DNA of 64,000 nucleotides from Alphaproteobacteria bacterium (GTDB taxonomy: Bacteria > Pseudomonadota > Alphaproteobacteria > Rs-D84). The stretch spans positions 17,699-81,698 of the forward strand of contig JAFVUD010000006.1 in NCBI GenBank assembly GCA_017502865.1, in the 5' to 3' direction. Of this stretch, positions 1-64,000 are shown in pieces. The notes below the pieces were generated by a model. That model ran no database searches and was not told the origin of the DNA. It saw only the letters and a list, made by a program, of their open reading frames with translations. A program made the translations under genes and the position numbers. How positions within the stretch are numbered: the stretch's first letter is position 1; every line of letters begins with the position of its first letter.

Positions 1-423
1 AGAATTGCGGTAAAGGTAGATTCTGCAACCTTTTTGCCACCAACGAATGCAATACCGTGGAATTTATGCAATTTCATTTTTGTCACCAACAATTCCACAT
101 GCAATTCCAATTTATCACCAGGGCGTACCATGTGTGAAAATTTGATTTTTTCCATGGTGGTGAAATAGCCCAACATTCCTTCACGTTCTTCGGGTGACAG
201 GCGTGCAAACGCAACATAGCATGCGGTTTGTGCCAATGCTTCGATTTGCAGAACGCCTGGCATAATTGGGTTGCCTGGGAAATGGCCGTCGCACCAAAAT
301 TCGTCATCACGAACATATTTGACACCAACGGCACTGGTATCTGTGTATTCACGGATTTCATCAACCAATCGCATATTGCCACGATGTGGAATGATAGATT
401 CTATTTGTTTTGCGTCAATCATA
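1..423 (-). CDS. fabZ: 3-hydroxyacyl-ACP dehydratase FabZ (C-terminal end cut by window edge)
   Basis: Absent from the ORF track because it runs off the window edge. Manual translation from ATG 423-421 gives MIDAKQIESIIPHRGNMRLVDEI..WCDGHFPGNPIMPGVLQIEALAQTA.., a FabZ hot-dog signature. It lies downstream of lpxD as in lpxD-fabZ clusters. Confidence 0.9.
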
Positions 424-446
424 CTTTCCCCCTTTGCTGATTAAGA

Positions 447-1490
447 CTATTTACGGGTGTTCTTTTTCAACCATGCATAGTGACGCATAAATTCGGTTCC
501 AGGGCCGGCTGGATAGCCCATATGGCTTTCACCATCGGGGATGTTGCGGAACACACCACTGTTTGCACCAACCGAAGAATCGTTACCAATTTTGACCCCG
601 TTCGCTACACCAACGTGTCCACCCAACAACGCACGGTCACCAACAACCACACCGCCCGCCAGTCCAACACCAGATGCCAAAAAGCATTCTGAACCAATTA
701 CGACACCGTGGGCAATCTGGCACAGGTTGTCTATTTTGGTACCATCGCCAACCCGTGTATCAGTCATCGCACCACGATCAATGCATGTATTTGCACCCAC
801 AGACACCCGGTCGCCCAATACCACACGACCAACATGTGGGATAAAGACGTTATGGCCATCTTGACGTGTATAGCCAAAACCATCTTTGCCAATCACGGCG
901 CCTGCGTTAATAACACAGTCTGCGCCAATTGTTGCGTTTTCAATGTGTGCACCGGTCTGGATAATTGTGCCACGGCCAATTGTCACATTACGACCGATGA
1001 ACGCATTTGGATAAATTTTTACATCTGGTTCAATTACCGCACCACGTTCAATCGTTGCAAACTGGCCAACATAGGTGCTGCGTTTTTTGCGAAAGAATAC
1101 ACCAGATTCAACAAACGCATGGCGGCTGATACCGGTGCGTGGTTTTTCGCGGTAGATTTCACCCAGAATTTTTACAATGTTTCCACGGGGGCTGTCGGTG
1201 ACCAACAGTGTTGCACCCTGGGGGGCATGTTTCACATTTTCGGGCTGAACCAAAATGACGGTTGCACGTGTGTTCTGCAACACTTCGATTGGTAAAATCT
1301 TGAACGCGGCACTGTTGCGTTCGGTGGAATAAAATGCCAACTGGCCCGGGCGAGCATCTGCGATTGGGGCAACGCCACGGACCGGTGTGTTTTTATCACC
1401 CACCAATTTCAGTCCAAATTTTTCAGCCAACTGTCCAGCGGTTGTTTTGGTCGCACTGGGGCCCAATAAAGATCTAATTATTTTCAACAT
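447..1490 (-). CDS. lpxD: UDP-3-O-acylglucosamine N-acyltransferase LpxD
   Basis: ORF 447-1607 trimmed to ATG 1490 ([12 protein letters not shown]..). Long run of hexapeptide beta-helix repeats (..[24 protein letters not shown]..). TAG stop. Confidence 0.85.
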
Positions 1491-1540
1491 GTGCCGATTA
1501 TAGCAAAAAAAATCTGCGGTGCCAGTTTTTTTCTGGGGCA

Positions 1541-1566
1541 ATAAAAAACGCCCCAGATGGGGCGTT
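1541..1566 (-). terminator. Intrinsic terminator after infB
   Basis: Stem AACGCCCC (1547-54) / GGGGCGTT (1559-66), followed on the minus strand by TTTTAT. Confidence 0.7.
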
Positions 1567-1570
1567 GGTT

Positions 1571-3978
1571 TTATATCTGGGCACGAACTTCTTCGACCTC
1601 GTAACATTCGACACGGTCGCCTTCTTTCAAGTCATTATACTTGTCAAAAGACATACCGAATTCAACGCCACCAGATACTTCTTTGACTTCGTTCTTTTCA
1701 CGACGTAATTGACCAATTTTGCCATCATAGATAACAACATTGTTACGCAACAGACGAACGAAAGCGTCTTTCTTAATCGTACCTTCGGTCAGGCGGCAAC
1801 CGGCAACACGAACGCCTTTGCCGACGGTGAACAGTGCGATAACGTCTGCATAACCGATAAAGGTTTCACGTTTTTCAGGTGCCAATTTACCCGACAGAAT
1901 TTCTTTGATTTCGTCTGTGATGCGATATACAACGCTGTGATAGCGAATATCAACACCGTTGTTGCGTGCCATATCACGAACTGCGGCATCGGCACGAACG
2001 TTAAACGCAATGATAACAGCCCCAGATGCGGTTGCCAGACGGATGTCACCTTCGGTGATTTGGCCAACACCAGATGACAGGATTTCAACACCAACTTTGT
2101 CTGTGTTGATATCTTTGACCATATCCGAAATCGCTTCGACAGACCCCTGGACGTCGGCACGCAGGATAATTGGCAATATCAATTTCTTGGACTCATCACG
2201 TTTGGCAAACAATTCTTCCAGTGAAGAACGTTTGGCGGCGTTGGCTTTATCCTTGGCCTTTTGTACACGGTATGCGGCAACTTCACGGGTTTGGGCTTCG
2301 GTTTCCATAACACGCAATTCGTCACCGGCAGATGGTACAGAATCCAACCCCAAAATAACCGCAGGCTGGCCCGGTTTTACGGATTTTACACGAACACCAT
2401 CAGACCCAATCAAGCCACGGATACGACCGAATGTTTCACCAACAACGAACACGTCGCCGATTTTCAATGTGCCCTGGCGCATCAGGATTGTTGCAACCGC
2501 ACCCAAGCCTTTTTCCATTTTGGCTTCGACTACGTATGCGACCGCAGGCATTTCTGGGTCTGCTTTTAATTCCATCATTTCCGCCTGGAGCAGAATCGCC
2601 TCTTCCAGTTTATCCAGACCAATTTTCTTGGTTGCAGAAATTTCTACACACTGGACATCGCCACCCATTTCTTCGACCTGGACTTCCTGTTGCAACAGGT
2701 CGGTTTTAACGCGTAATGCGTTCGCTTCGGGCAGGTCGATTTTGTTAATCGCAACAATAAATGGTACACCGGCGGCACGAATGTGGTTAATCGCTTCGAT
2801 TGTCTGGGGCATGATAGAATCGTTTGCCGCAACAACCAGAACAACAATGTCTGCCATTTGGGCACCACGGGCACGCATGGCTGTAAATGTTTCGTGGCCA
2901 GGTGTGTCCAAGAATGTGATAACCGCACCAGATTTTGTTTTAACTTCGTACGAAGAAATATGCTGGGTAATACCACCTGCTTCGCCGGCGGCAACGTTCG
3001 CATTACGGAATGCGTCCAGCAATGATGTTTTACCATGGTCAACGTGACCCACAACCGTCACAACCGGTGCACGTGGCTGTAATTTTGCAGGGTCTGGTTC
3101 ACGTTCCAGCAAATCTGCATATGGTTTTACAACAACACGTTTAACAGTTGCACCAAATTCGCCCGCAATCAGTTCGGCTGTATCGGCATCGATAGATTGG
3201 TTCACAGATACCATCATGCCCATTTCCATCAATTTTTTGATAACATTACCAACCTTTTCCGCCATGGCGGCTGCCAAATCTTTGACAGTGATAGTATCGC
3301 CCAGGGTCACAACATGTTCAACCTTTTGTGGGGCGGTGAACATGGCACGTGCTTTTTCACGGAAACGTTTCAAGGACGCTTCGGAACGACGACGGTTTGC
3401 ACCACGAATACCGATTTCATCATCGTCATCGCCATCACCCATAACGATATCATGCAGGTGGATTTGCCAGTTTTTTTGAAATCTTTTTTGCCGTTGCCAA
3501 ATTTGTTTGTTGGACGTGTGTCTTCGTCATCAGATTGCCCACGGTTTTTACGGGCATTGCCACCGGATGGGGCGTTGTTTGTGAAAACCTTGGGTGCTGG
3601 TTTTGGCTGGGGCTTTGGTGCCGGTTCTTCTTCGACAGGTTCTTCGGCTGCAACATTTTCACGGGCGGCCAATTGTTCGCGAACCTGTTCATATTCACGA
3701 TTTTCGCGTTCAATTTCCGCAGCACGGGCAGCGGCGGCCGCTTCTTCGGCGGCGGCACGGGCACGACGTTCTTCTTCACGGGCCTTGGCCGCTTCTAGAA
3801 CAGCACGCAGTTTTTCGTCTGCGGCATTGCGTGGGGCCGCAGGTGCGGTTGGTTCGTCACGCAATTCTTTGCTGCCGGGTGCAACAACACGACGACGACG
3901 TTCGACAAAAACGGAATCGCCTTTCTTGCTTTGCACTGCGTCAATTGTTACAGATTTTCCAAGTGTTAATGTTGCCAT
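1571..3978 (-). CDS. infB: Translation initiation factor IF-2, interrupted by a -1 frameshift
   Basis: Two overlapping minus-strand ORFs. ORF 3978-3370 is the Ala/Glu/Arg-rich IF-2 N-terminal region (MATLTLGKS..). ORF 3442-1571 holds the G domain ([28 protein letters not shown]) and C-terminal domains. Joining them needs a -1 shift between about 3530 and 3440. Confidence 0.9.
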
Positions 3979-4035
3979 AATAAACCTTATCTATGTGTTT
4001 TATCCGCAGCATGGATTTGCTGCGGATATTATGTT

Positions 4036-5574
4036 TTATTCTTCGTCCTGTTTAATGTCGTATGCCAATTCACGGGCCTTCATAATTACACGACCGGCCA
4101 GGCGGTTTGACATTGTGTCTTCGCCCAAGATTTCAACCAATTCGTCAGATGACAGGTCGGCCAAATCATCCAGTGATTTGATGCCGGCGTTGCCCAACTG
4201 CATGATGATTGGACGTTTGATAAAGTCAAAGTTCAACAAATCGTCGGACATGCCCAATTTGTGACCTTCGGCGATGTAATCTTGTTCGATTTTGTTCAGG
4301 TAATCGTTCGCACGTTTTTGCAATTCTGCCGCCAATTCAGCATTAAAGCCTTCGATAGATTCTAATTCTGCAATGTCAACGAATGCGATTTCTTCGATTG
4401 TACGGAAACCTTCGGTAATCAACAGGTGTGCAATCATTTCATCAACGTCCAAACCACGGATGAACAATTCTGTCTTTTCTTTGAATTCTTTGGCACGACG
4501 TTCCTGTTCTTCGGTTTCGTTCATAACGTCGATATTCCAACCAGTCAACTGGGATGCCAAACGTACGTTCTGGCCACGGCGACCGATTGCCAAAGACTGT
4601 TGATCTTCGTTCACAACAACAGCGGCACTGCGTGTGTCTTCGTCAACGATGATTTTTGCGACCTTGGCAGGCTGCATTGCGTTTACGATAAATACAGCAG
4701 GGTCGTCCGAATACAAGATAACGTCAATCTTTTCACCATGACATTCGTTGATAACAGGTTGGATACGGGTACCTTTGATACCAACAGTCATACCAACCGC
4801 ATCAATAGAAGGATCGTTTGTTTCAACAGCGATTTTCGCATGTGACCCAGGTGCACGGGCAACAGATTTGATTTTGATGATGCCTTCGTAGATTTCTGGA
4901 ACTTCCTGGGTGAACAATTTTTCCATAAACAATGGATGTGTACGGGTCAAGAAAATCTGGGGACCGGTGTTAGAACGTGATACATCCATAATCAATGCAC
5001 GTACACGATCACCAACCGTCAAACGTTCGCCCGGAATCAGTTCTGAACCCTTGATATAACCTTCGGCTTTGCCGTTAATGTCAACAAAGATGCTGCCGAA
5101 TTCAACACGTTTAACAACACCACTGACGATGTCGCCGATATTATCTTTGAATTCTTCGTATTGACGGCCCTTTTCTGCATCACGGACACGTGTTGTCATA
5201 ATCTGTTTTGCGGTCTGGAATGCCATGCGGCCAAATTCTGGTTCAGGCAGTGCATCTTCGACAACGTCGCCAACAACAGGTGACTTGGCATATTTTTTTG
5301 CCTGGGCCACAGTCAGCATTGTGTTTGCATCGTATTCGTCGCCCATGGATTCTGGGGATTCAATAACAGTAAACAAACGTTTTACATAAATCGCACCGTT
5401 TTTGCGGTCGATATTGGCGGTAATATTGAATTCTTCGCCGTATTTATGCTTTGCGATTTTCGCAATGGCCGCTTCCAATGATTCAATAACAATTTCGCGG
5501 TCAATTTGTTTTTCCTGGGCCAAAGAATCAATTGCAAGCAATAAATCCTGGCGAGGCATCGATACAAAAGACAT
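4036..5574 (-). CDS. nusA: Transcription termination/antitermination factor NusA
   Basis: 512 aa with S1/KH architecture (..GRRGQNVRLASQLTGWNIDV..) and C-terminal HhH-like repeats. Directly upstream of infB. Confidence 0.95.
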   Translation of the reverse strand: MSFVSMPRQDLLLAIDSLAQEKQIDREIVIESLEAAIAKIAKHKYGEEFNITANIDRKNGAIYVKRLFTVIESPESMGDEYDANTMLTVAQAKKYAKSPVVGDVVEDALPEPEFGRMAFQTAKQIMTTRVRDAEKGRQYEEFKDNIGDIVSGVVKRVEFGSIFVDINGKAEGYIKGSELIPGERLTVGDRVRALIMDVSRSNTGPQIFLTRTHPLFMEKLFTQEVPEIYEGIIKIKSVARAPGSHAKIAVETNDPSIDAVGMTVGIKGTRIQPVINECHGEKIDVILYSDDPAVFIVNAMQPAKVAKIIVDEDTRSAAVVVNEDQQSLAIGRRGQNVRLASQLTGWNIDVMNETEEQERRAKEFKEKTELFIRGLDVDEMIAHLLITEGFRTIEEIAFVDIAELESIEGFNAELAAELQKRANDYLNKIEQDYIAEGHKLGMSDDLLNFDFIKRPIIMQLGNAGIKSLDDLADLSSDELVEILGEDTMSNRLAGRVIMKARELAYDIKQDEE

Positions 5575-5601
5575 TTGTTTACTCCTTAGCTTTTATGTCT
5601 T

Positions 5602-5632
5602 ATTAAAAGGCGGGGTTCTTGCAACCCCGCCC
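5602..5632 (-). terminator. Terminator-like hairpin in the nusA leader
   Basis: Minus strand reads GGCGGGGTT-GCAAG-AACCCCGCC followed by TTTTAAT, about 27 nt upstream of the nusA ATG. Confidence 0.5.
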
Positions 5633-5698
5633 TTAAAAACTCGTTTAAGAACACGTATATTATTAACATCGAATCGGGCAATTGCAAGCGAAATATAT

Positions 5699-5727
5699 TT
5701 GACGATGGCGGCTTTGGGTTTTATACT
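5699..5727 (+). promoter_or_regulatory. Sigma70-like promoter of lptG (near-leaderless)
   Basis: TTGACG (5699-5704), 17-nt spacer, TATACT (5722-27). The ATG at 5737 is 9 nt downstream. Confidence 0.5.
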
Positions 5728-5736
5728 GGGGGTGTC

Positions 5737-6795
5737 ATGAAAATTTTAAACAGATACTTTTTAAAGCAACTGGTCGCCGTATTTATTATGCTGATGATGG
5801 TGTTGACGGGGCTGGCCTGGATGATGCAGATTATGTCGATGATGAAATTTCTGCTGAATTACGGGGTGAATTTGTCCAGTTTTCTGGGGCTGACGGCGTT
5901 GATGATTCCGTTTATTATGTCGATTATTATACCGTTCGTGCTGTTTATCGCGATTATTTTCGTTTATAACAAGATGATTACAGATAACGAAGTGACTGTT
6001 ATGGCGGCCAGTGGGCTGTCACCAAAACAGATTGCAAAGCCCGCCATTGGTATCGCCGTGGTGTTGACTGTGTTGCATTTGATATTAAACCTGTGGATTG
6101 TACCGGCAACACAATCTAAATTCTATGACACGCAATGGAATCTGCGATATGGAATGGCCCATATGAAATTACAAGAAGGTGCATTTACAGAATTAAATAG
6201 CGGGTTGGTCGTATATGTGGACAAGGTTTCTGGGCATGATTTGGCACAACTGATGCTGTCGGACAAGCGGGCAGATAATTCATGGCAAACAATATTTGCA
6301 GAAAAAGGCAAGTTGGTTTCAACAGTACGTGGTTTGTCGATTGTTATGTTAAATGGGTCTTTGCAGGCCACAGGTGACGCAAATGTCACCGGTACATTTG
6401 ATACATTTGACATGGATTTGAATATTGTGGACAAAGAAGGTGGTTCTTCATTCAAGGTGCGACGGGTACCAACCAGTGAACTGATTAAATCAATATTGGA
6501 TTCGCCAACCGAAAAGCAACATAAAATGGTTTTGACAGAATTGTCTAATCGTTTGTTGATGCCAATTATGAATCTGATATTGGCGTTGCTGTGTGCAACA
6601 GTGTTGCTGCGTTCATCGTTGCTGCGGCGACGTACCAGTTTGGCCCCAGCCATTGCAGTTGCATCTATGGCGGCGGTTATGGCGGCATTTATGTCGGGGT
6701 CTAATATGATTACCAGTGTGACAGGACTGGGGCTGTTGGCGATGGGGCAAATTATTTTGCTTATTATTATATTTATTGTATTATCCAAAAAATGA
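5737..6795 (+). CDS. lptG: LPS export permease, LptF/LptG (YjgP/YjgQ) family, probably LptG
   Basis: 352 aa polytopic membrane protein with N-terminus MKILNRYFLKQL.. typical of the family. ATGA overlap with lptD. Confidence 0.75.
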   Translation: MKILNRYFLKQLVAVFIMLMMVLTGLAWMMQIMSMMKFLLNYGVNLSSFLGLTALMIPFIMSIIIPFVLFIAIIFVYNKMITDNEVTVMAASGLSPKQIAKPAIGIAVVLTVLHLILNLWIVPATQSKFYDTQWNLRYGMAHMKLQEGAFTELNSGLVVYVDKVSGHDLAQLMLSDKRADNSWQTIFAEKGKLVSTVRGLSIVMLNGSLQATGDANVTGTFDTFDMDLNIVDKEGGSSFKVRRVPTSELIKSILDSPTEKQHKMVLTELSNRLLMPIMNLILALLCATVLLRSSLLRRRTSLAPAIAVASMAAVMAAFMSGSNMITSVTGLGLLAMGQIILLIIIFIVLSKK

Positions 6796-8813
6796 AGTTG
6801 AAAGTATCGCTGATTTTAATGGCATATGTGGCAACCGCAGGTACGGCGGGGGCGTTTTCTGTGAACATGGACGAACCACGCACAATTCGGGCCGATAAAA
6901 TTGAATATGATTTGAACAGCGCAGCGATTAAAACCAGTGGAAATACAGAAATCACAAATCAGTCGGGCCAGAAAATGACCCTGACGGATTCATACATTTC
7001 AAAAGACGGGTCCAGTCTGGTGGGTGATGATATACAAATCTGGTTGGGCGAACACGTGTATGTGGAATCGGCCAACGTGGAAAAGACAGGCGACGTCACC
7101 GTTGCCAAAGACGCAATATTTACCGCATGTGCAAATTGTGACGATATTGGAACCGCATGGGAAATTTCATCGTATAAAATCGTGCATGACATGGGCGAAC
7201 GGATGTTAAGTTTTTACAGTCCTGTGTTATGGGCGTACAGCGTGCCAGTGTTCTGGATTCCATGGTTTGAAATGCCAGACCCAGGGGTAAAACACAAATC
7301 TGGGTTTTTAATGCCTGATTTTGGGTCAACCAATAATATGGGAACAGAATTTAATATTCCGTTCTATCTGTATTTGTCAGACACACATGACATGACATTT
7401 ACAGCATCGTATTTAACCCAGGAAAACCCATTATTCCAGATTGAACACAGATTAAATGCCCCACATTCTGAATACAGAACCGAAGGGTCTTTTACACGAA
7501 ATCGTGATGGTGAAAATCGCTGGCATATTTTTAATGATGATGTAATCGAATTGGGCGAATATGCACGGGCGACTGTATTTCTGGAACGTGCGTCCGACAA
7601 AACATATTTGCAGAAATATGGATTCTATAACGACCAGCCGTATTTGGATTCAGGGGCCAAGGTTGAATTATTCGGTCAATCTGGATACGTGATTGCAGAT
7701 GCACACGTTTTCCAAGAACTGCGTCAGGGATCCAAGACACAGGCGGTGCCCAGTGGTAATATTTTGCCAAACGTTCGTGGGGTTTATCAAACAGATCCGT
7801 TCTGGAATGAAACATATGGGGTGTTATCGGGTGACGTGTTGGCAATTTCAGGTTCAGGTGCATCATCCCAGCGTTTGATTGGTGACGCACGTGTTGTTTC
7901 GCCATGGACAATTGGTGGTGGCAACAGAATTACCGCCAGTTTGTCTGCACGATATGATATTTATCATTTTGACAATACTGATTTGATTGACCAAGAAAAC
8001 TTTTCTGGGTTCAAAAACCGCTTCTTGCCCAGTGGGTATATTGAATGGGGATTGCCTTTATTTAGACCAACAGAAACATGGACACAGATTATTGAACCAC
8101 GTGCACGATTGACGATTATGCGGCACACAGACCAGGATGAGTTTGGTTTGAATAATGATTCTGCGGGGACTTTTTTGTCTGCATCGACACTGTTTTCAGA
8201 CAATCGATTTGCAGGACTGGATTTGTGGGAAAATGGTACATTTGCAGACTATGGTGTGCGGTGGGCGGCATTTGATAATAAAAACGGTGACACAATAGAA
8301 GTGTTTGCCGGTCAATCTTATGATTTCACAGATCGTGCAACAACGGACAAAAACAGTGGATTTCACGAAGGAACATCCGATTATGTTGGACGGTTTGCAT
8401 ATAACAATAATGATTGGCTGGATTTAGCAACCCGATTCCGTCTGGGGCGGGACGATTTGTCACTGCGGCATATGGAAACATCGGCACATATTGGCCGGGG
8501 TGGTAATTTCTTGAACATTGGGCACATTTGGTCGCAACAGTTTTCAGACACAATGGCCGCCAATAACGACATTAATGAATTGGTTGCAGGGGTTGGGGTT
8601 AAACTGTCCAACAGATGGTCTGTGCGATGGAACGCAATTTACAATATGACGGTTGGCGATTTTCAAAGACACACCGGTGGTGTGTACTATGAACACCCAT
8701 GCTATTACCTGTCTGTGGAATACCGTCGGGATAATGCCGAAAAATACGACTATGTCGGGACAACTACTTTCCAATTCAAATTTGGTATGAGTATTGATGG
8801 ACAACACTATTAA
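6792..8813 (+). CDS. lptD: LPS-assembly outer membrane protein LptD
   Basis: 673 aa with signal peptide MKLKVSLILMAYVATAGTAGAFS and a large Tyr/Gly/Asn-rich beta-barrel. Conserved lptD-surA order. Confidence 0.8.
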   Translation: MKLKVSLILMAYVATAGTAGAFSVNMDEPRTIRADKIEYDLNSAAIKTSGNTEITNQSGQKMTLTDSYISKDGSSLVGDDIQIWLGEHVYVESANVEKTGDVTVAKDAIFTACANCDDIGTAWEISSYKIVHDMGERMLSFYSPVLWAYSVPVFWIPWFEMPDPGVKHKSGFLMPDFGSTNNMGTEFNIPFYLYLSDTHDMTFTASYLTQENPLFQIEHRLNAPHSEYRTEGSFTRNRDGENRWHIFNDDVIELGEYARATVFLERASDKTYLQKYGFYNDQPYLDSGAKVELFGQSGYVIADAHVFQELRQGSKTQAVPSGNILPNVRGVYQTDPFWNETYGVLSGDVLAISGSGASSQRLIGDARVVSPWTIGGGNRITASLSARYDIYHFDNTDLIDQENFSGFKNRFLPSGYIEWGLPLFRPTETWTQIIEPRARLTIMRHTDQDEFGLNNDSAGTFLSASTLFSDNRFAGLDLWENGTFADYGVRWAAFDNKNGDTIEVFAGQSYDFTDRATTDKNSGFHEGTSDYVGRFAYNNNDWLDLATRFRLGRDDLSLRHMETSAHIGRGGNFLNIGHIWSQQFSDTMAANNDINELVAGVGVKLSNRWSVRWNAIYNMTVGDFQRHTGGVYYEHPCYYLSVEYRRDNAEKYDYVGTTTFQFKFGMSIDGQHY

Positions 8814-8833
8814 AACGGAAGGAATGGGATAAA

Positions 8834-9652
8834 ATGAAAAAATTATTAGTGTTTTTGATGTGTATGGGAATAAATAACGCATTCGCTGCATCTGTGGTTG
8901 CAAATGTGAATGGAAAACCAATCACAGACACAGACGTGACAGCACGTACAACATTGATGGCAAAACAGGGAAAAACATCAACAGATAACCGTCGCCAGGC
9001 TTTACAGGGTATTATTGATGACAGTGTTAAGTTGGCATATGCGTCTAATTTTGGGGCCGTGCCAGATGACAAGGATGTCGAAAAAGAATTAAAGAAAATG
9101 AACCTGGGGGAATTAAGTGCATCTGAACGTGCGATGGCATTGTCTGCATTAAAGTCTGATATCGCATGGCAGATTGTTGTGGCACGTACAATCGTTCCAA
9201 CAATCGATGTTTCAAAAGATGATATCTTGGCAGAAAAGAAATCTTTGGCGGCACAGCACGGTTTGCCAATTGAAATGACAATTGTTCGATTGACAGATAT
9301 TCCAGCAGATATTGCAGAAAAACTGACTAAACCAAAATCCTGTGATGCGGCGGTTAAAATGGCCGAAGATTTGGGTGGGGTGCCACAGAAATTTACAGCC
9401 AAGCAATATGAATTGGCCGAAGATATTCGTGAACGTGTGGCAGGGTTGCCTAAACTGACATGGTCAGACAGGGTAGATGGCACAGTGTTATTGGTGTGCG
9501 ATGAAAAAAAGACAGATGAATACGGAAAACTGGACGAGGTAATTAAGCAAAACGCAATATTCAAGGCCGCAATGTTCCGTGCAGACCAGCAATTAAAACA
9601 ATTAAGACGTAAAGCCGTTATTGTTATAAACGACAACAGATACAAATTATAA
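8834..9652 (+). CDS. surA: SurA-like periplasmic chaperone (SurA N-terminal domain protein)
   Basis: Signal peptide, then ..VANVNGKPITDTDV.. typical of the SurA N-domain. Positioned after lptD. At 272 aa it probably lacks full PPIase domains. Confidence 0.6.
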   Translation: MKKLLVFLMCMGINNAFAASVVANVNGKPITDTDVTARTTLMAKQGKTSTDNRRQALQGIIDDSVKLAYASNFGAVPDDKDVEKELKKMNLGELSASERAMALSALKSDIAWQIVVARTIVPTIDVSKDDILAEKKSLAAQHGLPIEMTIVRLTDIPADIAEKLTKPKSCDAAVKMAEDLGGVPQKFTAKQYELAEDIRERVAGLPKLTWSDRVDGTVLLVCDEKKTDEYGKLDEVIKQNAIFKAAMFRADQQLKQLRRKAVIVINDNRYKL

Positions 9653-9656
9653 AGAT

Positions 9657-10766
9657 ATGAATAAAAAAATACTGTTCAATTTAACCGATGCAGAAATTGC
9701 AGATTTAATGGCACAGATGGGCCAGCCAAAGTTTCGTGCAAAACAGGTGCGTGAATGGCTGATGCGGGGGGTGCCAGATGCCCAGGCAATGCGAAATCTG
9801 CCGGAAAAGTTGCGTAATGATTTAGATGAAATTGCCCAGACTTTGCCGGTTAGAATCATAAAGAAATTAGAATCCAGCGATGGTGAAACAACTAAATTTC
9901 TGTTGGAATTAAATGACGGCGAACAGATTGAATGTGTATTAATGCGAACAACATATGGCAACAGTGTTTGTGTCAGTTCCCAGGCCGGATGTGCAATGGG
10001 CTGCAAATTCTGTGCCAGTACACTGTTGGGATTAAAACGTAATTTGACCGCCAATGAAATATTTGCCCAGATTCTGGTTGCACAATGGGAACTGCGTCAG
10101 GACAGATTAAGCGACAAACCAATTCGACCAAATGGTGACCCAAACAATAATGATGTTTCGCATATTGTTATTATGGGAACCGGTGAACCATTGCAGAACA
10201 CGGAAAATGTTATCGATTTTATCGAACGTGCAAACGCAGACATGGGAATTGGATGGCGTAGAATTACGGTTTCTACGTGCGGGATTGTGCCGGGGATTGA
10301 CCGACTGATTGAATGGGGGCGACCAATAAATCTGGCGATATCGTTGCATGCACCGACCGATGAACTGCGTTCGCAGATTATGCCAATAAATAATAAATAT
10401 AAATTAGACGAAGTTTTGGATGCGGCGTGGCGGTTCACAGATTTACACAATCGCCAATTGATGATTGAATATATTCTGTTGGGTAAAAAAGACGAAAACG
10501 GCGAAACCGTTTTATACAATGCGACCCCGGAATATGCAGAAAAGTTATCGGCGTTGTTGCATGGTAAAAACTGTATGGTGAATTTGATTCCATGGAATGC
10601 GGTTGATGAACGTGACTTTGCATCACCATCGGGAAATGCGGTTCATCGTTTTCAAGACATACTGATTAAAAACGGCGTTCACACACGAATTCGCCGTGAA
10701 CGGGGAACAGATATTGGTTCGGCGTGCGGACAATTGCGATTAAACAATGCACGCAATAAAAAATAA
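9657..10766 (+). CDS. rlmN: 23S rRNA/tRNA A2503 methyltransferase RlmN (radical SAM)
   Basis: ..GQPKFRAKQVREWL.., radical SAM cluster CVSSQAGCAMGCKFCAST, C-terminal ..GSACGQL. Confidence 0.9.
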   Translation: MNKKILFNLTDAEIADLMAQMGQPKFRAKQVREWLMRGVPDAQAMRNLPEKLRNDLDEIAQTLPVRIIKKLESSDGETTKFLLELNDGEQIECVLMRTTYGNSVCVSSQAGCAMGCKFCASTLLGLKRNLTANEIFAQILVAQWELRQDRLSDKPIRPNGDPNNNDVSHIVIMGTGEPLQNTENVIDFIERANADMGIGWRRITVSTCGIVPGIDRLIEWGRPINLAISLHAPTDELRSQIMPINNKYKLDEVLDAAWRFTDLHNRQLMIEYILLGKKDENGETVLYNATPEYAEKLSALLHGKNCMVNLIPWNAVDERDFASPSGNAVHRFQDILIKNGVHTRIRRERGTDIGSACGQLRLNNARNKK

Positions 10767-10797
10767 AAACCGCCCAAAATTGGGCGGATTTTTATTT
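10765..10797. terminator. Bidirectional terminator (rlmN / ompA-like)
   Basis: A-run, CCGCCCA (10770-76) / TGGGCGG (10781-87), T-run. Confidence 0.7.
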
Positions 10798-10809
10798 GGG
10801 TCAAAATCA

Positions 10810-11448
10810 TTATTTGTTTGGAACGATTTTGATTTCTGTACGACGATTCTGGGCACGACCATCAGCAGTGCTGTTGGATGCGATTGGGTTTGATGAGCCC
10901 ATGCCCAAAACTTCGAAACGAGATGCCTTGACCCCCTGGCCCTGCAGATATGATGCAACGGATTGTGCACGATTCTTGGACAGGTTCAGGTTGTAGTCTG
11001 CACTGCCGGTGCTGTCGGTGTGGCCAGAAACCATAACGGTTGAATTGCTGTATTTGTTCAAAACCTTGGCAACTGAATTCAAGACAGGATAGAATGATGA
11101 ATTGATATCAGCAGAATCTGTTTTGAATGTGATATTGCCAGGCATTACCAAACGGATGCTGTCTTGGGTTTCGATAACCTGGACACCGGTTGATGCCAAT
11201 TCTGCACGCAATTCAGCGGCCTGGACATCCAAGTAATAACCAACGCCACCACCCACAGCGGCCCCAGCGGCGGCACCAATCAGGGCACCTTTGCTGCTTT
11301 GCGTGCTGCCAATCAGGGCACCAGTTGCAGCCCCCAGCGCAGTTCCCCATGTGGATTTTGCAGTTTGGGTTTGACCAGTGTATGGATTAACAGTTGTGCA
11401 GCCCGCCAATGTCGCCAAGACTGCAAATAATGCAAATAATTTTTTCAT
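10810..11448 (-). CDS. OmpA-family lipoprotein with glycine-zipper region
   Basis: Lipobox LATLAGC, a Gly/Ala zipper, and OmpA C-terminal domain ..GHTDSTGSADYNLNLSKNRAQSVASYL.. Confidence 0.8.
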   Translation of the reverse strand: MKKLFALFAVLATLAGCTTVNPYTGQTQTAKSTWGTALGAATGALIGSTQSSKGALIGAAAGAAVGGGVGYYLDVQAAELRAELASTGVQVIETQDSIRLVMPGNITFKTDSADINSSFYPVLNSVAKVLNKYSNSTVMVSGHTDSTGSADYNLNLSKNRAQSVASYLQGQGVKASRFEVLGMGSSNPIASNSTADGRAQNRRTEIKIVPNK

Positions 11449-11510
11449 ATGTTTTTCTCCCTTGGTATGTATGTGAACAGGTTATATCTTAAACCATATA
11501 AAGAAAAAAT

Positions 11511-11542
11511 AAATAAAAAAATGCCGCCCATTTGGACGACAT
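11511..11542 (-). terminator. Strand-specific terminator after the 11547-12659 ORF
   Basis: On the minus-strand RNA, AUGUCGUCC..GGGCGGCAU forms a stem that needs two G-U pairs and so is minus-specific. It is followed by TTTTTTATTT. Confidence 0.6.
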
Positions 11543-11546
11543 GATT

Positions 11547-12659
11547 TTATTTTTGTTTTTGCGTTTTTTTCATATTCAACGATATTAACGTTGCCATTTG
11601 ACCAAATGCGTTTTTCGCCGCCAATGTATTTTTACGCAGACGACGTGTTTCGAACACCGGTGGATTCGGCGACATTTCGGTTGCGGGTGCCGGAACATTC
11701 AATGGGCGTTCTGGGATTTCGGCCAGTTTGGGTTTGTTGTATGACGTCATGAATTCAGTATCCATATCTGTGAACAAATCGATTGGTTCTTCGTCTGGGT
11801 CATTGGTTGACATGGGCTGCGTTGCAGATGCGTTTTCTGGTTCAAAAAAGAAATCTGGCATAAAATCACGGGCCGGCATAATTGGCGGAATTGGTGCATA
11901 AGAATCACGTATCCGGGTCAATCGTTCCAGTTCGGCCGAAACCTGTTCTGTGGCCGTGGCGGTACAATCAGGCAAAATGTCATATTTTAACCATGCGATA
12001 TAGGCATCGGTGTTTTCATAATTCTTTTTGCGGATAAATTCAGGTAAACGCACACCGTCCGATACGACCCCAGGGGTTATGCCCAACAGGTCTTTTTTTG
12101 CACCATATTTTTCCATGCTTTCTTTCATTTGGGCAATAGACATAGATGAAAATACAGAATAAATCGCATGCCATGTGGCATCAGATGTATATTTAGAAAT
12201 ACGCTTGGCCAGGTATGATGGCAATGTCATATGCGAATCCATCATGCCTTGGATTAAAACGGCATTCTTTTTGAACATAAATGGACGTACCGGATATACC
12301 ATGTTGCGTTTATTCAGTACTATTTTTTTATATATATTGAAAACCTGGTCGTTGGCGGCCGCCTGGGTTATGGTTTCTGGATGTTCTTCACGGCGGGTGG
12401 TTTCAAAACTGCCCAGATATGCAGATGCACGTTCGGCCGGATTGATAATTGTTGCAGATTTGGTCAACATGCCACTGAACAGACAATCCAGTAAATCAAA
12501 TGAAAATTCACTGATGAACGGCCCACGGGGCGTTTGATTGCCCATAATTTCGCGAGAATATAATGCGATACGTTTTGTGTTGTCAACGGTCTTGAATTCA
12601 AAACCATGTGGGGCGAATTTATTCATTTGTCGCAGAAACCAGCCAGATTCAAATACCAT
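11547..12659 (-). CDS. Hypothetical protein (no recognisable family), Pro-rich C-terminal third with basic tail
   Basis: ORF 11547-12746 trimmed to ATG 12659 (SD GGGAG 9 nt upstream). The longer form would run through the tRNA-Val terminator. No signal peptide or TM segment seen. Confidence 0.6.
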   Translation of the reverse strand: MVFESGWFLRQMNKFAPHGFEFKTVDNTKRIALYSREIMGNQTPRGPFISEFSFDLLDCLFSGMLTKSATIINPAERASAYLGSFETTRREEHPETITQAAANDQVFNIYKKIVLNKRNMVYPVRPFMFKKNAVLIQGMMDSHMTLPSYLAKRISKYTSDATWHAIYSVFSSMSIAQMKESMEKYGAKKDLLGITPGVVSDGVRLPEFIRKKNYENTDAYIAWLKYDILPDCTATATEQVSAELERLTRIRDSYAPIPPIMPARDFMPDFFFEPENASATQPMSTNDPDEEPIDLFTDMDTEFMTSYNKPKLAEIPERPLNVPAPATEMSPNPPVFETRRLRKNTLAAKNAFGQMATLISLNMKKTQKQK

Positions 12660-12720
12660 ATATGTATGCTCCCTTGGGTTAATTATCGGGTTAAATTTTT
12701 GGGGCTTGGCCCCGGCATAA

Positions 12721-12743
12721 ATAAAAAATCCGCCAATGGCGGA
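12721..12743 (-). terminator. Terminator of tRNA-Val(UAC)
   Basis: TCCGCC (12729-34) / GGCGGA (12738-43), followed on the minus strand by TTTTTTA. Confidence 0.65.
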
Positions 12744-12752
12744 CACAAATTC

Positions 12753-12829
12753 TGGTGGGTGTTGAGGGACTCAAACCCCCGACCCTCTCGGTGTAAACGA
12801 GATGCTCTAATCAACTGAGCTAAACACCC
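12753..12829 (-). tRNA. tRNA-Val (anticodon UAC)
   Basis: Minus strand GGGTGTTTAGCTCAGTTGATTAGAGCATCTCGTTTACACCGAGAGGGTCGGGGGTTTGAGTCCCTCAACACCCACCA. Full cloverleaf, anticodon loop TTTACAC, encoded CCA. The D-loop has A19 and the T-loop has U56, a compensated tertiary pair. Confidence 0.9.
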
Positions 12830-12841
12830 GAAAGCCAGCGT

Positions 12842-12870
12842 ATATTAAATCATTTTTTTTCACTTGTCCA
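12842..12870 (-). promoter_or_regulatory. Promoter of tRNA-Val(UAC)
   Basis: Minus strand TGGACA (12870-65), 17 nt, TAATAT (12847-42), 12 nt before the tRNA 5' end. Confidence 0.5.
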
Positions 12871-12928
12871 GTACTTTTTTGCTTTTTTGTAATTTTTGTC
12901 CGTTTTGTACAAATGAAAATATTATTAT

Positions 12929-12956
12929 TTGCAAATGGCTAAATATACTCTATAAT
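12929..12956 (+). promoter_or_regulatory. pnp promoter
   Basis: TTGCAA (12929-34), 16 nt, TATAAT (12951-56). Confidence 0.55.
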
Positions 12957-12963
12957 TTCCGGT

Positions 12964-13031
12964 GCGAAGGTGAAATTATTCATTTGTGCACTTAGGATAC
13001 AAGAGTGCAGAAACGAATGATTTTTCTTCGC
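12964..13031 (+). promoter_or_regulatory. Long imperfect hairpin in the pnp 5' leader (RNase III-type autoregulatory stem candidate)
   Basis: 5' arm GCGAAGGTGAAATTATTCATTTGTGCACT pairs with 3' arm AGTGCAGAAACGAATGATTTTTCTTCGC. About 26 bp with a few mismatches and G-U pairs, and an 11-nt loop. It starts at the predicted TSS. Confidence 0.55.
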
Positions 13032-13069
13032 ATGATTAAAAAAACAAGTAAAAAAATGGAGAAAAACTA

Positions 13070-15238
13070 ATGTTATTTGGTTTGTTTAACAAAGACGAAA
13101 AAACACAGTTGAATAATCCAATTGCAGTTGAAATCCCATACGGTGATGAAACACTGCGTTTGGAAACAGGTCGTATGGCCAAACAGGCAAATGGTTCTGT
13201 GTTGGCGACAATGGGTGGAACAATGGTTCTGGCAACAGTTTGTGCAGAAAAATCTGCAGTCGAAGGCCAGGATTTCTTTCCATTGACAGTTGATTACCAG
13301 GAAAAATTTGCATCGGCCGGTCGTATCCCAGGGTCACGTGATCGCCGTGAAGGCAAGGCATCAACAGCAGAAACATTGATTGCACGTTTGATTGACCGCC
13401 CTATCCGTCCGTTGTTCCCAGAAACATTCAAAAACAAAGTTCAAATTATCGCACAGGTATTTTCATACGATAAAAAGAACCAGCCAGATATCTTGGCTAT
13501 GATTGCATCCAGTGCTGCGTTGGCATTGTCGGGTGTTCCTTTCCAGGGGCCAATCGGTGCCGCACGTGTTGGATATGCAGATGGTAAATACATTTTGAAT
13601 CCATCTAAAAAAGCAACCGAAGAATCTGAAATGGATTTGGTTGTAGCCGCAACAAAAGACGGCGTTTTGATGGTTGAATCTGAAATCGGCGAATTGGACG
13701 AAGCCACAACATTGGGCGCAGTTAAATTCGGTTTCGATGCACAGCAAGATGTTATCAAGGCCATTAACGAATTGGCTGAAAAAGCGGGCAAAGAACGCTG
13801 GGCAACACCAGAAAAGACCGCAGAACAAATCGCAATGGAAGCGGACTTTGAACAGTTTGCAGGCAAAATCGAAGAAGCATTGCAGATTAAAGAAAAATTG
13901 GTTCGTTTGGAAACATTGGCCAACATTCACGCAGAAGCCAAAGCACGCATTCCAGAATTGTTCCCAGAAACAGAACGTGCGGCATCTACACTGGAATCAT
14001 GGGCCGATGAAGTTGTTGAAAACCTGACTGCACGTATTATGCGTGGCAATATCTTGGCCGGGAAACCACGTATTGACGGTCGTGATAACAAGACAGTTCG
14101 TCCAATTGAAATCGAACTGGGCGTGTTGCCACGTGCACACGGGTCTGCATTGTTCACACGTGGTGAAACACAGGCATTGGTATCATTGACACTGGGTGGT
14201 GGCAAAGATGCGTTGCCAATTGAATCACTGGACGGCGCAGAAGAACGTGATTTCATTTTGAACTATAATTTCCCAGGCTATTCCGTGGGTGAATGCAAAG
14301 GTTTGAAATCACCAGGTCGTCGTGAAATCGGTCATGGTAATTTGGCATGGCGTGCGGTTCACCCAATGGTGCCAAGCCGCAGCGAATTCGACTATGTAAT
14401 TCGTATCGTGTCTGATATCTTGGAATCAAACGGTTCATCATCTATGGCGACAACATGTGGCGCAACATTGGCAATGATGGACGGTGGTGTTCCTATGAAA
14501 CGTCCAGTTGCAGGTATCGCAATGGGTCTGATTAAAGAAGGCGACGATTACACAATCTTGACAGATATTTTGGGTGACGAAGACCACCTGGGCGATATGG
14601 ACTTTAAGGTGACAGGTACAGACCAGGGTATCACTGCGTTGCAGATGGATATTAAAATCACATCTATTACGTTCGAAATCATGGAACGCGCATTGGCCCA
14701 GGCAAAAGATGGCCGTATGCACATCTTGGGCAAGATTGAAAAAGCAATCAAAAAGCCACGTGCAAACGTTTCTGAATTCGCACCACAGGCATATGCCATG
14801 AAAATCAATCCGGACAAAGTTCGTGAAGTTATTGGTAAAGGCGGCAGCGTTATCCAAGCACTGACACGTGAAACAAATACCCAGATTGATTTGGCAGATG
14901 ATGGTTCTATTAAAATTATGGCAACAACAAAAGAAGAAGCAGACGAAGCAATTCGCCGCATCAAAGACATTGTTGCAGAACCAGAAGTTGGTGAAATCTA
15001 TAAAGGTACAGTGTCGGGCATGAAAGACTTTGGTTTGTTCGTGAAAATCATGAACGGGTTCGAAGCAATGGTTCATATTTCTGAAATCACAGGTGAACGT
15101 ATTGCAAAAATCGAAGACACCAAAATCAAAGAAGGCGACACAGTTTATGTACGCTATCTGGGGGCCGACAAACGTGGTAAAACACGCATGTCTATGGTTG
15201 GCATCGACCAGAAAACAGGTGAAGAAATCAAAAAATAA
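13070..15238 (+). CDS. pnp: Polyribonucleotide nucleotidyltransferase (PNPase)
   Basis: 722 aa with two RNase PH domains, then KH and S1 (..GEIYKGTVSGMKDFGLFVKI..). Confidence 0.95.
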   Translation: MLFGLFNKDEKTQLNNPIAVEIPYGDETLRLETGRMAKQANGSVLATMGGTMVLATVCAEKSAVEGQDFFPLTVDYQEKFASAGRIPGSRDRREGKASTAETLIARLIDRPIRPLFPETFKNKVQIIAQVFSYDKKNQPDILAMIASSAALALSGVPFQGPIGAARVGYADGKYILNPSKKATEESEMDLVVAATKDGVLMVESEIGELDEATTLGAVKFGFDAQQDVIKAINELAEKAGKERWATPEKTAEQIAMEADFEQFAGKIEEALQIKEKLVRLETLANIHAEAKARIPELFPETERAASTLESWADEVVENLTARIMRGNILAGKPRIDGRDNKTVRPIEIELGVLPRAHGSALFTRGETQALVSLTLGGGKDALPIESLDGAEERDFILNYNFPGYSVGECKGLKSPGRREIGHGNLAWRAVHPMVPSRSEFDYVIRIVSDILESNGSSSMATTCGATLAMMDGGVPMKRPVAGIAMGLIKEGDDYTILTDILGDEDHLGDMDFKVTGTDQGITALQMDIKITSITFEIMERALAQAKDGRMHILGKIEKAIKKPRANVSEFAPQAYAMKINPDKVREVIGKGGSVIQALTRETNTQIDLADDGSIKIMATTKEEADEAIRRIKDIVAEPEVGEIYKGTVSGMKDFGLFVKIMNGFEAMVHISEITGERIAKIEDTKIKEGDTVYVRYLGADKRGKTRMSMVGIDQKTGEEIKK

Positions 15239-15247
15239 GGGTTGGTT

Positions 15248-15610
15248 ATGACACCTGAACAACTGAAATGGACAGACGAACAATGGGCAGGACACTTGCA
15301 GTGCCCTGTCCAGGATGTTCCAAAATTCAAAAAGTATCTGGAAAGTAATTTCTGGCTGGGGATTTGGCAGGACAGAGAATCTGGCCTGAAATACGCCCAG
15401 GTGCAGGTTAGACACGACACACCGTCTGGGTGTATCAGATTTATTCCAATGGTTTCTTCTGAACATCTTGATTTGCCATTGGATAAAATTGTTGAACACA
15501 CCAACAATACATTTATACCATCACTGGTATTGAAACCAGATGTGGCAAAAATGCGTGGCGTGCCAGAAAAAATTCTGCACATGCTGCATATAAACAATAA
15601 ACAAAAATAA
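15248..15610 (+). CDS. Hypothetical protein
   Basis: ORF 15242-15610 (the track start is TTG). The first ATG is at 15248, 9 nt after the pnp stop, so it is likely co-transcribed. No recognisable domain. Confidence 0.5.
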   Translation: MTPEQLKWTDEQWAGHLQCPVQDVPKFKKYLESNFWLGIWQDRESGLKYAQVQVRHDTPSGCIRFIPMVSSEHLDLPLDKIVEHTNNTFIPSLVLKPDVAKMRGVPEKILHMLHINNKQK

Positions 15611-15628
15611 AGGCAGAGGGAGAATAAA

Positions 15629-15928
15629 ATGGATATGGAAGCATTGATGGCACAGGCCGCAGATTTACAAAACAAAGTGGCCGCCGCCCAGGAACAATTA
15701 GCACAGACAAAAATCAAAGGCATTGCCACAGGCGGTGCATGCATTGTGGAAATGACCGGTAAATATGATGTGTTAAAAATCACAATCCGTCCAGATGTTC
15801 TGTCCCAGGGTGCAGATGCCGTTGCAGATGTTGTTTTGTCTGCAATGAAGGACGCCAAGACCAAAGCCGACGAAACAATCGACCAGGTTATGGGTGATGC
15901 AACCGCCGGTGTTCAAATGCCGATGTAA
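15629..15928 (+). CDS. ybaB: Nucleoid-associated protein YbaB/EbfC
   Basis: 99 aa, MDMEALMAQAADLQNKVAAAQEQLAQTKIKG..GGACIVEMTGKYDVLKITI.. typical of YbaB. SD GGGAG. Confidence 0.9.
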   Translation: MDMEALMAQAADLQNKVAAAQEQLAQTKIKGIATGGACIVEMTGKYDVLKITIRPDVLSQGADAVADVVLSAMKDAKTKADETIDQVMGDATAGVQMPM

Positions 15929-15950
15929 TATTGTGCAAAATAAAAAATTT

Positions 15951-15975
15951 ACGCCCCGTTTGGTGCGTTTTTATT
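15951..15975 (+). terminator. Terminator after ybaB
   Basis: ACGCCCC-GTTT-GGTGCGT (one mismatch), then TTTTT. Confidence 0.55.
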
Positions 15976-15978
15976 TGA

Positions 15979-18186
15979 TTACTGTGCCGGTTCCAGAACA
16001 CGTATTTCCTGGGTCTGGGGGTCATAGATTCGTGGAACACCCGGATAACCCAACGTGCGATGGTGCGACGGAATCAAGAATTCAGGCAATGGCGATGATT
16101 CACCCATGGCCATCATTTTGGACAAACGTGAATCTTTATATGCAAATTGTTTATCCGCTTCGATTGGGCGATGGTACCACCCCTGGAAAATCACCAACTG
16201 TTTATCATTGGACATTTTCATAATATCCATAGGCGTGTACAACAGTGATTCTTTGGTGATTTCTTTGCCATCGGGGCCTTTTTCTTTCTTCATCTTCATA
16301 CCCATCATAGACGAAAAACGTTCGGCTGTTTTTGGATCGTTTTGACGTAATACAACCTTGGCTGCGGTGGTTGAAATGATTGTGTCGGCGGCTTCGTGGC
16401 CATATTTTTCGGCAATCTGGTTCAGGTCCTGGCCAATTAACAGGTATGAAATCTTTTGACCACGCCCCAGGTCGGGCCCCTGAATCACGGCCTGCATTTT
16501 CTGCATTTTTGGCATTTCGTCCAATACAAACAGAACTGGATATGGCCCCATTTCCACACCATCGTGCATATCGCCCGGCTTGTTCGCCAACAGGAAGTTT
16601 GACATTAATTCGATAAAGATTGCAGTGATTGGATTCAAGGCCTGGGCATCAACCATGTTGATGGACAGGTATACGGTCACAGGCTTAATCTTGCCATCAC
16701 GGGGGTCACGAATTCCACGCAGGTCGGAAAAGTGGAAGTCCGAATGGCTGGTACGATTGCGGACCGCTGCATTACGGAATATGGTCAGCCCAGACAATGC
16801 CGTTGACATAATAGAACCACGTTCTTTGTCGGGGGTATTGCTAAGTTGGGTTAGTTCCTGGACCGCACGATGAGAATATGCATAGCGGCGTGCTTCGTCC
16901 ACAGCGTTTTGGAACAAATCTTTCATTGGGTCTGCCATCATTACCATTTGGTCACCGGAACGGCGGCGTTCTTCCATTTGTTGGGCGATGGCGATTTGGC
17001 TGGACGTCAGCCAATCCAATACCATGGGCAGGGACGCTTCTTTGCCACGCCAGGCATCTGGAATATTTTCCCATGTGCCGACATGAACATAATTCATTGC
17101 GTTTAATTCGCCACGCTGCAACATTGCATGGGCGGCATACGCATTTGGATCGGTCATCATTGACAGATAATAATCAGATAATACGGCGGCATCTTCGGCA
17201 TTAAATGTGCCAGATGTCATACGGGCATAGAAGTAATCATCGGCCTTGGCACGTTCAACCTTGGACACGATGTACTGTAAAAATCCGGTCAAGGCGGCAC
17301 GACCGGTAATTGTCCAGTGCGGGTCAGCCGATGATGATGAACGGTCTGGTATCAGGGTATTGCAGATAGAATCGATGTACAGGTCACGCTGTTCCTGGTT
17401 AAATGGGACATGTTCGGGTGACAATGGATTCCATGATGGGTAATAAATACCACGTGCAGGATCATCTTGGCCCGCCCAATTCATAATGAACACCGGCCCA
17501 ACCGTTGAACGGTATGCAGATGTAGACTGTTTCAATTCAGGCTTTGGATCGTTGATAATCATTGAAACTTCGTTACATTCCAAAATCGTTGGAATAACAA
17601 CACCCTGGGTTTTACCGGTTCCCGGGGGGGCAACACACAATGTTGACAGACATTCATCCATCATTAATGGTTTCTTTTTGAAATAGCCCAAAACCATCAT
17701 AAAACCACCAATCAGGCCCATTTTTTTAACGTCGGCTTCGGTTGCTTTGTTCGAAGATTTTTCATCAAATTTATCTTTGCCATGGGGGTTAAATTCATCC
17801 GTCAGGGTTGCATCACTGATGAAATAATAGGCAATAATTGGAAACAATGGGGTCATGCACATTAAATCTGTACGCCATACAGAACGCCCCAACCAGTCTG
17901 GTAATTCAGCCAACACAGAAATACCGCCACTGAACAGCATATTTTTCAAATACAGACCCGTCCAATGTGCGGTCGCCGGTGACCAACCGTATCGCCAGAT
18001 ATGTTCAACCACAAATGACAGGCCAAACGCCAGCGCACATACTAGCCAAATACCAACCGCCCAACGAATTGACCAGAATATTTGTGCGTATGGGGTGCGT
18101 TCGTGTTCTTTGTACGAACCAGATGCAAAGATTTTCAAACCTTTGCCTTTGCCAGATAATGATAAAAAGTTGAACTTCTCGGCCAT
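15979..18186 (-). CDS. virD4: Type IV secretion coupling protein, VirD4/TraG family (stand-alone)
   Basis: 735 aa with N-terminal TM segments, Walker A CVAPPGTGKTQGVVIP and Walker B VLFVLDEMPKM, plus ..LLIGQDLNQIAEKYG.. No other T4SS gene in the window. Confidence 0.85.
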   Translation of the reverse strand: MAEKFNFLSLSGKGKGLKIFASGSYKEHERTPYAQIFWSIRWAVGIWLVCALAFGLSFVVEHIWRYGWSPATAHWTGLYLKNMLFSGGISVLAELPDWLGRSVWRTDLMCMTPLFPIIAYYFISDATLTDEFNPHGKDKFDEKSSNKATEADVKKMGLIGGFMMVLGYFKKKPLMMDECLSTLCVAPPGTGKTQGVVIPTILECNEVSMIINDPKPELKQSTSAYRSTVGPVFIMNWAGQDDPARGIYYPSWNPLSPEHVPFNQEQRDLYIDSICNTLIPDRSSSSADPHWTITGRAALTGFLQYIVSKVERAKADDYFYARMTSGTFNAEDAAVLSDYYLSMMTDPNAYAAHAMLQRGELNAMNYVHVGTWENIPDAWRGKEASLPMVLDWLTSSQIAIAQQMEERRRSGDQMVMMADPMKDLFQNAVDEARRYAYSHRAVQELTQLSNTPDKERGSIMSTALSGLTIFRNAAVRNRTSHSDFHFSDLRGIRDPRDGKIKPVTVYLSINMVDAQALNPITAIFIELMSNFLLANKPGDMHDGVEMGPYPVLFVLDEMPKMQKMQAVIQGPDLGRGQKISYLLIGQDLNQIAEKYGHEAADTIISTTAAKVVLRQNDPKTAERFSSMMGMKMKKEKGPDGKEITKESLLYTPMDIMKMSNDKQLVIFQGWYHRPIEADKQFAYKDSRLSKMMAMGESSPLPEFLIPSHHRTLGYPGVPRIYDPQTQEIRVLEPAQ

Positions 18187-18195
18187 TGTGTTATG

Positions 18196-18224
18196 ATTAT
18201 AACAGAAAAAAGCACATTTATAAA
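18196..18224 (-). promoter_or_regulatory. virD4 promoter (leaderless architecture)
   Basis: Minus strand TTTATA (18224-19), 17 nt, TATAAT (18201-18196), 9 nt, ATG (18186). Overlapped by the palindrome TGTTATGATTATAACA. Confidence 0.45.
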
Positions 18225-18241
18225 TCAGGAATTATAATTTT

Positions 18242-18895
18242 ATGAAAAATATTCCAAGAATTTTTGTTGGCAACGATATTCAATCTGGTATTCAAATACC
18301 GGCAAGCAAAGATATTGCACACTATTTAACACGGGTTATGCGGCGAAATGATTGTCTGTGTTTTGGGGGTGGCAATGAATTCTGTGCCACATTAAGCGAC
18401 GATAAAAAATTTATCATAATTGGCGATAAAACCGCACACAGTGACCCATCTAATAATATTACACTGATGTTTGCACCGATTAAACGCATGGACGACATGC
18501 TGAATATGGCGACCCAGATGGGGGTGGCACGTTTCCAACCAATCATCACAGAACGCACGGTTGCAAATCATATAAACTGGGGGCGGATGGAAAAGATTAT
18601 TATCGAAGCCGCCGAACAATCTAATCGCAACAGCGTGCCACAGATTTTGCCAGCAAAGAAATTTACAGATTTGGATTTATCAAATGTCGTGTTCGCAGAT
18701 GAACGGGCGGCATATGGGAAAGAAATCCCAACAGATTCAAATGCAGATACAATCTTAATCGGGCCCGAAGGTGGCTTTTCAGATGCAGAATTTAATGCAC
18801 TGGATGCGGCGGGGGCGATTGGTATTGGTTTGGGTAAAACTATTTTACGGGCCGAGGTTGCCGCTGTGGTCGCATTGGGAAAGTTGATTAAATAA
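18242..18895 (+). CDS. rsmE: 16S rRNA m3U1498 methyltransferase RsmE
   Basis: 217 aa with ..PRIFV.., ..ILIGPEGGFSDAEF.. and a C-terminal ..LRAEVAAV.. motif. Confidence 0.85.
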   Translation: MKNIPRIFVGNDIQSGIQIPASKDIAHYLTRVMRRNDCLCFGGGNEFCATLSDDKKFIIIGDKTAHSDPSNNITLMFAPIKRMDDMLNMATQMGVARFQPIITERTVANHINWGRMEKIIIEAAEQSNRNSVPQILPAKKFTDLDLSNVVFADERAAYGKEIPTDSNADTILIGPEGGFSDAEFNALDAAGAIGIGLGKTILRAEVAAVVALGKLIK

Positions 18896-18896
18896 T

Positions 18897-19595
18897 ATGA
18901 GTGTACGCATCGCAAAGTTTATCGCAGATTGTGGGGTCGCTTCACGGCGTGGGGCGGAAAAACTGATTGCAGATGGGGCGGTGCAGATAAATGGGAATGT
19001 TATCACAGACCCTGTACACTTTGTGGACGAAGGCGATATTGTTTTGGTGAATGGCAAACCAATCCAGGCACGTGAAAACACAGAACTGTATGCATTTCAC
19101 AAGCCGTTAAATGTTATGACAACGGCACATGACCCAGATGGACGGAAAACGGTCTATGATATTTTGGGTGATGAATATAAACACCTGAGATACGTGGGAC
19201 GTTTAGATTATAAGACGACGGGGTTGTTGCTGATGACAAATGATGGGGCATTGGCACGAAAACTGACATTGCCGGCATCGAATATTCCACGTGTTTATAT
19301 CGCAACAGTTAATGGGACAAATCGTTCGGGACTGGACCGGGCCAGACGTGGTATCACCGTTGATGGAATTAAATACGCACCAATGAAAATTGACGTGATG
19401 GAAAATGGCGATTTGCGGGTTATGGTGACCGAAGGAAAAAAGAACGAAGTAAGAATTGTTCTGCGGGCATGTGGATGTCCTGTACGTAAATTACACCGTA
19501 TTTCATTCGGGAATATTCAGTTGGGAAAATTGCCGGCTGGAAAAATTATTAAAATCACACAGAAAACAATTGACGAATTGATAAAATCTCTTTAA
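18897..19595 (+). CDS. rRNA pseudouridine synthase, RsuA/RluB family
   Basis: S4 domain (RIAKFIADCGVASRRGAEKLI) and catalytic motif VGRLDYKTTGLLLMTNDG. Confidence 0.85.
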   Translation: MSVRIAKFIADCGVASRRGAEKLIADGAVQINGNVITDPVHFVDEGDIVLVNGKPIQARENTELYAFHKPLNVMTTAHDPDGRKTVYDILGDEYKHLRYVGRLDYKTTGLLLMTNDGALARKLTLPASNIPRVYIATVNGTNRSGLDRARRGITVDGIKYAPMKIDVMENGDLRVMVTEGKKNEVRIVLRACGCPVRKLHRISFGNIQLGKLPAGKIIKITQKTIDELIKSL

Positions 19596-19623
19596 CATTC
19601 AAGTAAATGGAAGGGAGATTTAT

Positions 19624-20616
19624 ATGAAAAAAACACCTGCTAAGAAGAAAGTTAATACAAAAAAAGCCCAGGTTTCTGCGGCAAAAAGCACTGTTAAGCC
19701 AGTTGCAAAAAAGACATGCATGCATCCATGGTCTTTGTCTATTTATGTGTATTGGTTTATCATTTTGTTCTTTATCGCATCAACATTCTATATTCTGGGA
19801 CGTGCACACAATATGCCAAAACTGACAGATGACAGTGCAGAAGTCACAGAAGAAGTCTTGAAGATGGCAGAAGATTATTACAAAAGCGGCGAACAAAAAT
19901 TAGTCGCAGGTAATATCGAAGAAGCAATCGCAGATTTGACAACCGCTATTGACAGCAATGCTGCAACCGTCAGCACATACACACTGCGTGGTGAAGCATA
20001 TATGCAGATGGGCGATTATCGCAACGCAATGGCAGATTTCGACAAAGCAATCGAAATTGACCCAACATATTCTGTGGCATATTATGACCGTTCTTTGTTG
20101 AACACACGTTTAGAAGACTATAATGCAGCACTGAACGATATCAACAACGCAATGGCAGCAGAAGCCAAGAACCCATCATCTGTGTTGGCATCACGTGATA
20201 TGTATGCAAAACGTGGTCGTTTGAATTTGTGGCTGAAAAACTGGGAAGGTGCAATTGCAGACTTTACCAATTCTTTGGCACGTCCAAACGGTGTTGTGAC
20301 ACCAGACGTTTATGCAGAACGTGCAGAAGCATACACAGCAATGGCAATGTATAACGAAGCAATCGCAGACTATACATCCGCTGTGCGTGTTATTTCTGAA
20401 CAGATTCAGGGTTTGACAGATATGAACGACCGTGAACGTTTGTCTGCACAGGCAATGAATTATTTCGAAAAATCTGCAGCATTGAACCTGAAACAAGGTG
20501 ATATCGCATCTGCAAAAGATGATTTGAATTCTGCACGCACAATCGCAGCAGCATTGGCAGATGAAGAAACAATCAGCAGACTGGATACACTGATTGCAGA
20601 TTTGAATAACATGTAA
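19624..20616 (+). CDS. Membrane-anchored TPR-repeat protein
   Basis: Lys-rich N-terminus, one TM segment (IYVYWFIILFFIASTFYIL), then repeated A..Y...G.Y..A..DF..A TPR-like units. Confidence 0.7.
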   Translation: MKKTPAKKKVNTKKAQVSAAKSTVKPVAKKTCMHPWSLSIYVYWFIILFFIASTFYILGRAHNMPKLTDDSAEVTEEVLKMAEDYYKSGEQKLVAGNIEEAIADLTTAIDSNAATVSTYTLRGEAYMQMGDYRNAMADFDKAIEIDPTYSVAYYDRSLLNTRLEDYNAALNDINNAMAAEAKNPSSVLASRDMYAKRGRLNLWLKNWEGAIADFTNSLARPNGVVTPDVYAERAEAYTAMAMYNEAIADYTSAVRVISEQIQGLTDMNDRERLSAQAMNYFEKSAALNLKQGDIASAKDDLNSARTIAAALADEETISRLDTLIADLNNM

Positions 20617-20630
20617 AAAAAGCAAACAAC

Positions 20631-20657
20631 AAAAAACGCCTGTTTGGGCGTTTTTTT
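20631..20657. terminator. Bidirectional terminator (TPR gene / der)
   Basis: A6-CGCC-TGTTT-GGGCG-T7. Confidence 0.7.
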
Positions 20658-20662
20658 ATTCA

Positions 20663-22006
20663 TTATTTATCATCGTATGGGTTGTCAGCCTTGTCATATT
20701 CGATAACAATTGGCAGATGTTCCCATTCCAATGCCGTCGCCAATCCACGGCGTAAATATCGGGTATAAGATTCTGGGATATCAGATGCACCGCCAACGTT
20801 AATCGTTATCTTCATTGGATGACGACCGGTTTGACGCGCAAACTTAATCTTCATGGGGCGTTTCAGGCGGGACATAGGTGGCTGGCGATCGGCAACCAGT
20901 TTTTCAATGATACGATTAATTAAACTGGTTGGGGCCTGGGCCATGGAAATATCCCACTGTTGATAAATACGTTTGAACAAATTCTGGACACCGGTGCCCT
21001 TTTCCGCAGAAATCGCCAATATCATTGGTTTAATAATCTGGTGGAATGAATTTGAAAACTGATGCTTTAATTTTAATAATTTTTCATCACGTTCGGCCGG
21101 ATCTATCAGGTCCCACTTGTTCAATGCAACGCACAAGATTTTACCGGCATCGTAAACACGGGCGGCAATCCCCAGGGCCTGGTTTTCAATATTGCGGGTG
21201 GCATCAACGACCAAGATTACAACGTCTGCCTTATCAATGGCGTCCAATGATTTTAATGCAGACAATGTTTCAACGTCGTCGGTTACGCCCGCTTTGCGAC
21301 GAAGGCCCGCAGTATCCATCAACAAAATGTCACGACCATAGAAATGGGTTGGGATTTTAACTGTATCACGGGTAATCCCAGGGGCATCACGTACAATTTG
21401 ACGATTTTCGCCCAAAACACGGTTCACAAATGTGGATTTACCAACATTAGGCTGGCCCAGGACGGCAATTTTTATACGTGCATCTGGGGCAGATTCTGGG
21501 ACGGTTTCGTTTGCGGTGTCGCCTGCGATTTTATCCAGAAATTCATAAATTTCATCAAAGCCACGTTTGTGTTCAGCAGAAATCATAACCGGTGCACCAA
21601 AGCCCAGTTTATAAAATTCATGTACGTCGCCCACACGTTTGGCAGATTCTGTTTTATTTACCAGCAATAAAACCGGTGCACGTGTTTTACGACGAACTAA
21701 TTTTGCCCATTCCAGGTCTTCGTTCGTTAAGCCAACACGACCATCGACCACAAACAAAATGGCATCTGCCCGGGATACGGCATCAATTGCCATATTGGTT
21801 GAATCTGATGCAATGCCAGATTTGGCATTTTCCAAGCCGGCCGTGTCCATAATCTGGTATGGACGGTCGCAAAATACGCCACCAATACAGTCACGTGTCA
21901 CACCCGGCCGGTCATGAACCAGCGCATCACGTGTTCCCGTCAGGGCATTAAATAATGTGGACTTGCCAGTGTTTGGGCGTCCTGCTATTGCTATTTTCAT
22001 CATCAT
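20663..22006 (-). CDS. der: Ribosome-associated GTPase Der (EngA)
   Basis: Two G domains (GRPNTGKSTLFN, GQPNVGKSTFVN) and a KH-like C-terminus. The track start at 22039 is TTG, so I chose the ATG cluster at 22006-21998. Confidence 0.92.
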   Translation of the reverse strand: MMMKIAIAGRPNTGKSTLFNALTGTRDALVHDRPGVTRDCIGGVFCDRPYQIMDTAGLENAKSGIASDSTNMAIDAVSRADAILFVVDGRVGLTNEDLEWAKLVRRKTRAPVLLLVNKTESAKRVGDVHEFYKLGFGAPVMISAEHKRGFDEIYEFLDKIAGDTANETVPESAPDARIKIAVLGQPNVGKSTFVNRVLGENRQIVRDAPGITRDTVKIPTHFYGRDILLMDTAGLRRKAGVTDDVETLSALKSLDAIDKADVVILVVDATRNIENQALGIAARVYDAGKILCVALNKWDLIDPAERDEKLLKLKHQFSNSFHQIIKPMILAISAEKGTGVQNLFKRIYQQWDISMAQAPTSLINRIIEKLVADRQPPMSRLKRPMKIKFARQTGRHPMKITINVGGASDIPESYTRYLRRGLATALEWEHLPIVIEYDKADNPYDDK

Positions 22007-22071
22007 TTTTTCCGTTGATTTTTTATAATTATAGGGCAAAAATATAAATAATCAAATTTTGGGGGTGAAAA

Positions 22072-22665
22072 ATGATTAAGAAAATAAAACGTGCATTTGG
22101 ACACATTCGTGATGTTATTATTAACCCAAAACGCTATTTCACCAAGATTGTAGCAGACGGAAACATGGAAGAAGCCATGTTCAAAGCGTTTTTGTATGGT
22201 CTGTTTGGCGGTTTGTTGGTGTTGGGTATCAATTTATTAACTGGGGCAACATTTACATTGGGCGGAATCTTTTCCGCAGTAATTATTACGCCTGTTTTGG
22301 CGGTTGGTGTTCTGTTCGTTATGGGCGGATTATTAATGCTGGTGTCCGAGATTACCGGTGGTGAACGGGACTGGGAAATCGCAATCAAGGGATTGGGGTC
22401 TGTGTTCTTTATGTATCCGGTGATATTAGCGTTAAATTCGTTGGCATTTAATTGCACATCGATGTGGATTATCAGTTTGATTGTCGATATTTATGCGTTG
22501 TTCTTGTTCTATAACATTGCATTGTATTGTATGCGTGGTAAACGGGGCAGTGTTTTGGCAGTTATTGCGATTATTGCATTATTCTTAATCACAGTATATG
22601 CAACAGATTACCGCATGGGATGGTTTATACTGAAAAACAACAGTGCTGCGTTTGCATGTCTGTAA
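22072..22665 (+). CDS. Polytopic membrane protein, Yip1-like (tentative)
   Basis: 197 aa with about 5 predicted TM helices after a short cytoplasmic N-terminus. Family call is from general resemblance only. Confidence 0.45.
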   Translation: MIKKIKRAFGHIRDVIINPKRYFTKIVADGNMEEAMFKAFLYGLFGGLLVLGINLLTGATFTLGGIFSAVIITPVLAVGVLFVMGGLLMLVSEITGGERDWEIAIKGLGSVFFMYPVILALNSLAFNCTSMWIISLIVDIYALFLFYNIALYCMRGKRGSVLAVIAIIALFLITVYATDYRMGWFILKNNSAAFACL

Positions 22666-22671
22666 TACATA

Positions 22672-22708
22672 TACAAAAAAAAGAAACGCCCAAACGGGCG
22701 TTTTTTTA
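22672..22708. terminator. Bidirectional terminator (yip1-like / porin)
   Basis: A-run, AACGCCC / GGGCGTT, T7. Confidence 0.7.
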
Positions 22709-23746
22709 TTAGAATGTAATTCGTAATCCAGCCGACAGGAATGGGGTTTTCGAACTGGCCCCCAGGGATATCCAGCCATCGACAAATTCACTGTATTTAT
22801 AGCGGAACGAACCGATTACCATATTATCGACATAGTTATCAACATCGGCATTCCAAATGCCTGTATCCGACAGCATATATGTCAAAGACACACTGTATTT
22901 CAAAACATCATAACTGACCCCGGTGCCAACAACCAGACCATCAGATATTGGACCAATTGGGTTTTCATCGTATATAACACGGGCGGTTGTTCCCCACAGC
23001 CAACTGTTATACTGGAAATTCATGCCAGCGGTTAACTGGGCACGCCAATCGGCAGTGACAGATGGTGAATAGACATCTGTGGAAAAGCCGTCTGGATTAT
23101 CCATAAACGATGCACCAAATGAAAATGCAGATTTTAATTTCCCCGATGGACGGCGAATTTTTAAGCCGGCATCAACTGCAAAATCATAATCATCGGTCAG
23201 GCCTGCAAACGACATGCCATATTGCACACCATTATTTGAAGCAGATGCAATATTCATACGCAGTGCAGAACGACCGGTTGTTAATGTGGTATCAGAAATT
23301 ACCGCCCCGTCTGGGGTTATCAATTTGTGAAATAACGGGCGGTCGTTTATACGCAAACCACCAACGTCGGGCAACCCAACCCCCAATTTGCGTGCAATAG
23401 AATCTGTAAAACCGATTTCCATGCGGCCATAGTCACGCAATTGGTAATACGCAAACGCTTCACGCATGAATTTATCGTCATCAATGGCGGTGGCATCAAT
23501 CGCATAGACCACACCAAACGAATGATTTGAATTTATATCGTGTGAAATCTGGGCACGGACACGCCAATCACCAACAAAATCGGTGGATTCTTCGTCGGTT
23601 TGGAATACGCCCGATGTACCATAACCGGTTAATTTTAATGTGGTGTCACCAATATTATACGTCCATGCGTTTGCACCAGACATGCCAACCAGACCCAACA
23701 GTATGGCGGCAATTGAAACTGATTTTATATTCATAAATTTATCCAT
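22709..23746 (-). CDS. Outer membrane beta-barrel porin-like protein
   Basis: Signal peptide ..SIAAILLGLVGMSGANA, alternating beta-strand pattern, C-terminal ..GLRITF (terminal Phe). The start could be ATG 23734 instead. Confidence 0.6.
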   Translation of the reverse strand: MDKFMNIKSVSIAAILLGLVGMSGANAWTYNIGDTTLKLTGYGTSGVFQTDEESTDFVGDWRVRAQISHDINSNHSFGVVYAIDATAIDDDKFMREAFAYYQLRDYGRMEIGFTDSIARKLGVGLPDVGGLRINDRPLFHKLITPDGAVISDTTLTTGRSALRMNIASASNNGVQYGMSFAGLTDDYDFAVDAGLKIRRPSGKLKSAFSFGASFMDNPDGFSTDVYSPSVTADWRAQLTAGMNFQYNSWLWGTTARVIYDENPIGPISDGLVVGTGVSYDVLKYSVSLTYMLSDTGIWNADVDNYVDNMVIGSFRYKYSEFVDGWISLGASSKTPFLSAGLRITF

Positions 23747-23751
23747 TGATG

Positions 23752-24660
23752 TTATTTGTTGGCGTCCTGCAATATTGCATCACGCAATTTATTGTATGCA
23801 CGTTCTTCGATTTGGCGAACACGTTCACGTGATATGCCATATTTCTGGGACAATGATTCCAATGTTGCAACCGGGTCAGACAGACGGCGGGCATGCAATA
23901 TTTCACGATCACGTTCGGGTAAATTTGCCAAATGTTTACGCAGTAATTCATATCCACGACGTTTGAATTCCAGACGTTCCAGTGTATCTTCGATACTGTC
24001 ACGATTATCGGCCAGGTTGGACAACATATCGTGCGAATCTTCGTCGTTATGGGCCGGGGCATTTAATGATAAATCACGGGCACCAACACGGGTTGCCATA
24101 CGTTTAACATCGTTTTCCGGCACATCCAGGTAATCTGCAATTTGTTTGGTCTGGTCGTCGGTCAGATTGTTATCCATAATCCCCAATGCACGTTTGGCAC
24201 GGGCCAGGTTAAAGAACACACGTTTCTGGTTCGCAGACGTGCCAATTTTTACAATTGACCAATTGTTCAATATTGTTTCATAGATTTCGGCACGAATCCA
24301 AAACATGGCATAGGTTGAAAAGCGAAAGCCCTTGTCCGGGTCAAATTTCTGTAATGCCTGCATCAGGCCCATATTACCACTGGCAATCAAATCGCCAACG
24401 GGTATCCCATAATTCTTGAAATCATATGCAACGGATACAACCATGCGCAGGTGGCTGGCCACCAGTTTTTCAGCCGCAGACGAATCATGATTTTTTACCC
24501 ATTGGGTTGCGTATTCATATTCCTGTTCCGCCGTTAATACGGGGAATTTCTGGACATTCTGGATATACTGGGCCAGACTGGTTTCGTCGTTCACGCCACG
24601 GGCAGCCACCAGATTGGTGTTTGTTGTTGCCGGTAAAGCGTTCTTGATTTGCTTTTTCAT
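23752..24660 (-). CDS. rpoH: RNA polymerase sigma-32 factor RpoH
   Basis: Region 2 (..DLIASGNMGLMQALQKFDPDKGFRFSTYAMFWIRAEI..) and an RpoH box-like QKRVFFNLARAKR. Confidence 0.9.
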   Translation of the reverse strand: MKKQIKNALPATTNTNLVAARGVNDETSLAQYIQNVQKFPVLTAEQEYEYATQWVKNHDSSAAEKLVASHLRMVVSVAYDFKNYGIPVGDLIASGNMGLMQALQKFDPDKGFRFSTYAMFWIRAEIYETILNNWSIVKIGTSANQKRVFFNLARAKRALGIMDNNLTDDQTKQIADYLDVPENDVKRMATRVGARDLSLNAPAHNDEDSHDMLSNLADNRDSIEDTLERLEFKRRGYELLRKHLANLPERDREILHARRLSDPVATLESLSQKYGISRERVRQIEERAYNKLRDAILQDANK

Positions 24661-24669
24661 AACTTTTAT

Positions 24670-24697
24670 AGTATAGCAATAAAATAAGAATTATCAA
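24670..24697 (-). promoter_or_regulatory. rpoH promoter (leaderless architecture)
   Basis: Minus strand TTGATA (24697-92), 16 nt, TATACT (24675-70), 9 nt, ATG (24660). No SD. Confidence 0.5.
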
Positions 24698-24713
24698 GAC
24701 AGGAGATTTTGTC

Positions 24714-25253
24714 ATGGCAAATATGTTGGAAAGAAATAAAAACGTTAAACCAGTTAAAAAAACACGTGCAGACTATGCAGAAGATGCACTGTATCGTGAA
24801 GTTTGGGAAGAAGTGAATAATGAAAAGACTATGCGATTTATCAAAAAATACTATAAGGTTATTTTAGGTGTCGCAATCGGTATTATGATTATCGCTGTCG
24901 GTATTCAAATTGGCGTACGTCACAAGGCCATGCAAAAAATTAGAACAGCAGAACAATATGAAACCGCCATTACAACAATGGACCCTGCAAAAATTGCGGC
25001 GGTGGCAGATAATGTAGATGGTGCAACCGCTGATTTGGCTTTGTTCCAGGCATATTTGCTGGACAATGATATTGCAAAAATCGAACAGTTGGCCAAAGAT
25101 GGAAACACACGTGATTTCCGTGATTTGGCAAAACTGCATGTTATCGGTGCCAAAGGTGATGCAATGACAGCCCAGCAGGTAGAAGAATATTTGTCTGATT
25201 TAGATACAAAAAATTCACCATTCTATTACACAGCGGCTTTGACCGTTGCATAG
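24714..25253 (+). CDS. YfgM-like membrane-anchored TPR-like protein, ended by an in-frame TAG (frame stays open to 25364)
   Basis: ..YREVWEEVNNEKTMRFIKKYYKVILGVAIGIMIIAVG.. anchor, followed by the BamB-like gene as in yfgM-bamB pairs. After TAG 25251-53, 36 more sense codons follow in frame. Confidence 0.65.
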   Translation: MANMLERNKNVKPVKKTRADYAEDALYREVWEEVNNEKTMRFIKKYYKVILGVAIGIMIIAVGIQIGVRHKAMQKIRTAEQYETAITTMDPAKIAAVADNVDGATADLALFQAYLLDNDIAKIEQLAKDGNTRDFRDLAKLHVIGAKGDAMTAQQVEEYLSDLDTKNSPFYYTAALTVA

Positions 25254-25385
25254 AAATATTTAAGTGTTGGCGACAAAGATACTGCAAACAAATGGTTGGA
25301 TAAAATTATCAAAGATGACAAGGCACCTGTATCTATTTCAGGGGCCGCACAGGCATTAAGATAATTACCCAGGGGGGATTTGCAG

Positions 25386-26108
25386 ATGAAACGCATTTTG
25401 GCAATTATTTTAGGCATCATGGCCGTTGCGGCATGTGATAAACATGACCCGATTTTGCCAGGTGAACGCAAGCCTATATTTGATACAGGCACAGTCGAAG
25501 TATTAAATAAAACAATCGATACTGATTTGCCAGAAACTGCATTTCAAATGCCAGATGTGGCGTGCAATTATACCCAGGACGCATCAAACGTTATTTGGGA
25601 CGGCGAACGCAAGATTTTCAGCGGATTTCCAACAAACAACAGTGTAAAAAGTAATCAAAAACCAATATGCAGTGGGAAATACGTATATGCGGGATTGACC
25701 ACAGGCGAACTGGTCAAGGTTAATCCAAAAACACGCCAGATTGTTTGGATTGCTGATATCTATCGTGGCAGCAATATGACCGGTGGTGCATCGGTGTTGG
25801 ATATTGTGGCACCAATTGTTGTGCGTGACAATTCTGTGTATGTGGGTGGTCTGGGGGATGCATTTTGTGAAATAAATGCAAATTCCGGTGATAAAAAATG
25901 GTGCGTAAATATCAGCGTGCCGGTTGCATTTGAAATTGTTGATAATGTTGGCTATGTTGCGGCATCTGATAATTATCTGTATGCGGTCAATTTACAAAAC
26001 GGAAACGTTTGGTGGCGAACCCAGATTGACACAGTTGAAAAACCAACGTACCAAGATGGTAAAATCATTGTTCGCAAGCAAAAGTTTAATGCAAAATCAG
26101 GAAAATAA
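25386..26108 (+). CDS. bamB: PQQ-like beta-propeller lipoprotein, BamB-like (short)
   Basis: Lipobox IMAVAAC and repeats of the ..YLYAVNLQNGNVWW.. type. The track start at 25380 is TTG. ATG 25386 has G6 as SD 8 nt upstream. Confidence 0.6.
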   Translation: MKRILAIILGIMAVAACDKHDPILPGERKPIFDTGTVEVLNKTIDTDLPETAFQMPDVACNYTQDASNVIWDGERKIFSGFPTNNSVKSNQKPICSGKYVYAGLTTGELVKVNPKTRQIVWIADIYRGSNMTGGASVLDIVAPIVVRDNSVYVGGLGDAFCEINANSGDKKWCVNISVPVAFEIVDNVGYVAASDNYLYAVNLQNGNVWWRTQIDTVEKPTYQDGKIIVRKQKFNAKSGK

Positions 26109-26134
26109 AAAAATCCCCAAAACGGGGATTTTTA
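26107..26134. terminator. Bidirectional terminator (bamB-like / rpsO)
   Basis: A-run, ATCCCC / GGGGAT, T5. Confidence 0.7.
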
Positions 26135-26407
26135 TTATTTACGCAGACCCAATTTTTTAATCAGTTCTTCGTATTCAGCGGCATTGCGTTTTTTGATGTA
26201 TGCCAACAATTTCTTGCGGCGGTTAACCATCAACAACAGACCACGTTTTGAATGGTTATCTTTGTGATTAGCCTTCATATGTTCTGTCAAATTGCGAATG
26301 CGTTCTGTTAAAACTGCAACCTGGGCAGCGGCGGAACCGCCGTTGTCTGTATCAGTTGTTTTATATGCTGAAATCAATTCAGCTTTTTTTGCTTTTGTTA
26401 CGGACAT
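26135..26407 (-). CDS. rpsO: 30S ribosomal protein S15
   Basis: 90 aa, ..[44 protein letters not shown].. Confidence 0.95.
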
Positions 26408-26425
26408 TTTATTTCCTTTTTTGTT

Positions 26426-27298
26426 TTATATTGTTCGTTTGGGCCGTAAGTCACCGTCCGTTATCATGCCAATCCCGATAAATGTTTTATCGCAATAAAC
26501 ACGGGTCAGACCGTCCGGGCCACACGTTTTGATAAAGCCACCATTTCGATAGAAATCAGCATCTTTATCGTTCAGATTCGTGACCGGAATGTCCCCCAGT
26601 CCAGAATCAATTGGTTCCAAGAATTTCTTGAAATCGCCACCATTATTAAACAGATTTTCTAAAAAATCAAGTTTTACGGCATTTTTTAGGCCGAAACCAT
26701 TGGTTTGGGTACGGCGTATCATAGAAACAGTGCCAAATGTGCCGCATAATTGTGCAATATCACGCCCCAGACTGCGAACATAGGTACCACGGGAACAACG
26801 GGTTCTAAAATGCCAAACGTCGCCGTCCAGCCCCAAGAATTCCAATTCATATATATGAACCGGTCGTGGTGGAATTTCCAGTGCCCTGCCCCGGCGGGCG
26901 GCATCGTATGCACGCACACCATCAACGTGTACGGCACTGAATTGTGGCGGGGTCTGCATGATTTGGCCGGTCAATTTTGGCAGTACTGATTTTACCATTT
27001 CAATGGTTGGAATAATGTCTGAACGCATGGTTTCGTGGCCGGTGACGTCCAAAGTATCTGTTTCGTAACCAAAGACAACATCGAACAGATATTCTTTTTC
27101 GTTGGAATTTGCGTCTTCGATAAATGGTATCATTTTGGTTGCATCCCCAATGGCGATTGGCAACACGCCAGATGCCATTGGATCCAGTGTGCCGATATGG
27201 CCAAATTTTTTCGTGCCAAACATGCGGGCAATGCGACCGCCGGCGGTTCGGGAAAACAGACCAGAATCTTTGTCCAAGATGATAAATCCAGAAGCCAT
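26426..27298 (-). CDS. truB: tRNA pseudouridine-55 synthase TruB
   Basis: GHIGTLDPMASGVLPIAIG catalytic motif. The track start at 27307 is TTG. ATG 27298 abuts the mutS stop. Confidence 0.9.
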   Translation of the reverse strand: MASGFIILDKDSGLFSRTAGGRIARMFGTKKFGHIGTLDPMASGVLPIAIGDATKMIPFIEDANSNEKEYLFDVVFGYETDTLDVTGHETMRSDIIPTIEMVKSVLPKLTGQIMQTPPQFSAVHVDGVRAYDAARRGRALEIPPRPVHIYELEFLGLDGDVWHFRTRCSRGTYVRSLGRDIAQLCGTFGTVSMIRRTQTNGFGLKNAVKLDFLENLFNNGGDFKKFLEPIDSGLGDIPVTNLNDKDADFYRNGGFIKTCGPDGLTRVYCDKTFIGIGMITDGDLRPKRTI

Positions 27299-27299
27299 T

Positions 27300-29849
27300 T
27301 TAATCAAACAGTGTCAGTTGTGGTTTGCTATTCTTGCAATCTGCGATTGCAGGTTGTGGTTTTGGGGCCGGTTCTGGCACAGAAACGGGTGCAGTGGCGG
27401 ATTCTGGGGCCGGTGTATCCAGTTCGTGCGATTCCAGCGCATTCAGTACACATTCTGCACGTGCAACCACAGATGATGGCATGCCCGCCATACGTGCCAC
27501 GTGGATACCGTATGAACGGTTGGCAACGCCAGAGACAATCTTGTGCATGAATATGATTTCATTGTTATGTTCACGAACGTCTATGGTCAGGCACGAAACA
27601 TGATTCAGGCGCCCTGCCCCGGTGCCGACCAATGCGGTTAATTCATGGTAATGGGTTGCAAACAGTGTTCGTGGTTGCAAATTGTCCAGGAATTCTAAGA
27701 CGGCCTGGGCAATGGCCATGCCGTCGTATGTGGCGGTTCCACGACCAATTTCATCAAATATGATAAATGAACGATTTGTTGCACGATTCAAAATGTTTGC
27801 GGTTTCGGCCATTTCGACCATAAATGTGGATTGGCCCGCAGCCAGATTGTCAGATGCACCAACACGACTGAACAATTGGTCGCACACACCGATTGTGGCA
27901 GATGTTGCCGGCACATAAGACCCCAGGTGGGCCAAAACGACAATTATTGCGTTCTGGCGCAGGTATGTTGATTTACCCGCCATATTGGGCCCGGTCAGCA
28001 ATGCAATGGCACGTGCATTCAAATTACAATCATTTTTAACAAAGTTATCCCCACGGATACGCAGCACAGATTCGATTACAGGATGACGACCACCCACAAT
28101 ATCAAACGCACAATCGTTCGTCATATTTGGACGTGTCCAATCATAACGTGATGCAATATCGGCCAGCGCAACCCAAACATCGCCATCGGCCAATAAATCT
28201 GCCGTGGACAGCAGACTGTCTGCGATTTGACGAATTTGTTCGATAAAGTTATTTATAATATCGTTTTCAATGGCAGATGATTTTTCAGCCGCACTGCGGA
28301 CATCATTGTCTAAATCAATCAGGCGGCTGGTTGTAAATCGCATATTGCCGGCCAGGGTTTGACGATGGATAAAACCGCTGTCTGGTTTTATCATGTTGTC
28401 GGCACGGGTGGATGAAACCTCGATAAAATAGCCAAGGATGTTGTTGTATTTTATCTTTAATGTGGGAATGCCGGTCTGGGTGGCATATTCGCTTTGCAGG
28501 GCGGCAATTGTTTCTTTGGCACCGTTGGCCAATCCACGCATATTATCCAGTGCAACATCAAAACCCGAACGAATTACACCGCCATCACGGAAAAATGTTG
28601 GTAATTCATCGGCCAATGCGGAACGCAATCCCAATGCCAGATTATCGTGCGTATCGATTGATGAAAAACGTGCACCCATTTCCGGATCCAGACGGTACGC
28701 CATTGTTTTTGCCATTGGCAATTGATTCATAAAATCAGAAATATTACGCAAATCACGTGGTGTGCCACGGCCAGATAACAAACGTGACAAAGAACGGCCG
28801 GCGTCGGGAACAGATGTTAATAAACGTGATAATGCAGATGCAACGTCTGGGTTGGAGATAAAGTGTGCAATATGATTCTGGCGTTTTTTAATTTCATTTA
28901 TATCACCCGATAAAGAACGCAAATACGAACGCAATTTTCTGGCACCAGCCGCTGTTTTTGTATTATCCAGTACATCCAGCAGGCATGACCCACCATCGTT
29001 AATTGGGGCATCTATTTCCAGACTGCGCCACGTGGCAGAATCTATTAATAACTGGGCCCCTGATTTAAATTCGTGTGGGGTGCGGAATGTTATTGGGGCA
29101 TCACGCTGGGTATTAAACAGATAGCCCGCCAATAAACATACTGCATTGGCGACATTTGTTGGCATTAAATCAGAACGCATCGCCCCACCGAATACACGGG
29201 AAATAATTTGTTCAATGTCTGTGCGTATGTATAATTTTTCAAACACAGGCGTTGTTTTGAAAATATCACGCAGTTGTAAAATCTTGTCCTGTTCGGCAGA
29301 TGAAAACGGATAGATGATTTCAGCCGGCGACAGGCGTACCATATCGTCCAGAATGTCTGCGGTTTTGCCAACGAAAAATTCACCTGTGGAAATATCACAG
29401 CCAGCAATGTCAAACATGCCGCCAGCCATTGGCATTACCGCCACCAGAAAGTTAGAATTCTTGGGTGTCAGCAAATTTTCATCGGTCAATGTCCCAGGTG
29501 TTAAAACACGCACAACACGGCGTTCAATAAATTTATGGCCACGGGCCTTGGCCTGGGCGGGGGTTTCCATTTGTTCGACCAATGCAACCTTGTGCCCGGC
29601 ACGAACCAAGCGGCCAAAATAATTGTCTGCGGCGTGCCATGGGATACCACACATTGGAATATCAGCACCGTCGGCATCTGTGCCACGTGCAGTCAAAACC
29701 AACCCCAGTGCAGTACTGATTACCCGGGCATCTTCAAAGAAAGATTCATAAAAGTCCCCCAGGCGAAACATCAACAGTGCATCTGGATTTTCAGCCTTCA
29801 TATCCACATACTGTTGCATAACGGGGGTTAATTTACTTTTTTCGGCCAC
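27300..29849 (-). CDS. mutS: DNA mismatch repair protein MutS
   Basis: 849 aa, GTG start, ..TPVMQQYVDMK.., Walker A GPNMAGKSTYLRQ. Confidence 0.95.
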   Translation of the reverse strand: MAEKSKLTPVMQQYVDMKAENPDALLMFRLGDFYESFFEDARVISTALGLVLTARGTDADGADIPMCGIPWHAADNYFGRLVRAGHKVALVEQMETPAQAKARGHKFIERRVVRVLTPGTLTDENLLTPKNSNFLVAVMPMAGGMFDIAGCDISTGEFFVGKTADILDDMVRLSPAEIIYPFSSAEQDKILQLRDIFKTTPVFEKLYIRTDIEQIISRVFGGAMRSDLMPTNVANAVCLLAGYLFNTQRDAPITFRTPHEFKSGAQLLIDSATWRSLEIDAPINDGGSCLLDVLDNTKTAAGARKLRSYLRSLSGDINEIKKRQNHIAHFISNPDVASALSRLLTSVPDAGRSLSRLLSGRGTPRDLRNISDFMNQLPMAKTMAYRLDPEMGARFSSIDTHDNLALGLRSALADELPTFFRDGGVIRSGFDVALDNMRGLANGAKETIAALQSEYATQTGIPTLKIKYNNILGYFIEVSSTRADNMIKPDSGFIHRQTLAGNMRFTTSRLIDLDNDVRSAAEKSSAIENDIINNFIEQIRQIADSLLSTADLLADGDVWVALADIASRYDWTRPNMTNDCAFDIVGGRHPVIESVLRIRGDNFVKNDCNLNARAIALLTGPNMAGKSTYLRQNAIIVVLAHLGSYVPATSATIGVCDQLFSRVGASDNLAAGQSTFMVEMAETANILNRATNRSFIIFDEIGRGTATYDGMAIAQAVLEFLDNLQPRTLFATHYHELTALVGTGAGRLNHVSCLTIDVREHNNEIIFMHKIVSGVANRSYGIHVARMAGMPSSVVARAECVLNALESHELDTPAPESATAPVSVPEPAPKPQPAIADCKNSKPQLTLFD

Positions 29850-29873
29850 AATACAATCCGTTTTTGTATAAAA

Positions 29874-30074
29874 TTACTGGTTCGCGGAAACTTTTAAAGT
29901 TTCGATTTTCAGTTCGGCTTCTTTTAACAATTGTTCACAATATGCCTTTAATTTAACGCCCTGTTCGTATGCCGATACAGAATCTGCCAATGGCAATTCG
30001 CCGGATTCCATTTTTTTGACCAATTCCATCAATTGTTTATAGGCTTCTTCGAATGATAATTTGTTTTCTTCCAT
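29874..30074 (-). CDS. xseB: Exodeoxyribonuclease VII small subunit
   Basis: 66 aa, ..LSFEEAYKQLMELVKKMESGELPLADSVSAYEQGVKL.. Confidence 0.85.
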   Translation of the reverse strand: MEENKLSFEEAYKQLMELVKKMESGELPLADSVSAYEQGVKLKAYCEQLLKEAELKIETLKVSANQ

Positions 30075-30158
30075 AATATTTCCCCAATGATTTGTTTCAG
30101 GTCCAGATTACAAAAATTATTTCCGTTTTGCAAGGGGGTGATAAATTTTATATTTTTG

Positions 30159-30187
30159 TGGAAAGCCCAAAAATATCAAGGTATAAT
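30159..30187 (+). promoter_or_regulatory. Sigma70-like promoter driving the 30.2-kb RNA / small ORF unit
   Basis: TGGAAA (30159-64), 17 nt, TATAAT (30182-87). Confidence 0.45.
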
Positions 30188-30193
30188 TACAGT

Positions 30194-30363
30194 GTGTAAA
30201 GTTTTTTACACGGGGCTTAAGCACCCCTTATCAAACCGCCAGCGAGTGGCGTAAAAAACTCCGCCAAAATGGTTGGAGTTGTGTGAATAACCAATAAACA
30301 CAGCAATTTGTTTGATAATTGTGCTTAACCTCCAACCGCTTATGATTTTCTGGGCGGTTTTTT
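30194..30363 (+). ncRNA. Candidate structured RNA or long 5' leader (family unknown)
   Basis: 5' hairpin GTGTAAA/TTTACAC (30194-211). Nested long-range helices 30233-42/30350-60 and 30271-78/30330-37. A crossing helix joins 30217-24 to 30321-28. It ends in GGCGG-T6 (30353-63). Confidence 0.35.
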
Positions 30364-30387
30364 ATGATAAAAAATGTGGAGTATAAC

Positions 30388-30552
30388 ATGCACCGTTGGA
30401 CCCAGAAAAATAAATACACCAAGCAGGAATTAGAAGAATTAGTTGCGAACCTTCACCTGGCACTGGTACCACTGGTTCATCAGACCGAGGCCGTATATCA
30501 TGCGTATATAGAAAAAACACTGAATAAATATAATACAAAAAAACGCCCGTGA
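30388..30552 (+). CDS. Hypothetical small protein (54 aa)
   Basis: ATG 30388 with GGAG 6 nt upstream. The TGA stop lies in the loop of the downstream terminator. No family recognised. Confidence 0.35.
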   Translation: MHRWTQKNKYTKQELEELVANLHLALVPLVHQTEAVYHAYIEKTLNKYNTKKRP

Positions 30553-30561
30553 TGGGCGTTT
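30534..30561. terminator. Bidirectional terminator (small ORF / infC)
   Basis: A7, AAACGCCC (30541-48) / GGGCGTTT (30554-61). The minus strand is followed by T7. Confidence 0.7.
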
Positions 30562-30563
30562 GA

Positions 30564-31112
30564 TTATTTTGCCGGTGCAACAATGATTGATTTTGTGCGT
30601 TCGTCTGGCTTTGATTTAGATTCCATGGTACCACGGTCACCAATCAATTCCATAATACGGGCAAATAATTCTGGAACAGCATCTTTGCCACGTGCCAGAA
30701 CCTTTTTAGAACCACGGGTCATAACAGCAATTTTAACCTTGTTACCTTCGCCCAGGAATTCTAAAACCTTTTTCAATTTGATGTTCAAATCGTTTTCTTC
30801 GATGAATGGTTTTACCCAAACTTCTTTCATTTCGATTTGTTTTTGATTCTTGCGTGCTTCGGATGCGCGCTTTTTCTGTTCGTATTTGAATTTGCCATAG
30901 TCCATAATTTTTGCAATTGGTGTTGGACCATTGGCGTTGATTTCAACCAAATCCAAACCTAAATCTGCCGCCATTGCAATTGCGTTCGCAGTTGGCATTA
31001 CGCCAAGATTCTGGCCTTCGGCAGAGATTACCTGGACGGATTTAGCAAAAATCCGATTGTTCATACGTGGACCGGCATCCCGGCGATTATCACGATTTAA
31101 TGTTGGTCTAAT
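30564..31112 (-). CDS. infC: Translation initiation factor IF-3, AUU start
   Basis: ..GPRMNNRIFAKSVQVISAEGQNLGV..LVEINANGPTPIAKIMDYGKFKYEQKK.. An in-frame ATT at 31112-10 lies 6 nt after AAAGGAG. The ATG-start ORF (31202) would overlap the upstream udg gene. Confidence 0.88.
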   Translation of the reverse strand: MRPTLNRDNRRDAGPRMNNRIFAKSVQVISAEGQNLGVMPTANAIAMAADLGLDLVEINANGPTPIAKIMDYGKFKYEQKKRASEARKNQKQIEMKEVWVKPFIEENDLNIKLKKVLEFLGEGNKVKIAVMTRGSKKVLARGKDAVPELFARIMELIGDRGTMESKSKPDERTKSIIVAPAK

Positions 31113-31150
31113 TGTAGGCTCCTTTGTAAGACTCTGACCAAGATTATTGA

Positions 31151-31942
31151 CTATATTTCGGGACTTTTCAACATTTTTTCTGCAATTTGCAATGCATTCC
31201 ATACATCACGTTTGGCCGCAGGCTTTAACAACAGATAATTTGGATGATAAATTGGAATCAGTTTTGCACCGAATGACGTGTCATTCACAGAACCGTGTGA
31301 TTTACCCAAATTCACCGATGCCAGTTCCATTGCCGGTAATGTTCCCAGCGTTAAAATTAGACGTGGTTTTAATAATTCCAGGGCCTTGTTCACGAATGGA
31401 CGTGCCATTTCCAGTTCGGTCGCAGATGGCGAACGGCCGCCCGGTGTACGCCAGAACAACATTGGCATAATAGACACATTTTCACGGGACATAGATATCG
31501 CCGCCAACATTTTGTCCATTAATTCACCCGCAGGACCAGATAAAATTCGACCCGATGCATCATCGTCTGCACCCGGCATGTCGGTTATAATCAACAGACC
31601 ATTTGGCGTTGGGGCAACGTGTGGTGGCACTGGATTTGTGGCACCGGCACGTAATGGGTGGTTAAATTCGCAAATCATGCGTGACAAAGATGCCATATCT
31701 GTGGGGCGCATTGCCATAGATTCTATTGTTTCCATTGATATGGTTTGAATCGGTGCAATTGGTGGTACAACACACGTTGAAACACGGCCCGGCGTTGCGG
31801 TTTCAATTGGCGATACTGTATTAGATGCCGGCACATTTGATGCCATGGCGGCAGCCACCGCAGCCGCACGTGCCAAGGGCACATCCGTTATTTCCCAACG
31901 GACACCCGCCAATTCTAAATCACGTAATGCACTGTTTCCCAT
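31151..31942 (-). CDS. Uracil-DNA glycosylase family 4-like protein
   Basis: C-terminal domain ..LLIITDMPGADDDASGRILSGPAGELMDKML..IYHPNYLL.. resembles family-4 UDG, with an Ala-rich N-terminal extension. Confidence 0.55.
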   Translation of the reverse strand: MGNSALRDLELAGVRWEITDVPLARAAAVAAAMASNVPASNTVSPIETATPGRVSTCVVPPIAPIQTISMETIESMAMRPTDMASLSRMICEFNHPLRAGATNPVPPHVAPTPNGLLIITDMPGADDDASGRILSGPAGELMDKMLAAISMSRENVSIMPMLFWRTPGGRSPSATELEMARPFVNKALELLKPRLILTLGTLPAMELASVNLGKSHGSVNDTSFGAKLIPIYHPNYLLLKPAAKRDVWNALQIAEKMLKSPEI

Positions 31943-32021
31943 TTTTGTAAAAAACCTTGATTTTTCAAATATCGTGTTATAGACTAAACCACGTAGAACA
32001 GAAATTCAAGGGAGTAATTTT

Positions 32022-32441
32022 ATGAAAATGAAAAACTTTGCAGTATTAGCCGGCGTAGCAGCTGTTTTGGCGGCATGTGGCGGAACTTCAAACATCGTAG
32101 AACCAGCAGATTTGAACGAACAGCGTGTTTTCTTTGCGTTCAATTCATCTGAAATTGATCAGCCTGCACACGACCACCTGTTGGGCCAGGCATTGTATAT
32201 GAAAAACCACGAAGATGTTAAAATCCAAATCGCAGGAAACTGTGACGAACGTGGTTCAACAGAATACAACTTAGCCTTGGGTGCAAAACGTGCAAACGCA
32301 GCAAAAGACGTTATCGTGAACGAAGGTATCGAACCTGCACGTATTTCAACAATTTCATACGGTAAAGAACGTCCATTGGTCCAGGGTTCTGGTGAAGAAG
32401 TTTGGAAATGGAACCGTAACGCAACAACAACTGTTAAATAA
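32022..32441 (+). CDS. pal: Peptidoglycan-associated lipoprotein Pal
   Basis: Lipobox VLAACGG and OmpA-like domain ..GNCDERGSTEYNLALGAKRANAAKDVI.. Confidence 0.85.
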   Translation: MKMKNFAVLAGVAAVLAACGGTSNIVEPADLNEQRVFFAFNSSEIDQPAHDHLLGQALYMKNHEDVKIQIAGNCDERGSTEYNLALGAKRANAAKDVIVNEGIEPARISTISYGKERPLVQGSGEEVWKWNRNATTTVK

Positions 32442-32463
32442 TATCAGTTTTGTTTGAATTTAT

Positions 32464-32487
32464 ACGCCCCGTTTGGGGCGTTTTTTT
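32464..32487 (+). terminator. Terminator after pal
   Basis: ACGCCCC-GTTT-GGGGCGT followed by T7. Confidence 0.75.
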
Positions 32488-32505
32488 GTTTTGTGACACA
32501 CAGTA

Positions 32506-32533
32506 TTGACAAAGGCTGTTTTTGTGCTATAAA
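32506..32533 (+). promoter_or_regulatory. Near-consensus promoter of the radical SAM gene (leaderless)
   Basis: TTGACA (32506-11), 16 nt, TATAAA (32528-33), 6 nt, ATG (32540). No SD. Confidence 0.55.
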
Positions 32534-32539
32534 TACAGT

Positions 32540-33541
32540 ATGTCAAATATCACAAATATTTTTAATAATGCTGTGGATAAAATCCTGCCGATTGGTGGGG
32601 TTGTGCGTAATTTTAAATATGCTGTTGTATTCAAAACAACACATTGGTGTTGGTATAACTGTCCACATTGCTGTGAAAACGCAGGTGCACACAGACCACG
32701 TGAATTTATGCCAGAAGGTGTTATTAAATACTATATAGACCAGGTAGCCAACGATCCACTGTTTTGCCAAGATTTCGTGCTGACCGGTGGGGAAATCATG
32801 GCATCGTATAAGTTCGGCCCTGAAAACTATGTGCCAAATATTATGCGACACGCAATAGAATCTGGGGCGGGCGTTGACATCAAAACAAATGGTGCATGGG
32901 TGCGTACACCACTGAAAAAGCAGATTATTAAAGATTTCAAAGATATTGCACGTCAATATCCAGCCCATATTTCTAAGTATCAAATTTCATTATCGGTTGA
33001 TACATATCACCCAAATGCAATTGAAAATAATCACGAAATTATTCGTGAATTGGCAAAATGCAAAAACGGCAGAATTCTGGTGCATTTATCTGGGTTTAAT
33101 GACCAGACAGATGTTATGCAAGGTTTTCTGGCCAAATTAGCAAATGATTCAAGGTTAAATTTAGTTCCTGCTATGATTGCACGACAAAACGGCAACGGAA
33201 TTCCAGTTATCGCCGTTAATGACGGGGCGGTCCTGCTGCGACCATCGGCGGATGCACAATTATTCGACGGGGGACGTGCAGCCAATTTACCAAACGCACG
33301 TCATATCAGACACCCACAGTTTAGTTTTATGATGAATGATGGGACAATTCTGGTGGCATTTGACACGATGGGATTTGTGACACTGGGCGAAAATTCGGGG
33401 CGAAAAATTCACACAACATGGCGTAATCCAGATGGCACCCCACGACCATTTGTCGATATAAAACGTGATTTGATTAAATCTGCCCGATATGAAGAAATTC
33501 GTCAGCGTATGATAGACACAAAACGAATTTTTATAAAATAA
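32540..33541 (+). CDS. Radical SAM domain protein of unknown function
   Basis: CX3CX2C at ..THWCWYNCPHCC.., followed by a GGE-type motif (FVLTGGEIM). No SPASM-like Cys cluster seen. The track start at 32522 is TTG. Confidence 0.7.
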   Translation: MSNITNIFNNAVDKILPIGGVVRNFKYAVVFKTTHWCWYNCPHCCENAGAHRPREFMPEGVIKYYIDQVANDPLFCQDFVLTGGEIMASYKFGPENYVPNIMRHAIESGAGVDIKTNGAWVRTPLKKQIIKDFKDIARQYPAHISKYQISLSVDTYHPNAIENNHEIIRELAKCKNGRILVHLSGFNDQTDVMQGFLAKLANDSRLNLVPAMIARQNGNGIPVIAVNDGAVLLRPSADAQLFDGGRAANLPNARHIRHPQFSFMMNDGTILVAFDTMGFVTLGENSGRKIHTTWRNPDGTPRPFVDIKRDLIKSARYEEIRQRMIDTKRIFIK

Positions 33542-33550
33542 TAAAAAAAC

Positions 33551-33572
33551 ACCGGCAAAAGCCGGTATTTTT
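33551..33572 (+). terminator. Terminator after the radical SAM gene
   Basis: ACCGGC-AAAA-GCCGGT then ATTTTT. Confidence 0.65.
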
Positions 33573-33666
33573 ATCAACATTAAAACAGTCCAAAATTTTC
33601 AACAAAATTGCCGGCATTTGCCGGCTTTTTTCAACATTTTTTTACAAATGTGTGATTTTTTCAACC
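33568..33666 (+). repeat. Cluster of four T4-6(AT)CAAC(A) motifs (DnaA-box-like)
   Basis: TTTTTATCAACA (33568-79), TTTTCAACA (33596-604), TTTTTTCAACA (33626-36), TTTTTTCAACC (33656-66, inside the parB 3' end). Confidence 0.6.
33610..33630. terminator. Terminator hairpin after parB
   Basis: GCCGGC-ATTT-GCCGGC flanked by A/T runs. Confidence 0.6.
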
Positions 33667-34523
33667 AATTCTTGTAATTGGACACGGGTCGCAAAAGACA
33701 ATGTTATTTGCCCCGCCCCACCCCGACGTTCGGTCAATTTAACCGGCACATTCAGGGCTTTTTTCAGGCGTGCTTCGATATCACGCACGGTTGCAACATC
33801 CATTGTTTTTTGAACATGCGTGCGACGTGATGCGGAACGTGGGCCCTGCTTTACCAAAATTTCGGTTTCTGCGACCGATATTTTGTCGGCGATAATTTTA
33901 TGTGCCAATTCTTCGGGATTTTCTGCGACTGCAATTGTACGGGCATGGGATGCGGATAAATCACCCTGCTCTACCAATGATTTTACGGAATCAGGCAATG
34001 ATGTTAAACGCAATGAATTACGGATATAACTTTCTGATTTACCAATTAAACGCACAACGTCCGCCAATTCATAATCACAACTTTCCATCAAGTTTTTATA
34101 CGCATTGGCTTCTTCGATTGGGTTCAGGTTTTCACGCTGGACATTTTCAATCAGTGCAATTTCCATTGCGTTTTCATTGGTCAATGTTTTTACCAACGCC
34201 GGAATTTCTGTCAGGCCCGCCAATTTAGATGCACGATAGCGACGTTCGCCAGCCACAATTTCGTACATATACGGACGATTTTGCACCGTACGCAGCAAGA
34301 TTGGCTGTAAAACGCCCTTCTCTTTTATAGATGCGGCCAAATCGTTTAATTCGGCATCTGTGAATGTTTTACGTGGCTGATCCGGATTTGCACCGATTTG
34401 AACCAATGGGATTTGTTTCACAATTACACGTTCACCACCGGTCAAAACACTGATATTCGGGATTTCACCCATTTCACTTTTTAAATCGGCCAATCCACGC
34501 CCCAATCCAAATTTAGGCGACAT
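33642..34523 (-). CDS. parB: Chromosome partitioning protein ParB
   Basis: ..GLGRGLADL.., ParB box ..IVAGERRYRASKLAGL.., HTH region. Overlaps parA by 11 nt. Confidence 0.9.
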   Translation of the reverse strand: MSPKFGLGRGLADLKSEMGEIPNISVLTGGERVIVKQIPLVQIGANPDQPRKTFTDAELNDLAASIKEKGVLQPILLRTVQNRPYMYEIVAGERRYRASKLAGLTEIPALVKTLTNENAMEIALIENVQRENLNPIEEANAYKNLMESCDYELADVVRLIGKSESYIRNSLRLTSLPDSVKSLVEQGDLSASHARTIAVAENPEELAHKIIADKISVAETEILVKQGPRSASRRTHVQKTMDVATVRDIEARLKKALNVPVKLTERRGGAGQITLSFATRVQLQELVEKITHL

Positions 34524-35295
34524 TTATACCCCCTTCGGTTCGTTGTACAACCTCGGTCGCGACACGCAGATATGCCTGGGCACCGGGCGATTTGAAATCA
34601 TAGAACAATGCAGGTTTTCCGTGGCTGGGTGCTTCGGAAACACGGACATTGCGTGGAACAACCGTTTTAAACACAATGTCACCAAACGTTTTGCGAACAT
34701 CTTCGTCAACAGCATGTGTTAAACCATAACGTTTGTCGTACATAGTCAACAACACACCCAAAACTTCCAGATTTGGATTCCATTTCTGTTTCACTGTTGT
34801 AATTGTTTGCATCAACTGCTGGATACCTTCGAGGGCAAAGAATTCGCACTGCAATGGCACGATAACAGAATCCGCAGTCGTCAATGCGTTTAATGTCAAC
34901 ATACCCAATGCCGGCGGACAATCCAGCAATATATAATCATAATGTTCCAAAATTGGTGCCAATGCGTCACGCAAACGATATTCGGCATTTTCCATACCCT
35001 GCAAATCTAAATCCAGCCCCGCCAAAGCCTGGGATGACGGCAACAAATGCAAACCAGGGACCGCCGTTGATAAAATATTATCCGCCGCATTTGCACACCC
35101 CATAATTACACCATATGCACTTTGTTGATGGGACGCACGTACAAAACCCAAACCGGTCCCGGCATTACCCTGGGAATCCAAATCAATTAATAAAACACGT
35201 TTTTTTATCGCTGCCAGCGATGCACCTATATTAATAGCGGTTGTTGTCTTACCTACCCCGCCTTTTTGATTCGCAAAAGCTATAATTCTTGTCAT
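34513..35295 (-). CDS. parA: Chromosome partitioning ATPase ParA
   Basis: MTRIIAFANQKGGVGKTTTAINIGA.. deviant Walker A. ORF trimmed to ATG 35295. Confidence 0.9.
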   Translation of the reverse strand: MTRIIAFANQKGGVGKTTTAINIGASLAAIKKRVLLIDLDSQGNAGTGLGFVRASHQQSAYGVIMGCANAADNILSTAVPGLHLLPSSQALAGLDLDLQGMENAEYRLRDALAPILEHYDYILLDCPPALGMLTLNALTTADSVIVPLQCEFFALEGIQQLMQTITTVKQKWNPNLEVLGVLLTMYDKRYGLTHAVDEDVRKTFGDIVFKTVVPRNVRVSEAPSHGKPALFYDFKSPGAQAYLRVATEVVQRTEGGINVA

Positions 35296-35400
35296 ATTCC
35301 CTTTCCTGATATTACGGTTTAACCGTATAAAAAGCATTCGATTCGGTCAAGGGTTTTATTTGCACAATATTTTTTCAACTAAAATCAATATACTATTTTT

Positions 35401-35416
35401 TGTTTCACATGAAATA
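35401..35416. promoter_or_regulatory. parS-like centromere site
   Basis: TGTTTCACATGAAATA matches the parS consensus TGTTTCACGTGAAACA at 14 of 16 positions. Lies between parA and rsmG. Confidence 0.55.
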
Positions 35417-35450
35417 ATTTATAAAAACACACGATTTTTTCAACAACAAA

Positions 35451-35476
35451 AGACCGGCACACACCGGTCTTTTTTA
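35451..35476. terminator. Terminator hairpin downstream of rsmG
   Basis: AGACCGG-CACACA-CCGGTCT with T6 on plus and TTTTGTTGTTG on minus. Confidence 0.55.
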
Positions 35477-35518
35477 ACATTTTTATAAAAAACGCAATTT
35501 TTTCAACAATTTACACAG

Positions 35519-35534
35519 TATTTCATATGAAATT
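35519..35534. promoter_or_regulatory. Degenerate parS-like palindrome
   Basis: TATTTCATATGAAATT with a perfect 14-nt palindrome core ATTTCATATGAAAT. Overlaps the rsmG stop codon. Confidence 0.35.
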
Positions 35535-36093
35535 ACCGGTATTTTTCAACAATTATTATAAATCCATCACCTGTTTTTGACGGTACCAATTTATAATCAA
35601 AGTGATATTTGCGTTTTGCATCGGCAATTTCGGTTTCTATTTCCCGGCCTTTTAATAAAAAAAGCCGGCTTTTTGTTGTGTGAACATAATCCAAAATCTT
35701 GGTCAGTGATGCAAAAGCACGTGCCGTGAATACTAAATTGTCATTTTTGGCCGACAAATCCCGGACAAAGTTTTCAACACGGCCATGATAAATTGTTAAA
35801 TTATCCAGGGACAATTCCTGTTTTACGGCGGTTAAAAATGCTACTTTTTTTCCAATCGATTCTATACAGGTGACACGCCAACCCAAAATAGCCAGCACAA
35901 TCCCAGGAAATCCGGCACCAGAACCCAAATCCGCAATTTCAACATCACGGGGCAAAATGTCCGCCAATTGTGCAGAGTCTGCAAAATGGCGATTTTCGAT
36001 ATCGGTCAGCGTGCTGGGGGCGACCAAATTCATCTTGGTCGACCATTCCCGAAGCAGGGCTGCATATCGTTCAAATTTGACTTTATTATCCAT
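35533..36093 (-). CDS. rsmG: 16S rRNA m7G527 methyltransferase RsmG (GidB)
   Basis: 186 aa with SAM motif ..ADLGSGAGFPGIVLAI.. Upstream of parAB as usual. Confidence 0.9.
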   Translation of the reverse strand: MDNKVKFERYAALLREWSTKMNLVAPSTLTDIENRHFADSAQLADILPRDVEIADLGSGAGFPGIVLAILGWRVTCIESIGKKVAFLTAVKQELSLDNLTIYHGRVENFVRDLSAKNDNLVFTARAFASLTKILDYVHTTKSRLFLLKGREIETEIADAKRKYHFDYKLVPSKTGDGFIIIVEKYR

Positions 36094-36105
36094 AAGCGGT
36101 ATTCT
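36077..36105 (+). promoter_or_regulatory. Promoter of the TPR gene (leaderless architecture)
   Basis: TTGACT (36077-82), 17 nt, TATTCT (36100-05), 9 nt, ATG (36115). Confidence 0.45.
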
Positions 36106-36114
36106 AGCATAACC

Positions 36115-37731
36115 ATGAAGAAAATTGAAAGTTTATTTATCGGTGTGGGTCTTGTTGCCGTTATAGCGGTACTGGGCGGGGGAATGTGGTCATATTTTTC
36201 CGCACCACAAACACCAGCGCAAATAGAAGTGCCAGACAGCCGTTTTGGTAATTTCTTGGCGGCACAGCATGCCGTTTATGTTAACGATTTTGATAACGCG
36301 ATGCGTTTTACAGAATCACTGAGTGAGACGCAATATCAAACCGTTTTGAACACCAAAATGATTTCCGAATTTTTAAGCGGAAATATGCCAAAAGATGCCG
36401 CATTATTAGAAGAAGAAAAGAATGCGGCGGCACGTATTATTTACGATGCATATCTGGTCGGGCAGGGCAAATGGAAAGAATTACACAACAGACATAAAAC
36501 AGATACTGTTGCGATGTCTTCGCCGTTGCGTATTTGGTCTGCAATTGCAAACGACTGGCGCTCCAATACATTTAAATTTATTGACGGTTTGCCAACAAAT
36601 GATTCATGGAAATCATTCGTTCGTGGCCAGATTTACGCCGAATTGGGTGAACATGACAAGGCCGCTGAGCAATTCGATAATGTTAATACAGACTTTATGA
36701 ATATTAACGATTATCTGTATATAATGTCGTTCTATACACACCATGATATGCCGGAAAAAGCCGATGGATTAAAGCGTGATTTTACAGCACGCCCAGGCGG
36801 CATGTTTATGCATAAATATGACAATATTCCAGATTGGTCTTTGTACCAGGGTTATGCAAACCAGTTGGCATTTAACATGCTGCAAACTGTATCCCATACC
36901 CAGATTATGATGTATTCTGATTTGGCGATGCTGTTTTTGCGTTTTGCCCAGATTACGGCACCAGAATTCAGCAAAAATAACGATGCGTTAAATTATTATA
37001 TTGGTCAATTTTTCTTTAATAACATTGGGGATTGGAAAGGGCAATTCGATAAGATTTCCGCTGACAGTCCGTTCTTTTTGTTCGCACAACTGCGCAAGGC
37101 TGAAAAAAGCGGGGATATGGATAAATTGAACAAAATAATGAAAAACCATCCGCTGTTTGTGCCAGCGGCAAACGTACTGATTGGCCATTATATCAAGACA
37201 GATGACCGACGGGCGGCATTACGTGTTGTTAACCGTGCGTTGCGTGATGAAAACATTAATGATTATGGCACTGCGTTCTTTTTAAAGAGCAGGGCACAAA
37301 TACATTTCGCATTCGGGAACCTGAATTCTGCACAAAGCGATTTGAACGCAGCATCAAGTATCACGTTCCCAGATGCAGAAATTTTGTCTTTACAGGCAAA
37401 AATATGGGCATTGCAAAATCGTGAAATTGAAAACGCATACGATTATGCAATGTCTTTGGTAAAACAAAATCCAACAGATGTTATGGCATGGGATACACTG
37501 GCAACTGTAATCCATGCACGAGAAGGCGTTGACGCCGCATTAGAGGTATTAGAGAGAGTCGGTGAAGTATCTGCAACATGTTCTTCTTTGTTTGAACAAC
37601 TGGGGGATTTGTACAGTGAAAAAGAACAGAACGACAAGGCACGTGATGCGTATCTGCGTGCGATTGAATTGTCTGATGATGGATTGGTTGTCGTTCCGTT
37701 TATAGAAAGGAAAATAAGGAATTTAAAATGA
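36115..37731 (+). CDS. Membrane-anchored TPR-repeat protein
   Basis: ORF 35968-37731 trimmed to ATG 36115 (MKKIESLFIGVGLVAVIAVLGGG.. anchor). C-terminal TPR-like repeats (..DKARDAYLRAIELSDD..). Confidence 0.6.
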   Translation: MKKIESLFIGVGLVAVIAVLGGGMWSYFSAPQTPAQIEVPDSRFGNFLAAQHAVYVNDFDNAMRFTESLSETQYQTVLNTKMISEFLSGNMPKDAALLEEEKNAAARIIYDAYLVGQGKWKELHNRHKTDTVAMSSPLRIWSAIANDWRSNTFKFIDGLPTNDSWKSFVRGQIYAELGEHDKAAEQFDNVNTDFMNINDYLYIMSFYTHHDMPEKADGLKRDFTARPGGMFMHKYDNIPDWSLYQGYANQLAFNMLQTVSHTQIMMYSDLAMLFLRFAQITAPEFSKNNDALNYYIGQFFFNNIGDWKGQFDKISADSPFFLFAQLRKAEKSGDMDKLNKIMKNHPLFVPAANVLIGHYIKTDDRRAALRVVNRALRDENINDYGTAFFLKSRAQIHFAFGNLNSAQSDLNAASSITFPDAEILSLQAKIWALQNREIENAYDYAMSLVKQNPTDVMAWDTLATVIHAREGVDAALEVLERVGEVSATCSSLFEQLGDLYSEKEQNDKARDAYLRAIELSDDGLVVVPFIERKIRNLK

Positions 37732-38591
37732 AAGTAGGTGTTATTGGGGCCGGTGCATGGGGCACCGCACTGGCAATCGTGTCCGCCCAAGGTGGGGCAG
37801 ATGTTGTTCTGTGGTCGTATGATGGTGAATACAAACATTTTGAATGTGCAGGCGTACCAGAAAACATGAAATTAACCGCAAACATGGACGATTTAAGCGA
37901 TGCAGATGCGTGGTTGATTGTGACACCGGCCGCATTTTTCCGCGAAACTTTGGCCAAGGCTACAAATTCATATAAGGGCCAACCAATTATTATCTGTACC
38001 AAAGGGGCAGAACGTGAAACCGGTGCATTTACATCTGAAATGCTGCACGATGTTTTGCCACAATGTCATGAATTTGGTGTGCTGTCGGGGCCACAATTTG
38101 CAGCCGAGGTTGCATGTGGCGTTCCCACAGGTTCAACACTGGCCGGGACAGAAAGTGCACGCAAAATTGGCAAGCAGATTTTGAATAAACTGTATATCGA
38201 AGAAAGCGATGATGTTATTGGTGCAGAAATGTGCGGCATGGGCAAAAATGCAGTCGCACTGATTTGCGGATACAACAGCATTGCCGCCCAGGGCGAAAAC
38301 GACCGTGCAATGATATTCACACGTGCATGGAACGAAGTAGTGGAACTGGGGTTGGCAGCTGGGGCCAAAGAACGTACATTTTTACGTCTGTGTGGAATAG
38401 GGGATTTGTTTTTGTCTGCAACATCTGCAACCAGCCGAAATTACGCAGGTGGTATGGCGATTGCACGTGGCGAAGAACCGGCCGGCACAGTCGAAGGATT
38501 GTTTGCACTGAACGGTTTAATTGAACGTGCAAAAACATTAAATGTTGCAACCCCTGTTTTGATTGAAATGAAAGAAAAAATGGGTTTGTAA
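37728..38591 (+). CDS. gpsA: NAD(P)H-dependent glycerol-3-phosphate dehydrogenase
   Basis: MKVGVIGAGAWGTALAIV.. Rossmann N-terminus. ATGA overlap with the upstream gene. Short at 287 aa. Confidence 0.8.
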   Translation: MKVGVIGAGAWGTALAIVSAQGGADVVLWSYDGEYKHFECAGVPENMKLTANMDDLSDADAWLIVTPAAFFRETLAKATNSYKGQPIIICTKGAERETGAFTSEMLHDVLPQCHEFGVLSGPQFAAEVACGVPTGSTLAGTESARKIGKQILNKLYIEESDDVIGAEMCGMGKNAVALICGYNSIAAQGENDRAMIFTRAWNEVVELGLAAGAKERTFLRLCGIGDLFLSATSATSRNYAGGMAIARGEEPAGTVEGLFALNGLIERAKTLNVATPVLIEMKEKMGL

Positions 38592-38610
38592 AAATTGCAA
38601 TAAACCAATA

Positions 38611-38640
38611 AAAAAACACCGGCAAATGCCGGTGTTTTTG
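38611..38640. terminator. Bidirectional terminator (gpsA / mreB)
   Basis: A6, CACCGGC-AAAT-GCCGGTG, T5. Confidence 0.7.
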
Positions 38641-38641
38641 T

Positions 38642-39700
<1,059 letters not shown>

Positions 39701-39792
39701 CTAGCCATAAATAATTATTCATATGTTCATTGCACTATAAAACGGCAGTTGCTAAAAATCAAGGTTCCAACGTAAAAAAATATGCTTTTTAT

Positions 39793-39819
39793 TTGATTTT
39801 CTGTAGATTCTGCTATTAT
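39793..39819 (+). promoter_or_regulatory. Possible rnpA promoter (near-leaderless)
   Basis: TTGATT (39793-98), 15 nt, TATTAT (39814-19), 7 nt, ATG (39827). Confidence 0.35.
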
Positions 39820-39826
39820 AGGGTAC

Positions 39827-40171
39827 ATGCGAGATACAATAAAAAAACATGAACACTTTGTTATGGGCGACAATGACCCCATCGCACGCAATGCGGGGTT
39901 TGTTGTGCGTGCAAAAAAAACACTGTTTCCGGGGGATGCCAGATATGGCCTGATTGCGTCAAAGCGAACATTCAAGTTGGCGGTGGACAGAAATCGGGCA
40001 AAACGGTTATTGCGTGAATGGATTCGCCATAACGAAAAAAAGTTATTACCAGATTTAGACTATGTGTTTATTGCACGGCGTGCAATACTGGGGTACGAAC
40101 GTGATCAGGGAATTACTGCAATGTCCAAGGCGTTGCATTGGATTGCAAAATCAGTAAAAGATGCCCAATAA
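39827..40171 (+). CDS. rnpA: Ribonuclease P protein component
   Basis: 114 aa, ..AVDRNRAKRLLREWIRHN..DYVFIARRAIL.. No rpmH upstream. Confidence 0.8.
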   Translation: MRDTIKKHEHFVMGDNDPIARNAGFVVRAKKTLFPGDARYGLIASKRTFKLAVDRNRAKRLLREWIRHNEKKLLPDLDYVFIARRAILGYERDQGITAMSKALHWIAKSVKDAQ

Positions 40172-40397
40172 TTTCAATTTTATCAAAAAAACTGCAATGG
40201 GGTTGGTACGCATGTACCAGGTCTGTATTTCACCATTTATCGGTGGGCAGGCTGCGTGTAGATTTACCCCGACATGCAGCGAATACACACGCCAGGCAAT
40301 CGCAAAATACGGCGTAGTTCGTGGAACAATTTTGGGTATAAAACGCATCAGCAGATGCAGGCCAGGTGGCGGGTGTGGATACGACCCTGTCCCTTGA
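40161..40397 (+). CDS. yidD: Membrane protein insertion efficiency factor YidD
   Basis: ..RMYQVCISPFIGGQAACRFTPTCSEYTRQAIAKYG..RCRPGGGCGYDPVP. Confidence 0.85.
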   Translation: MPNNFNFIKKTAMGLVRMYQVCISPFIGGQAACRFTPTCSEYTRQAIAKYGVVRGTILGIKRISRCRPGGGCGYDPVP

Positions 40398-40460
40398 CAA
40401 GTTGCATCATTGTGATAGAATTATAAGACGAGTGGTAAAAAAATTAAAAGGATTAATATT

Positions 40461-40901
40461 ATGTCATTTCGTGCAACTGTAGAATCTATGTCAAAGATTA
40501 TGGATGATATGGGTATTACAGAACTTGATTTAGAACGCCAATTTTTGTTCGGCGTTTACCGCAAACATATTCACCTGTCTAAACAACAGGGAACAACAGT
40601 TGCAATGCCAAACCTGCCGATGGCAGAGGGAAAAGATACAGTTTCTGAACCTGCAAAAACAATCAATGGTTATGCATTAAAATCGCCAATGGTTGGGGTT
40701 GTTTATTTGGCACCAGAACCAGGTGCAAAGCCATTTACAACAGTTGGCACACAAATCAAAGCAGGGGACACAGTCGCATTGGTCGAAGCAATGAAAACAT
40801 TCAATCCAATTAAATCTGACAAAGATGGGGTTGTAAAAGAAATCTTGGTTTCAGATGGCCAGGCCGTTGAATTCGATCAACCGATTATTGTTATTGAATA
40901 A
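40461..40901 (+). CDS. accB: Acetyl-CoA carboxylase biotin carboxyl carrier protein
   Basis: Biotinylation motif ..ALVEAMKTFNPIKSD.. Confidence 0.9.
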   Translation: MSFRATVESMSKIMDDMGITELDLERQFLFGVYRKHIHLSKQQGTTVAMPNLPMAEGKDTVSEPAKTINGYALKSPMVGVVYLAPEPGAKPFTTVGTQIKAGDTVALVEAMKTFNPIKSDKDGVVKEILVSDGQAVEFDQPIIVIE

Positions 40902-40903
40902 AA

Positions 40904-42253
40904 ATGTCACAAATAAAAAAAGTTTTAATTGCCAATCGTGGCGAAATTGCGTTGCGTGTTATTCGTGCCTGTCGTGATATGGGTATTCGAACCGTCGCTG
41001 TTTATTCAACGGCAGACCGTGATGCAATGCACGTTCAATTGGCCGACGAATCTGTATGTATCGGGCCAGCGGTGGCACGTGAATCTTACCTGAACGAATC
41101 TGCAATTTTGACGGCTGCGTTGCTGACCAATGCAGATGCAATTCACCCAGGATATGGATTTTTATCCGAACGGGCAGACTTTGCACGCAAGGTTGAACAG
41201 CACGATATGATTTGGATTGGGCCTGCACCAGATATGATTGAAAAAATGGGCGACAAGGTTAATGCAAAACGCACCGCCATTGAATGCGGATTGCCAGTTG
41301 TCCCAGGGTCCGAAGGTGCCATTGAAACATTAGAATCTGCATTAGAATGGGCCGAAAAAATTGGTTATCCAGTTATGTTAAAGGCCGCCGCAGGTGGTGG
41401 TGGGCGTGGTATGCGTCCGGTTGCAAGTGCAGAAGAAATGGCCGAAGCGTTCCAGATTACAAAAACCGAAGCAAAATCAAGTTTTGGTGATGATACACTG
41501 TATATGGAAAAATTGCTGATGCACCCAAGACATATTGAATTCCAGGTTCTGGGGGATAAACACGGCAATGTTGTAATCTTTGGGGAACGTGATTGTTCGT
41601 TGCAACGCAGAAACCAAAAGGTTATGGAAGAATGTCCAGCCGCTGTTTTAACACAAAAGCAACGTGATGACATGATTGAGGTCTGCAAAAGTGCAGCCAA
41701 GAAAATGGGCTATACAAATGCCGGGACATTCGAATTTATGTTCGAAGATGGTAAATTCTATTTCTTGGAAATGAATACGCGTTTGCAGGTGGAACACCCG
41801 GTCACAGAAATGGTTTATGGCGTGGATTTGGTTCGTGAACAAATTCGTGTCGCCGCAGGGGAAAAATTGGGATACAACCAATCAAATGTGATTCCAAACG
41901 GGCATGCGATTGAATTCCGCATCAATGCCGAAGACCCAGAAACATTTATTCCAAACCCAGGTAAAATTACACTGTATGCGCCATCGGGCGGTATGGGGGT
42001 TCGTGTGGACAGTGCGGTTTATACAGGATACACAATTCCACCAACATATGATTCTATGATTGCAAAGTTGATTGTTCACGCACAGAACAGACCGGCATGT
42101 ATTTTGCGTGCAACACGTGCGTTGGACGAATTTGTTATCGAAGGGGTCAAAACAACAATTCCATTACAACAGAAATTGTTGGCGAACCGTGATGTTAAAC
42201 AGTTGAAATTTGACAATCATTGGTTGGAAAATTTCTTGAAAAAAGATGAATAA
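40904..42253 (+). CDS. accC: Acetyl-CoA carboxylase biotin carboxylase subunit
   Basis: 449 aa, ..KVLIANRGEIALRVIRAC.., ATP-grasp, ..EMNTRLQVEHPVTE.. Confidence 0.95.
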   Translation: MSQIKKVLIANRGEIALRVIRACRDMGIRTVAVYSTADRDAMHVQLADESVCIGPAVARESYLNESAILTAALLTNADAIHPGYGFLSERADFARKVEQHDMIWIGPAPDMIEKMGDKVNAKRTAIECGLPVVPGSEGAIETLESALEWAEKIGYPVMLKAAAGGGGRGMRPVASAEEMAEAFQITKTEAKSSFGDDTLYMEKLLMHPRHIEFQVLGDKHGNVVIFGERDCSLQRRNQKVMEECPAAVLTQKQRDDMIEVCKSAAKKMGYTNAGTFEFMFEDGKFYFLEMNTRLQVEHPVTEMVYGVDLVREQIRVAAGEKLGYNQSNVIPNGHAIEFRINAEDPETFIPNPGKITLYAPSGGMGVRVDSAVYTGYTIPPTYDSMIAKLIVHAQNRPACILRATRALDEFVIEGVKTTIPLQQKLLANRDVKQLKFDNHWLENFLKKDE

Positions 42254-42281
42254 AAATACCGGCATTTGCCGGTGTTTTTTT
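42252..42281. terminator. Bidirectional terminator (accC / sspB)
   Basis: A-run, TACCGGC-ATTT-GCCGGTG, T7. Confidence 0.7.
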
Positions 42282-42288
42282 ATATTTT

Positions 42289-42759
42289 TTATTGCTGAGG
42301 CTTGCGATTTTTACGGAATTCTTCCAGTGAAACAACACGGCCTGTATCAGGAACAGATTCATAACGTTCATCCAATGGTAATTCCATATCGTTGTCGGCG
42401 GCGGTTTGAGCCTTGTGATGAAAAGACAACATAAAATCGACCGATGGATCTTTGAATTCAACCAGCGCAGAAAACGGCACACGAATAAAGAATGGACGAC
42501 CATCGAATGTTAATTGAACACCAAATTCTTTGTCAGATACATTCAGGTTGTTATAAGAATACTGTAAAACAATCGTCATGATATCTGGGTAACGCATGCG
42601 TAAAAAATCCGGCAAAACAACCCCTGGGTCACGGGTTTTGAATGTGATAAAGAAATGCGTTCCATCACCCAAACCATTAAATTGAGCATGAATCAGGGCA
42701 TCTTTGACCACTGATTTTAACGCATTATCCAGCAATGTTTGATAATCTATACGTGCCAT
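42289..42759 (-). CDS. sspB: ClpXP adaptor SspB (alphaproteobacterial type)
   Basis: ..IDYQTLLDNALKSVVKDAL..THFFITFKTRDPGVVLPDFLRMRYPDIMTIVLQ..FDGRPFFIRVPFSALVEFKDPSV.. resembles alpha-type SspB, with an acidic/basic flexible tail. Confidence 0.7.
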   Translation of the reverse strand: MARIDYQTLLDNALKSVVKDALIHAQFNGLGDGTHFFITFKTRDPGVVLPDFLRMRYPDIMTIVLQYSYNNLNVSDKEFGVQLTFDGRPFFIRVPFSALVEFKDPSVDFMLSFHHKAQTAADNDMELPLDERYESVPDTGRVVSLEEFRKNRKPQQ

Positions 42760-42766
42760 AATCTTT

Positions 42767-43846
42767 TTACTCCGTGTGCAGTATATTACTTATTTCCCCG
42801 TCTGTGCAAGCAACAAATACAGCATCTGGGACATCACGAAAAACATCGGGGTCCAGACCGGTGGCCCAGACCTGGGCATCGCAAAGCCCCAATTCTGTGA
42901 ACAGGTTCTGGCGGGCGGTGGCGTCCAGGTGGGCGGCGGCTTCGTCCAATAATATCAATGGGCGGGTGCCTGTTTTTACGTGCAATAATTTTGCATGTGC
43001 CAATATCAATTCCAGCAAGACTGTTTTCTGTTGGCCAGTACTGGTTAAATGTGCCGGCAGATTTAATTCATTATTGAACACCCCAAAATCAGATTTATGT
43101 GGGCCGTCAACCACCATTTTGTCACCAATCAATTCACGATTATTCGTCAGGTATTCCATATACGCACGTTCACAATCACCGGCACTGCGGCCATCGATAA
43201 GCATTTGTTCAATCATACCAGATACAGATACCGCACAACGGGCCAGGAAATAATTCAATTCGCCGGCATACTGGATACGGGCGGCAGATACAGCAACAGC
43301 GGTGCCGGCAATCTGGGAATCCAGTGCATTTAGCCAATGGGTGTCTGCACCACTTTTGATTGCGAATGCACGTTCCGACATTAATTTAGACAGACGGGCC
43401 GCACGACCAGAATGAGATGGGTCAAAACCAGATACCAATCGGTCAAAAAAAGCACGACGTTCCGATGCAGAATCTACAAACAGGCGGTCTTCACGTGGGG
43501 TCAGCCATATCATGCGTAAATGACGTGCCAAATCAGATAATGGGGCATTGTCACCATCTATGCGGGCACGGCGATTGGTGTCGCCACTGTTGAAATATAC
43601 ACAGACATCGGTTTCGTCCGCCAATGTTGCAAAAACAGAAAAACCACCCGACGCATTAAAGCGGGCAATATCGCCCATTGGTGCACCACGCATACCACGA
43701 TCGCCAGACAACATAGATACCGCTTCTAGGATAGCGGTTTTGCCCGCCCCATTTGGACCAGTAATAATAACATTACGGTGCCCGTATGTTGTGACACGGC
43801 ATGCACAATGATTTCTAAAATCGGTCAGGCTTAAAATATTTATCAT
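42767..43846 (-). CDS. recF: DNA replication and repair protein RecF
   Basis: ORF 42767-43945 trimmed to ATG 43846 (MINILSLTDFRNH..ITGPNGAGKTAILEAV..). Signature ..SQGQ-like STGQQKT.. and Walker B LILLDEAAAHLD. Confidence 0.9.
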   Translation of the reverse strand: MINILSLTDFRNHCACRVTTYGHRNVIITGPNGAGKTAILEAVSMLSGDRGMRGAPMGDIARFNASGGFSVFATLADETDVCVYFNSGDTNRRARIDGDNAPLSDLARHLRMIWLTPREDRLFVDSASERRAFFDRLVSGFDPSHSGRAARLSKLMSERAFAIKSGADTHWLNALDSQIAGTAVAVSAARIQYAGELNYFLARCAVSVSGMIEQMLIDGRSAGDCERAYMEYLTNNRELIGDKMVVDGPHKSDFGVFNNELNLPAHLTSTGQQKTVLLELILAHAKLLHVKTGTRPLILLDEAAAHLDATARQNLFTELGLCDAQVWATGLDPDVFRDVPDAVFVACTDGEISNILHTE

Positions 43847-43878
43847 GGGTTGGATGATACAAGATAAAAAACACATCT

Positions 43879-43932
43879 GCCACAAATAAAAAATCCCCAT
43901 GCGGGGATTTATTTGGAGGCCTGGGTCGGAAT
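43879..43932 (-). repeat. Direct repeat copy A: tRNA-Cys 3' 19 nt plus its terminator hairpin
   Basis: GCCACAAATAAAAAATCCCCATGCGGGGATTTATTTGGAGGCCTGGGTCGGAAT. Identical to 44063-44114 except for a 2-nt indel in the A-run. Confidence 0.85.
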
Positions 43933-43992
43933 GTTCGCACCCCATACGGGGACGTTGCTAAACGCAACTTGACTCACTATGCGTTTGGCTTC

Positions 43993-44020
43993 GTGCCGGG
44001 CGGGCACTTATGCCCGGCAC
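43993..44020. other. GC-rich 9-bp hairpin inside the inter-repeat segment
   Basis: GTGCCGGGC (43993-44001) / GCCCGGCAC (44012-20) with a 10-nt loop. Confidence 0.6.
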
Positions 44021-44044
44021 AAATTCCAACTTATACCCGAACCG

Positions 44045-44067
44045 ATGCCGGTTCAATTCCGGGCCAC
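44045..44067 (+). repeat. Inverted tRNA-Cys T-arm fragment (tRNA remnant)
   Basis: Plus strand ATGCCGGTTCAATTCCG matches the minus-strand tRNA-Cys ATGCCGGTTCGATTCCG (44125-44109) at 16 of 17 positions. It then reads GGCCAC, resembling the acceptor 3' strand with a 5-nt deletion. Confidence 0.65.
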
Positions 44068-44114
44068 AAAAAAAATCCCCATGCGGGGATTTATTTGGAG
44101 GCCTGGGTCGGAAT
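44063..44114 (-). repeat. Direct repeat copy B (real tRNA-Cys 3' end plus terminator)
   Basis: See copy A. It covers tRNA positions from the T-loop to CCA (44096-44114) and the ATCCCCATGCGGGGAT terminator. Confidence 0.85.
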
Positions 44115-44169
44115 CGAACCGGCATACAAGGATTTGCAGTCCTCTGCATAACCACTCTGCCACCAGGCC
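44096..44169 (-). tRNA. tRNA-Cys (anticodon GCA)
   Basis: Minus strand GGCCTGGTGGCAGAGTGGTTATGCAGAGGACTGCAAATCCTTGTATGCCGGTTCGATTCCGACCCAGGCCTCCA. Anticodon loop CTGCAAA, U73 discriminator, encoded CCA. One C-A mismatch in the T stem. Confidence 0.85.
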
Positions 44170-44261
44170 TTAACTGCGTGGCACATAGTAAGCAATTTTT
44201 ATTTGTATTTCAACTGAAAAATTTTTATACTGCGTTTATAGTGATTTAGAGAGAGTGTTTT

Positions 44262-45596
44262 ATGAGAAAATTATCATTGTTTTTATTAGGAATTCTGCCC
44301 TTTTCAGCATGGGCGGCGGGGGATAATTGTGCAACACGAAACACTGTGCCACAAGATGTGCTGAACCTGCCACAGATTATTGAATTGGGTCTGTGCAGAA
44401 ACCCACAAACCGCATCGGCATATTTGGCGGCAGAATCTGCCAGATTGGCAAAGAATGCAGGATATGCAAATTATTTGCCCAGTGTGAATGCATCTGCATC
44501 GGCATCATTGCCATATCGCAACGAAGAATGGGGTGATTGGTCGTATGGGGCATCACTGTCGGCATCTTATTTGATTTTTGATTTCGGCAAACGTTTGTCT
44601 GACTTGAATCAATTGGCGGCATCATGGCGGGCCACAGGTTTTGACTATGACGAAAGTGTACAAAACTATATTTACGGTTTGATTGGGTCATATTATTCGC
44701 TGTTGAATGCGGATGCAGATGTCAAGTCGGCCGAAATGCTGCAACAGGTGGCTAAAACAGCACGTGATACAGCATCTAAAAAATTCAAGGCGGGTGCTGT
44801 TGCCAAGGCCGATGTATTAAAAGCAGAAACAACACTGGCCAGTCGTGAATTGGAATTGGAACGTGCAAAAAACAATCGTGAAATTGCCAAGGGAACTTTG
44901 CTGACCAAATTATCTTTTGCAGCAGACCAGGAATTACAGATTGCAGATTTGCCGTCTGAAATTGGTATGCCCCAGGAAACAAAAAGTATAGATGAATTGT
45001 TGGCCCAGGCGAAAAAGACCAGACCGGATTTGTTGCGTGCAACCGCCAACAAAGATGCCGCATGGCACAGAAGAAACAGTGCATTTTTGAAAAATTTACC
45101 AAGCATTTCTGCATCGGGGTCTTTGTCGTGGAATGACACACCCGCCGAAACATTTGGTGCCGGCCAAGATAACATCAGTGCCAGCATTGGTATTCGTGCG
45201 TCTATGCCGATATTCGCAGGTTTTGCGAATGTTTATGGCGTACGCCAGGCCCAGGCAAACTATGAACGTGCCAAAGAACAAGAACGCATGACCCAAGATA
45301 ATGCAACACTGGACGTGTTCACAGCATATCAAAACTACAAGACGGCACAGACGGTGTTAAAGCAGACAGAAACACTGTTGAAATCTGCAACAGAAAGCGA
45401 ACGTGTCACATCGGGTATGTATAAAGTAGGGCGGGCGACTATGCTGGATTGGCAGACAGCCCAGTCTGAATTAAACGATGCACAAAAGCAGCACAATGCC
45501 GCACGATACGATTTATTCACTAAACGTGCAGCCGTTGCATTGGCAGTAGGAGAAATCAAAGCGGAATTAGAAAGCGAGGGAAAAGATGGCAAATAA
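44262..45596 (+). CDS. tolC: TolC-family outer membrane efflux protein
   Basis: 444 aa with a signal peptide and two repeats of the coiled-coil/beta-barrel TolC pattern (..AGYANYLPSV..; ..RSAFLKNLPSISASGS..). Confidence 0.85.
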   Translation: MRKLSLFLLGILPFSAWAAGDNCATRNTVPQDVLNLPQIIELGLCRNPQTASAYLAAESARLAKNAGYANYLPSVNASASASLPYRNEEWGDWSYGASLSASYLIFDFGKRLSDLNQLAASWRATGFDYDESVQNYIYGLIGSYYSLLNADADVKSAEMLQQVAKTARDTASKKFKAGAVAKADVLKAETTLASRELELERAKNNREIAKGTLLTKLSFAADQELQIADLPSEIGMPQETKSIDELLAQAKKTRPDLLRATANKDAAWHRRNSAFLKNLPSISASGSLSWNDTPAETFGAGQDNISASIGIRASMPIFAGFANVYGVRQAQANYERAKEQERMTQDNATLDVFTAYQNYKTAQTVLKQTETLLKSATESERVTSGMYKVGRATMLDWQTAQSELNDAQKQHNAARYDLFTKRAAVALAVGEIKAELESEGKDGK

Positions 45597-46788
45597 AACA
45601 AAAAGTAATCAAAAGACATCATTTATCAAACGTGCCGGTGGTTGGATGTGGCGTAAAAAATGGTGGATTTTGGCAATTGCAGCCGTTGGGGCAACATTCA
45701 TGTTGTTTATGTCGGGTGGCAAAGACAAACCGGGCGAATATGTTTCGGTAAATATTTCACGTGGGGACCTGCGTCAGGTTGTGACTGCAACTGGGGAAAT
45801 TCAGCCTGTGAATACAGTAAATGTTGGTTCCCAGGTTTCGGGAACAATCGACAAGTTATATGTTGATTTTAATTCGACTGTGAAAAAGGGCGATGTTTTG
45901 TTGGAAATCGAACCGTCTGTATTACAGGCATCGGTTGATGAAGCCAAGGCTTCGTTAGACAGTGCAATTTCGCAAAGAAACTTTGCCAAGAACGAATATA
46001 ACCGCAACAAAACACTGTATGGCGAAGGCTTTATCGCACGTGCAGAAATGGAACAATCACAAACACAATACGAACAGGCAGAACAGTCTGTAAAACGTGC
46101 ACAATCAACATATGACAGGGCGGTGACTAATTTGGGCTATGCAACAATTGTTTCACCTGTGAACGGCACAGTTATTTCACGCAAGGTTGATGTGGGCCAG
46201 ACTGTGGCGGCTTCGTTCCAGACACCGGATTTGTTCGAAATTGCAGAAGACCTGTCTAAGATGCAGATTGAAACATCTGTGTCCGAAGCAGACATTGGTG
46301 TTATCAAAGAAGGTCAGCCGGTCACATTTACTGTTGATGCGTATCCAACGGAAACTTTCGAAGGGGTCGTTCGACAGATTAGATTGTCACCAACAGTCAC
46401 TTCGAATGTTGTTGTGTACACTGTGGTTATTGATGTTGATAACACAGATTTAAGATTAAAACCAGGCATGACCGCATTTGTGACAGTTATCATTTCTGAA
46501 AAGAATAATGTATGGAAGGCCGCAAATGCAGCGTTCTTGGTACGGTCGTTCACAGGGATTGTTGACGACGAAACAGCAAACGGTGCAACCCCAAAAACAC
46601 ATTTGGTATTGCTGCGTGATGGGGATACGGTTTTGGTGCCATATGAAAAGGGCCTGGTCACGGCGACTGAAACAGAAATTATTTCAGATGATATTCAGCA
46701 GGGCGACCGTATTGTCGTTGGGCGTATGGGGACAACAGCCGCCAAAGAAACTAATATGCGTATGAATCCTATGCAGGGCCCAAGATAA
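45586..46788 (+). CDS. macA: Efflux periplasmic adaptor (HlyD/MacA family)
   Basis: TM anchor, ..TATGEIQPVNTVNVGSQVSGTI.., coiled coil, ..VSPVNGTVISRKVDVGQTV.. 11-nt overlap with tolC. Confidence 0.85.
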   Translation: MANKTKSNQKTSFIKRAGGWMWRKKWWILAIAAVGATFMLFMSGGKDKPGEYVSVNISRGDLRQVVTATGEIQPVNTVNVGSQVSGTIDKLYVDFNSTVKKGDVLLEIEPSVLQASVDEAKASLDSAISQRNFAKNEYNRNKTLYGEGFIARAEMEQSQTQYEQAEQSVKRAQSTYDRAVTNLGYATIVSPVNGTVISRKVDVGQTVAASFQTPDLFEIAEDLSKMQIETSVSEADIGVIKEGQPVTFTVDAYPTETFEGVVRQIRLSPTVTSNVVVYTVVIDVDNTDLRLKPGMTAFVTVIISEKNNVWKAANAAFLVRSFTGIVDDETANGATPKTHLVLLRDGDTVLVPYEKGLVTATETEIISDDIQQGDRIVVGRMGTTAAKETNMRMNPMQGPR

Positions 46789-46803
46789 TAGTGGGGTAAT
46801 TCC

Positions 46804-47526
46804 ATGAAAAAAGCAGCAGAAACGATTATCGAACTGAAAAACATTAACAAAAGTTTCCCGGTTGAAGTGGGTGGATTTCAACAGGTTCTGTTTGATATAA
46901 ATTTCAAGGTTAAATCTGGTGAATTTGTTGCAATTATGGGCCCCAGCGGTTCGGGTAAATCAACATGCATGAATATTATTGGTGCATTGGACACACCGAC
47001 ATCGGGGATATACGAACTGTACGGTCAAGATGTGACCGAATTATCGTCTGATGAATTGGCGATTGTTCGTAATGAACATATTGGATTTGTTTTTCAGCAG
47101 TTTAATTTGCTGTCTAAACGCAATGTTTTGGACAATGTTATGTTGCCATTGATGTATCGTGGAATGAGCATGGCTGAACGTGAACGACGGGCACGTGAAA
47201 TGCTGAAACGTGTGGGACTGGAAAAGTTCGAAACATATTTGCCAACACAATTATCCGGCGGTATGAAGCAACGTGTTGCAATTGCACGTGCATTGGCAGG
47301 TGACCCAAAATTGATTTTGGCAGACGAACCAACCGGGGCACTGGACAGTAAAATGGGGAATGAAATCCTGAAATTCTTGAAAAAATTAAACAAGGATTTA
47401 GGGATTACAATTGTTATGATTACACACGAATTTGATATTGCAAAATATGCAGACAGATTGATTCATATTCGTGACGGAAAAATAAACTATGACGGTAAAA
47501 TTCCACGCAATGACGATAAACTGTAA
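46804..47526 (+). CDS. macB: ABC transporter ATP-binding protein (MacB/LolD type)
   Basis: Walker A GPSGSGKST, signature LSGGMKQRVAIARAL, Walker B LILADEPTGALD. Confidence 0.9.
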   Translation: MKKAAETIIELKNINKSFPVEVGGFQQVLFDINFKVKSGEFVAIMGPSGSGKSTCMNIIGALDTPTSGIYELYGQDVTELSSDELAIVRNEHIGFVFQQFNLLSKRNVLDNVMLPLMYRGMSMAERERRAREMLKRVGLEKFETYLPTQLSGGMKQRVAIARALAGDPKLILADEPTGALDSKMGNEILKFLKKLNKDLGITIVMITHEFDIAKYADRLIHIRDGKINYDGKIPRNDDKL

Positions 47527-47541
47527 ACCGGGGATTTTCAA

Positions 47542-48759
47542 ATGAGCATTAATGACATTTTAAAAGAATCATGGCTGTCGATAAGCGGTAATAAAATTCG
47601 GTCTTTTTTAACCGTACTGGGGATTATTATCGGGGTTATGGCGGTAGTTATTATGGTGGCGGTTGGTGAAACCGTACAAAAGCAAATTACGGACCAGTTT
47701 TCGTCCCTGGGGACAAATACAATTATGATTCGTGCAGGTGCGGCACAGCAGGCCGGCGTGCGTACAGGCAGCAGACAGACACTGACCATAGATGATGCAC
47801 AATTTATCGCAAAACTGCCCGATGTTATGGCCGTGACACCGGTTCAAAATGGTGCCGCACAAATTATTTACGGAAATAAAAACTGGGGAACATCGATGGT
47901 TGGGGTGTACCCAGATTATACAACCGTTCAAAACATTGAAATGGAATATGGAACATTCTTTGATATGTCGGCGGTTAGAAATGCATCTACATACGCTGTA
48001 ATCGGTCCAGAAACCGCCGAAGAATTAGGAATGAACAAGAACCCCATTGGCGAAGTTATTCGCATCCAGAACACGCCTTTTACAGTTATTGGTGTCACCA
48101 AGGCCAAGGGGGATTCTGCAATGGGCAGCCAGGACGATATGGTGTTGGTGCCGATTACGACACTGAAAAAGCGTGTCCAGGGCAGCCGATTCCCAAATTC
48201 TGTCCAAATGATTGCATTAAAACTGTTCCAGGATTCTGATAATAATTTGGCGATTGAACAAATTACGGCACTGTTGCGACAAAGACACAGACTGAAAGAC
48301 GATGCCGCAGATGATTTCCAAATTATGGATATGAAGCAGATTATGGAAACAATGACCACGGTCACAGGGTATATGAAAATGCTGTTGATTGCGATTGCGG
48401 CGGTTTCATTGCTGGTGGGGGCGATTGGTATTATGAATATGATGTTGGTATCGGTCGCAGAAAGAACACGTGAAATTGGTATTCGCAAGGCAATTGGGGC
48501 ACGTGAAAGCCATATCACAATCCAATTCTTGGCAGAATCTATTATGATTTCGTTTATTGGGTCTATGATTGGATTGATATTGGGGGTCGGTTTAAGCCAG
48601 GGGGTTGGCCGGGGTATTTTGGGGTACAATGTGCCATTCAGTATTTGGCCGGTCGTATTATCTGTGTCTGTGGCGGTAGTTGTTGGGTTGGCGTCGGGTG
48701 TGGTGCCGGCACGCAAAGCGGCAAAATTAAACCCAATCGACAGTTTAAGACACGAATAG
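47542..48759 (+). CDS. ABC transporter permease (MacB/FtsX family)
   Basis: 405 aa: TM1, a large periplasmic domain, then three C-terminal TMs with ..ERTREIGIRKAIGA.. The ATPase and permease are separate genes. Confidence 0.85.
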   Translation: MSINDILKESWLSISGNKIRSFLTVLGIIIGVMAVVIMVAVGETVQKQITDQFSSLGTNTIMIRAGAAQQAGVRTGSRQTLTIDDAQFIAKLPDVMAVTPVQNGAAQIIYGNKNWGTSMVGVYPDYTTVQNIEMEYGTFFDMSAVRNASTYAVIGPETAEELGMNKNPIGEVIRIQNTPFTVIGVTKAKGDSAMGSQDDMVLVPITTLKKRVQGSRFPNSVQMIALKLFQDSDNNLAIEQITALLRQRHRLKDDAADDFQIMDMKQIMETMTTVTGYMKMLLIAIAAVSLLVGAIGIMNMMLVSVAERTREIGIRKAIGARESHITIQFLAESIMISFIGSMIGLILGVGLSQGVGRGILGYNVPFSIWPVVLSVSVAVVVGLASGVVPARKAAKLNPIDSLRHE

Positions 48760-48817
48760 GCAGTACGATATTTAATATTTGCTTTTCTGATTTTCTTTGT
48801 TATAATCGGGGGGCTTT

Positions 48818-48894
48818 GGGTGGTTAGCTCAGTTGGTTAGAGCGTTACGTTGACATCGTAAAGGTCGTTGGTTCGAGTCCAATACCACCCACCA
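48818..48894 (+). tRNA. tRNA-Val (anticodon GAC)
   Basis: GGGTGGTTAGCTCAGTTGGTTAGAGCGTTACGTTGACATCGTAAAGGTCGTTGGTTCGAGTCCAATACCACCCACCA. Anticodon loop TTGACAT. TATAAT at 48801-06 upstream. Confidence 0.92.
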
Positions 48895-48998
48895 TACTTC
48901 ACCAGGGTTTTGTATGGTACAGCCATAAGTTATTGGAATAATATAAAACTATGCGAATGCACAATTAATCTTGTATCAAAAAAACAACGGGAATCAAT

Positions 48999-49026
48999 GG
49001 ACGCCCCGTTGGCGTCTATTTTTTTT
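48999..49026 (+). terminator. Intrinsic terminator 18 nt upstream of the metG ATG
   Basis: GACGCC (49000-05) / GGCGTC (49011-16), then TATTTTTTTT (to 49026). Confidence 0.65.
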
Positions 49027-49044
49027 GGAAAAAGGATTTGAAAT

Positions 49045-51030
49045 ATGGCAAAGAAACATTTAATTACATCGGCATTACCATATGTGAATGGGGAACTGCA
49101 CCTGGGGCATTTGATTGGGTGCTATCTGCCCAGTGATGTTTACGCACGTTTCTGTCGGGCAATGGGCCGTGATGTGTTATATGTTTGCGGGGCCGACGAA
49201 CATGGAACACCCGCCGTTGTTGGGGCCGCCGCAGAAGGTTTGCCAATTATCGAATACAATAATAAATACTATGAAAAGCATTTGCGGGCGGTTCGTGACT
49301 TTAACCTGTCGTTCGATTTGTATGGGCGTACACACACAGAAAAACAAGAAAAACTGATTCATGATTTGTTCACACGTTTAGACGAACAGGGATTGATTGA
49401 AGAACGCGAAACAATCCAGCCTTTTTCCGTTGATGACAATATGTTCTTGGCCGATCGTCAATTGGTTGGTACTTGTCCAAAGTGCGGATATGAAAATGCA
49501 CGTGGGGACCAATGTGATAAATGCAGTGCAACATACGAAGCAACAGAATTGGTTAATCCACGCAGTACTATTTCAAACAGTTCTAATATTGAATACAGAC
49601 CAACAAAAAATCTGTTCTTTTTAGCATCCAAGGTAGAAGATGCATGGAAACAATGGTTGGCAGAACATGCACCAAAATGGTCTAAATCGGCCGCCGCAAT
49701 TGCACGTGGGTGGGCAAACGAAGGGTTGCATGATACATCTATTACACGTGATTTGCCGTGGGGAATTCCAGTTAATAAACCGGGCTATGAAAACAAAGTG
49801 TTCTATGTTTGGTTTGATGCACCATGGGGTTATGTTTCAATATCACAATATGCAAATGACGACTGGGCATCGTGGTGGAAAAACCCAGATACACACTATG
49901 CACAGTTTATGGGTAAAGACAATGTGAAATTCCATGCGGTATTTTTCCCAGAACAGCAGTTGGCAATGAATGACAACTGGAAAACAGTTGATATGTTAAA
50001 GGGTATGAATTTCCTGAATTTCGAAGGGGGAAAATTCTCGAAATCACAAAAACGTGGTATTTTCTTGGACCAGGCGATTGAAATCGCACCGGCTGATTAC
50101 TGGCGGTATGCGTTGCTGGCATCGGCACCAGAAACAGATGATAACGATTTCACATTAAGTCGTTTTGCAGATATCGTGAATAAAGACCTGAATGGTATGC
50201 TGGGGAATTTTGTTAGCCGTGTTTGCAAACTGACTGCGAAAAACTTTGGCAACAATGTGCCGGCAGGTGGCGAAATAAACCCAGAATTAAAGGCACAGAT
50301 TGATGCAAAAATCACAGAATTGACAGATGCGCTGGATGCATGCGAATTCCGCAATGCGATTGCTGCGTTGCGTGGACTGTATGCGATTGGTAATGAATAC
50401 ATGACCAAATGCGAACCGTGGGCGTTGGTTAAAAATGGCGACACAGATGGGGCGGCAAAATGCCTGAACGAATGTTTCCAGATGATTGATTTGTTTGCAC
50501 GTGTGTCTGGGCCATTTATCCCAAGTGCGGCTGAAAAAATGCAGGCCGTGTTCGTGAATACAAATGATTTGTCATGGCCAACGGAATACGAACATCGTAT
50601 CGCAGATGGGGCGGAATTTGTAATTCCAGAAAACCTGTTTAATCGTATTGATGATGAAACAGTTGCAAAATTAACAGAACAATTTGCACCTAAAAAGCTG
50701 GACAATACACCAAAACCGGTTGTTGCAGAAATTGTTGATGTAAAAAATCATCCAACACGTGAAGATTTACACGTTTTGACCGTGAATTATGGGGCCAAAA
50801 CCCCAGCCCAGGTTGTTTGTGCGGCACCAAATGTAAAATCTGGAATGTTTGGGGTATTCGCACCGGTTGGTGCACAATTGCCAAAGATTAAGAAGCCACT
50901 GGCCCAGCGCACGGTTGCAGGCGTTGAATCGTATGGTATGATGTGCGGTGCGGCGGAATTAGGCCGCGGCGAAGACGATGGCAATATTCTGGAAATCACA
51001 GATGGAACGCCGGTTGGAACAGAATTTTAA
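49045..51030 (+). CDS. metG: Methionyl-tRNA synthetase (with C-terminal tRNA-binding domain)
   Basis: HIGH-type PYVNGELHLGHL, KMSKS-type GGKFSKSQ, Zn knuckle CPKCGY..CDKC, C-terminal EMAP/Trbp111-like domain. Confidence 0.95.
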   Translation: MAKKHLITSALPYVNGELHLGHLIGCYLPSDVYARFCRAMGRDVLYVCGADEHGTPAVVGAAAEGLPIIEYNNKYYEKHLRAVRDFNLSFDLYGRTHTEKQEKLIHDLFTRLDEQGLIEERETIQPFSVDDNMFLADRQLVGTCPKCGYENARGDQCDKCSATYEATELVNPRSTISNSSNIEYRPTKNLFFLASKVEDAWKQWLAEHAPKWSKSAAAIARGWANEGLHDTSITRDLPWGIPVNKPGYENKVFYVWFDAPWGYVSISQYANDDWASWWKNPDTHYAQFMGKDNVKFHAVFFPEQQLAMNDNWKTVDMLKGMNFLNFEGGKFSKSQKRGIFLDQAIEIAPADYWRYALLASAPETDDNDFTLSRFADIVNKDLNGMLGNFVSRVCKLTAKNFGNNVPAGGEINPELKAQIDAKITELTDALDACEFRNAIAALRGLYAIGNEYMTKCEPWALVKNGDTDGAAKCLNECFQMIDLFARVSGPFIPSAAEKMQAVFVNTNDLSWPTEYEHRIADGAEFVIPENLFNRIDDETVAKLTEQFAPKKLDNTPKPVVAEIVDVKNHPTREDLHVLTVNYGAKTPAQVVCAAPNVKSGMFGVFAPVGAQLPKIKKPLAQRTVAGVESYGMMCGAAELGRGEDDGNILEITDGTPVGTEF

Positions 51031-51047
51031 TTATCAGGATATGAATT

Positions 51048-51365
51048 ATGTTAAAAGACAAAGTTATTGTAAATATTAAAACAGATATTAATGCGACGAC
51101 TAATTTGAACCACGTTGTTATGAAATGCAATAAATGCCGCGAAATGCTGACTGGGAATGTACCAGAATGTATCAAGGGGGCACCATGTAAACTGGAAGCA
51201 TATATCGCAGAACGCATGCCAAACACAGTGTCTGCAAAACATGGGGCAACAGTCACAGAAGTAATTATACCGGTTAAAAGTGTGTCAGAGGCAGAACGTG
51301 CGTTAAATGTCGCAAAACGTGCAATAAAACTGCGTACACATCAAATTTACAGAACATGCAAATAG
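51048..51365 (+). CDS. Hypothetical small protein with CxxC..C..C cluster
   Basis: 105 aa with ..KCNKCREMLTGNVPECIKGAPCK.. Lies between metG and queH with gaps of 17 and 1 nt, so it is likely co-transcribed. Confidence 0.5.
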   Translation: MLKDKVIVNIKTDINATTNLNHVVMKCNKCREMLTGNVPECIKGAPCKLEAYIAERMPNTVSAKHGATVTEVIIPVKSVSEAERALNVAKRAIKLRTHQIYRTCK

Positions 51366-51366
51366 T

Positions 51367-51906
51367 ATGAATCAGATGCGGTTGGTTTTACTGTCGTGTT
51401 GTGCACCGTGTTCAGCGGGGGCGATTAAGCAGTTGGCCGATGGGGCAGTGGACGGTGTGTCTGATTTTATTGTTTTGTTTTATAACCCGAATATTTTCCC
51501 AGAAACAGAATACACCAAACGTATGGCAGAACAGATTAAATACTGTGAAGCGTTGGGTGTTAAATATGCTGTTTTGGAATACGACCATGATGCATGGCGG
51601 GCGGCCGTTCGTGGATTTGAAACAGCCCCAGAACGTGGTGCACGGTGCAGTCTGTGTTTTGAATATCGTTTCCGCCGGGCGGTAAAATTTGCCCGTGAAA
51701 ATGGATACGATGCAATTGGGTCTGTGTTGGGTGTGTCACGACACAAAGACCAATCCCAGGTCGATTTGGCAGCAACAAACGTATGTGATGAAATTCAATA
51801 TTTACCAATTAAATGGGACGAAGGATTGCGTATTCAAATAAACCGCACATCTGATTTTTACCGACAAAATTATTGCGGTTGCGAATTTAGTATTCGCAAA
51901 GTATAA
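51367..51906 (+). CDS. queH: Epoxyqueuosine reductase QueH (DUF208)
   Basis: ..LLSCCAPCS.., ..CSLCFEYRF.., C-terminal ..YRQNYCGCEFS. Confidence 0.8.
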   Translation: MNQMRLVLLSCCAPCSAGAIKQLADGAVDGVSDFIVLFYNPNIFPETEYTKRMAEQIKYCEALGVKYAVLEYDHDAWRAAVRGFETAPERGARCSLCFEYRFRRAVKFARENGYDAIGSVLGVSRHKDQSQVDLAATNVCDEIQYLPIKWDEGLRIQINRTSDFYRQNYCGCEFSIRKV

Positions 51907-51935
51907 TCCATATAAAAATAAACAAAAGGTTTTAT

Positions 51936-52811
51936 ATGTCATCGATTTTTGTATTCCCAGGCCAGGGTGCACAAGCCGTTGGTATGGGCAAAGAATTATA
52001 TGAAAATAATGCTGCTGCACGTGCAGTGTTTGATGAAGTTGATGCGGCGTTGGGCGAAAAATTATCAGATATTATTTTTAATGGGCCGGCCGATACACTG
52101 ACATTGACTGCGAATGTTCAGCCTGCGATTATGGCGACATCTATTGCGATGATGCGGGCGGCAAATGCACAGTTGCCTGAATTTGTAGCGGGGCATTCGT
52201 TGGGGGAATATACCGCACTGTGTGCAGCGGGTGCACTGTCTGTTGGGGATGCAGCAAAATTGTTGCGTGTACGTGGTAATGCAATGCAATCTGCCGTGCC
52301 GGTTGGTATGGGATTGACCGCCGTTATTTTAGGTTTGGATATAGATGCGGTACGTGAAATCTGTGCCAAGACAGACTGTGACGTTGCAAATGACAACAGT
52401 GCCGGCCAGGTTGTAATTTCAGGTGCAAAAGAAATTGTAGAGGCGACTATGGCCGCCGCCAAAGAAGCAGGGGCAAAACGTGCAATGCCATTGGCGTTGT
52501 CTGTGCCGGTTCATTGCCGTATGCAGCAACCCGCCGCAGATGCGATGAAGGAAGCATTGGCGGGTGTTAAGATGAATACACCGGTTGTGCCAATTATTTC
52601 AAACAAGACGTGTACACCACTGACCAATGTTGATGAAATTAAAGAAGCGTTGGTTTATCAAATGACACATGGTGTACGCTGGCGTGAAAGTGTTTTGGCA
52701 ATGGCTGATTTGGGAATTACAGAACAAATTGAAGTGGGACCAGGGTCTGTACTGACGGGGCTGTGTTCCAGAATAACAGATAAAATAACCGCAAAGAAAT
52801 TGGAGATATAA
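51936..52811 (+). CDS. fabD: Malonyl CoA-ACP transacylase
   Basis: ..FVFPGQGAQAVGMG.. and active site GHSLGEYTAL. Confidence 0.9.
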   Translation: MSSIFVFPGQGAQAVGMGKELYENNAAARAVFDEVDAALGEKLSDIIFNGPADTLTLTANVQPAIMATSIAMMRAANAQLPEFVAGHSLGEYTALCAAGALSVGDAAKLLRVRGNAMQSAVPVGMGLTAVILGLDIDAVREICAKTDCDVANDNSAGQVVISGAKEIVEATMAAAKEAGAKRAMPLALSVPVHCRMQQPAADAMKEALAGVKMNTPVVPIISNKTCTPLTNVDEIKEALVYQMTHGVRWRESVLAMADLGITEQIEVGPGSVLTGLCSRITDKITAKKLEI

Positions 52812-52812
52812 C

Positions 52813-53544
52813 ATGTTTGATTTATCAGGTAAAGTCGCACTGATTACAGGCGCAACAGGGGGTATCGGCGGGGCAATTGCACGCAAAATGAAAGAAGCAG
52901 GTGCAACCGTTGTTGTGTCGGGCAGAAATGTTGCAAAAATGGACGCTGAATTCGGTGATGAATATATCAAAATTCCATGCGATTTGGCCGCAGAAGGTGG
53001 TGCTGCGGTGGAATTGGTTATGAATACCATCGAACAGGCCGGTAAAATCGATATTCTGGTGAACAATGCCGGTATTACAAAAGATACTTTGTTAATGCGT
53101 ATGACAGATGAACAGTTCGATGATGTTATTAATACAAATCTGCGTTCATGCTTTAAAATGTGCCGTGCTGCGATTATGCCAATGATGAAAAATCGTTTTG
53201 GACGTATTATCAATATGGCGTCTATTATCGGCACAATTGGCGGCCCAGGCCAGGCAAACTATGCCGCATCCAAAGGTGGTATGATTGCAATGACAAAATC
53301 TATTGCCGCCGAGGTTGGTTCACGTGGTATCACAGCCAATGCCGTTGCACCAGGCTTTATAAAAACACCAATGACAGATGTTTTGCCAGAAGAACTGAAA
53401 AAGACATATTTGGCACAGATTCCAACAGGACGTTTCGGCGAACCAGAAGATATTGCAAATACATGTGTATTCTTGGCATCTGAGGAAGCAGGCTATATCA
53501 ATGGCCAGACAATTCATGTAAATGGTGGTATGGGTCGTTTTTAA
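52813..53544 (+). CDS. fabG: 3-oxoacyl-ACP reductase FabG
   Basis: TGATGGIGGAIA, NNAGIT, YAASKGG SDR motifs. No acpP or fabF follows. Confidence 0.9.
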   Translation: MFDLSGKVALITGATGGIGGAIARKMKEAGATVVVSGRNVAKMDAEFGDEYIKIPCDLAAEGGAAVELVMNTIEQAGKIDILVNNAGITKDTLLMRMTDEQFDDVINTNLRSCFKMCRAAIMPMMKNRFGRIINMASIIGTIGGPGQANYAASKGGMIAMTKSIAAEVGSRGITANAVAPGFIKTPMTDVLPEELKKTYLAQIPTGRFGEPEDIANTCVFLASEEAGYINGQTIHVNGGMGRF

Positions 53545-55187
53545 TGAAAAATTATGATGTGATTGTTATTGGGGGCGGACATGCCGGGGTAGAAGCCGCG
53601 GCAGCCGCAGCACGTCGTGGGGCAAAAACATTGTTGATGACCCAGGCGGAATCTGATTTGGGGGCACTGTCGTGCAACCCCAGTATTGGTGGCCCCGGTA
53701 AATCACAAATGGTGGCTGAAATAACCGCAATGGGCGGTGTTATGGGGCGGGCCGCCGACCGCAGTGGAATTCATTGGCGTACACTGAATGCGACACACGG
53801 TGCCGCAACCCAGGCTTTGCGTGCCCAGATTGACCGTGATTTATATCACAATGCAATTGTTGATATTTTGGGTGAATACGACAATCTGGATATTAAATTT
53901 GAACCTGTGGTCGATTTGGATATAGATGGTCGTACTGTAAATGGCAAATACAGTGCCAAATCCATTGTTTTAACGACTGGAACGTTCCTGGGTGGGGTTG
54001 TGACACGTGGAAACGAAAAAATCGCATCTGGACGGTTGCAGGACGATGGTACGTATCAGGCACCAGATAAAAATATTTCAAACATACTGCGGGCGGCGGG
54101 CTTTGAACTGTTGCGATTAAAGACAGGGACACCGGCACGCATTAAACGTGATTCCATAGATTTCACTGTATGCGAAGTGCAACCGGGTGACACACCACAT
54201 GATTGGTTCGCAGATGGTGATGAAAACAATAATTACGACAGTGTTTGTTATATAACCCATACAAACGAAAATACACACAATGTTATTCGTGAAAACATTA
54301 AAAACGCACCTATGTACAATGGTGACATTGTTGGAACAGGGCCACGTTATTGCCCCAGTCTGGAAGACAAGGTTATGCGTTTCCCAGAACACACATCGCA
54401 CCATGTATTCTTGGAACCAGAAGGTTTTGACAGCGATTTAATATACCCCAACGGTATTTCGACCAGTTTTGGTGCCGACGTCCAAGATATTTGGATTCGT
54501 ACTATACCGGGGCTGGAAAATGCAGAGATTGTGCGTTATGGGTATGCGATTGAATATGATGCGATTGATGCACGTAAATTAAACGACAGATTGCAATCCA
54601 AAGATATTCCACATATGTTCTTTGCGGGACAGATAAATGGTACATCGGGGTATGAAGAAGCCGCCGCCCAGGGGGTGGTTGCAGGCGCAAATGCCGCGGC
54701 ATATGCATGTGGGTTAGATTGGCTGGAATTAGATCGTACAAATGCGATGATTGGTGTGTTGGTTGATGATATAACCACACTGGGGGTAGATGAGCCATAT
54801 CGTATGTTCACGTCACGTGCAGAATACAGATTAAGCCTGCGTGCAGACAATGCCATCGCACGGTTGGGACCGATTGGGGTAAAATTAGGATTGTGTTCCC
54901 AAGATTGGTATGAAAAGATTTTAGCAGGCAAAACAGATATTATTGCCGAAAATGATAAATTCTATGCCGGTTATATTGCACGCAATGAACGTGAAATTGC
55001 GGCGTATAAACGTGATGCAGACCTGAAAATCCCAGTTGATTTTGTATATGATGGGTTGCCAGGACTGACCAATGAATTGATTGAAAAATTAAATGCGGTG
55101 CGGCCTGAAAATATAGCGGACCTGACCAGAATACCGGGAATGACACCGGCCGGGATTATGGTTGTTATGCGCCGGATAAAGGCATAG
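53544..55187 (+). CDS. mnmG: tRNA uridine-5-carboxymethylaminomethyl modification enzyme MnmG (GidA), short form
   Basis: YDVIVIGGGHAGVEAA FAD motif, ..GTGPRYCPSLEDK.., ..FFAGQINGTSGYEEAAAQG.. 547 aa, and my recollection is that MnmG is usually somewhat over 600 aa. Confidence 0.9.
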   Translation: MKNYDVIVIGGGHAGVEAAAAAARRGAKTLLMTQAESDLGALSCNPSIGGPGKSQMVAEITAMGGVMGRAADRSGIHWRTLNATHGAATQALRAQIDRDLYHNAIVDILGEYDNLDIKFEPVVDLDIDGRTVNGKYSAKSIVLTTGTFLGGVVTRGNEKIASGRLQDDGTYQAPDKNISNILRAAGFELLRLKTGTPARIKRDSIDFTVCEVQPGDTPHDWFADGDENNNYDSVCYITHTNENTHNVIRENIKNAPMYNGDIVGTGPRYCPSLEDKVMRFPEHTSHHVFLEPEGFDSDLIYPNGISTSFGADVQDIWIRTIPGLENAEIVRYGYAIEYDAIDARKLNDRLQSKDIPHMFFAGQINGTSGYEEAAAQGVVAGANAAAYACGLDWLELDRTNAMIGVLVDDITTLGVDEPYRMFTSRAEYRLSLRADNAIARLGPIGVKLGLCSQDWYEKILAGKTDIIAENDKFYAGYIARNEREIAAYKRDADLKIPVDFVYDGLPGLTNELIEKLNAVRPENIADLTRIPGMTPAGIMVVMRRIKA

Positions 55188-55189
55188 CA

Positions 55190-55768
55190 ATGAAATACGA
55201 TGAAATCATAAATAAAATTAAATGCGGTGAAATTTATTCACAATACAGCCACAGCAATAAAATTGACCGGGTAAATGGCCATGATTTCTTGCAGTTTGAT
55301 TGCAGTGGGTTTGTTGCCTGGTACATTGGAATTAATGGATATCTGCGTGCATTGGCCGAAGTACGCAACCAATTAAAAGATACAGATTTTATAAAAGTAA
55401 ATCGTTTCTATTGTCAGGATTTTGAACGTTTCTATCAAAATTCGGGCAATTTGAAATACTGGGAAATTCATAAGGATATTTTTGATATAAAACTAGGCGA
55501 TATATTGGTTGTTGTGTACGATGATGCAAACGGCCATATGATGATTGTTGATAGTATATTGGGGCGCAATGAAAATACATTAGAATTGCGAATTGTTGAT
55601 TCAACACGTTTACACCATAAAAACGACACACGCAGTGGTGAACAAACTGGGATTGGATGTGGTGATATAAAAATTACAAAATCGGGCAATAATATCGTCT
55701 ATGATTCACAGAACCCAGACCGCACACCAGCGACTGTAAATATTTATATTGCCAGGGCAATTAAATAA
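55190..55768 (+). CDS. NlpC/P60-like (papain-fold Cys/His) protein without signal peptide
   Basis: ..LQFDCSGFVAWYIG.. (candidate catalytic Cys) and ..GDILVVVYDDANGHMMIVDS.. (candidate His). The ATG is 2 nt after the mnmG TAG. Confidence 0.5.
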   Translation: MKYDEIINKIKCGEIYSQYSHSNKIDRVNGHDFLQFDCSGFVAWYIGINGYLRALAEVRNQLKDTDFIKVNRFYCQDFERFYQNSGNLKYWEIHKDIFDIKLGDILVVVYDDANGHMMIVDSILGRNENTLELRIVDSTRLHHKNDTRSGEQTGIGCGDIKITKSGNNIVYDSQNPDRTPATVNIYIARAIK

Positions 55769-55810
55769 TACTGGAAATGGGTGGAAATTTGTTTTACAGT
55801 CGGGGGCGTG

Positions 55811-55886
55811 GCCGGTGTAGCTCAGCTGGTAGAGCATCTCATTCGTAATGAGGGGGTCGCAGGTTCAAGTCCTGTCACCGGCACCA
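55811..55886 (+). tRNA. tRNA-Thr (anticodon CGU)
   Basis: GCCGGTGTAGCTCAGCTGGTAGAGCATCTCATTCGTAATGAGGGGGTCGCAGGTTCAAGTCCTGTCACCGGCACCA. Anticodon loop TTCGTAA. Confidence 0.92.
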
Positions 55887-55892
55887 GTTATT

Positions 55893-55917
55893 AAATCCCC
55901 GTTTGGGGATTTTTTTA
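55893..55917 (+). terminator. Terminator after tRNA-Thr
   Basis: ATCCCC-GTTT-GGGGAT then T6. Confidence 0.75.
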
Positions 55918-55934
55918 TTTGTGTGTATCTGTGC

Positions 55935-55963
55935 TTGATTTTTGTCAAAATACATTGTAATGT
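55935..55963 (+). promoter_or_regulatory. Promoter of the ileS leader
   Basis: TTGATT (55935-40), 17 nt, TAATGT (55958-63), 9 nt, ATG (55973). Confidence 0.5.
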
Positions 55964-55972
55964 GTGGGGCAG

Positions 55973-56005
55973 ATGAAACAGACAACAATAATTATTATTA
56001 AATAA
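55973..56005 (+). CDS. Ile-rich leader peptide MKQTTIIIIK (candidate ileS attenuator peptide)
   Basis: ATG AAA CAG ACA ACA ATA ATT ATT ATT AAA TAA. Sits between the promoter and a terminator immediately upstream of ileS. Confidence 0.6.
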   Translation: MKQTTIIIIK

Positions 56006-56031
56006 AGGCACACTGCGCTTTGGCGGTGGCT

Positions 56032-56054
56032 GGGGCGCATGGGCGCCTTTTTTT
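56032..56054 (+). terminator. Attenuator terminator in the ileS leader
   Basis: GGCGC (56034-38) / GCGCC (56043-47) with loop ATGG, extendable by G-U pairs, then T7 (56048-54), 22 nt before the ileS ATG. Confidence 0.6.
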
Positions 56055-56076
56055 AATAGAATAACGGAGTAATAAA

Positions 56077-59000
56077 ATGGCATATCATAAAACAGACGCT
56101 AAGGCCAATTTCCCGCAGTTAGAGCAGGAAGTTATGCAATACTGGCGGGAAAATAATACATTCCAAAAATCATTAGACAATACAAAACAGGGACATCCGT
56201 TCAGTTTCTATGATGGCCCCCCGTTTGCAAATGGGTTGCCACACTGGGGACATTTGGGTGTGTCGGCGGTTAAAGATATGGTGTCCAGATACCAGACCAT
56301 GAATGGCAAACATGTTGTACGTGAACTGGGGTGGGATTGCCATGGTTTGCCGGCTGAAAATTCTGTTGAAAAGAAACAGGGCAGGGCCGCCAAAGATATC
56401 GTTGCGTCTGACGGTATTGCGGCGTTCTGTGATATGTGCCGTGGCGACGTTATGACATATGCGACCGAATGGGAAAGATTTATTGAACGTATGGGCCGCT
56501 GGGTCAAGGTTGGCGATGATTATGGTTATAAAACCATGAATAAAAACTATATGGAATCCATGCTGTGGACACTGAAATCACTGTATGAAAAAGGATTGTT
56601 GTACAAAGATTACAGCGTAAATCCATATGACTGGGTAAATGGTACGGTTGTTTCTAATTCCGAAGCATCACAGGATTATCGTGAAATTGTTGATGATGCT
56701 GTGACTGTTTGGTTCGAATTGGAAAATGGCGACCGGGTTATTGCATGGACAACAACACCATGGACATTGCCTGCAAACAGTGCGTTGGCGGTTAATCCAA
56801 ATATGGAATATCTGCGTATGCAGGATAATGATGGGGCTGTTTATGTCGTTGCAGAAAGCCGCCTAAAGGCATATGAAAAGCAATTCGCAAACGCAACCGA
56901 AATTGGTCGTGTCAAAGGGGCAGATTTGGCGGGTATGCACTATACACCATTGTTCCCATATTATGCGGGGCAATCTGATTTGCTGTTCCGGGTAATACCG
57001 GCGGATTATGTTTCCGACAGTGACGGTACAGGTATCGTTCATATTGCACCAGCGTATGGGGCAGATGACTTCTGGGCGGCAAAAAACATCGACCCACATT
57101 TCCCAGTACTGTTGAATGTTGATACATACGGGAACTTTGATGAAACTGTGTTGGATTTTGCCGGTGAAAATATTTTCGCAGCAACACCAAAGATTCTGGA
57201 TTGGTTAAAGGTAAATGGAAAACTGGTCAAAAAAGAACAGTATAAGCATTCGTATCCATTTGGTGACCGCAGTAAAGAAAAACTGATTTATCGTGCAACA
57301 GATTCGTGGTATATCGATGTGCCAAAAATCAAAGATAAACTGTTGGCGAATAATGCAAAGGTTAACTGGACATCGGCGGGTGAACGATTCCGTTCATGGA
57401 TTGAAAACGCACGTCCATGGTCTATTTCCCGTAATCGTTTCTGGGGTATGCCATTGCCAATTTGGGAAAAAGACGGCGAAATCAAAGTTTTTGGTTCAAT
57501 CGCAGAACTGGAAGAATTCTTTGGGGTTAAGGTAGAAGACCTGCACCGACCAACATTAGACAAACTGACCAAAGACGGTTGGACACGTATTAGTGACGTT
57601 TTAGACTGTTGGGTGGAAAGTGGTTCTATGCCATGGGCATCGTTGCACTATCCATTTGAAAACCAGGATAAATTCAATGCAACATTCCCAGCAGATTATA
57701 TTATCGAAGGACAAGACCAGACACGTGGTTGGTTCTATGCGTTGATGGTGTTGGCAACAGCGTTGTTTGACAAACCGGCATTTATGAATGTGTCTGCAAA
57801 TGGTATGGTGGTTGACGAAAACAAAAAGAAGTTTTCTAAGTCACTGAAAAACTTTGTAAATCCAGAACAGCAGATTGAACAATTCGGTGCAGATGCAATT
57901 CGTTTGTTCATTTTGGGTTCTAATTTCATGAAAGCGGAACCAGTGCCAGTTGATAAAGAAGGTAAAGTGTTTGCAGAATCTACCAAGACTATCCAGACAC
58001 CGCTGTGGAATGCGTATCACTTCTTTACACTGTATGCAAACGCAGGAAACATTGTTGCATCAGGCAAGACAGATTCCAGCAATGCATTGGATAAATACAT
58101 TTTGGCAGAATTAAATGTTTTAACCGGGGTGGTTCGTGATGCGCTGGACGAATATAAACCAGATGTGGCGGTCAAAGAATTTGTTCGATTCTTGGACGTA
58201 TTAAACAACTGGTACATAAGACGTGGTCGTGCACGTTTCTGGGACGAAGAACAGGCGGCATTTGATACGTTGCATTACGTGTTGGTCACACTGTGTCAAT
58301 TGTTGGCACCGTTTGCACCATTTGCAACAGAATATATCTATCGCAATTTGACCGGTAATGAATCTGTGCATTTGACACAATTCCCAGTAGCAGGTGATGT
58401 TGATATGAAGATTGTAGATGATATGCGTCGTGTACAATCGGTTGTATCGGTTGGAAAACAATTACGTGAACAATATAAACTGCGTAATCGTTTGCCGTTG
58501 AATTCAATGACCGTGGCGGGGGCTGATTTGTCACAATATGCCGATATTATCCGTGATGAACTGAATGTAAAATCAGTTAAATTCGTTAAAAATGTCGATG
58601 ATGTGTCAGACAGTTTTGTGTACCTGATTACACCAAAGATTGGGGCACGTTTGGGCGGGGCATTAAAAGAAATTATCCCGGCTGTTAAACGTGGGGAATA
58701 TGAAATCAATGGTGAAAATTTGGTTGCAGGTGGCCATACACTGAATCCAGATGAATTTGAAAACCGTTTGACCGTTAAAGACGGTGTGACGGGTGCCGCA
58801 TTGCCAGATAATACAGCGGTGGTGGTTCTGGATACAGAAGTCAGTGCAGACCTGGTCGCAGAAGGGTTGGCGAATGATGCGTTGCGTTTTATCCAAGATA
58901 CACGCAAGACAGCCGGACTGGAAGTATCAGATCGCATCGTATTGACATATGCCGCAGATCCTGCGTTGGCGATTGCAATTGACCAGCATAAAAAACGTAT

Positions 59001-59100
59001 CATGCGTGATGCACTGATTGTTGATATGCAGGTGGGCGATGGCGAATACGATACAGAAATCGAAGGTTATTCGTTCAGTATTTCTGTACACAAGGCATAG
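56077..59100 (+). CDS. ileS: Isoleucyl-tRNA synthetase (type 2, eukaryote-like form)
   Basis: 1007 aa with HIGH-type PPFANGLPHWGHL, KMSKS-type KKFSKSLKN and a CP1 editing domain. SD GGAG. Confidence 0.95.
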   Translation: MAYHKTDAKANFPQLEQEVMQYWRENNTFQKSLDNTKQGHPFSFYDGPPFANGLPHWGHLGVSAVKDMVSRYQTMNGKHVVRELGWDCHGLPAENSVEKKQGRAAKDIVASDGIAAFCDMCRGDVMTYATEWERFIERMGRWVKVGDDYGYKTMNKNYMESMLWTLKSLYEKGLLYKDYSVNPYDWVNGTVVSNSEASQDYREIVDDAVTVWFELENGDRVIAWTTTPWTLPANSALAVNPNMEYLRMQDNDGAVYVVAESRLKAYEKQFANATEIGRVKGADLAGMHYTPLFPYYAGQSDLLFRVIPADYVSDSDGTGIVHIAPAYGADDFWAAKNIDPHFPVLLNVDTYGNFDETVLDFAGENIFAATPKILDWLKVNGKLVKKEQYKHSYPFGDRSKEKLIYRATDSWYIDVPKIKDKLLANNAKVNWTSAGERFRSWIENARPWSISRNRFWGMPLPIWEKDGEIKVFGSIAELEEFFGVKVEDLHRPTLDKLTKDGWTRISDVLDCWVESGSMPWASLHYPFENQDKFNATFPADYIIEGQDQTRGWFYALMVLATALFDKPAFMNVSANGMVVDENKKKFSKSLKNFVNPEQQIEQFGADAIRLFILGSNFMKAEPVPVDKEGKVFAESTKTIQTPLWNAYHFFTLYANAGNIVASGKTDSSNALDKYILAELNVLTGVVRDALDEYKPDVAVKEFVRFLDVLNNWYIRRGRARFWDEEQAAFDTLHYVLVTLCQLLAPFAPFATEYIYRNLTGNESVHLTQFPVAGDVDMKIVDDMRRVQSVVSVGKQLREQYKLRNRLPLNSMTVAGADLSQYADIIRDELNVKSVKFVKNVDDVSDSFVYLITPKIGARLGGALKEIIPAVKRGEYEINGENLVAGGHTLNPDEFENRLTVKDGVTGAALPDNTAVVVLDTEVSADLVAEGLANDALRFIQDTRKTAGLEVSDRIVLTYAADPALAIAIDQHKKRIMRDALIVDMQVGDGEYDTEIEGYSFSISVHKA

Positions 59101-59108
59101 GAAAAACA

Positions 59109-59756
59109 ATGCTGACACCGCAAAGATATTTTGATTTGGTTCCAGATACAGTCGATATGACAATTCGGTCAGAACTGTATCATACAAATGAATTTAACTT
59201 TGCGGTGGCGGTTATTCTGTCCGCCCAGGCCACTGATAAAAAAGTGAATGAAGTAACACCAGAACTGTTTCGGGTGGCACCAACGCCACAAAAAATGTTG
59301 GAACTGGGGATAGATGGACTGAAAAATCATATCAAGGTTATTTCGTTCTTTAATAACAAGGCCAAGAATATTATCGCATTGGCTGAAACACTGGCGGCGG
59401 AAAATATTACAGATACTTTCCCGGAAAAATTTCATAATCGTGATGCGTTGATGAAATTGCCGGGAATTGGGCAAAAGACCGCTAATGTCGTTTGCAATGT
59501 TTTATGGGGTGCACCGAATATTGGGGTGGATACACATGTTTTCCGCAATGCACACAGATATGGTTGGGTTGACGATACAGACAATACGCCAGAAAAAGTC
59601 GAAGCCAAGTTATTGAAAAAAATTCCAAAAAAATATCACCCAATTGTTAATCATGTAATGGTTTTACATGGTCGCTATGTGTGCAAGGCGTTACGGCCCG
59701 AATGTGAAAAATGTCCGGTTGCCAAATGGTGTAATGCCACGGACAAAAAAATATAA
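59109..59756 (+). CDS. nth: Endonuclease III
   Basis: HhH-GPD ..LMKLPGIGQKTANVV.. and Fe-S cluster CKALRPECEKCPVAKWC. Confidence 0.9.
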   Translation: MLTPQRYFDLVPDTVDMTIRSELYHTNEFNFAVAVILSAQATDKKVNEVTPELFRVAPTPQKMLELGIDGLKNHIKVISFFNNKAKNIIALAETLAAENITDTFPEKFHNRDALMKLPGIGQKTANVVCNVLWGAPNIGVDTHVFRNAHRYGWVDDTDNTPEKVEAKLLKKIPKKYHPIVNHVMVLHGRYVCKALRPECEKCPVAKWCNATDKKI

Positions 59757-59759
59757 TAA

Positions 59760-59785
59760 AAAGGCCGGCATTTGCCGGTCTTTTT
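59760..59785. terminator. Bidirectional terminator (nth / pheT)
   Basis: GGCCGGC-ATTT-GCCGGTC then T5. A TTTTTTTCAACA motif follows at 59790-801. Confidence 0.7.
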
Positions 59786-59802
59786 ATGCTTTTTTTCAAC
59801 AA

Positions 59803-62106
59803 TTATTTATCACGGATTTTCGCATTGCATTTCTTTTCAACAGATTCAATAACCGATGTCTGGATTTTCTGCAAATCTGTATCAGACATGTTGTCGGTTG
59901 GCTGAATTGTGATTGTGAACGCAATTGATTTATTGCCGTCCGCCAAATCAAACGCATCAAATACGACCACATTTGTAATACGTGAATCGGCCGAACGGGC
60001 AACACCGGTCAATTTTTCCGCCGGTGTGTCTGCATCTACGATAAACGCAAAGTCACGGGTTATTGGCTGGAATTCAGACAATGTTGGCTGTTTCCCGCCA
60101 CGACGTGTTGGCAATACGGTTATATCTTCGACAATGGCGATAACTGTATTGGTTTTAATACGCAATTTTTTCGCCACAGACGGGTGTAATTCACCAAACT
60201 GGGCCAGTACACGTTTACCCTGGACAATCGCACCATAGCGGAACGGATGCGCCCATTTTGGGGCATTGGTTGTATCGACTGTAAAGCGTTGACCGTTGAA
60301 CAATGAAATCAGGTCGGCTTTGACATCATAAACATCGACATCACGGTTGCGACCGGTCCAATGCTTTGGTGATGTGGCGCCGGTACGGACAATGCACAGT
60401 GATGTATGTTCCATATTTGGTTCATCACCGTCAAACACAACACCCAATTCAAACAGGTTCAAATCTGGGTAACCACGTTTTTCATTGCTTGAAACGGCAG
60501 TCAACAGCCCGTACAACAATCCATTACGCAATGTGTCCAGTTCTGTGGTGATTGGGTTGGCAATTTTTACAATCGGTTTGTCGGTCAGGATTTCTTCCAC
60601 CGATGAATTGCCAAAGCCAAACGAACGACATTCGTTCAATCCACGGGCAACCAATGCGTTTTTGATATTCATTTCATGCATATCATGTGGCTTTGCATTG
60701 CCGGTTGTGTGTCCAGTTGCGGTTGCGATTTTTTCATAGCCATAAATACGCAATAAATCCGCCACAACTGTTTCTGGGATTTCGACATCTACACGGGCAG
60801 GACGTGGGACCAATGTCCATTTGTCGCCATTTTCTGTGATTGTATAACCCAAACGTTTCAGGATTTCCCGCTGGGTGGCAGATGGCATATCAATACCAGT
60901 TTTGTTCATGAAATATGATGGGGTGTATTCGATTTGTACATTTGGTGCGGCATCGGTGCCGGCTGCAAATGTGCCAACGATTTTGCCACCACATTCATTC
61001 ATAATGATTTCGGCAGCACGCATTGCACAGGTGCCTGTGATTGTTGGGTCAATGCCACGTTCATAGCGATATGACGCATCGGTTGATATACCCAATCTTT
61101 TTGCGGATTTGCGAACAGACACGGGGTCAAAATACGCAGATTCTAAAATAATATTTTTGGTGTTTTCGGTTGTGGAACCACGTGCACCACCAATTACACC
61201 CGCCAATGCCAATATGCCAGAATTATCAGCAATAACCATATCGTTTTCGGTCAATTCGTGTTCACCACCAAACAGGTCTGTGAATTTTTCATGAGGCAGG
61301 GCCATACGCACAATGATATTGCCGTCTATTTCATCTGCATCAAAGCAGTGCATAGGCTGGGCCATGTCATAACAGATATAATTTGTAGCATCGATTGCTG
61401 CGTTTTTAGGGTTGATACCAATGGCCGCCAAACGTGATGCAATTGTTTTATTGCTGGGGGCGATTTTTACGCCATGGATTTCAACCAATTTGTATGCACG
61501 GCATTTGTCTGTTTTAATTTCAACAGAACGTGTGCCAGATACAGATTTGAATTCTGGGTCAGTTGGGGCGATATATTCACCAATGGCGGACGCAGACAAA
61601 TCCAACGCAATTCCACGTACAGACAGATAATCTGGACGATTTGGGGTAATGCCGGCATCAAATACTGTTTTTGTTTCAATAACAGGTGTGCCAACAACAC
61701 TGTCCGCTGGTAATTCGATAATACCACTGTGGTCATCGCCAATACCCAATTCACGGGCACTGCACATCATGCCGTCTGATAAAACGCCACGCAATTTGCC
61801 AGATGTGATTTCATGGCCACCAATTATGCAACCCGGTACCGCCAAGGCGGACTTTAAACCAACACGTGCATTTGGGGCACCACATACAACCTGGCGCAGG
61901 GTTTTAGAACCATCGTTCACCATTAAAACATGTAAATGGTCGCTGTTTTCATGTGGTTTACATTCAACAATTTCCGCCACAATTGGGGACAGTGGGGATT
62001 GCAAGTCTTCTACTTCTAGCCCGATGCGGGTCAGGGTATCTGCAATCACATCAGGTGTTGCGTCTGTTTTCAAATAATCTAATAACCAATCATATGTCCA
62101 TTTCAT
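59803..62106 (-). CDS. pheT: Phenylalanyl-tRNA synthetase beta subunit
   Basis: 767 aa with an N-terminal tRNA-binding domain (..IVAEIVECKPHENSDHLHVLMVNDG..), B3/4, B5 and a C-terminal anticodon-binding domain. Confidence 0.92.
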   Translation of the reverse strand: MKWTYDWLLDYLKTDATPDVIADTLTRIGLEVEDLQSPLSPIVAEIVECKPHENSDHLHVLMVNDGSKTLRQVVCGAPNARVGLKSALAVPGCIIGGHEITSGKLRGVLSDGMMCSARELGIGDDHSGIIELPADSVVGTPVIETKTVFDAGITPNRPDYLSVRGIALDLSASAIGEYIAPTDPEFKSVSGTRSVEIKTDKCRAYKLVEIHGVKIAPSNKTIASRLAAIGINPKNAAIDATNYICYDMAQPMHCFDADEIDGNIIVRMALPHEKFTDLFGGEHELTENDMVIADNSGILALAGVIGGARGSTTENTKNIILESAYFDPVSVRKSAKRLGISTDASYRYERGIDPTITGTCAMRAAEIIMNECGGKIVGTFAAGTDAAPNVQIEYTPSYFMNKTGIDMPSATQREILKRLGYTITENGDKWTLVPRPARVDVEIPETVVADLLRIYGYEKIATATGHTTGNAKPHDMHEMNIKNALVARGLNECRSFGFGNSSVEEILTDKPIVKIANPITTELDTLRNGLLYGLLTAVSSNEKRGYPDLNLFELGVVFDGDEPNMEHTSLCIVRTGATSPKHWTGRNRDVDVYDVKADLISLFNGQRFTVDTTNAPKWAHPFRYGAIVQGKRVLAQFGELHPSVAKKLRIKTNTVIAIVEDITVLPTRRGGKQPTLSEFQPITRDFAFIVDADTPAEKLTGVARSADSRITNVVVFDAFDLADGNKSIAFTITIQPTDNMSDTDLQKIQTSVIESVEKKCNAKIRDK

Positions 62107-62121
62107 TTTAATACCCCCAAA

Positions 62122-63069
62122 TTAGAAACCTGTGTGTGACAACCAACGAACATCGTTATCATAAAACTGACGAATGTCGTTCAGGCCATATTTTAACATT
62201 GCCAATCTGTCCCAACCAAAACCAAAGGCAAAGCCCTGGTACACATTGGGGTCTATGCCGCAATTACGCAGAACATTTGGATGAACCATACCGGCCCCCA
62301 TGATTTCCAACCATTTGCCACCCTGCCATTTTAAATCGACTTCGATAGATGGGTCGGTAAATGGAAAGTATGATGGACGGATACGCAATTCGACATTGTC
62401 CATTTCGAAAAAGCGTGATAAAAATGCACGGATATCTGCAACCAAATCAGACATTGTGATGTTTTTGTTGATATACAAACCTTCGATTTGGTGGAACATA
62501 GGACTGTGTGTGGCGTCCATTTCTTTGCGATATGTAGAACCAATACCAAACATTTTAATTGGCACACCATCACGTTCCATTGCACGAATTTGAATGGCAG
62601 ATGTCTGGGTACGCAGTACATTGCCATTTGGCAGGAAGAAAGTATCCTGCATATCACGGGCAGGGTGATGGGCCGGTGTATTCAATGCGGTAAAGTTATG
62701 CCAGTCGTCTTCGACCTGGGGACCGGTGTACATTGTATAGCCAAACGATTCCAAAATAGATGCGATTTCTGTCAGGCTTTGTGTCAATGGATGCAATGTG
62801 CCACGGTTTTCAGGCATTGGATTTAACGACATATCCAATTTCTGTTTTGACAAAGACGCCATTAAAACAGCGTTTTCAATTTCAGTTTGACGTGTTTTGA
62901 ACAATTCACGCAATGTCTGGTTTTCCAGATTTAACGCAGCACGTGCATCGTTGTCCAGATTCTTCATTTCTTTCAGGCGGGCGGTCATTGTGCCGTTTTT
63001 ACCGAATGTTGCGGTATACAGCGCCTGAAGTTCTTCAAGTGTATTTATGTTTTTTATTTGTTCTTGCAT
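62122..63069 (-). CDS. pheS: Phenylalanyl-tRNA synthetase alpha subunit
   Basis: Class II motifs (..HPARDMQDTFF.., ..FHQIEGL.., ..GFAFGFGWDRLAML..). Short at 315 aa. Confidence 0.92.
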   Translation of the reverse strand: MQEQIKNINTLEELQALYTATFGKNGTMTARLKEMKNLDNDARAALNLENQTLRELFKTRQTEIENAVLMASLSKQKLDMSLNPMPENRGTLHPLTQSLTEIASILESFGYTMYTGPQVEDDWHNFTALNTPAHHPARDMQDTFFLPNGNVLRTQTSAIQIRAMERDGVPIKMFGIGSTYRKEMDATHSPMFHQIEGLYINKNITMSDLVADIRAFLSRFFEMDNVELRIRPSYFPFTDPSIEVDLKWQGGKWLEIMGAGMVHPNVLRNCGIDPNVYQGFAFGFGWDRLAMLKYGLNDIRQFYDNDVRWLSHTGF

Positions 63070-63093
63070 AACTGTACCTATCTAAATTCATGT

Positions 63094-63123
63094 ATAAATA
63101 AAAGCCGTCTATTGACGGCTTTT
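63094..63123 (-). terminator. Internal terminator/attenuator between rplT and pheS
   Basis: Minus strand AAAAGCCGTC-AATA-GACGGC then TTTTATTTAT. Only about 24 nt remain before the pheS ATG. Confidence 0.6.
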
Positions 63124-63157
63124 ATTATGACAAAACAAATGCCCCACCGACAAGGGT

Positions 63158-63526
63158 TTATTTCGCATCGGCGGCAGTAAATCGTTTTGCAGTTTCAACC
63201 AATTTTGTGAAGTTTGCATCACCTGCGTATGCCATTTCGGCCAAAACCTTGCGGTCCAGGGCAATGCCGGCTTTCTTTAAGCCGTTCATAAACTGGCTGT
63301 AAGTCATACCGTTTGCACGAACAGCGGCGTTGATACGGACAATCCACAAACCACGAAATTCGCGTTTTTTAACACGACGATCACGGTATGCATACTGACC
63401 CGCTTTTTCTGTTTTTTCGCGCGCTGCACGATATGTTGAATGATGACGGCCCAAGTAACCCTTGGCACGCGCCAAAATCTTGTTATGTTTCTGTTTTACG
63501 GTTGTTCCACGTTTAACTCTTGCCAT
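63158..63526 (-). CDS. rplT: 50S ribosomal protein L20
   Basis: [24 protein letters not shown].. Confidence 0.95.
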
Positions 63527-63540
63527 AATCTAACCCCCTA

Positions 63541-63744
63541 TTATTTCAAACCATATGGAGCCAGGATTTTAGCCTGTCCAACCATGTTTTCATTCAAATA
63601 CTGTGGTTTTGAACCTGCGTTGTTTGCACGTGCAGATTTTTTACGCAACAGTTTCTTGTGGGCGTTACGGGCAACGCGGATTTTACCGGTCGCAGTCATA
63701 GACGCACGTTTTTTCAAGTACGACTTAGTCTTTAATTTTGGCAT
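63541..63744 (-). CDS. rpmI: 50S ribosomal protein L35
   Basis: ORF trimmed to MPKLKTKSYLKKRASMTATGKIRV.. (ATG 63744). Confidence 0.9.
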   Translation of the reverse strand: MPKLKTKSYLKKRASMTATGKIRVARNAHKKLLRKKSARANNAGSKPQYLNENMVGQAKILAPYGLK

Positions 63745-63846
63745 TTTATATCCTTTTATTTTAGATGTTTTACCGTCTGATGGCAATGCCTTGCCACTTT
63801 GACTGGTGCTTATTGTGGCATATTCTGTGGAAAAATCAAGTTTTTA

Positions 63847-63875
63847 TTGAATATCTTGTTTTTTACGATTACACT
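63847..63875 (+). promoter_or_regulatory. Promoter of the edge ORF (leaderless architecture)
   Basis: TTGAAT (63847-52), 17 nt, TACACT (63870-75), 8 nt, ATG (63884). Confidence 0.4.
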
Positions 63876-63883
63876 GGTGCCCG

Positions 63884-64000
63884 ATGAACCAGAATAAATT
63901 ATCTTCCAGAGTCTATACATTGATAAAATCTGCCGGAATGGCAGTGATTTTGCCGGTTCTGTTTATCTATATCATGGTGGCTAAGCCGGATTATACTATT
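63884..64000 (+). CDS. Partial ORF, N-terminal membrane anchor (continues beyond window)
   Basis: Manual translation: MNQNKLSSRVYTLIKSAGMAVILPVLFIYIMVAKPDYTI.. Not in the ORF track because there is no stop inside the window. Confidence 0.4.
   Translation, partial: MNQNKLSSRVYTLIKSAGMAVILPVLFIYIMVAKPDYTI

Follow-up and report, generated by a model that had tools for sequence, protein, structure and literature searches.

A putative Ile-codon leader-peptide attenuator upstream of ileS in Enterousia-like gut Alphaproteobacteria

Results

Locus and leader ORF

The ileS gene of a Candidatus Enterousia-like gut alphaproteobacterium is preceded by a conserved element that probably acts as a ribosome-mediated (leader-peptide) transcription attenuator, feeding the level of charged tRNA-Ile back on IleRS synthesis. 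We assign a probability of about 0.8 to this reading as a whole, with ileS as the regulated gene. The element lies in the 64,000-nucleotide stretch of DNA that was analysed, referred to here as the window, and combines a ten-codon ORF bearing four consecutive Ile codons with two mutually exclusive hairpins. The positions of the promoter hexamers, the ORF, the terminator and the 22-nt gap before ileS in the original prediction all match the sequence. The features of the locus are the following.

55811..55886, + strand: tRNA-Thr(CGU) gene (ARAGORN; Rfam tRNA, 70.3 bits)
55893..55919, + strand: tRNA-Thr terminator, hairpin 55893-55912 and T-run (terminator scan)
55935..55963, + strand: putative sigma-70-type promoter, -35 TTGATT (55935-40), 17-nt spacer, -10 TAATGT (55958-63)
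55941..55948, + strand: TTTGTCAA box, within the promoter spacer in this genome
55973..56005, + strand: leader ORF MKQTTIIIIK*, 10 sense codons and TAA (sequence, relatives)
55988..55999, + strand: putative regulatory Ile codons ATA ATT ATT ATT (conserved in relatives)
56005..56009, + strand: candidate outer-helix 5' strand AAGGC, pairing with GCCUU 56045-49 as part of the minimum free energy (MFE) structure
56011..56028, + strand: candidate early/pause hairpin 56011-16/56023-28, which excludes the antiterminator
56013..56041, + strand: antiterminator hairpin, core 56014-24 (UGCGCUUUGGC) / 56029-39 (GCUGGGGCGCA), loop GGUG
56032..56054, + strand: intrinsic terminator, stem 56032-38/56043-49, loop AUGG, T7 56048-54 (terminator scan)
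56064..56069, + strand: ileS Shine-Dalgarno ACGGAG, 7 nt before the ATG, conserved in the alignment of relatives
56077..59100, + strand: ileS, isoleucine--tRNA ligase, 1007 aa, type-2 (MupA/MupB-like; TIGR00392)

The ileS product matches the TIGR00392 profile with 772 bits (cutoff 621), and a Shine-Dalgarno-like motif is found ahead of ileS in 76 of 93 loci. The organism is known only from MAGs. Its clade has a small genome, of 0.96 Mb in one complete relative.

The leader ORF reads ATG AAA CAG ACA ACA ATA ATT ATT ATT AAA TAA. An ORF of this kind, with an Ile run, had been predicted here, and it recurs in the ~110 related species that were compared, from which 94 distinct element sequences were obtained; 93 of these were tabulated for codon and start counts. 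Across the Enterousia-clade relatives, the leaders share the consensus M-x4-I-I-I-I-K/R-stop, with four consecutive Ile codons in ~110 relatives and three to five in a few. The leader has 10 codons in ~87 of the 93 distinct elements and 9 in six, and every indel is a multiple of 3. The start is ATG throughout, except for a GTG in one relative, with the frame kept, and the stop is TAA in 90 elements, TAG in two and TGA in one (n=93). Codons 2-5 are variable, yet free of stops; they are A/C-rich (65% A, 22% C) and unstructured. Residues 2-5 vary freely, with 53 different peptides among the 94 sequences. The short ORF ahead of ileS is thus enriched in codons for the amino acid that its gene product handles, and when the dinucleotides of the 190-nt intergenic region were shuffled 20,000 times, an ATG-started short ORF containing IIII arose in only 22 cases.

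With regard to codon choice, the first Ile position is ATA in 85/93 elements, the second ATT in 87/93 and the third ATT in 92/93, the fourth being ATT in 71/93 and ATA in 21/93. Changes in these codons are nearly all synonymous, GTA (Val) occurring in two sequences (n=93). ATA is the least used Ile codon of the neighbouring genes (30/230). AUA and AUU are decoded by different tRNA-Ile isoacceptors, and AUA needs the lysidine-modified tRNA-Ile2; translation of the run would therefore sample both tRNA-Ile species. The conserved AUA at the first position suggests that both are sensed.

Putative promoter and leader initiation

The putative promoter, whose -10 hexamer TAATGT is separated from the leader ATG at 55973 by 9 nt, matches 7 of the 12 positions of the E. 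coli consensus. Because of this poor fit, the promoter scan made no call at the site. The hexamers and spacing of the original prediction are present, and the TTG...TAnnnT skeleton is kept in 62 promoter-type loci, with a -10-to-ATG gap of 7-10 nt in 60/62; the site is weak by the E. coli consensus and unlisted by the scan. A T[TC]GTCAA box is found 60-90 nt 5' of the leader ATG in 26/62 promoter-type loci; its background frequency is 0.018 per 120 nt. Transcription is predicted to start at the A of ATG 55973 or within ~3 nt of it, which would make the mRNA leaderless. The leader ORF has no Shine-Dalgarno sequence, and an SD-like motif occurs in just 11 of the 93 tabulated elements. Considering this together with the 7-10 nt gap, the leader must presumably use leaderless or near-leaderless translation where it has its own promoter. 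More generally, judging from the sequence, initiation must be leaderless or proceed via the A-rich leader.

In ~30 related species (about a third), tRNA-Thr(CGU) lies only 9-20 nt 5' of the leader ATG, so that the tRNA and the leader must be co-transcribed. In the upstream regions compared, the separate tRNA-Thr terminator is missing from this tRNA-adjacent architecture. Downstream, the gap from the T-run to the ileS ATG is 22 nt in the window and usually 20-32 nt in relatives, which leaves no space for a second promoter. A Rho-independent terminator therefore stands between the ORF and ileS with no promoter after it.

Distribution and conservation

The ~110 related species recovered have IleRS proteins 71-87% identical, and each of them carries the element ahead of ileS; the Ile-run ORF, the terminator and the antiterminator are present in every Enterousia-clade relative found. 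Identity to the window is 92% for the leader ORF and 94% for the switch core, compared, within ileS, with 87% at the first two codon positions and 56% at the third, indicating that the element is under strong purifying selection. A pattern search allowing up to 3 mismatches returned no extra copies of the switch core in the window. In nhmmer searches of the window and all loci, each locus gave a single copy, in every case at ileS, which shows that the core is not a generic module. The nearest outgroup Alphaproteobacteria (L122, L123 and L184, IleRS ~50% identical) exhibit a plain promoter and Shine-Dalgarno sequence and no leader, which confines the element to the Enterousia clade.

When the 64-kb window was searched for short ORFs that contain a codon run and have a T-run after them, no further convincing leader-peptide attenuator was revealed. 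Upstream of pheS, a terminator-like hairpin is present and a Phe-run ORF was not found. An Rfam scan of 54500-57500 with E up to 10 matched the tRNA and no leader, T-box or riboswitch family. None of the Thr, Leu, His, Trp and Phe leader families reached its gathering score there, Phe_leader scoring 18.5 against 55 bits, on the minus strand, with E = 9.8.

Alternative RNA structures

The predicted terminator, with the stem GGGGCGC (56032-38) / GCGCCUU (56043-49), was recovered by the terminator scan and is kept in 94/94 sequences, with energies from -6.8 to -15.9 kcal/mol (mean -12.4), each followed by T5-T8. In the alignment of relatives, 91-92% of its cells are paired, with CG-to-UA compensatory changes.

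The antiterminator had been proposed as 56014-21/56032-39; this helix exists and extends to 11 pairs (56014-24/56029-39). Folding of 55970-56060, which had been suggested as a check, places it at the core of the MFE structure (-30.6 kcal/mol, z = -5.2), a stability that none of 200 shuffles reached. Its mean energy over the 94 sequences is -16.0 kcal/mol, 94% of its cells are paired, compared with at most 57% in slid registers, and RNAalifold applied to an unbiased alignment selects this helix as the consensus. In 85/94 sequences, the 5' arm of the terminator is sequestered in the prefix MFE. As 56032-39 is common to both helices, antiterminator and terminator are mutually exclusive. The spacing between the stop codon and the 5' end of the antiterminator is 8-10 nt in 84/94 sequences.

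Both helices keep their pairing among relatives, with some compensatory changes. In the relatives L068, L070 and L078, three strands change together (GCGC to GCAC, GGGGCGC to GGGGUGC and GCGCC to GCACC), which shows that both alternative helices are kept. The near invariance of the switch core leaves little room for covariation: seven pairs of the antiterminator core are invariant, and three U-G pairs in a row are preserved.

Two further helices were considered. The competing pairing 56011-16/56023-28 of the original prediction can form, and 83% of its cells are paired; its conservation is weak, with little covariation and energies ranging widely, from -1.6 to -14.2 kcal/mol per sequence, and a conserved role in pausing has weak support. 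Unlike classical 1:2 hairpins, this candidate falls outside the ORF, and a classical segment 1 within the leader ORF is absent. The outer helix 56005-09/56045-49 might, on weak grounds, tie up the 3' arm of the terminator in the folding model. A post-stop UGG accompanies CCAU before the T-run in 10/11 cases, and the duplex energy is -4.30 kcal/mol for own partners versus -4.03 kcal/mol for crossed ones. With weak covariation, this helix was set aside as a conserved element.

As a guide to the direction of switching, the leader was also folded at equilibrium with ribosome masks, a calculation whose outcome flips with a 2-3 nt change in footprint. A stall at Ile2 or Ile3 yields P(antiterminator) of ~0.71 and a stall at Ile4 P(terminator) of 0.97, whereas a ribosome at the stop yields P(terminator) of 0.97 with a +16 footprint and P(antiterminator) of 0.92 with a +13 footprint. 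These values are footprint-dependent and non-monotonic, and fall short of a clean switch.

Discussion

Proposed mechanism and alternative explanations

In the model that we infer from these features, transcription would begin at or just before AUG 55973 or, in about a third of the species, the leader would follow tRNA-Thr on one transcript. A ribosome would load without a Shine-Dalgarno sequence and translate the ten-codon MKQTTIIIIK. With Ile-tRNA-Ile plentiful, it would soon be at UAA 56003-05, where it would mask the 8-10 nt past the stop together with the antiterminator base (56013-16); GGGGCGC 56032-38 would then pair with GCGCCUU 56043-49, and RNA polymerase would terminate in the T7, 22 nt before ileS. 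With charged tRNA-Ile scarce, the ribosome would stall on AUA-AUU-AUU-AUU (55988-99), leaving the RNA from ~56005-13 onward free. The freed UGCGCUUUGGC (56014-24) could capture GCUGGGGCGCA (56029-39), which would block the terminator and give read-through into ileS. The argument from ribosome reach that underlies this switch appears plausible.

Four other explanations were weighed. The same hardware could follow another logic, the leader reporting general translation or coupling, or stalling lowering the read-through into ileS, so that it would not be an Ile-specific inducer. We regard this as unlikely. The masked foldings with a +13 footprint at the stop (antiterminator, P = 0.92) and with a stall at Ile4 (early hairpin and terminator, P(T) = 0.97) point in this direction, and, as no segment 1 lies in the ORF, the untranslated default may be read-through. 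These differences of 1-3 kcal/mol, however, fall within model error, known aaRS leaders (the pheST attenuator, T-boxes) induce at low charging (PMC1262725), and the preservation of four Ile codons almost everywhere, through synonymous changes, would be difficult to account for if Ile decoding were not the signal. The same coding signature makes it quite unlikely that the region is a constitutive partial terminator with a structured 5' UTR, at which tRNA-Thr transcripts would end as well in species of the tRNA-adjacent type, the ORF being non-regulatory or untranslated. A plain terminator needs neither an ORF whose ATG, stop, frame and length are preserved and whose Ile codons change synonymously, nor the conserved antiterminator and the fixed 8-10 nt stop spacing, and the conservation of the ORF exceeds that of ileS non-synonymous sites. 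It is true that the hairpin and T-run are the sole terminator after tRNA-Thr in ~30 species and that the leader has no Shine-Dalgarno sequence, but in the window a separate terminator follows the tRNA and a separate promoter-like site precedes the leader.

It is very unlikely that the near-invariant GCGCUUUGGCGGUGGCUGGGGCGC core binds a trans factor that sets the switch, with the ORF secondary; the candidates for such a factor, taken together, would be IleRS (ThrRS-type autoregulation), uncharged tRNA-Ile (T-box-like acceptor-end contact) or another protein. The core is conserved beyond what pairing needs, with its seven invariant pairs and three U-G pairs, and its UGGC and GGUGG motifs resemble a T-box bulge. 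Nevertheless, the dual pairing of the common arm explains much of this invariance, the loop is variable (GGUG, GGUU, GAUG, larger loops), the ~45 nt from the stop to the T-run are too few for a Stem I with specifier, no T-box or other Rfam family matched with E up to 10, and the coding signature of the ORF would be left without explanation. Finally, the ORF might encode a functional hydrophobic micro-peptide, or the ~80-nt terminated transcript might be a trans-acting sRNA. Terminated leader transcripts can gain trans functions, and P9, an element of similar logic, was originally listed as an sRNA, its stable transcript being ~130 nt long (PMC1524904). Since peptide residues 2-5 vary freely (53 peptides in 94 sequences) and the element always lies directly 5' of ileS, once per locus, we consider this explanation extremely improbable.

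Within the preferred reading, Ile-responsive attenuation by the leader peptide, a more specific combined version can be put forward only tentatively, as one that we doubt more than we believe. The element would be a minimal stop-codon-gated attenuator, in which arrival at the stop is the sole ribosome-sensitive step; translation of the ORF would start on an AUG at the very 5' end or, for a third of the species, from a 5' end generated by 3' processing of tRNA-Thr; and one transcript would couple tRNA maturation, decoding by both tRNA-Ile isoacceptors and IleRS synthesis. If this combination holds, then, with the P9-type elements and the Caulobacter leader CDS discussed below, leader-peptide control of ileS would be widespread and overlooked in Proteobacteria, where it would be a repeatedly evolved alternative to the T-box.

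To our knowledge, little is known about aaRS regulation outside the T-boxes of Firmicutes and Actinobacteria and a handful of E. coli models (pheST, thrS). With its ~100 natural variants, the cis-regulatory element of ileS, which is under strong selection, provides a comparative dataset from an uncultured gut clade. The element is compact, the ten-codon leader and all parts of the switch being packed into ~80 nt with no Shine-Dalgarno sequence. It would be a handy minimal system in which to study how attenuation is coupled to leaderless initiation, and might serve as a part in synthetic circuits that respond to Ile-tRNA.

Comparison with known systems

It is nearly right to describe the proposed mechanism, leader-peptide attenuation, as a textbook one that is new for ileS, an ileS leader being annotated but uncharacterised in Caulobacter. 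The original prediction was aware of no case for ileS; a full-text literature search found no description of leader-peptide attenuation of this gene, but a leader CDS is annotated in Caulobacter (PMC4117421) and P9-type leaders were found here. Leader-peptide control of aaRS genes has been reported or predicted for pheST and, in Streptomyces, for trpS and leuS (PMC1262725). The pheST attenuator of E. coli (pheM) is like the window element in being an aaRS leader-peptide attenuator with a cognate codon run, an intrinsic terminator and autoregulation by charged tRNA; it is cited as the precedent from Gammaproteobacteria (PMC1262725). It differs in its Phe codons, its 14-codon leader with a Shine-Dalgarno sequence and its unrelated RNA sequence.

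In the attenuators of ilvGMEDA/ilvBN (ilvL, ivbL), thr and trp, as in the model for the window, ribosome stalling chooses between antiterminator and terminator, and the ilv leaders also sense Ile-tRNA, as proposed here. In contrast, these attenuators serve biosynthetic operons and have leaders of 14-32 codons, with a segment 1 within the ORF that forms a 1:2 hairpin, whereas the window leader has 10 codons, is A/U-rich and unpaired, and has its switch wholly 3' of the stop. The T-boxes of ileS (Firmicutes; translational in Actinobacteria) share the gene and the signal, tRNA-Ile charging (PMC1262725). They differ in that they bind uncharged tRNA via a Stem I, a specifier and a T-box bulge, without a ribosome or an ORF, and the features of RF00230 (Stem I with specifier, T-box bulge) were not found in 54500-57500.

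The mycobacterial polycysteine leaders are also short and leaderless ORFs in which codons for a single amino acid form a run, and they attenuate the genes after them in response to that amino acid (bioRxiv 10.1101/834739). They differ in the amino acid (Cys), the phylum (Actinobacteria) and the target (cysteine-metabolism operons), and do not form a simple intrinsic-terminator switch (bioRxiv 10.1101/834739). In Caulobacter crescentus, an "ileS leader CDS" (CCNA_03934), a small translated ORF ahead of ileS, has been used only as a negative control (PMC4117421). Like the window element, this ORF belongs to an alphaproteobacterium, in its case one rich in leaderless mRNAs (PMC4117421); Caulobacter ileS adjoins lspA, unlike that of the window. 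The Methylorubrum ileS promoter string (PMC9320726), used as a query, had a sole match, which was a chance one in an archaeal MAG.

An independent analogue was found in Gammaproteobacteria, where type-2 ileS of Veronia spp. and of metagenomic relatives is preceded by a different Ile-rich leader and terminator. These Veronia-type leaders match Rfam RF00624, "Pseudomonas sRNA P9", with 48.4, 44.7 and 50.6 bits for L132, L133 and L189 (gathering score 43). In 54500-57500 of the window, no RF00624 match was obtained with E up to 10. Rfam lists P9 as an sRNA gene of unknown function. Like the window element, those of the P9 type exhibit an Ile-rich ORF near a strong promoter, an antiterminator arm AUGGUGGG and a terminator AACCCGCC...GGCGGGUUUUU, followed by ileS. 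They differ in their unrelated sequence and structure, their leaders of 15-24 codons and their classical 1:2 hairpin involving the ORF. The presence of this unrelated Ile leader ahead of Veronia ileS suggests that such attenuators are commoner than annotated, and that P9 is better interpreted as a leader acting in cis.

Organization of the ileS leader region

The original prediction had placed a leader-peptide ORF, a promoter and a terminator between the tRNA-Thr gene and ileS, and all its coordinates were borne out by reading the sequence from 55500 to 56400. The features identified are the following.

55893-55912, + strand: terminator of the upstream tRNA-Thr(CGU) gene, separate from the leader hairpin (terminator scan)
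55935-40 and 55958-63, + strand: promoter-like hexamers TTGATT and TAATGT, spacer of 17 nt, 9 nt to the ATG at 55973 (sequence)
55973-56005, + strand: leader ORF ATG AAA CAG ACA ACA ATA ATT ATT ATT AAA TAA, encoding MKQTTIIIIK (sequence)
56032-38 and 56043-49, + strand: terminator GGGGCGC/GCGCCUU, loop AUGG, with T7 at 56048-54 (sequence, terminator scan)
56064-69, + strand: ileS Shine-Dalgarno ACGGAG, within the 22 nt between the T-run and the ATG
56077, + strand: ileS start ATG, 22 nt past the T-run

The ORF located 3' of the element encodes an isoleucine--tRNA ligase of 1007 aa, which is type-2, MupA/MupB-like (TIGR00392, 772 bits). When the 190-nt intergenic region was dinucleotide-shuffled 20,000 times, a short ORF starting with ATG and containing IIII appeared in 22 of the shuffles.

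Distribution among relatives

Relatives were gathered by IleRS-based searches among GTDB species representatives. About 110 loci were obtained from MAGs of Candidatus Enterousia and other gut Alphaproteobacteria, whose IleRS are 71-87% identical to that of the window and whose hosts include ruminants, horse, mouse, chicken, and human; for one relative, L102, the chromosome is closed (958,618 bp). Upstream of ileS, the same element is present in every locus with enough upstream sequence, in one copy per locus and solely at this place, which amounts to 94 distinct sequences (alignment A3). The closest IleRS beyond this clade is ~50% identical (P0001). Three gut Alphaproteobacteria whose IleRS is this distant (L122, L123, and L184) exhibit no leader or attenuator upstream of ileS; a plain promoter region (CTTGATTTTT...TTGACATACTGG) and a strong Shine-Dalgarno are found there. 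Judging from these upstream regions, the element is confined to the Enterousia clade, and these three loci mark its phylogenetic boundary. In one relative (L049:1389-1500), an insertion of ~90 nt, holding repeated TTCAAAGTTCA and TTTGAAC motifs, separates the attenuator T-run from the ileS Shine-Dalgarno.

Conservation of the leader ORF

Nearly all elements exhibit the pattern M-x4-I-I-I-I-[K/R]-stop. The ORF starts with ATG (GTG in one sequence) and comprises 10 codons, or 9 in six sequences, every indel being a multiple of three. Codon usage was tabulated for 93 distinct elements, peptides being tallied separately. The stop is TAA in 90, TAG in 2, and TGA in 1, and the preceding codon (56000-56002 in the window) is AAA or AGA (Lys/Arg) in 89/93. 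The Ile run usually has four codons, with three or five in a few sequences. ATA prevails at the first Ile position (85/93), and ATT at the second (87/93), the third (92/93), and the fourth (71/93, with ATA in 21/93). The other changes at Ile positions are synonymous (ATC, ATT, ATA), except for GTA (Val) in two sequences. Codons 2-5 are free to vary, giving 53 different peptides, and never include a stop; with an A content of 65% and a C content of 22%, they are unstructured. This three-base periodicity and the kept frame would not be expected for a purely structural RNA. Of the Ile codons, ATA is used least by the genes nearby (30/230), and its conservation as the first Ile codon (55988-55990) may allow the lysidine-dependent tRNA-Ile2 to be sensed as well.

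Expression of the leader

Two leader architectures are observed. In 62 loci, including the window, the leader has its own promoter of the type TTG...(16-18 nt)...TAnnnT, which ends 7 nt (23 loci), 8 nt (22), 9 nt (6), 10 nt (9) or 11-12 nt (two) before the ATG. As the -10 box is so near the ATG, the transcript probably starts at the AUG or within a few bases of it. Upstream of this promoter, a T[TC]GTCAA box shows strong enrichment: 26 of these 62 loci carry it 60-90 nt 5' of the leader ATG, against a background of 0.018 per 120 nt. The copy in the window (55941-55948) falls within the promoter spacer. This box may act as a second -35 element, serve as a regulator site, or be a remnant.

In 30 loci, the leader is adjacent to a tRNA-Thr gene, with the anticodon CGU in all loci checked except L090 (UGU). 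The tRNA 3' end lies ~50 nt 5' of the ATG in two of them and 9-20 nt in the other 28 (L046, L048, L051, L056, L058, L063, L072, L074-L076, L079-L081, L083, L085-L087, L090-L092, L098, L102, L103, L108, L112, L114, L116, and L117, at about 1300-1400 in each). As the A-rich spacer is too short for a terminator or a promoter, tRNA-Thr, leader, attenuator, and ileS probably form one transcription unit, so the attenuator terminator would double as the tRNA terminator. Processing of the tRNA 3' end would then generate the leader 5' end. The window differs in that tRNA-Thr and the leader are separated by an inserted terminator and promoter.

Of 93 loci, 11 have a Shine-Dalgarno-like motif before the leader ATG and 76 have one before ileS, which suggests that the leader is translated in a leaderless or Shine-Dalgarno-independent manner. 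In Caulobacter, 375 leaderless mRNAs are translated with an efficiency equal to that of mRNAs with leaders (PMC4117421); by analogy, leaderless translation of the leader is plausible in these Alphaproteobacteria.

Alternative structures of the leader RNA

The RNA 55970-56060 has an MFE of -30.6 kcal/mol (z = -5.2), and none of 200 shuffles was as stable. The antiterminator of the original prediction is the core of this MFE and is longer than proposed, with 11 pairs between 56014-24 (UGCGCUUUGGC) and 56029-39 (GCUGGGGCGCA); the segment 56032-39 is common to the antiterminator and the terminator 5' arm. Pairing was assessed on MAFFT alignments not fitted to any structure. In the relatives, both helices are kept, with some compensatory changes. 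For the terminator, 91-92% of cells are paired versus at most 75% in slid registers, with a compensatory CG-to-UA change in nine sequences. For the antiterminator, 94% are paired versus at most 57% when slid, with GC-to-AU and UG-to-CG changes, and RNAalifold, unaided, selects this helix as the consensus structure. In L068, L070, and L078, a joint change in three strands (GCGC to GCAC, GGGGCGC to GGGGUGC, and GCGCC to GCACC) keeps both alternative helices.

When each sequence was folded separately, terminator energies ranged from -6.8 to -15.9 kcal/mol (mean -12.4), and the antiterminator averaged -16.0 kcal/mol. In transcripts lacking the terminator 3' arm, the MFE ties up essentially the whole 5' arm in 85/94 sequences. 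The competing hairpin 56011-16/56023-28, also part of the original prediction, is conserved weakly, both in the alignment and in per-sequence folding; in contrast to the 1:2 hairpin of trp, no part of it falls within the ORF. Covariation lends weak support to a candidate outer helix (56005-09/56045-49): the post-stop UGG accompanies CCAU in 10/11 cases, and the duplex energy is -4.30 (own) versus -4.03 kcal/mol (cross).

Identity to the window is 92% for the leader ORF and 94% for the switch core, versus 87% at codon positions 1+2 and 56% at third positions of ileS. The element is therefore more constrained than the IleRS protein.

Proposed mechanism

The element is real and strongly selected. 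The best explanation is that it attenuates ileS through a leader peptide that senses Ile-tRNA, a reading to which we assign a probability of about 0.8. It most likely works by classical ribosome-mediated attenuation. When at the UAA, a ribosome would hide the following ~10-13 nt, comprising the antiterminator base (56013-16) and the possible outer helix, and the terminator would form. With a ribosome stalled on the Ile codons, this region would be exposed, the antiterminator would form, and ileS would be transcribed. Low charged tRNA-Ile would probably lead to more IleRS, by analogy with pheST and T-box-controlled ileS.

This ribosome-reach argument, already contained in the original prediction, is plausible. 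The antiterminator 5' end is 8-10 nt past the stop codon in 84/94 sequences, though the intervening sequence varies, and this conserved spacing fits classical attenuation. Ribosome-masked equilibrium folding did not yield the direction of the switch. The antiterminator has a probability of ~0.7 without a ribosome or with a stall at Ile2/Ile3, and the terminator one of 0.97 with a stall at Ile4. With the ribosome at the stop, a +16 footprint favours the terminator (0.97) and a +13 footprint the antiterminator (0.92). As the competing states differ by 1-3 kcal/mol, kinetics probably decide.

Comparison with known systems

Another terminator-like hairpin precedes a tRNA synthetase gene in the window: AAAAGCCGUC-AAUA-GACGGCUUUU with a U-rich tail (63095-63122, - strand), ~25-35 nt before the pheS ATG (63069) and past the stop of the upstream ORF (63158). 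Upstream of this pheS, we saw no Phe-run leader ORF and no space for a promoter. The hairpin could provide read-through or attenuation control of pheST by other means.

No family of Rfam 15, be it T-box, amino-acid leader or P9 (RF00624, "Pseudomonas sRNA P9"), matches the element at E up to 10. Type-2 ileS of Gammaproteobacteria is preceded by another family of Ile-rich leader ORFs, unrelated to the first and likewise provided with an antiterminator and a terminator; these P9-type elements are found at the following places.

L132:1290-1503 and L134:1290-1503 (cultured Vibrionaceae Veronia nyctiphanis and V. pacifica)
L133:1000-1187 (Pseudomonadota MAG, distant type-2 ileS)
L189:185-381
L190-L192, upstream of ileS

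In L133, a promoter (TTGACA-17-TATATT) is followed after 7 nt by an ORF encoding MKTAPETIRIIIIIP and a stop, a GGUGGGU arm complementary to the terminator 5' arm, the terminator AAACCCGCC-UAAGA-GGCGGGUUUUU, and ileS ~40 nt further. The same design is present in L189 (leader MNITPNFQRIIIIIS), L190 (..FQRIIHIIS..), L191, L192 (..FSIISIIHN before the stop), and the two Veronia species (leader MKINAIISRIISIISFEMVG). Matches to RF00624 exceed its gathering score of 43 in L132 (48.4 bits), L133 (44.7), and L189 (50.6), and the P9 consensus opens with AUUAUUAUUACCGCCAUU, which corresponds to Ile codons. In P. aeruginosa PAO1, P9 is a transcript of ~130 nt; a gene of 405 nt in the same orientation follows 44 nt downstream (PMC1524904) and, judged by coordinates, is probably PA1325. 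In an EF-G mutant, PA1325-PA1326 (ilvA2) showed the strongest up-regulation (bioRxiv 10.1101/842781), and P9 likely precedes PA1325-ilvA2. Taken together, these data make P9 resemble an Ile leader-peptide attenuator; it is probably cis-acting and not a trans-acting sRNA. It seems that ileS has come under the control of leader peptides on at least two occasions.

The view that such control is not known for ileS holds insofar as full-text literature searches found no leader-peptide attenuation of ileS, but an "ileS leader CDS" (CCNA_03934) is annotated in Caulobacter, where it served as a control only (PMC4117421). Actinobacterial ileS is controlled by a translational T-box, and leader peptides are predicted for Streptomyces trpS and leuS (PMC1262725). 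In mycobacteria, leaderless codon-run ORFs are known as cysteine attenuators (bioRxiv 10.1101/834739). The mechanism class is well known and unsurprising to a specialist; what makes the element worth an experiment is the gene that it targets, its small size, its wide range of natural variants, and its connection with P9. The unusual traits of the element are its ten-codon ORF without Shine-Dalgarno, probably leaderless or fused to a tRNA, its switch located wholly past the stop codon, and its conserved AUA as the first Ile codon.
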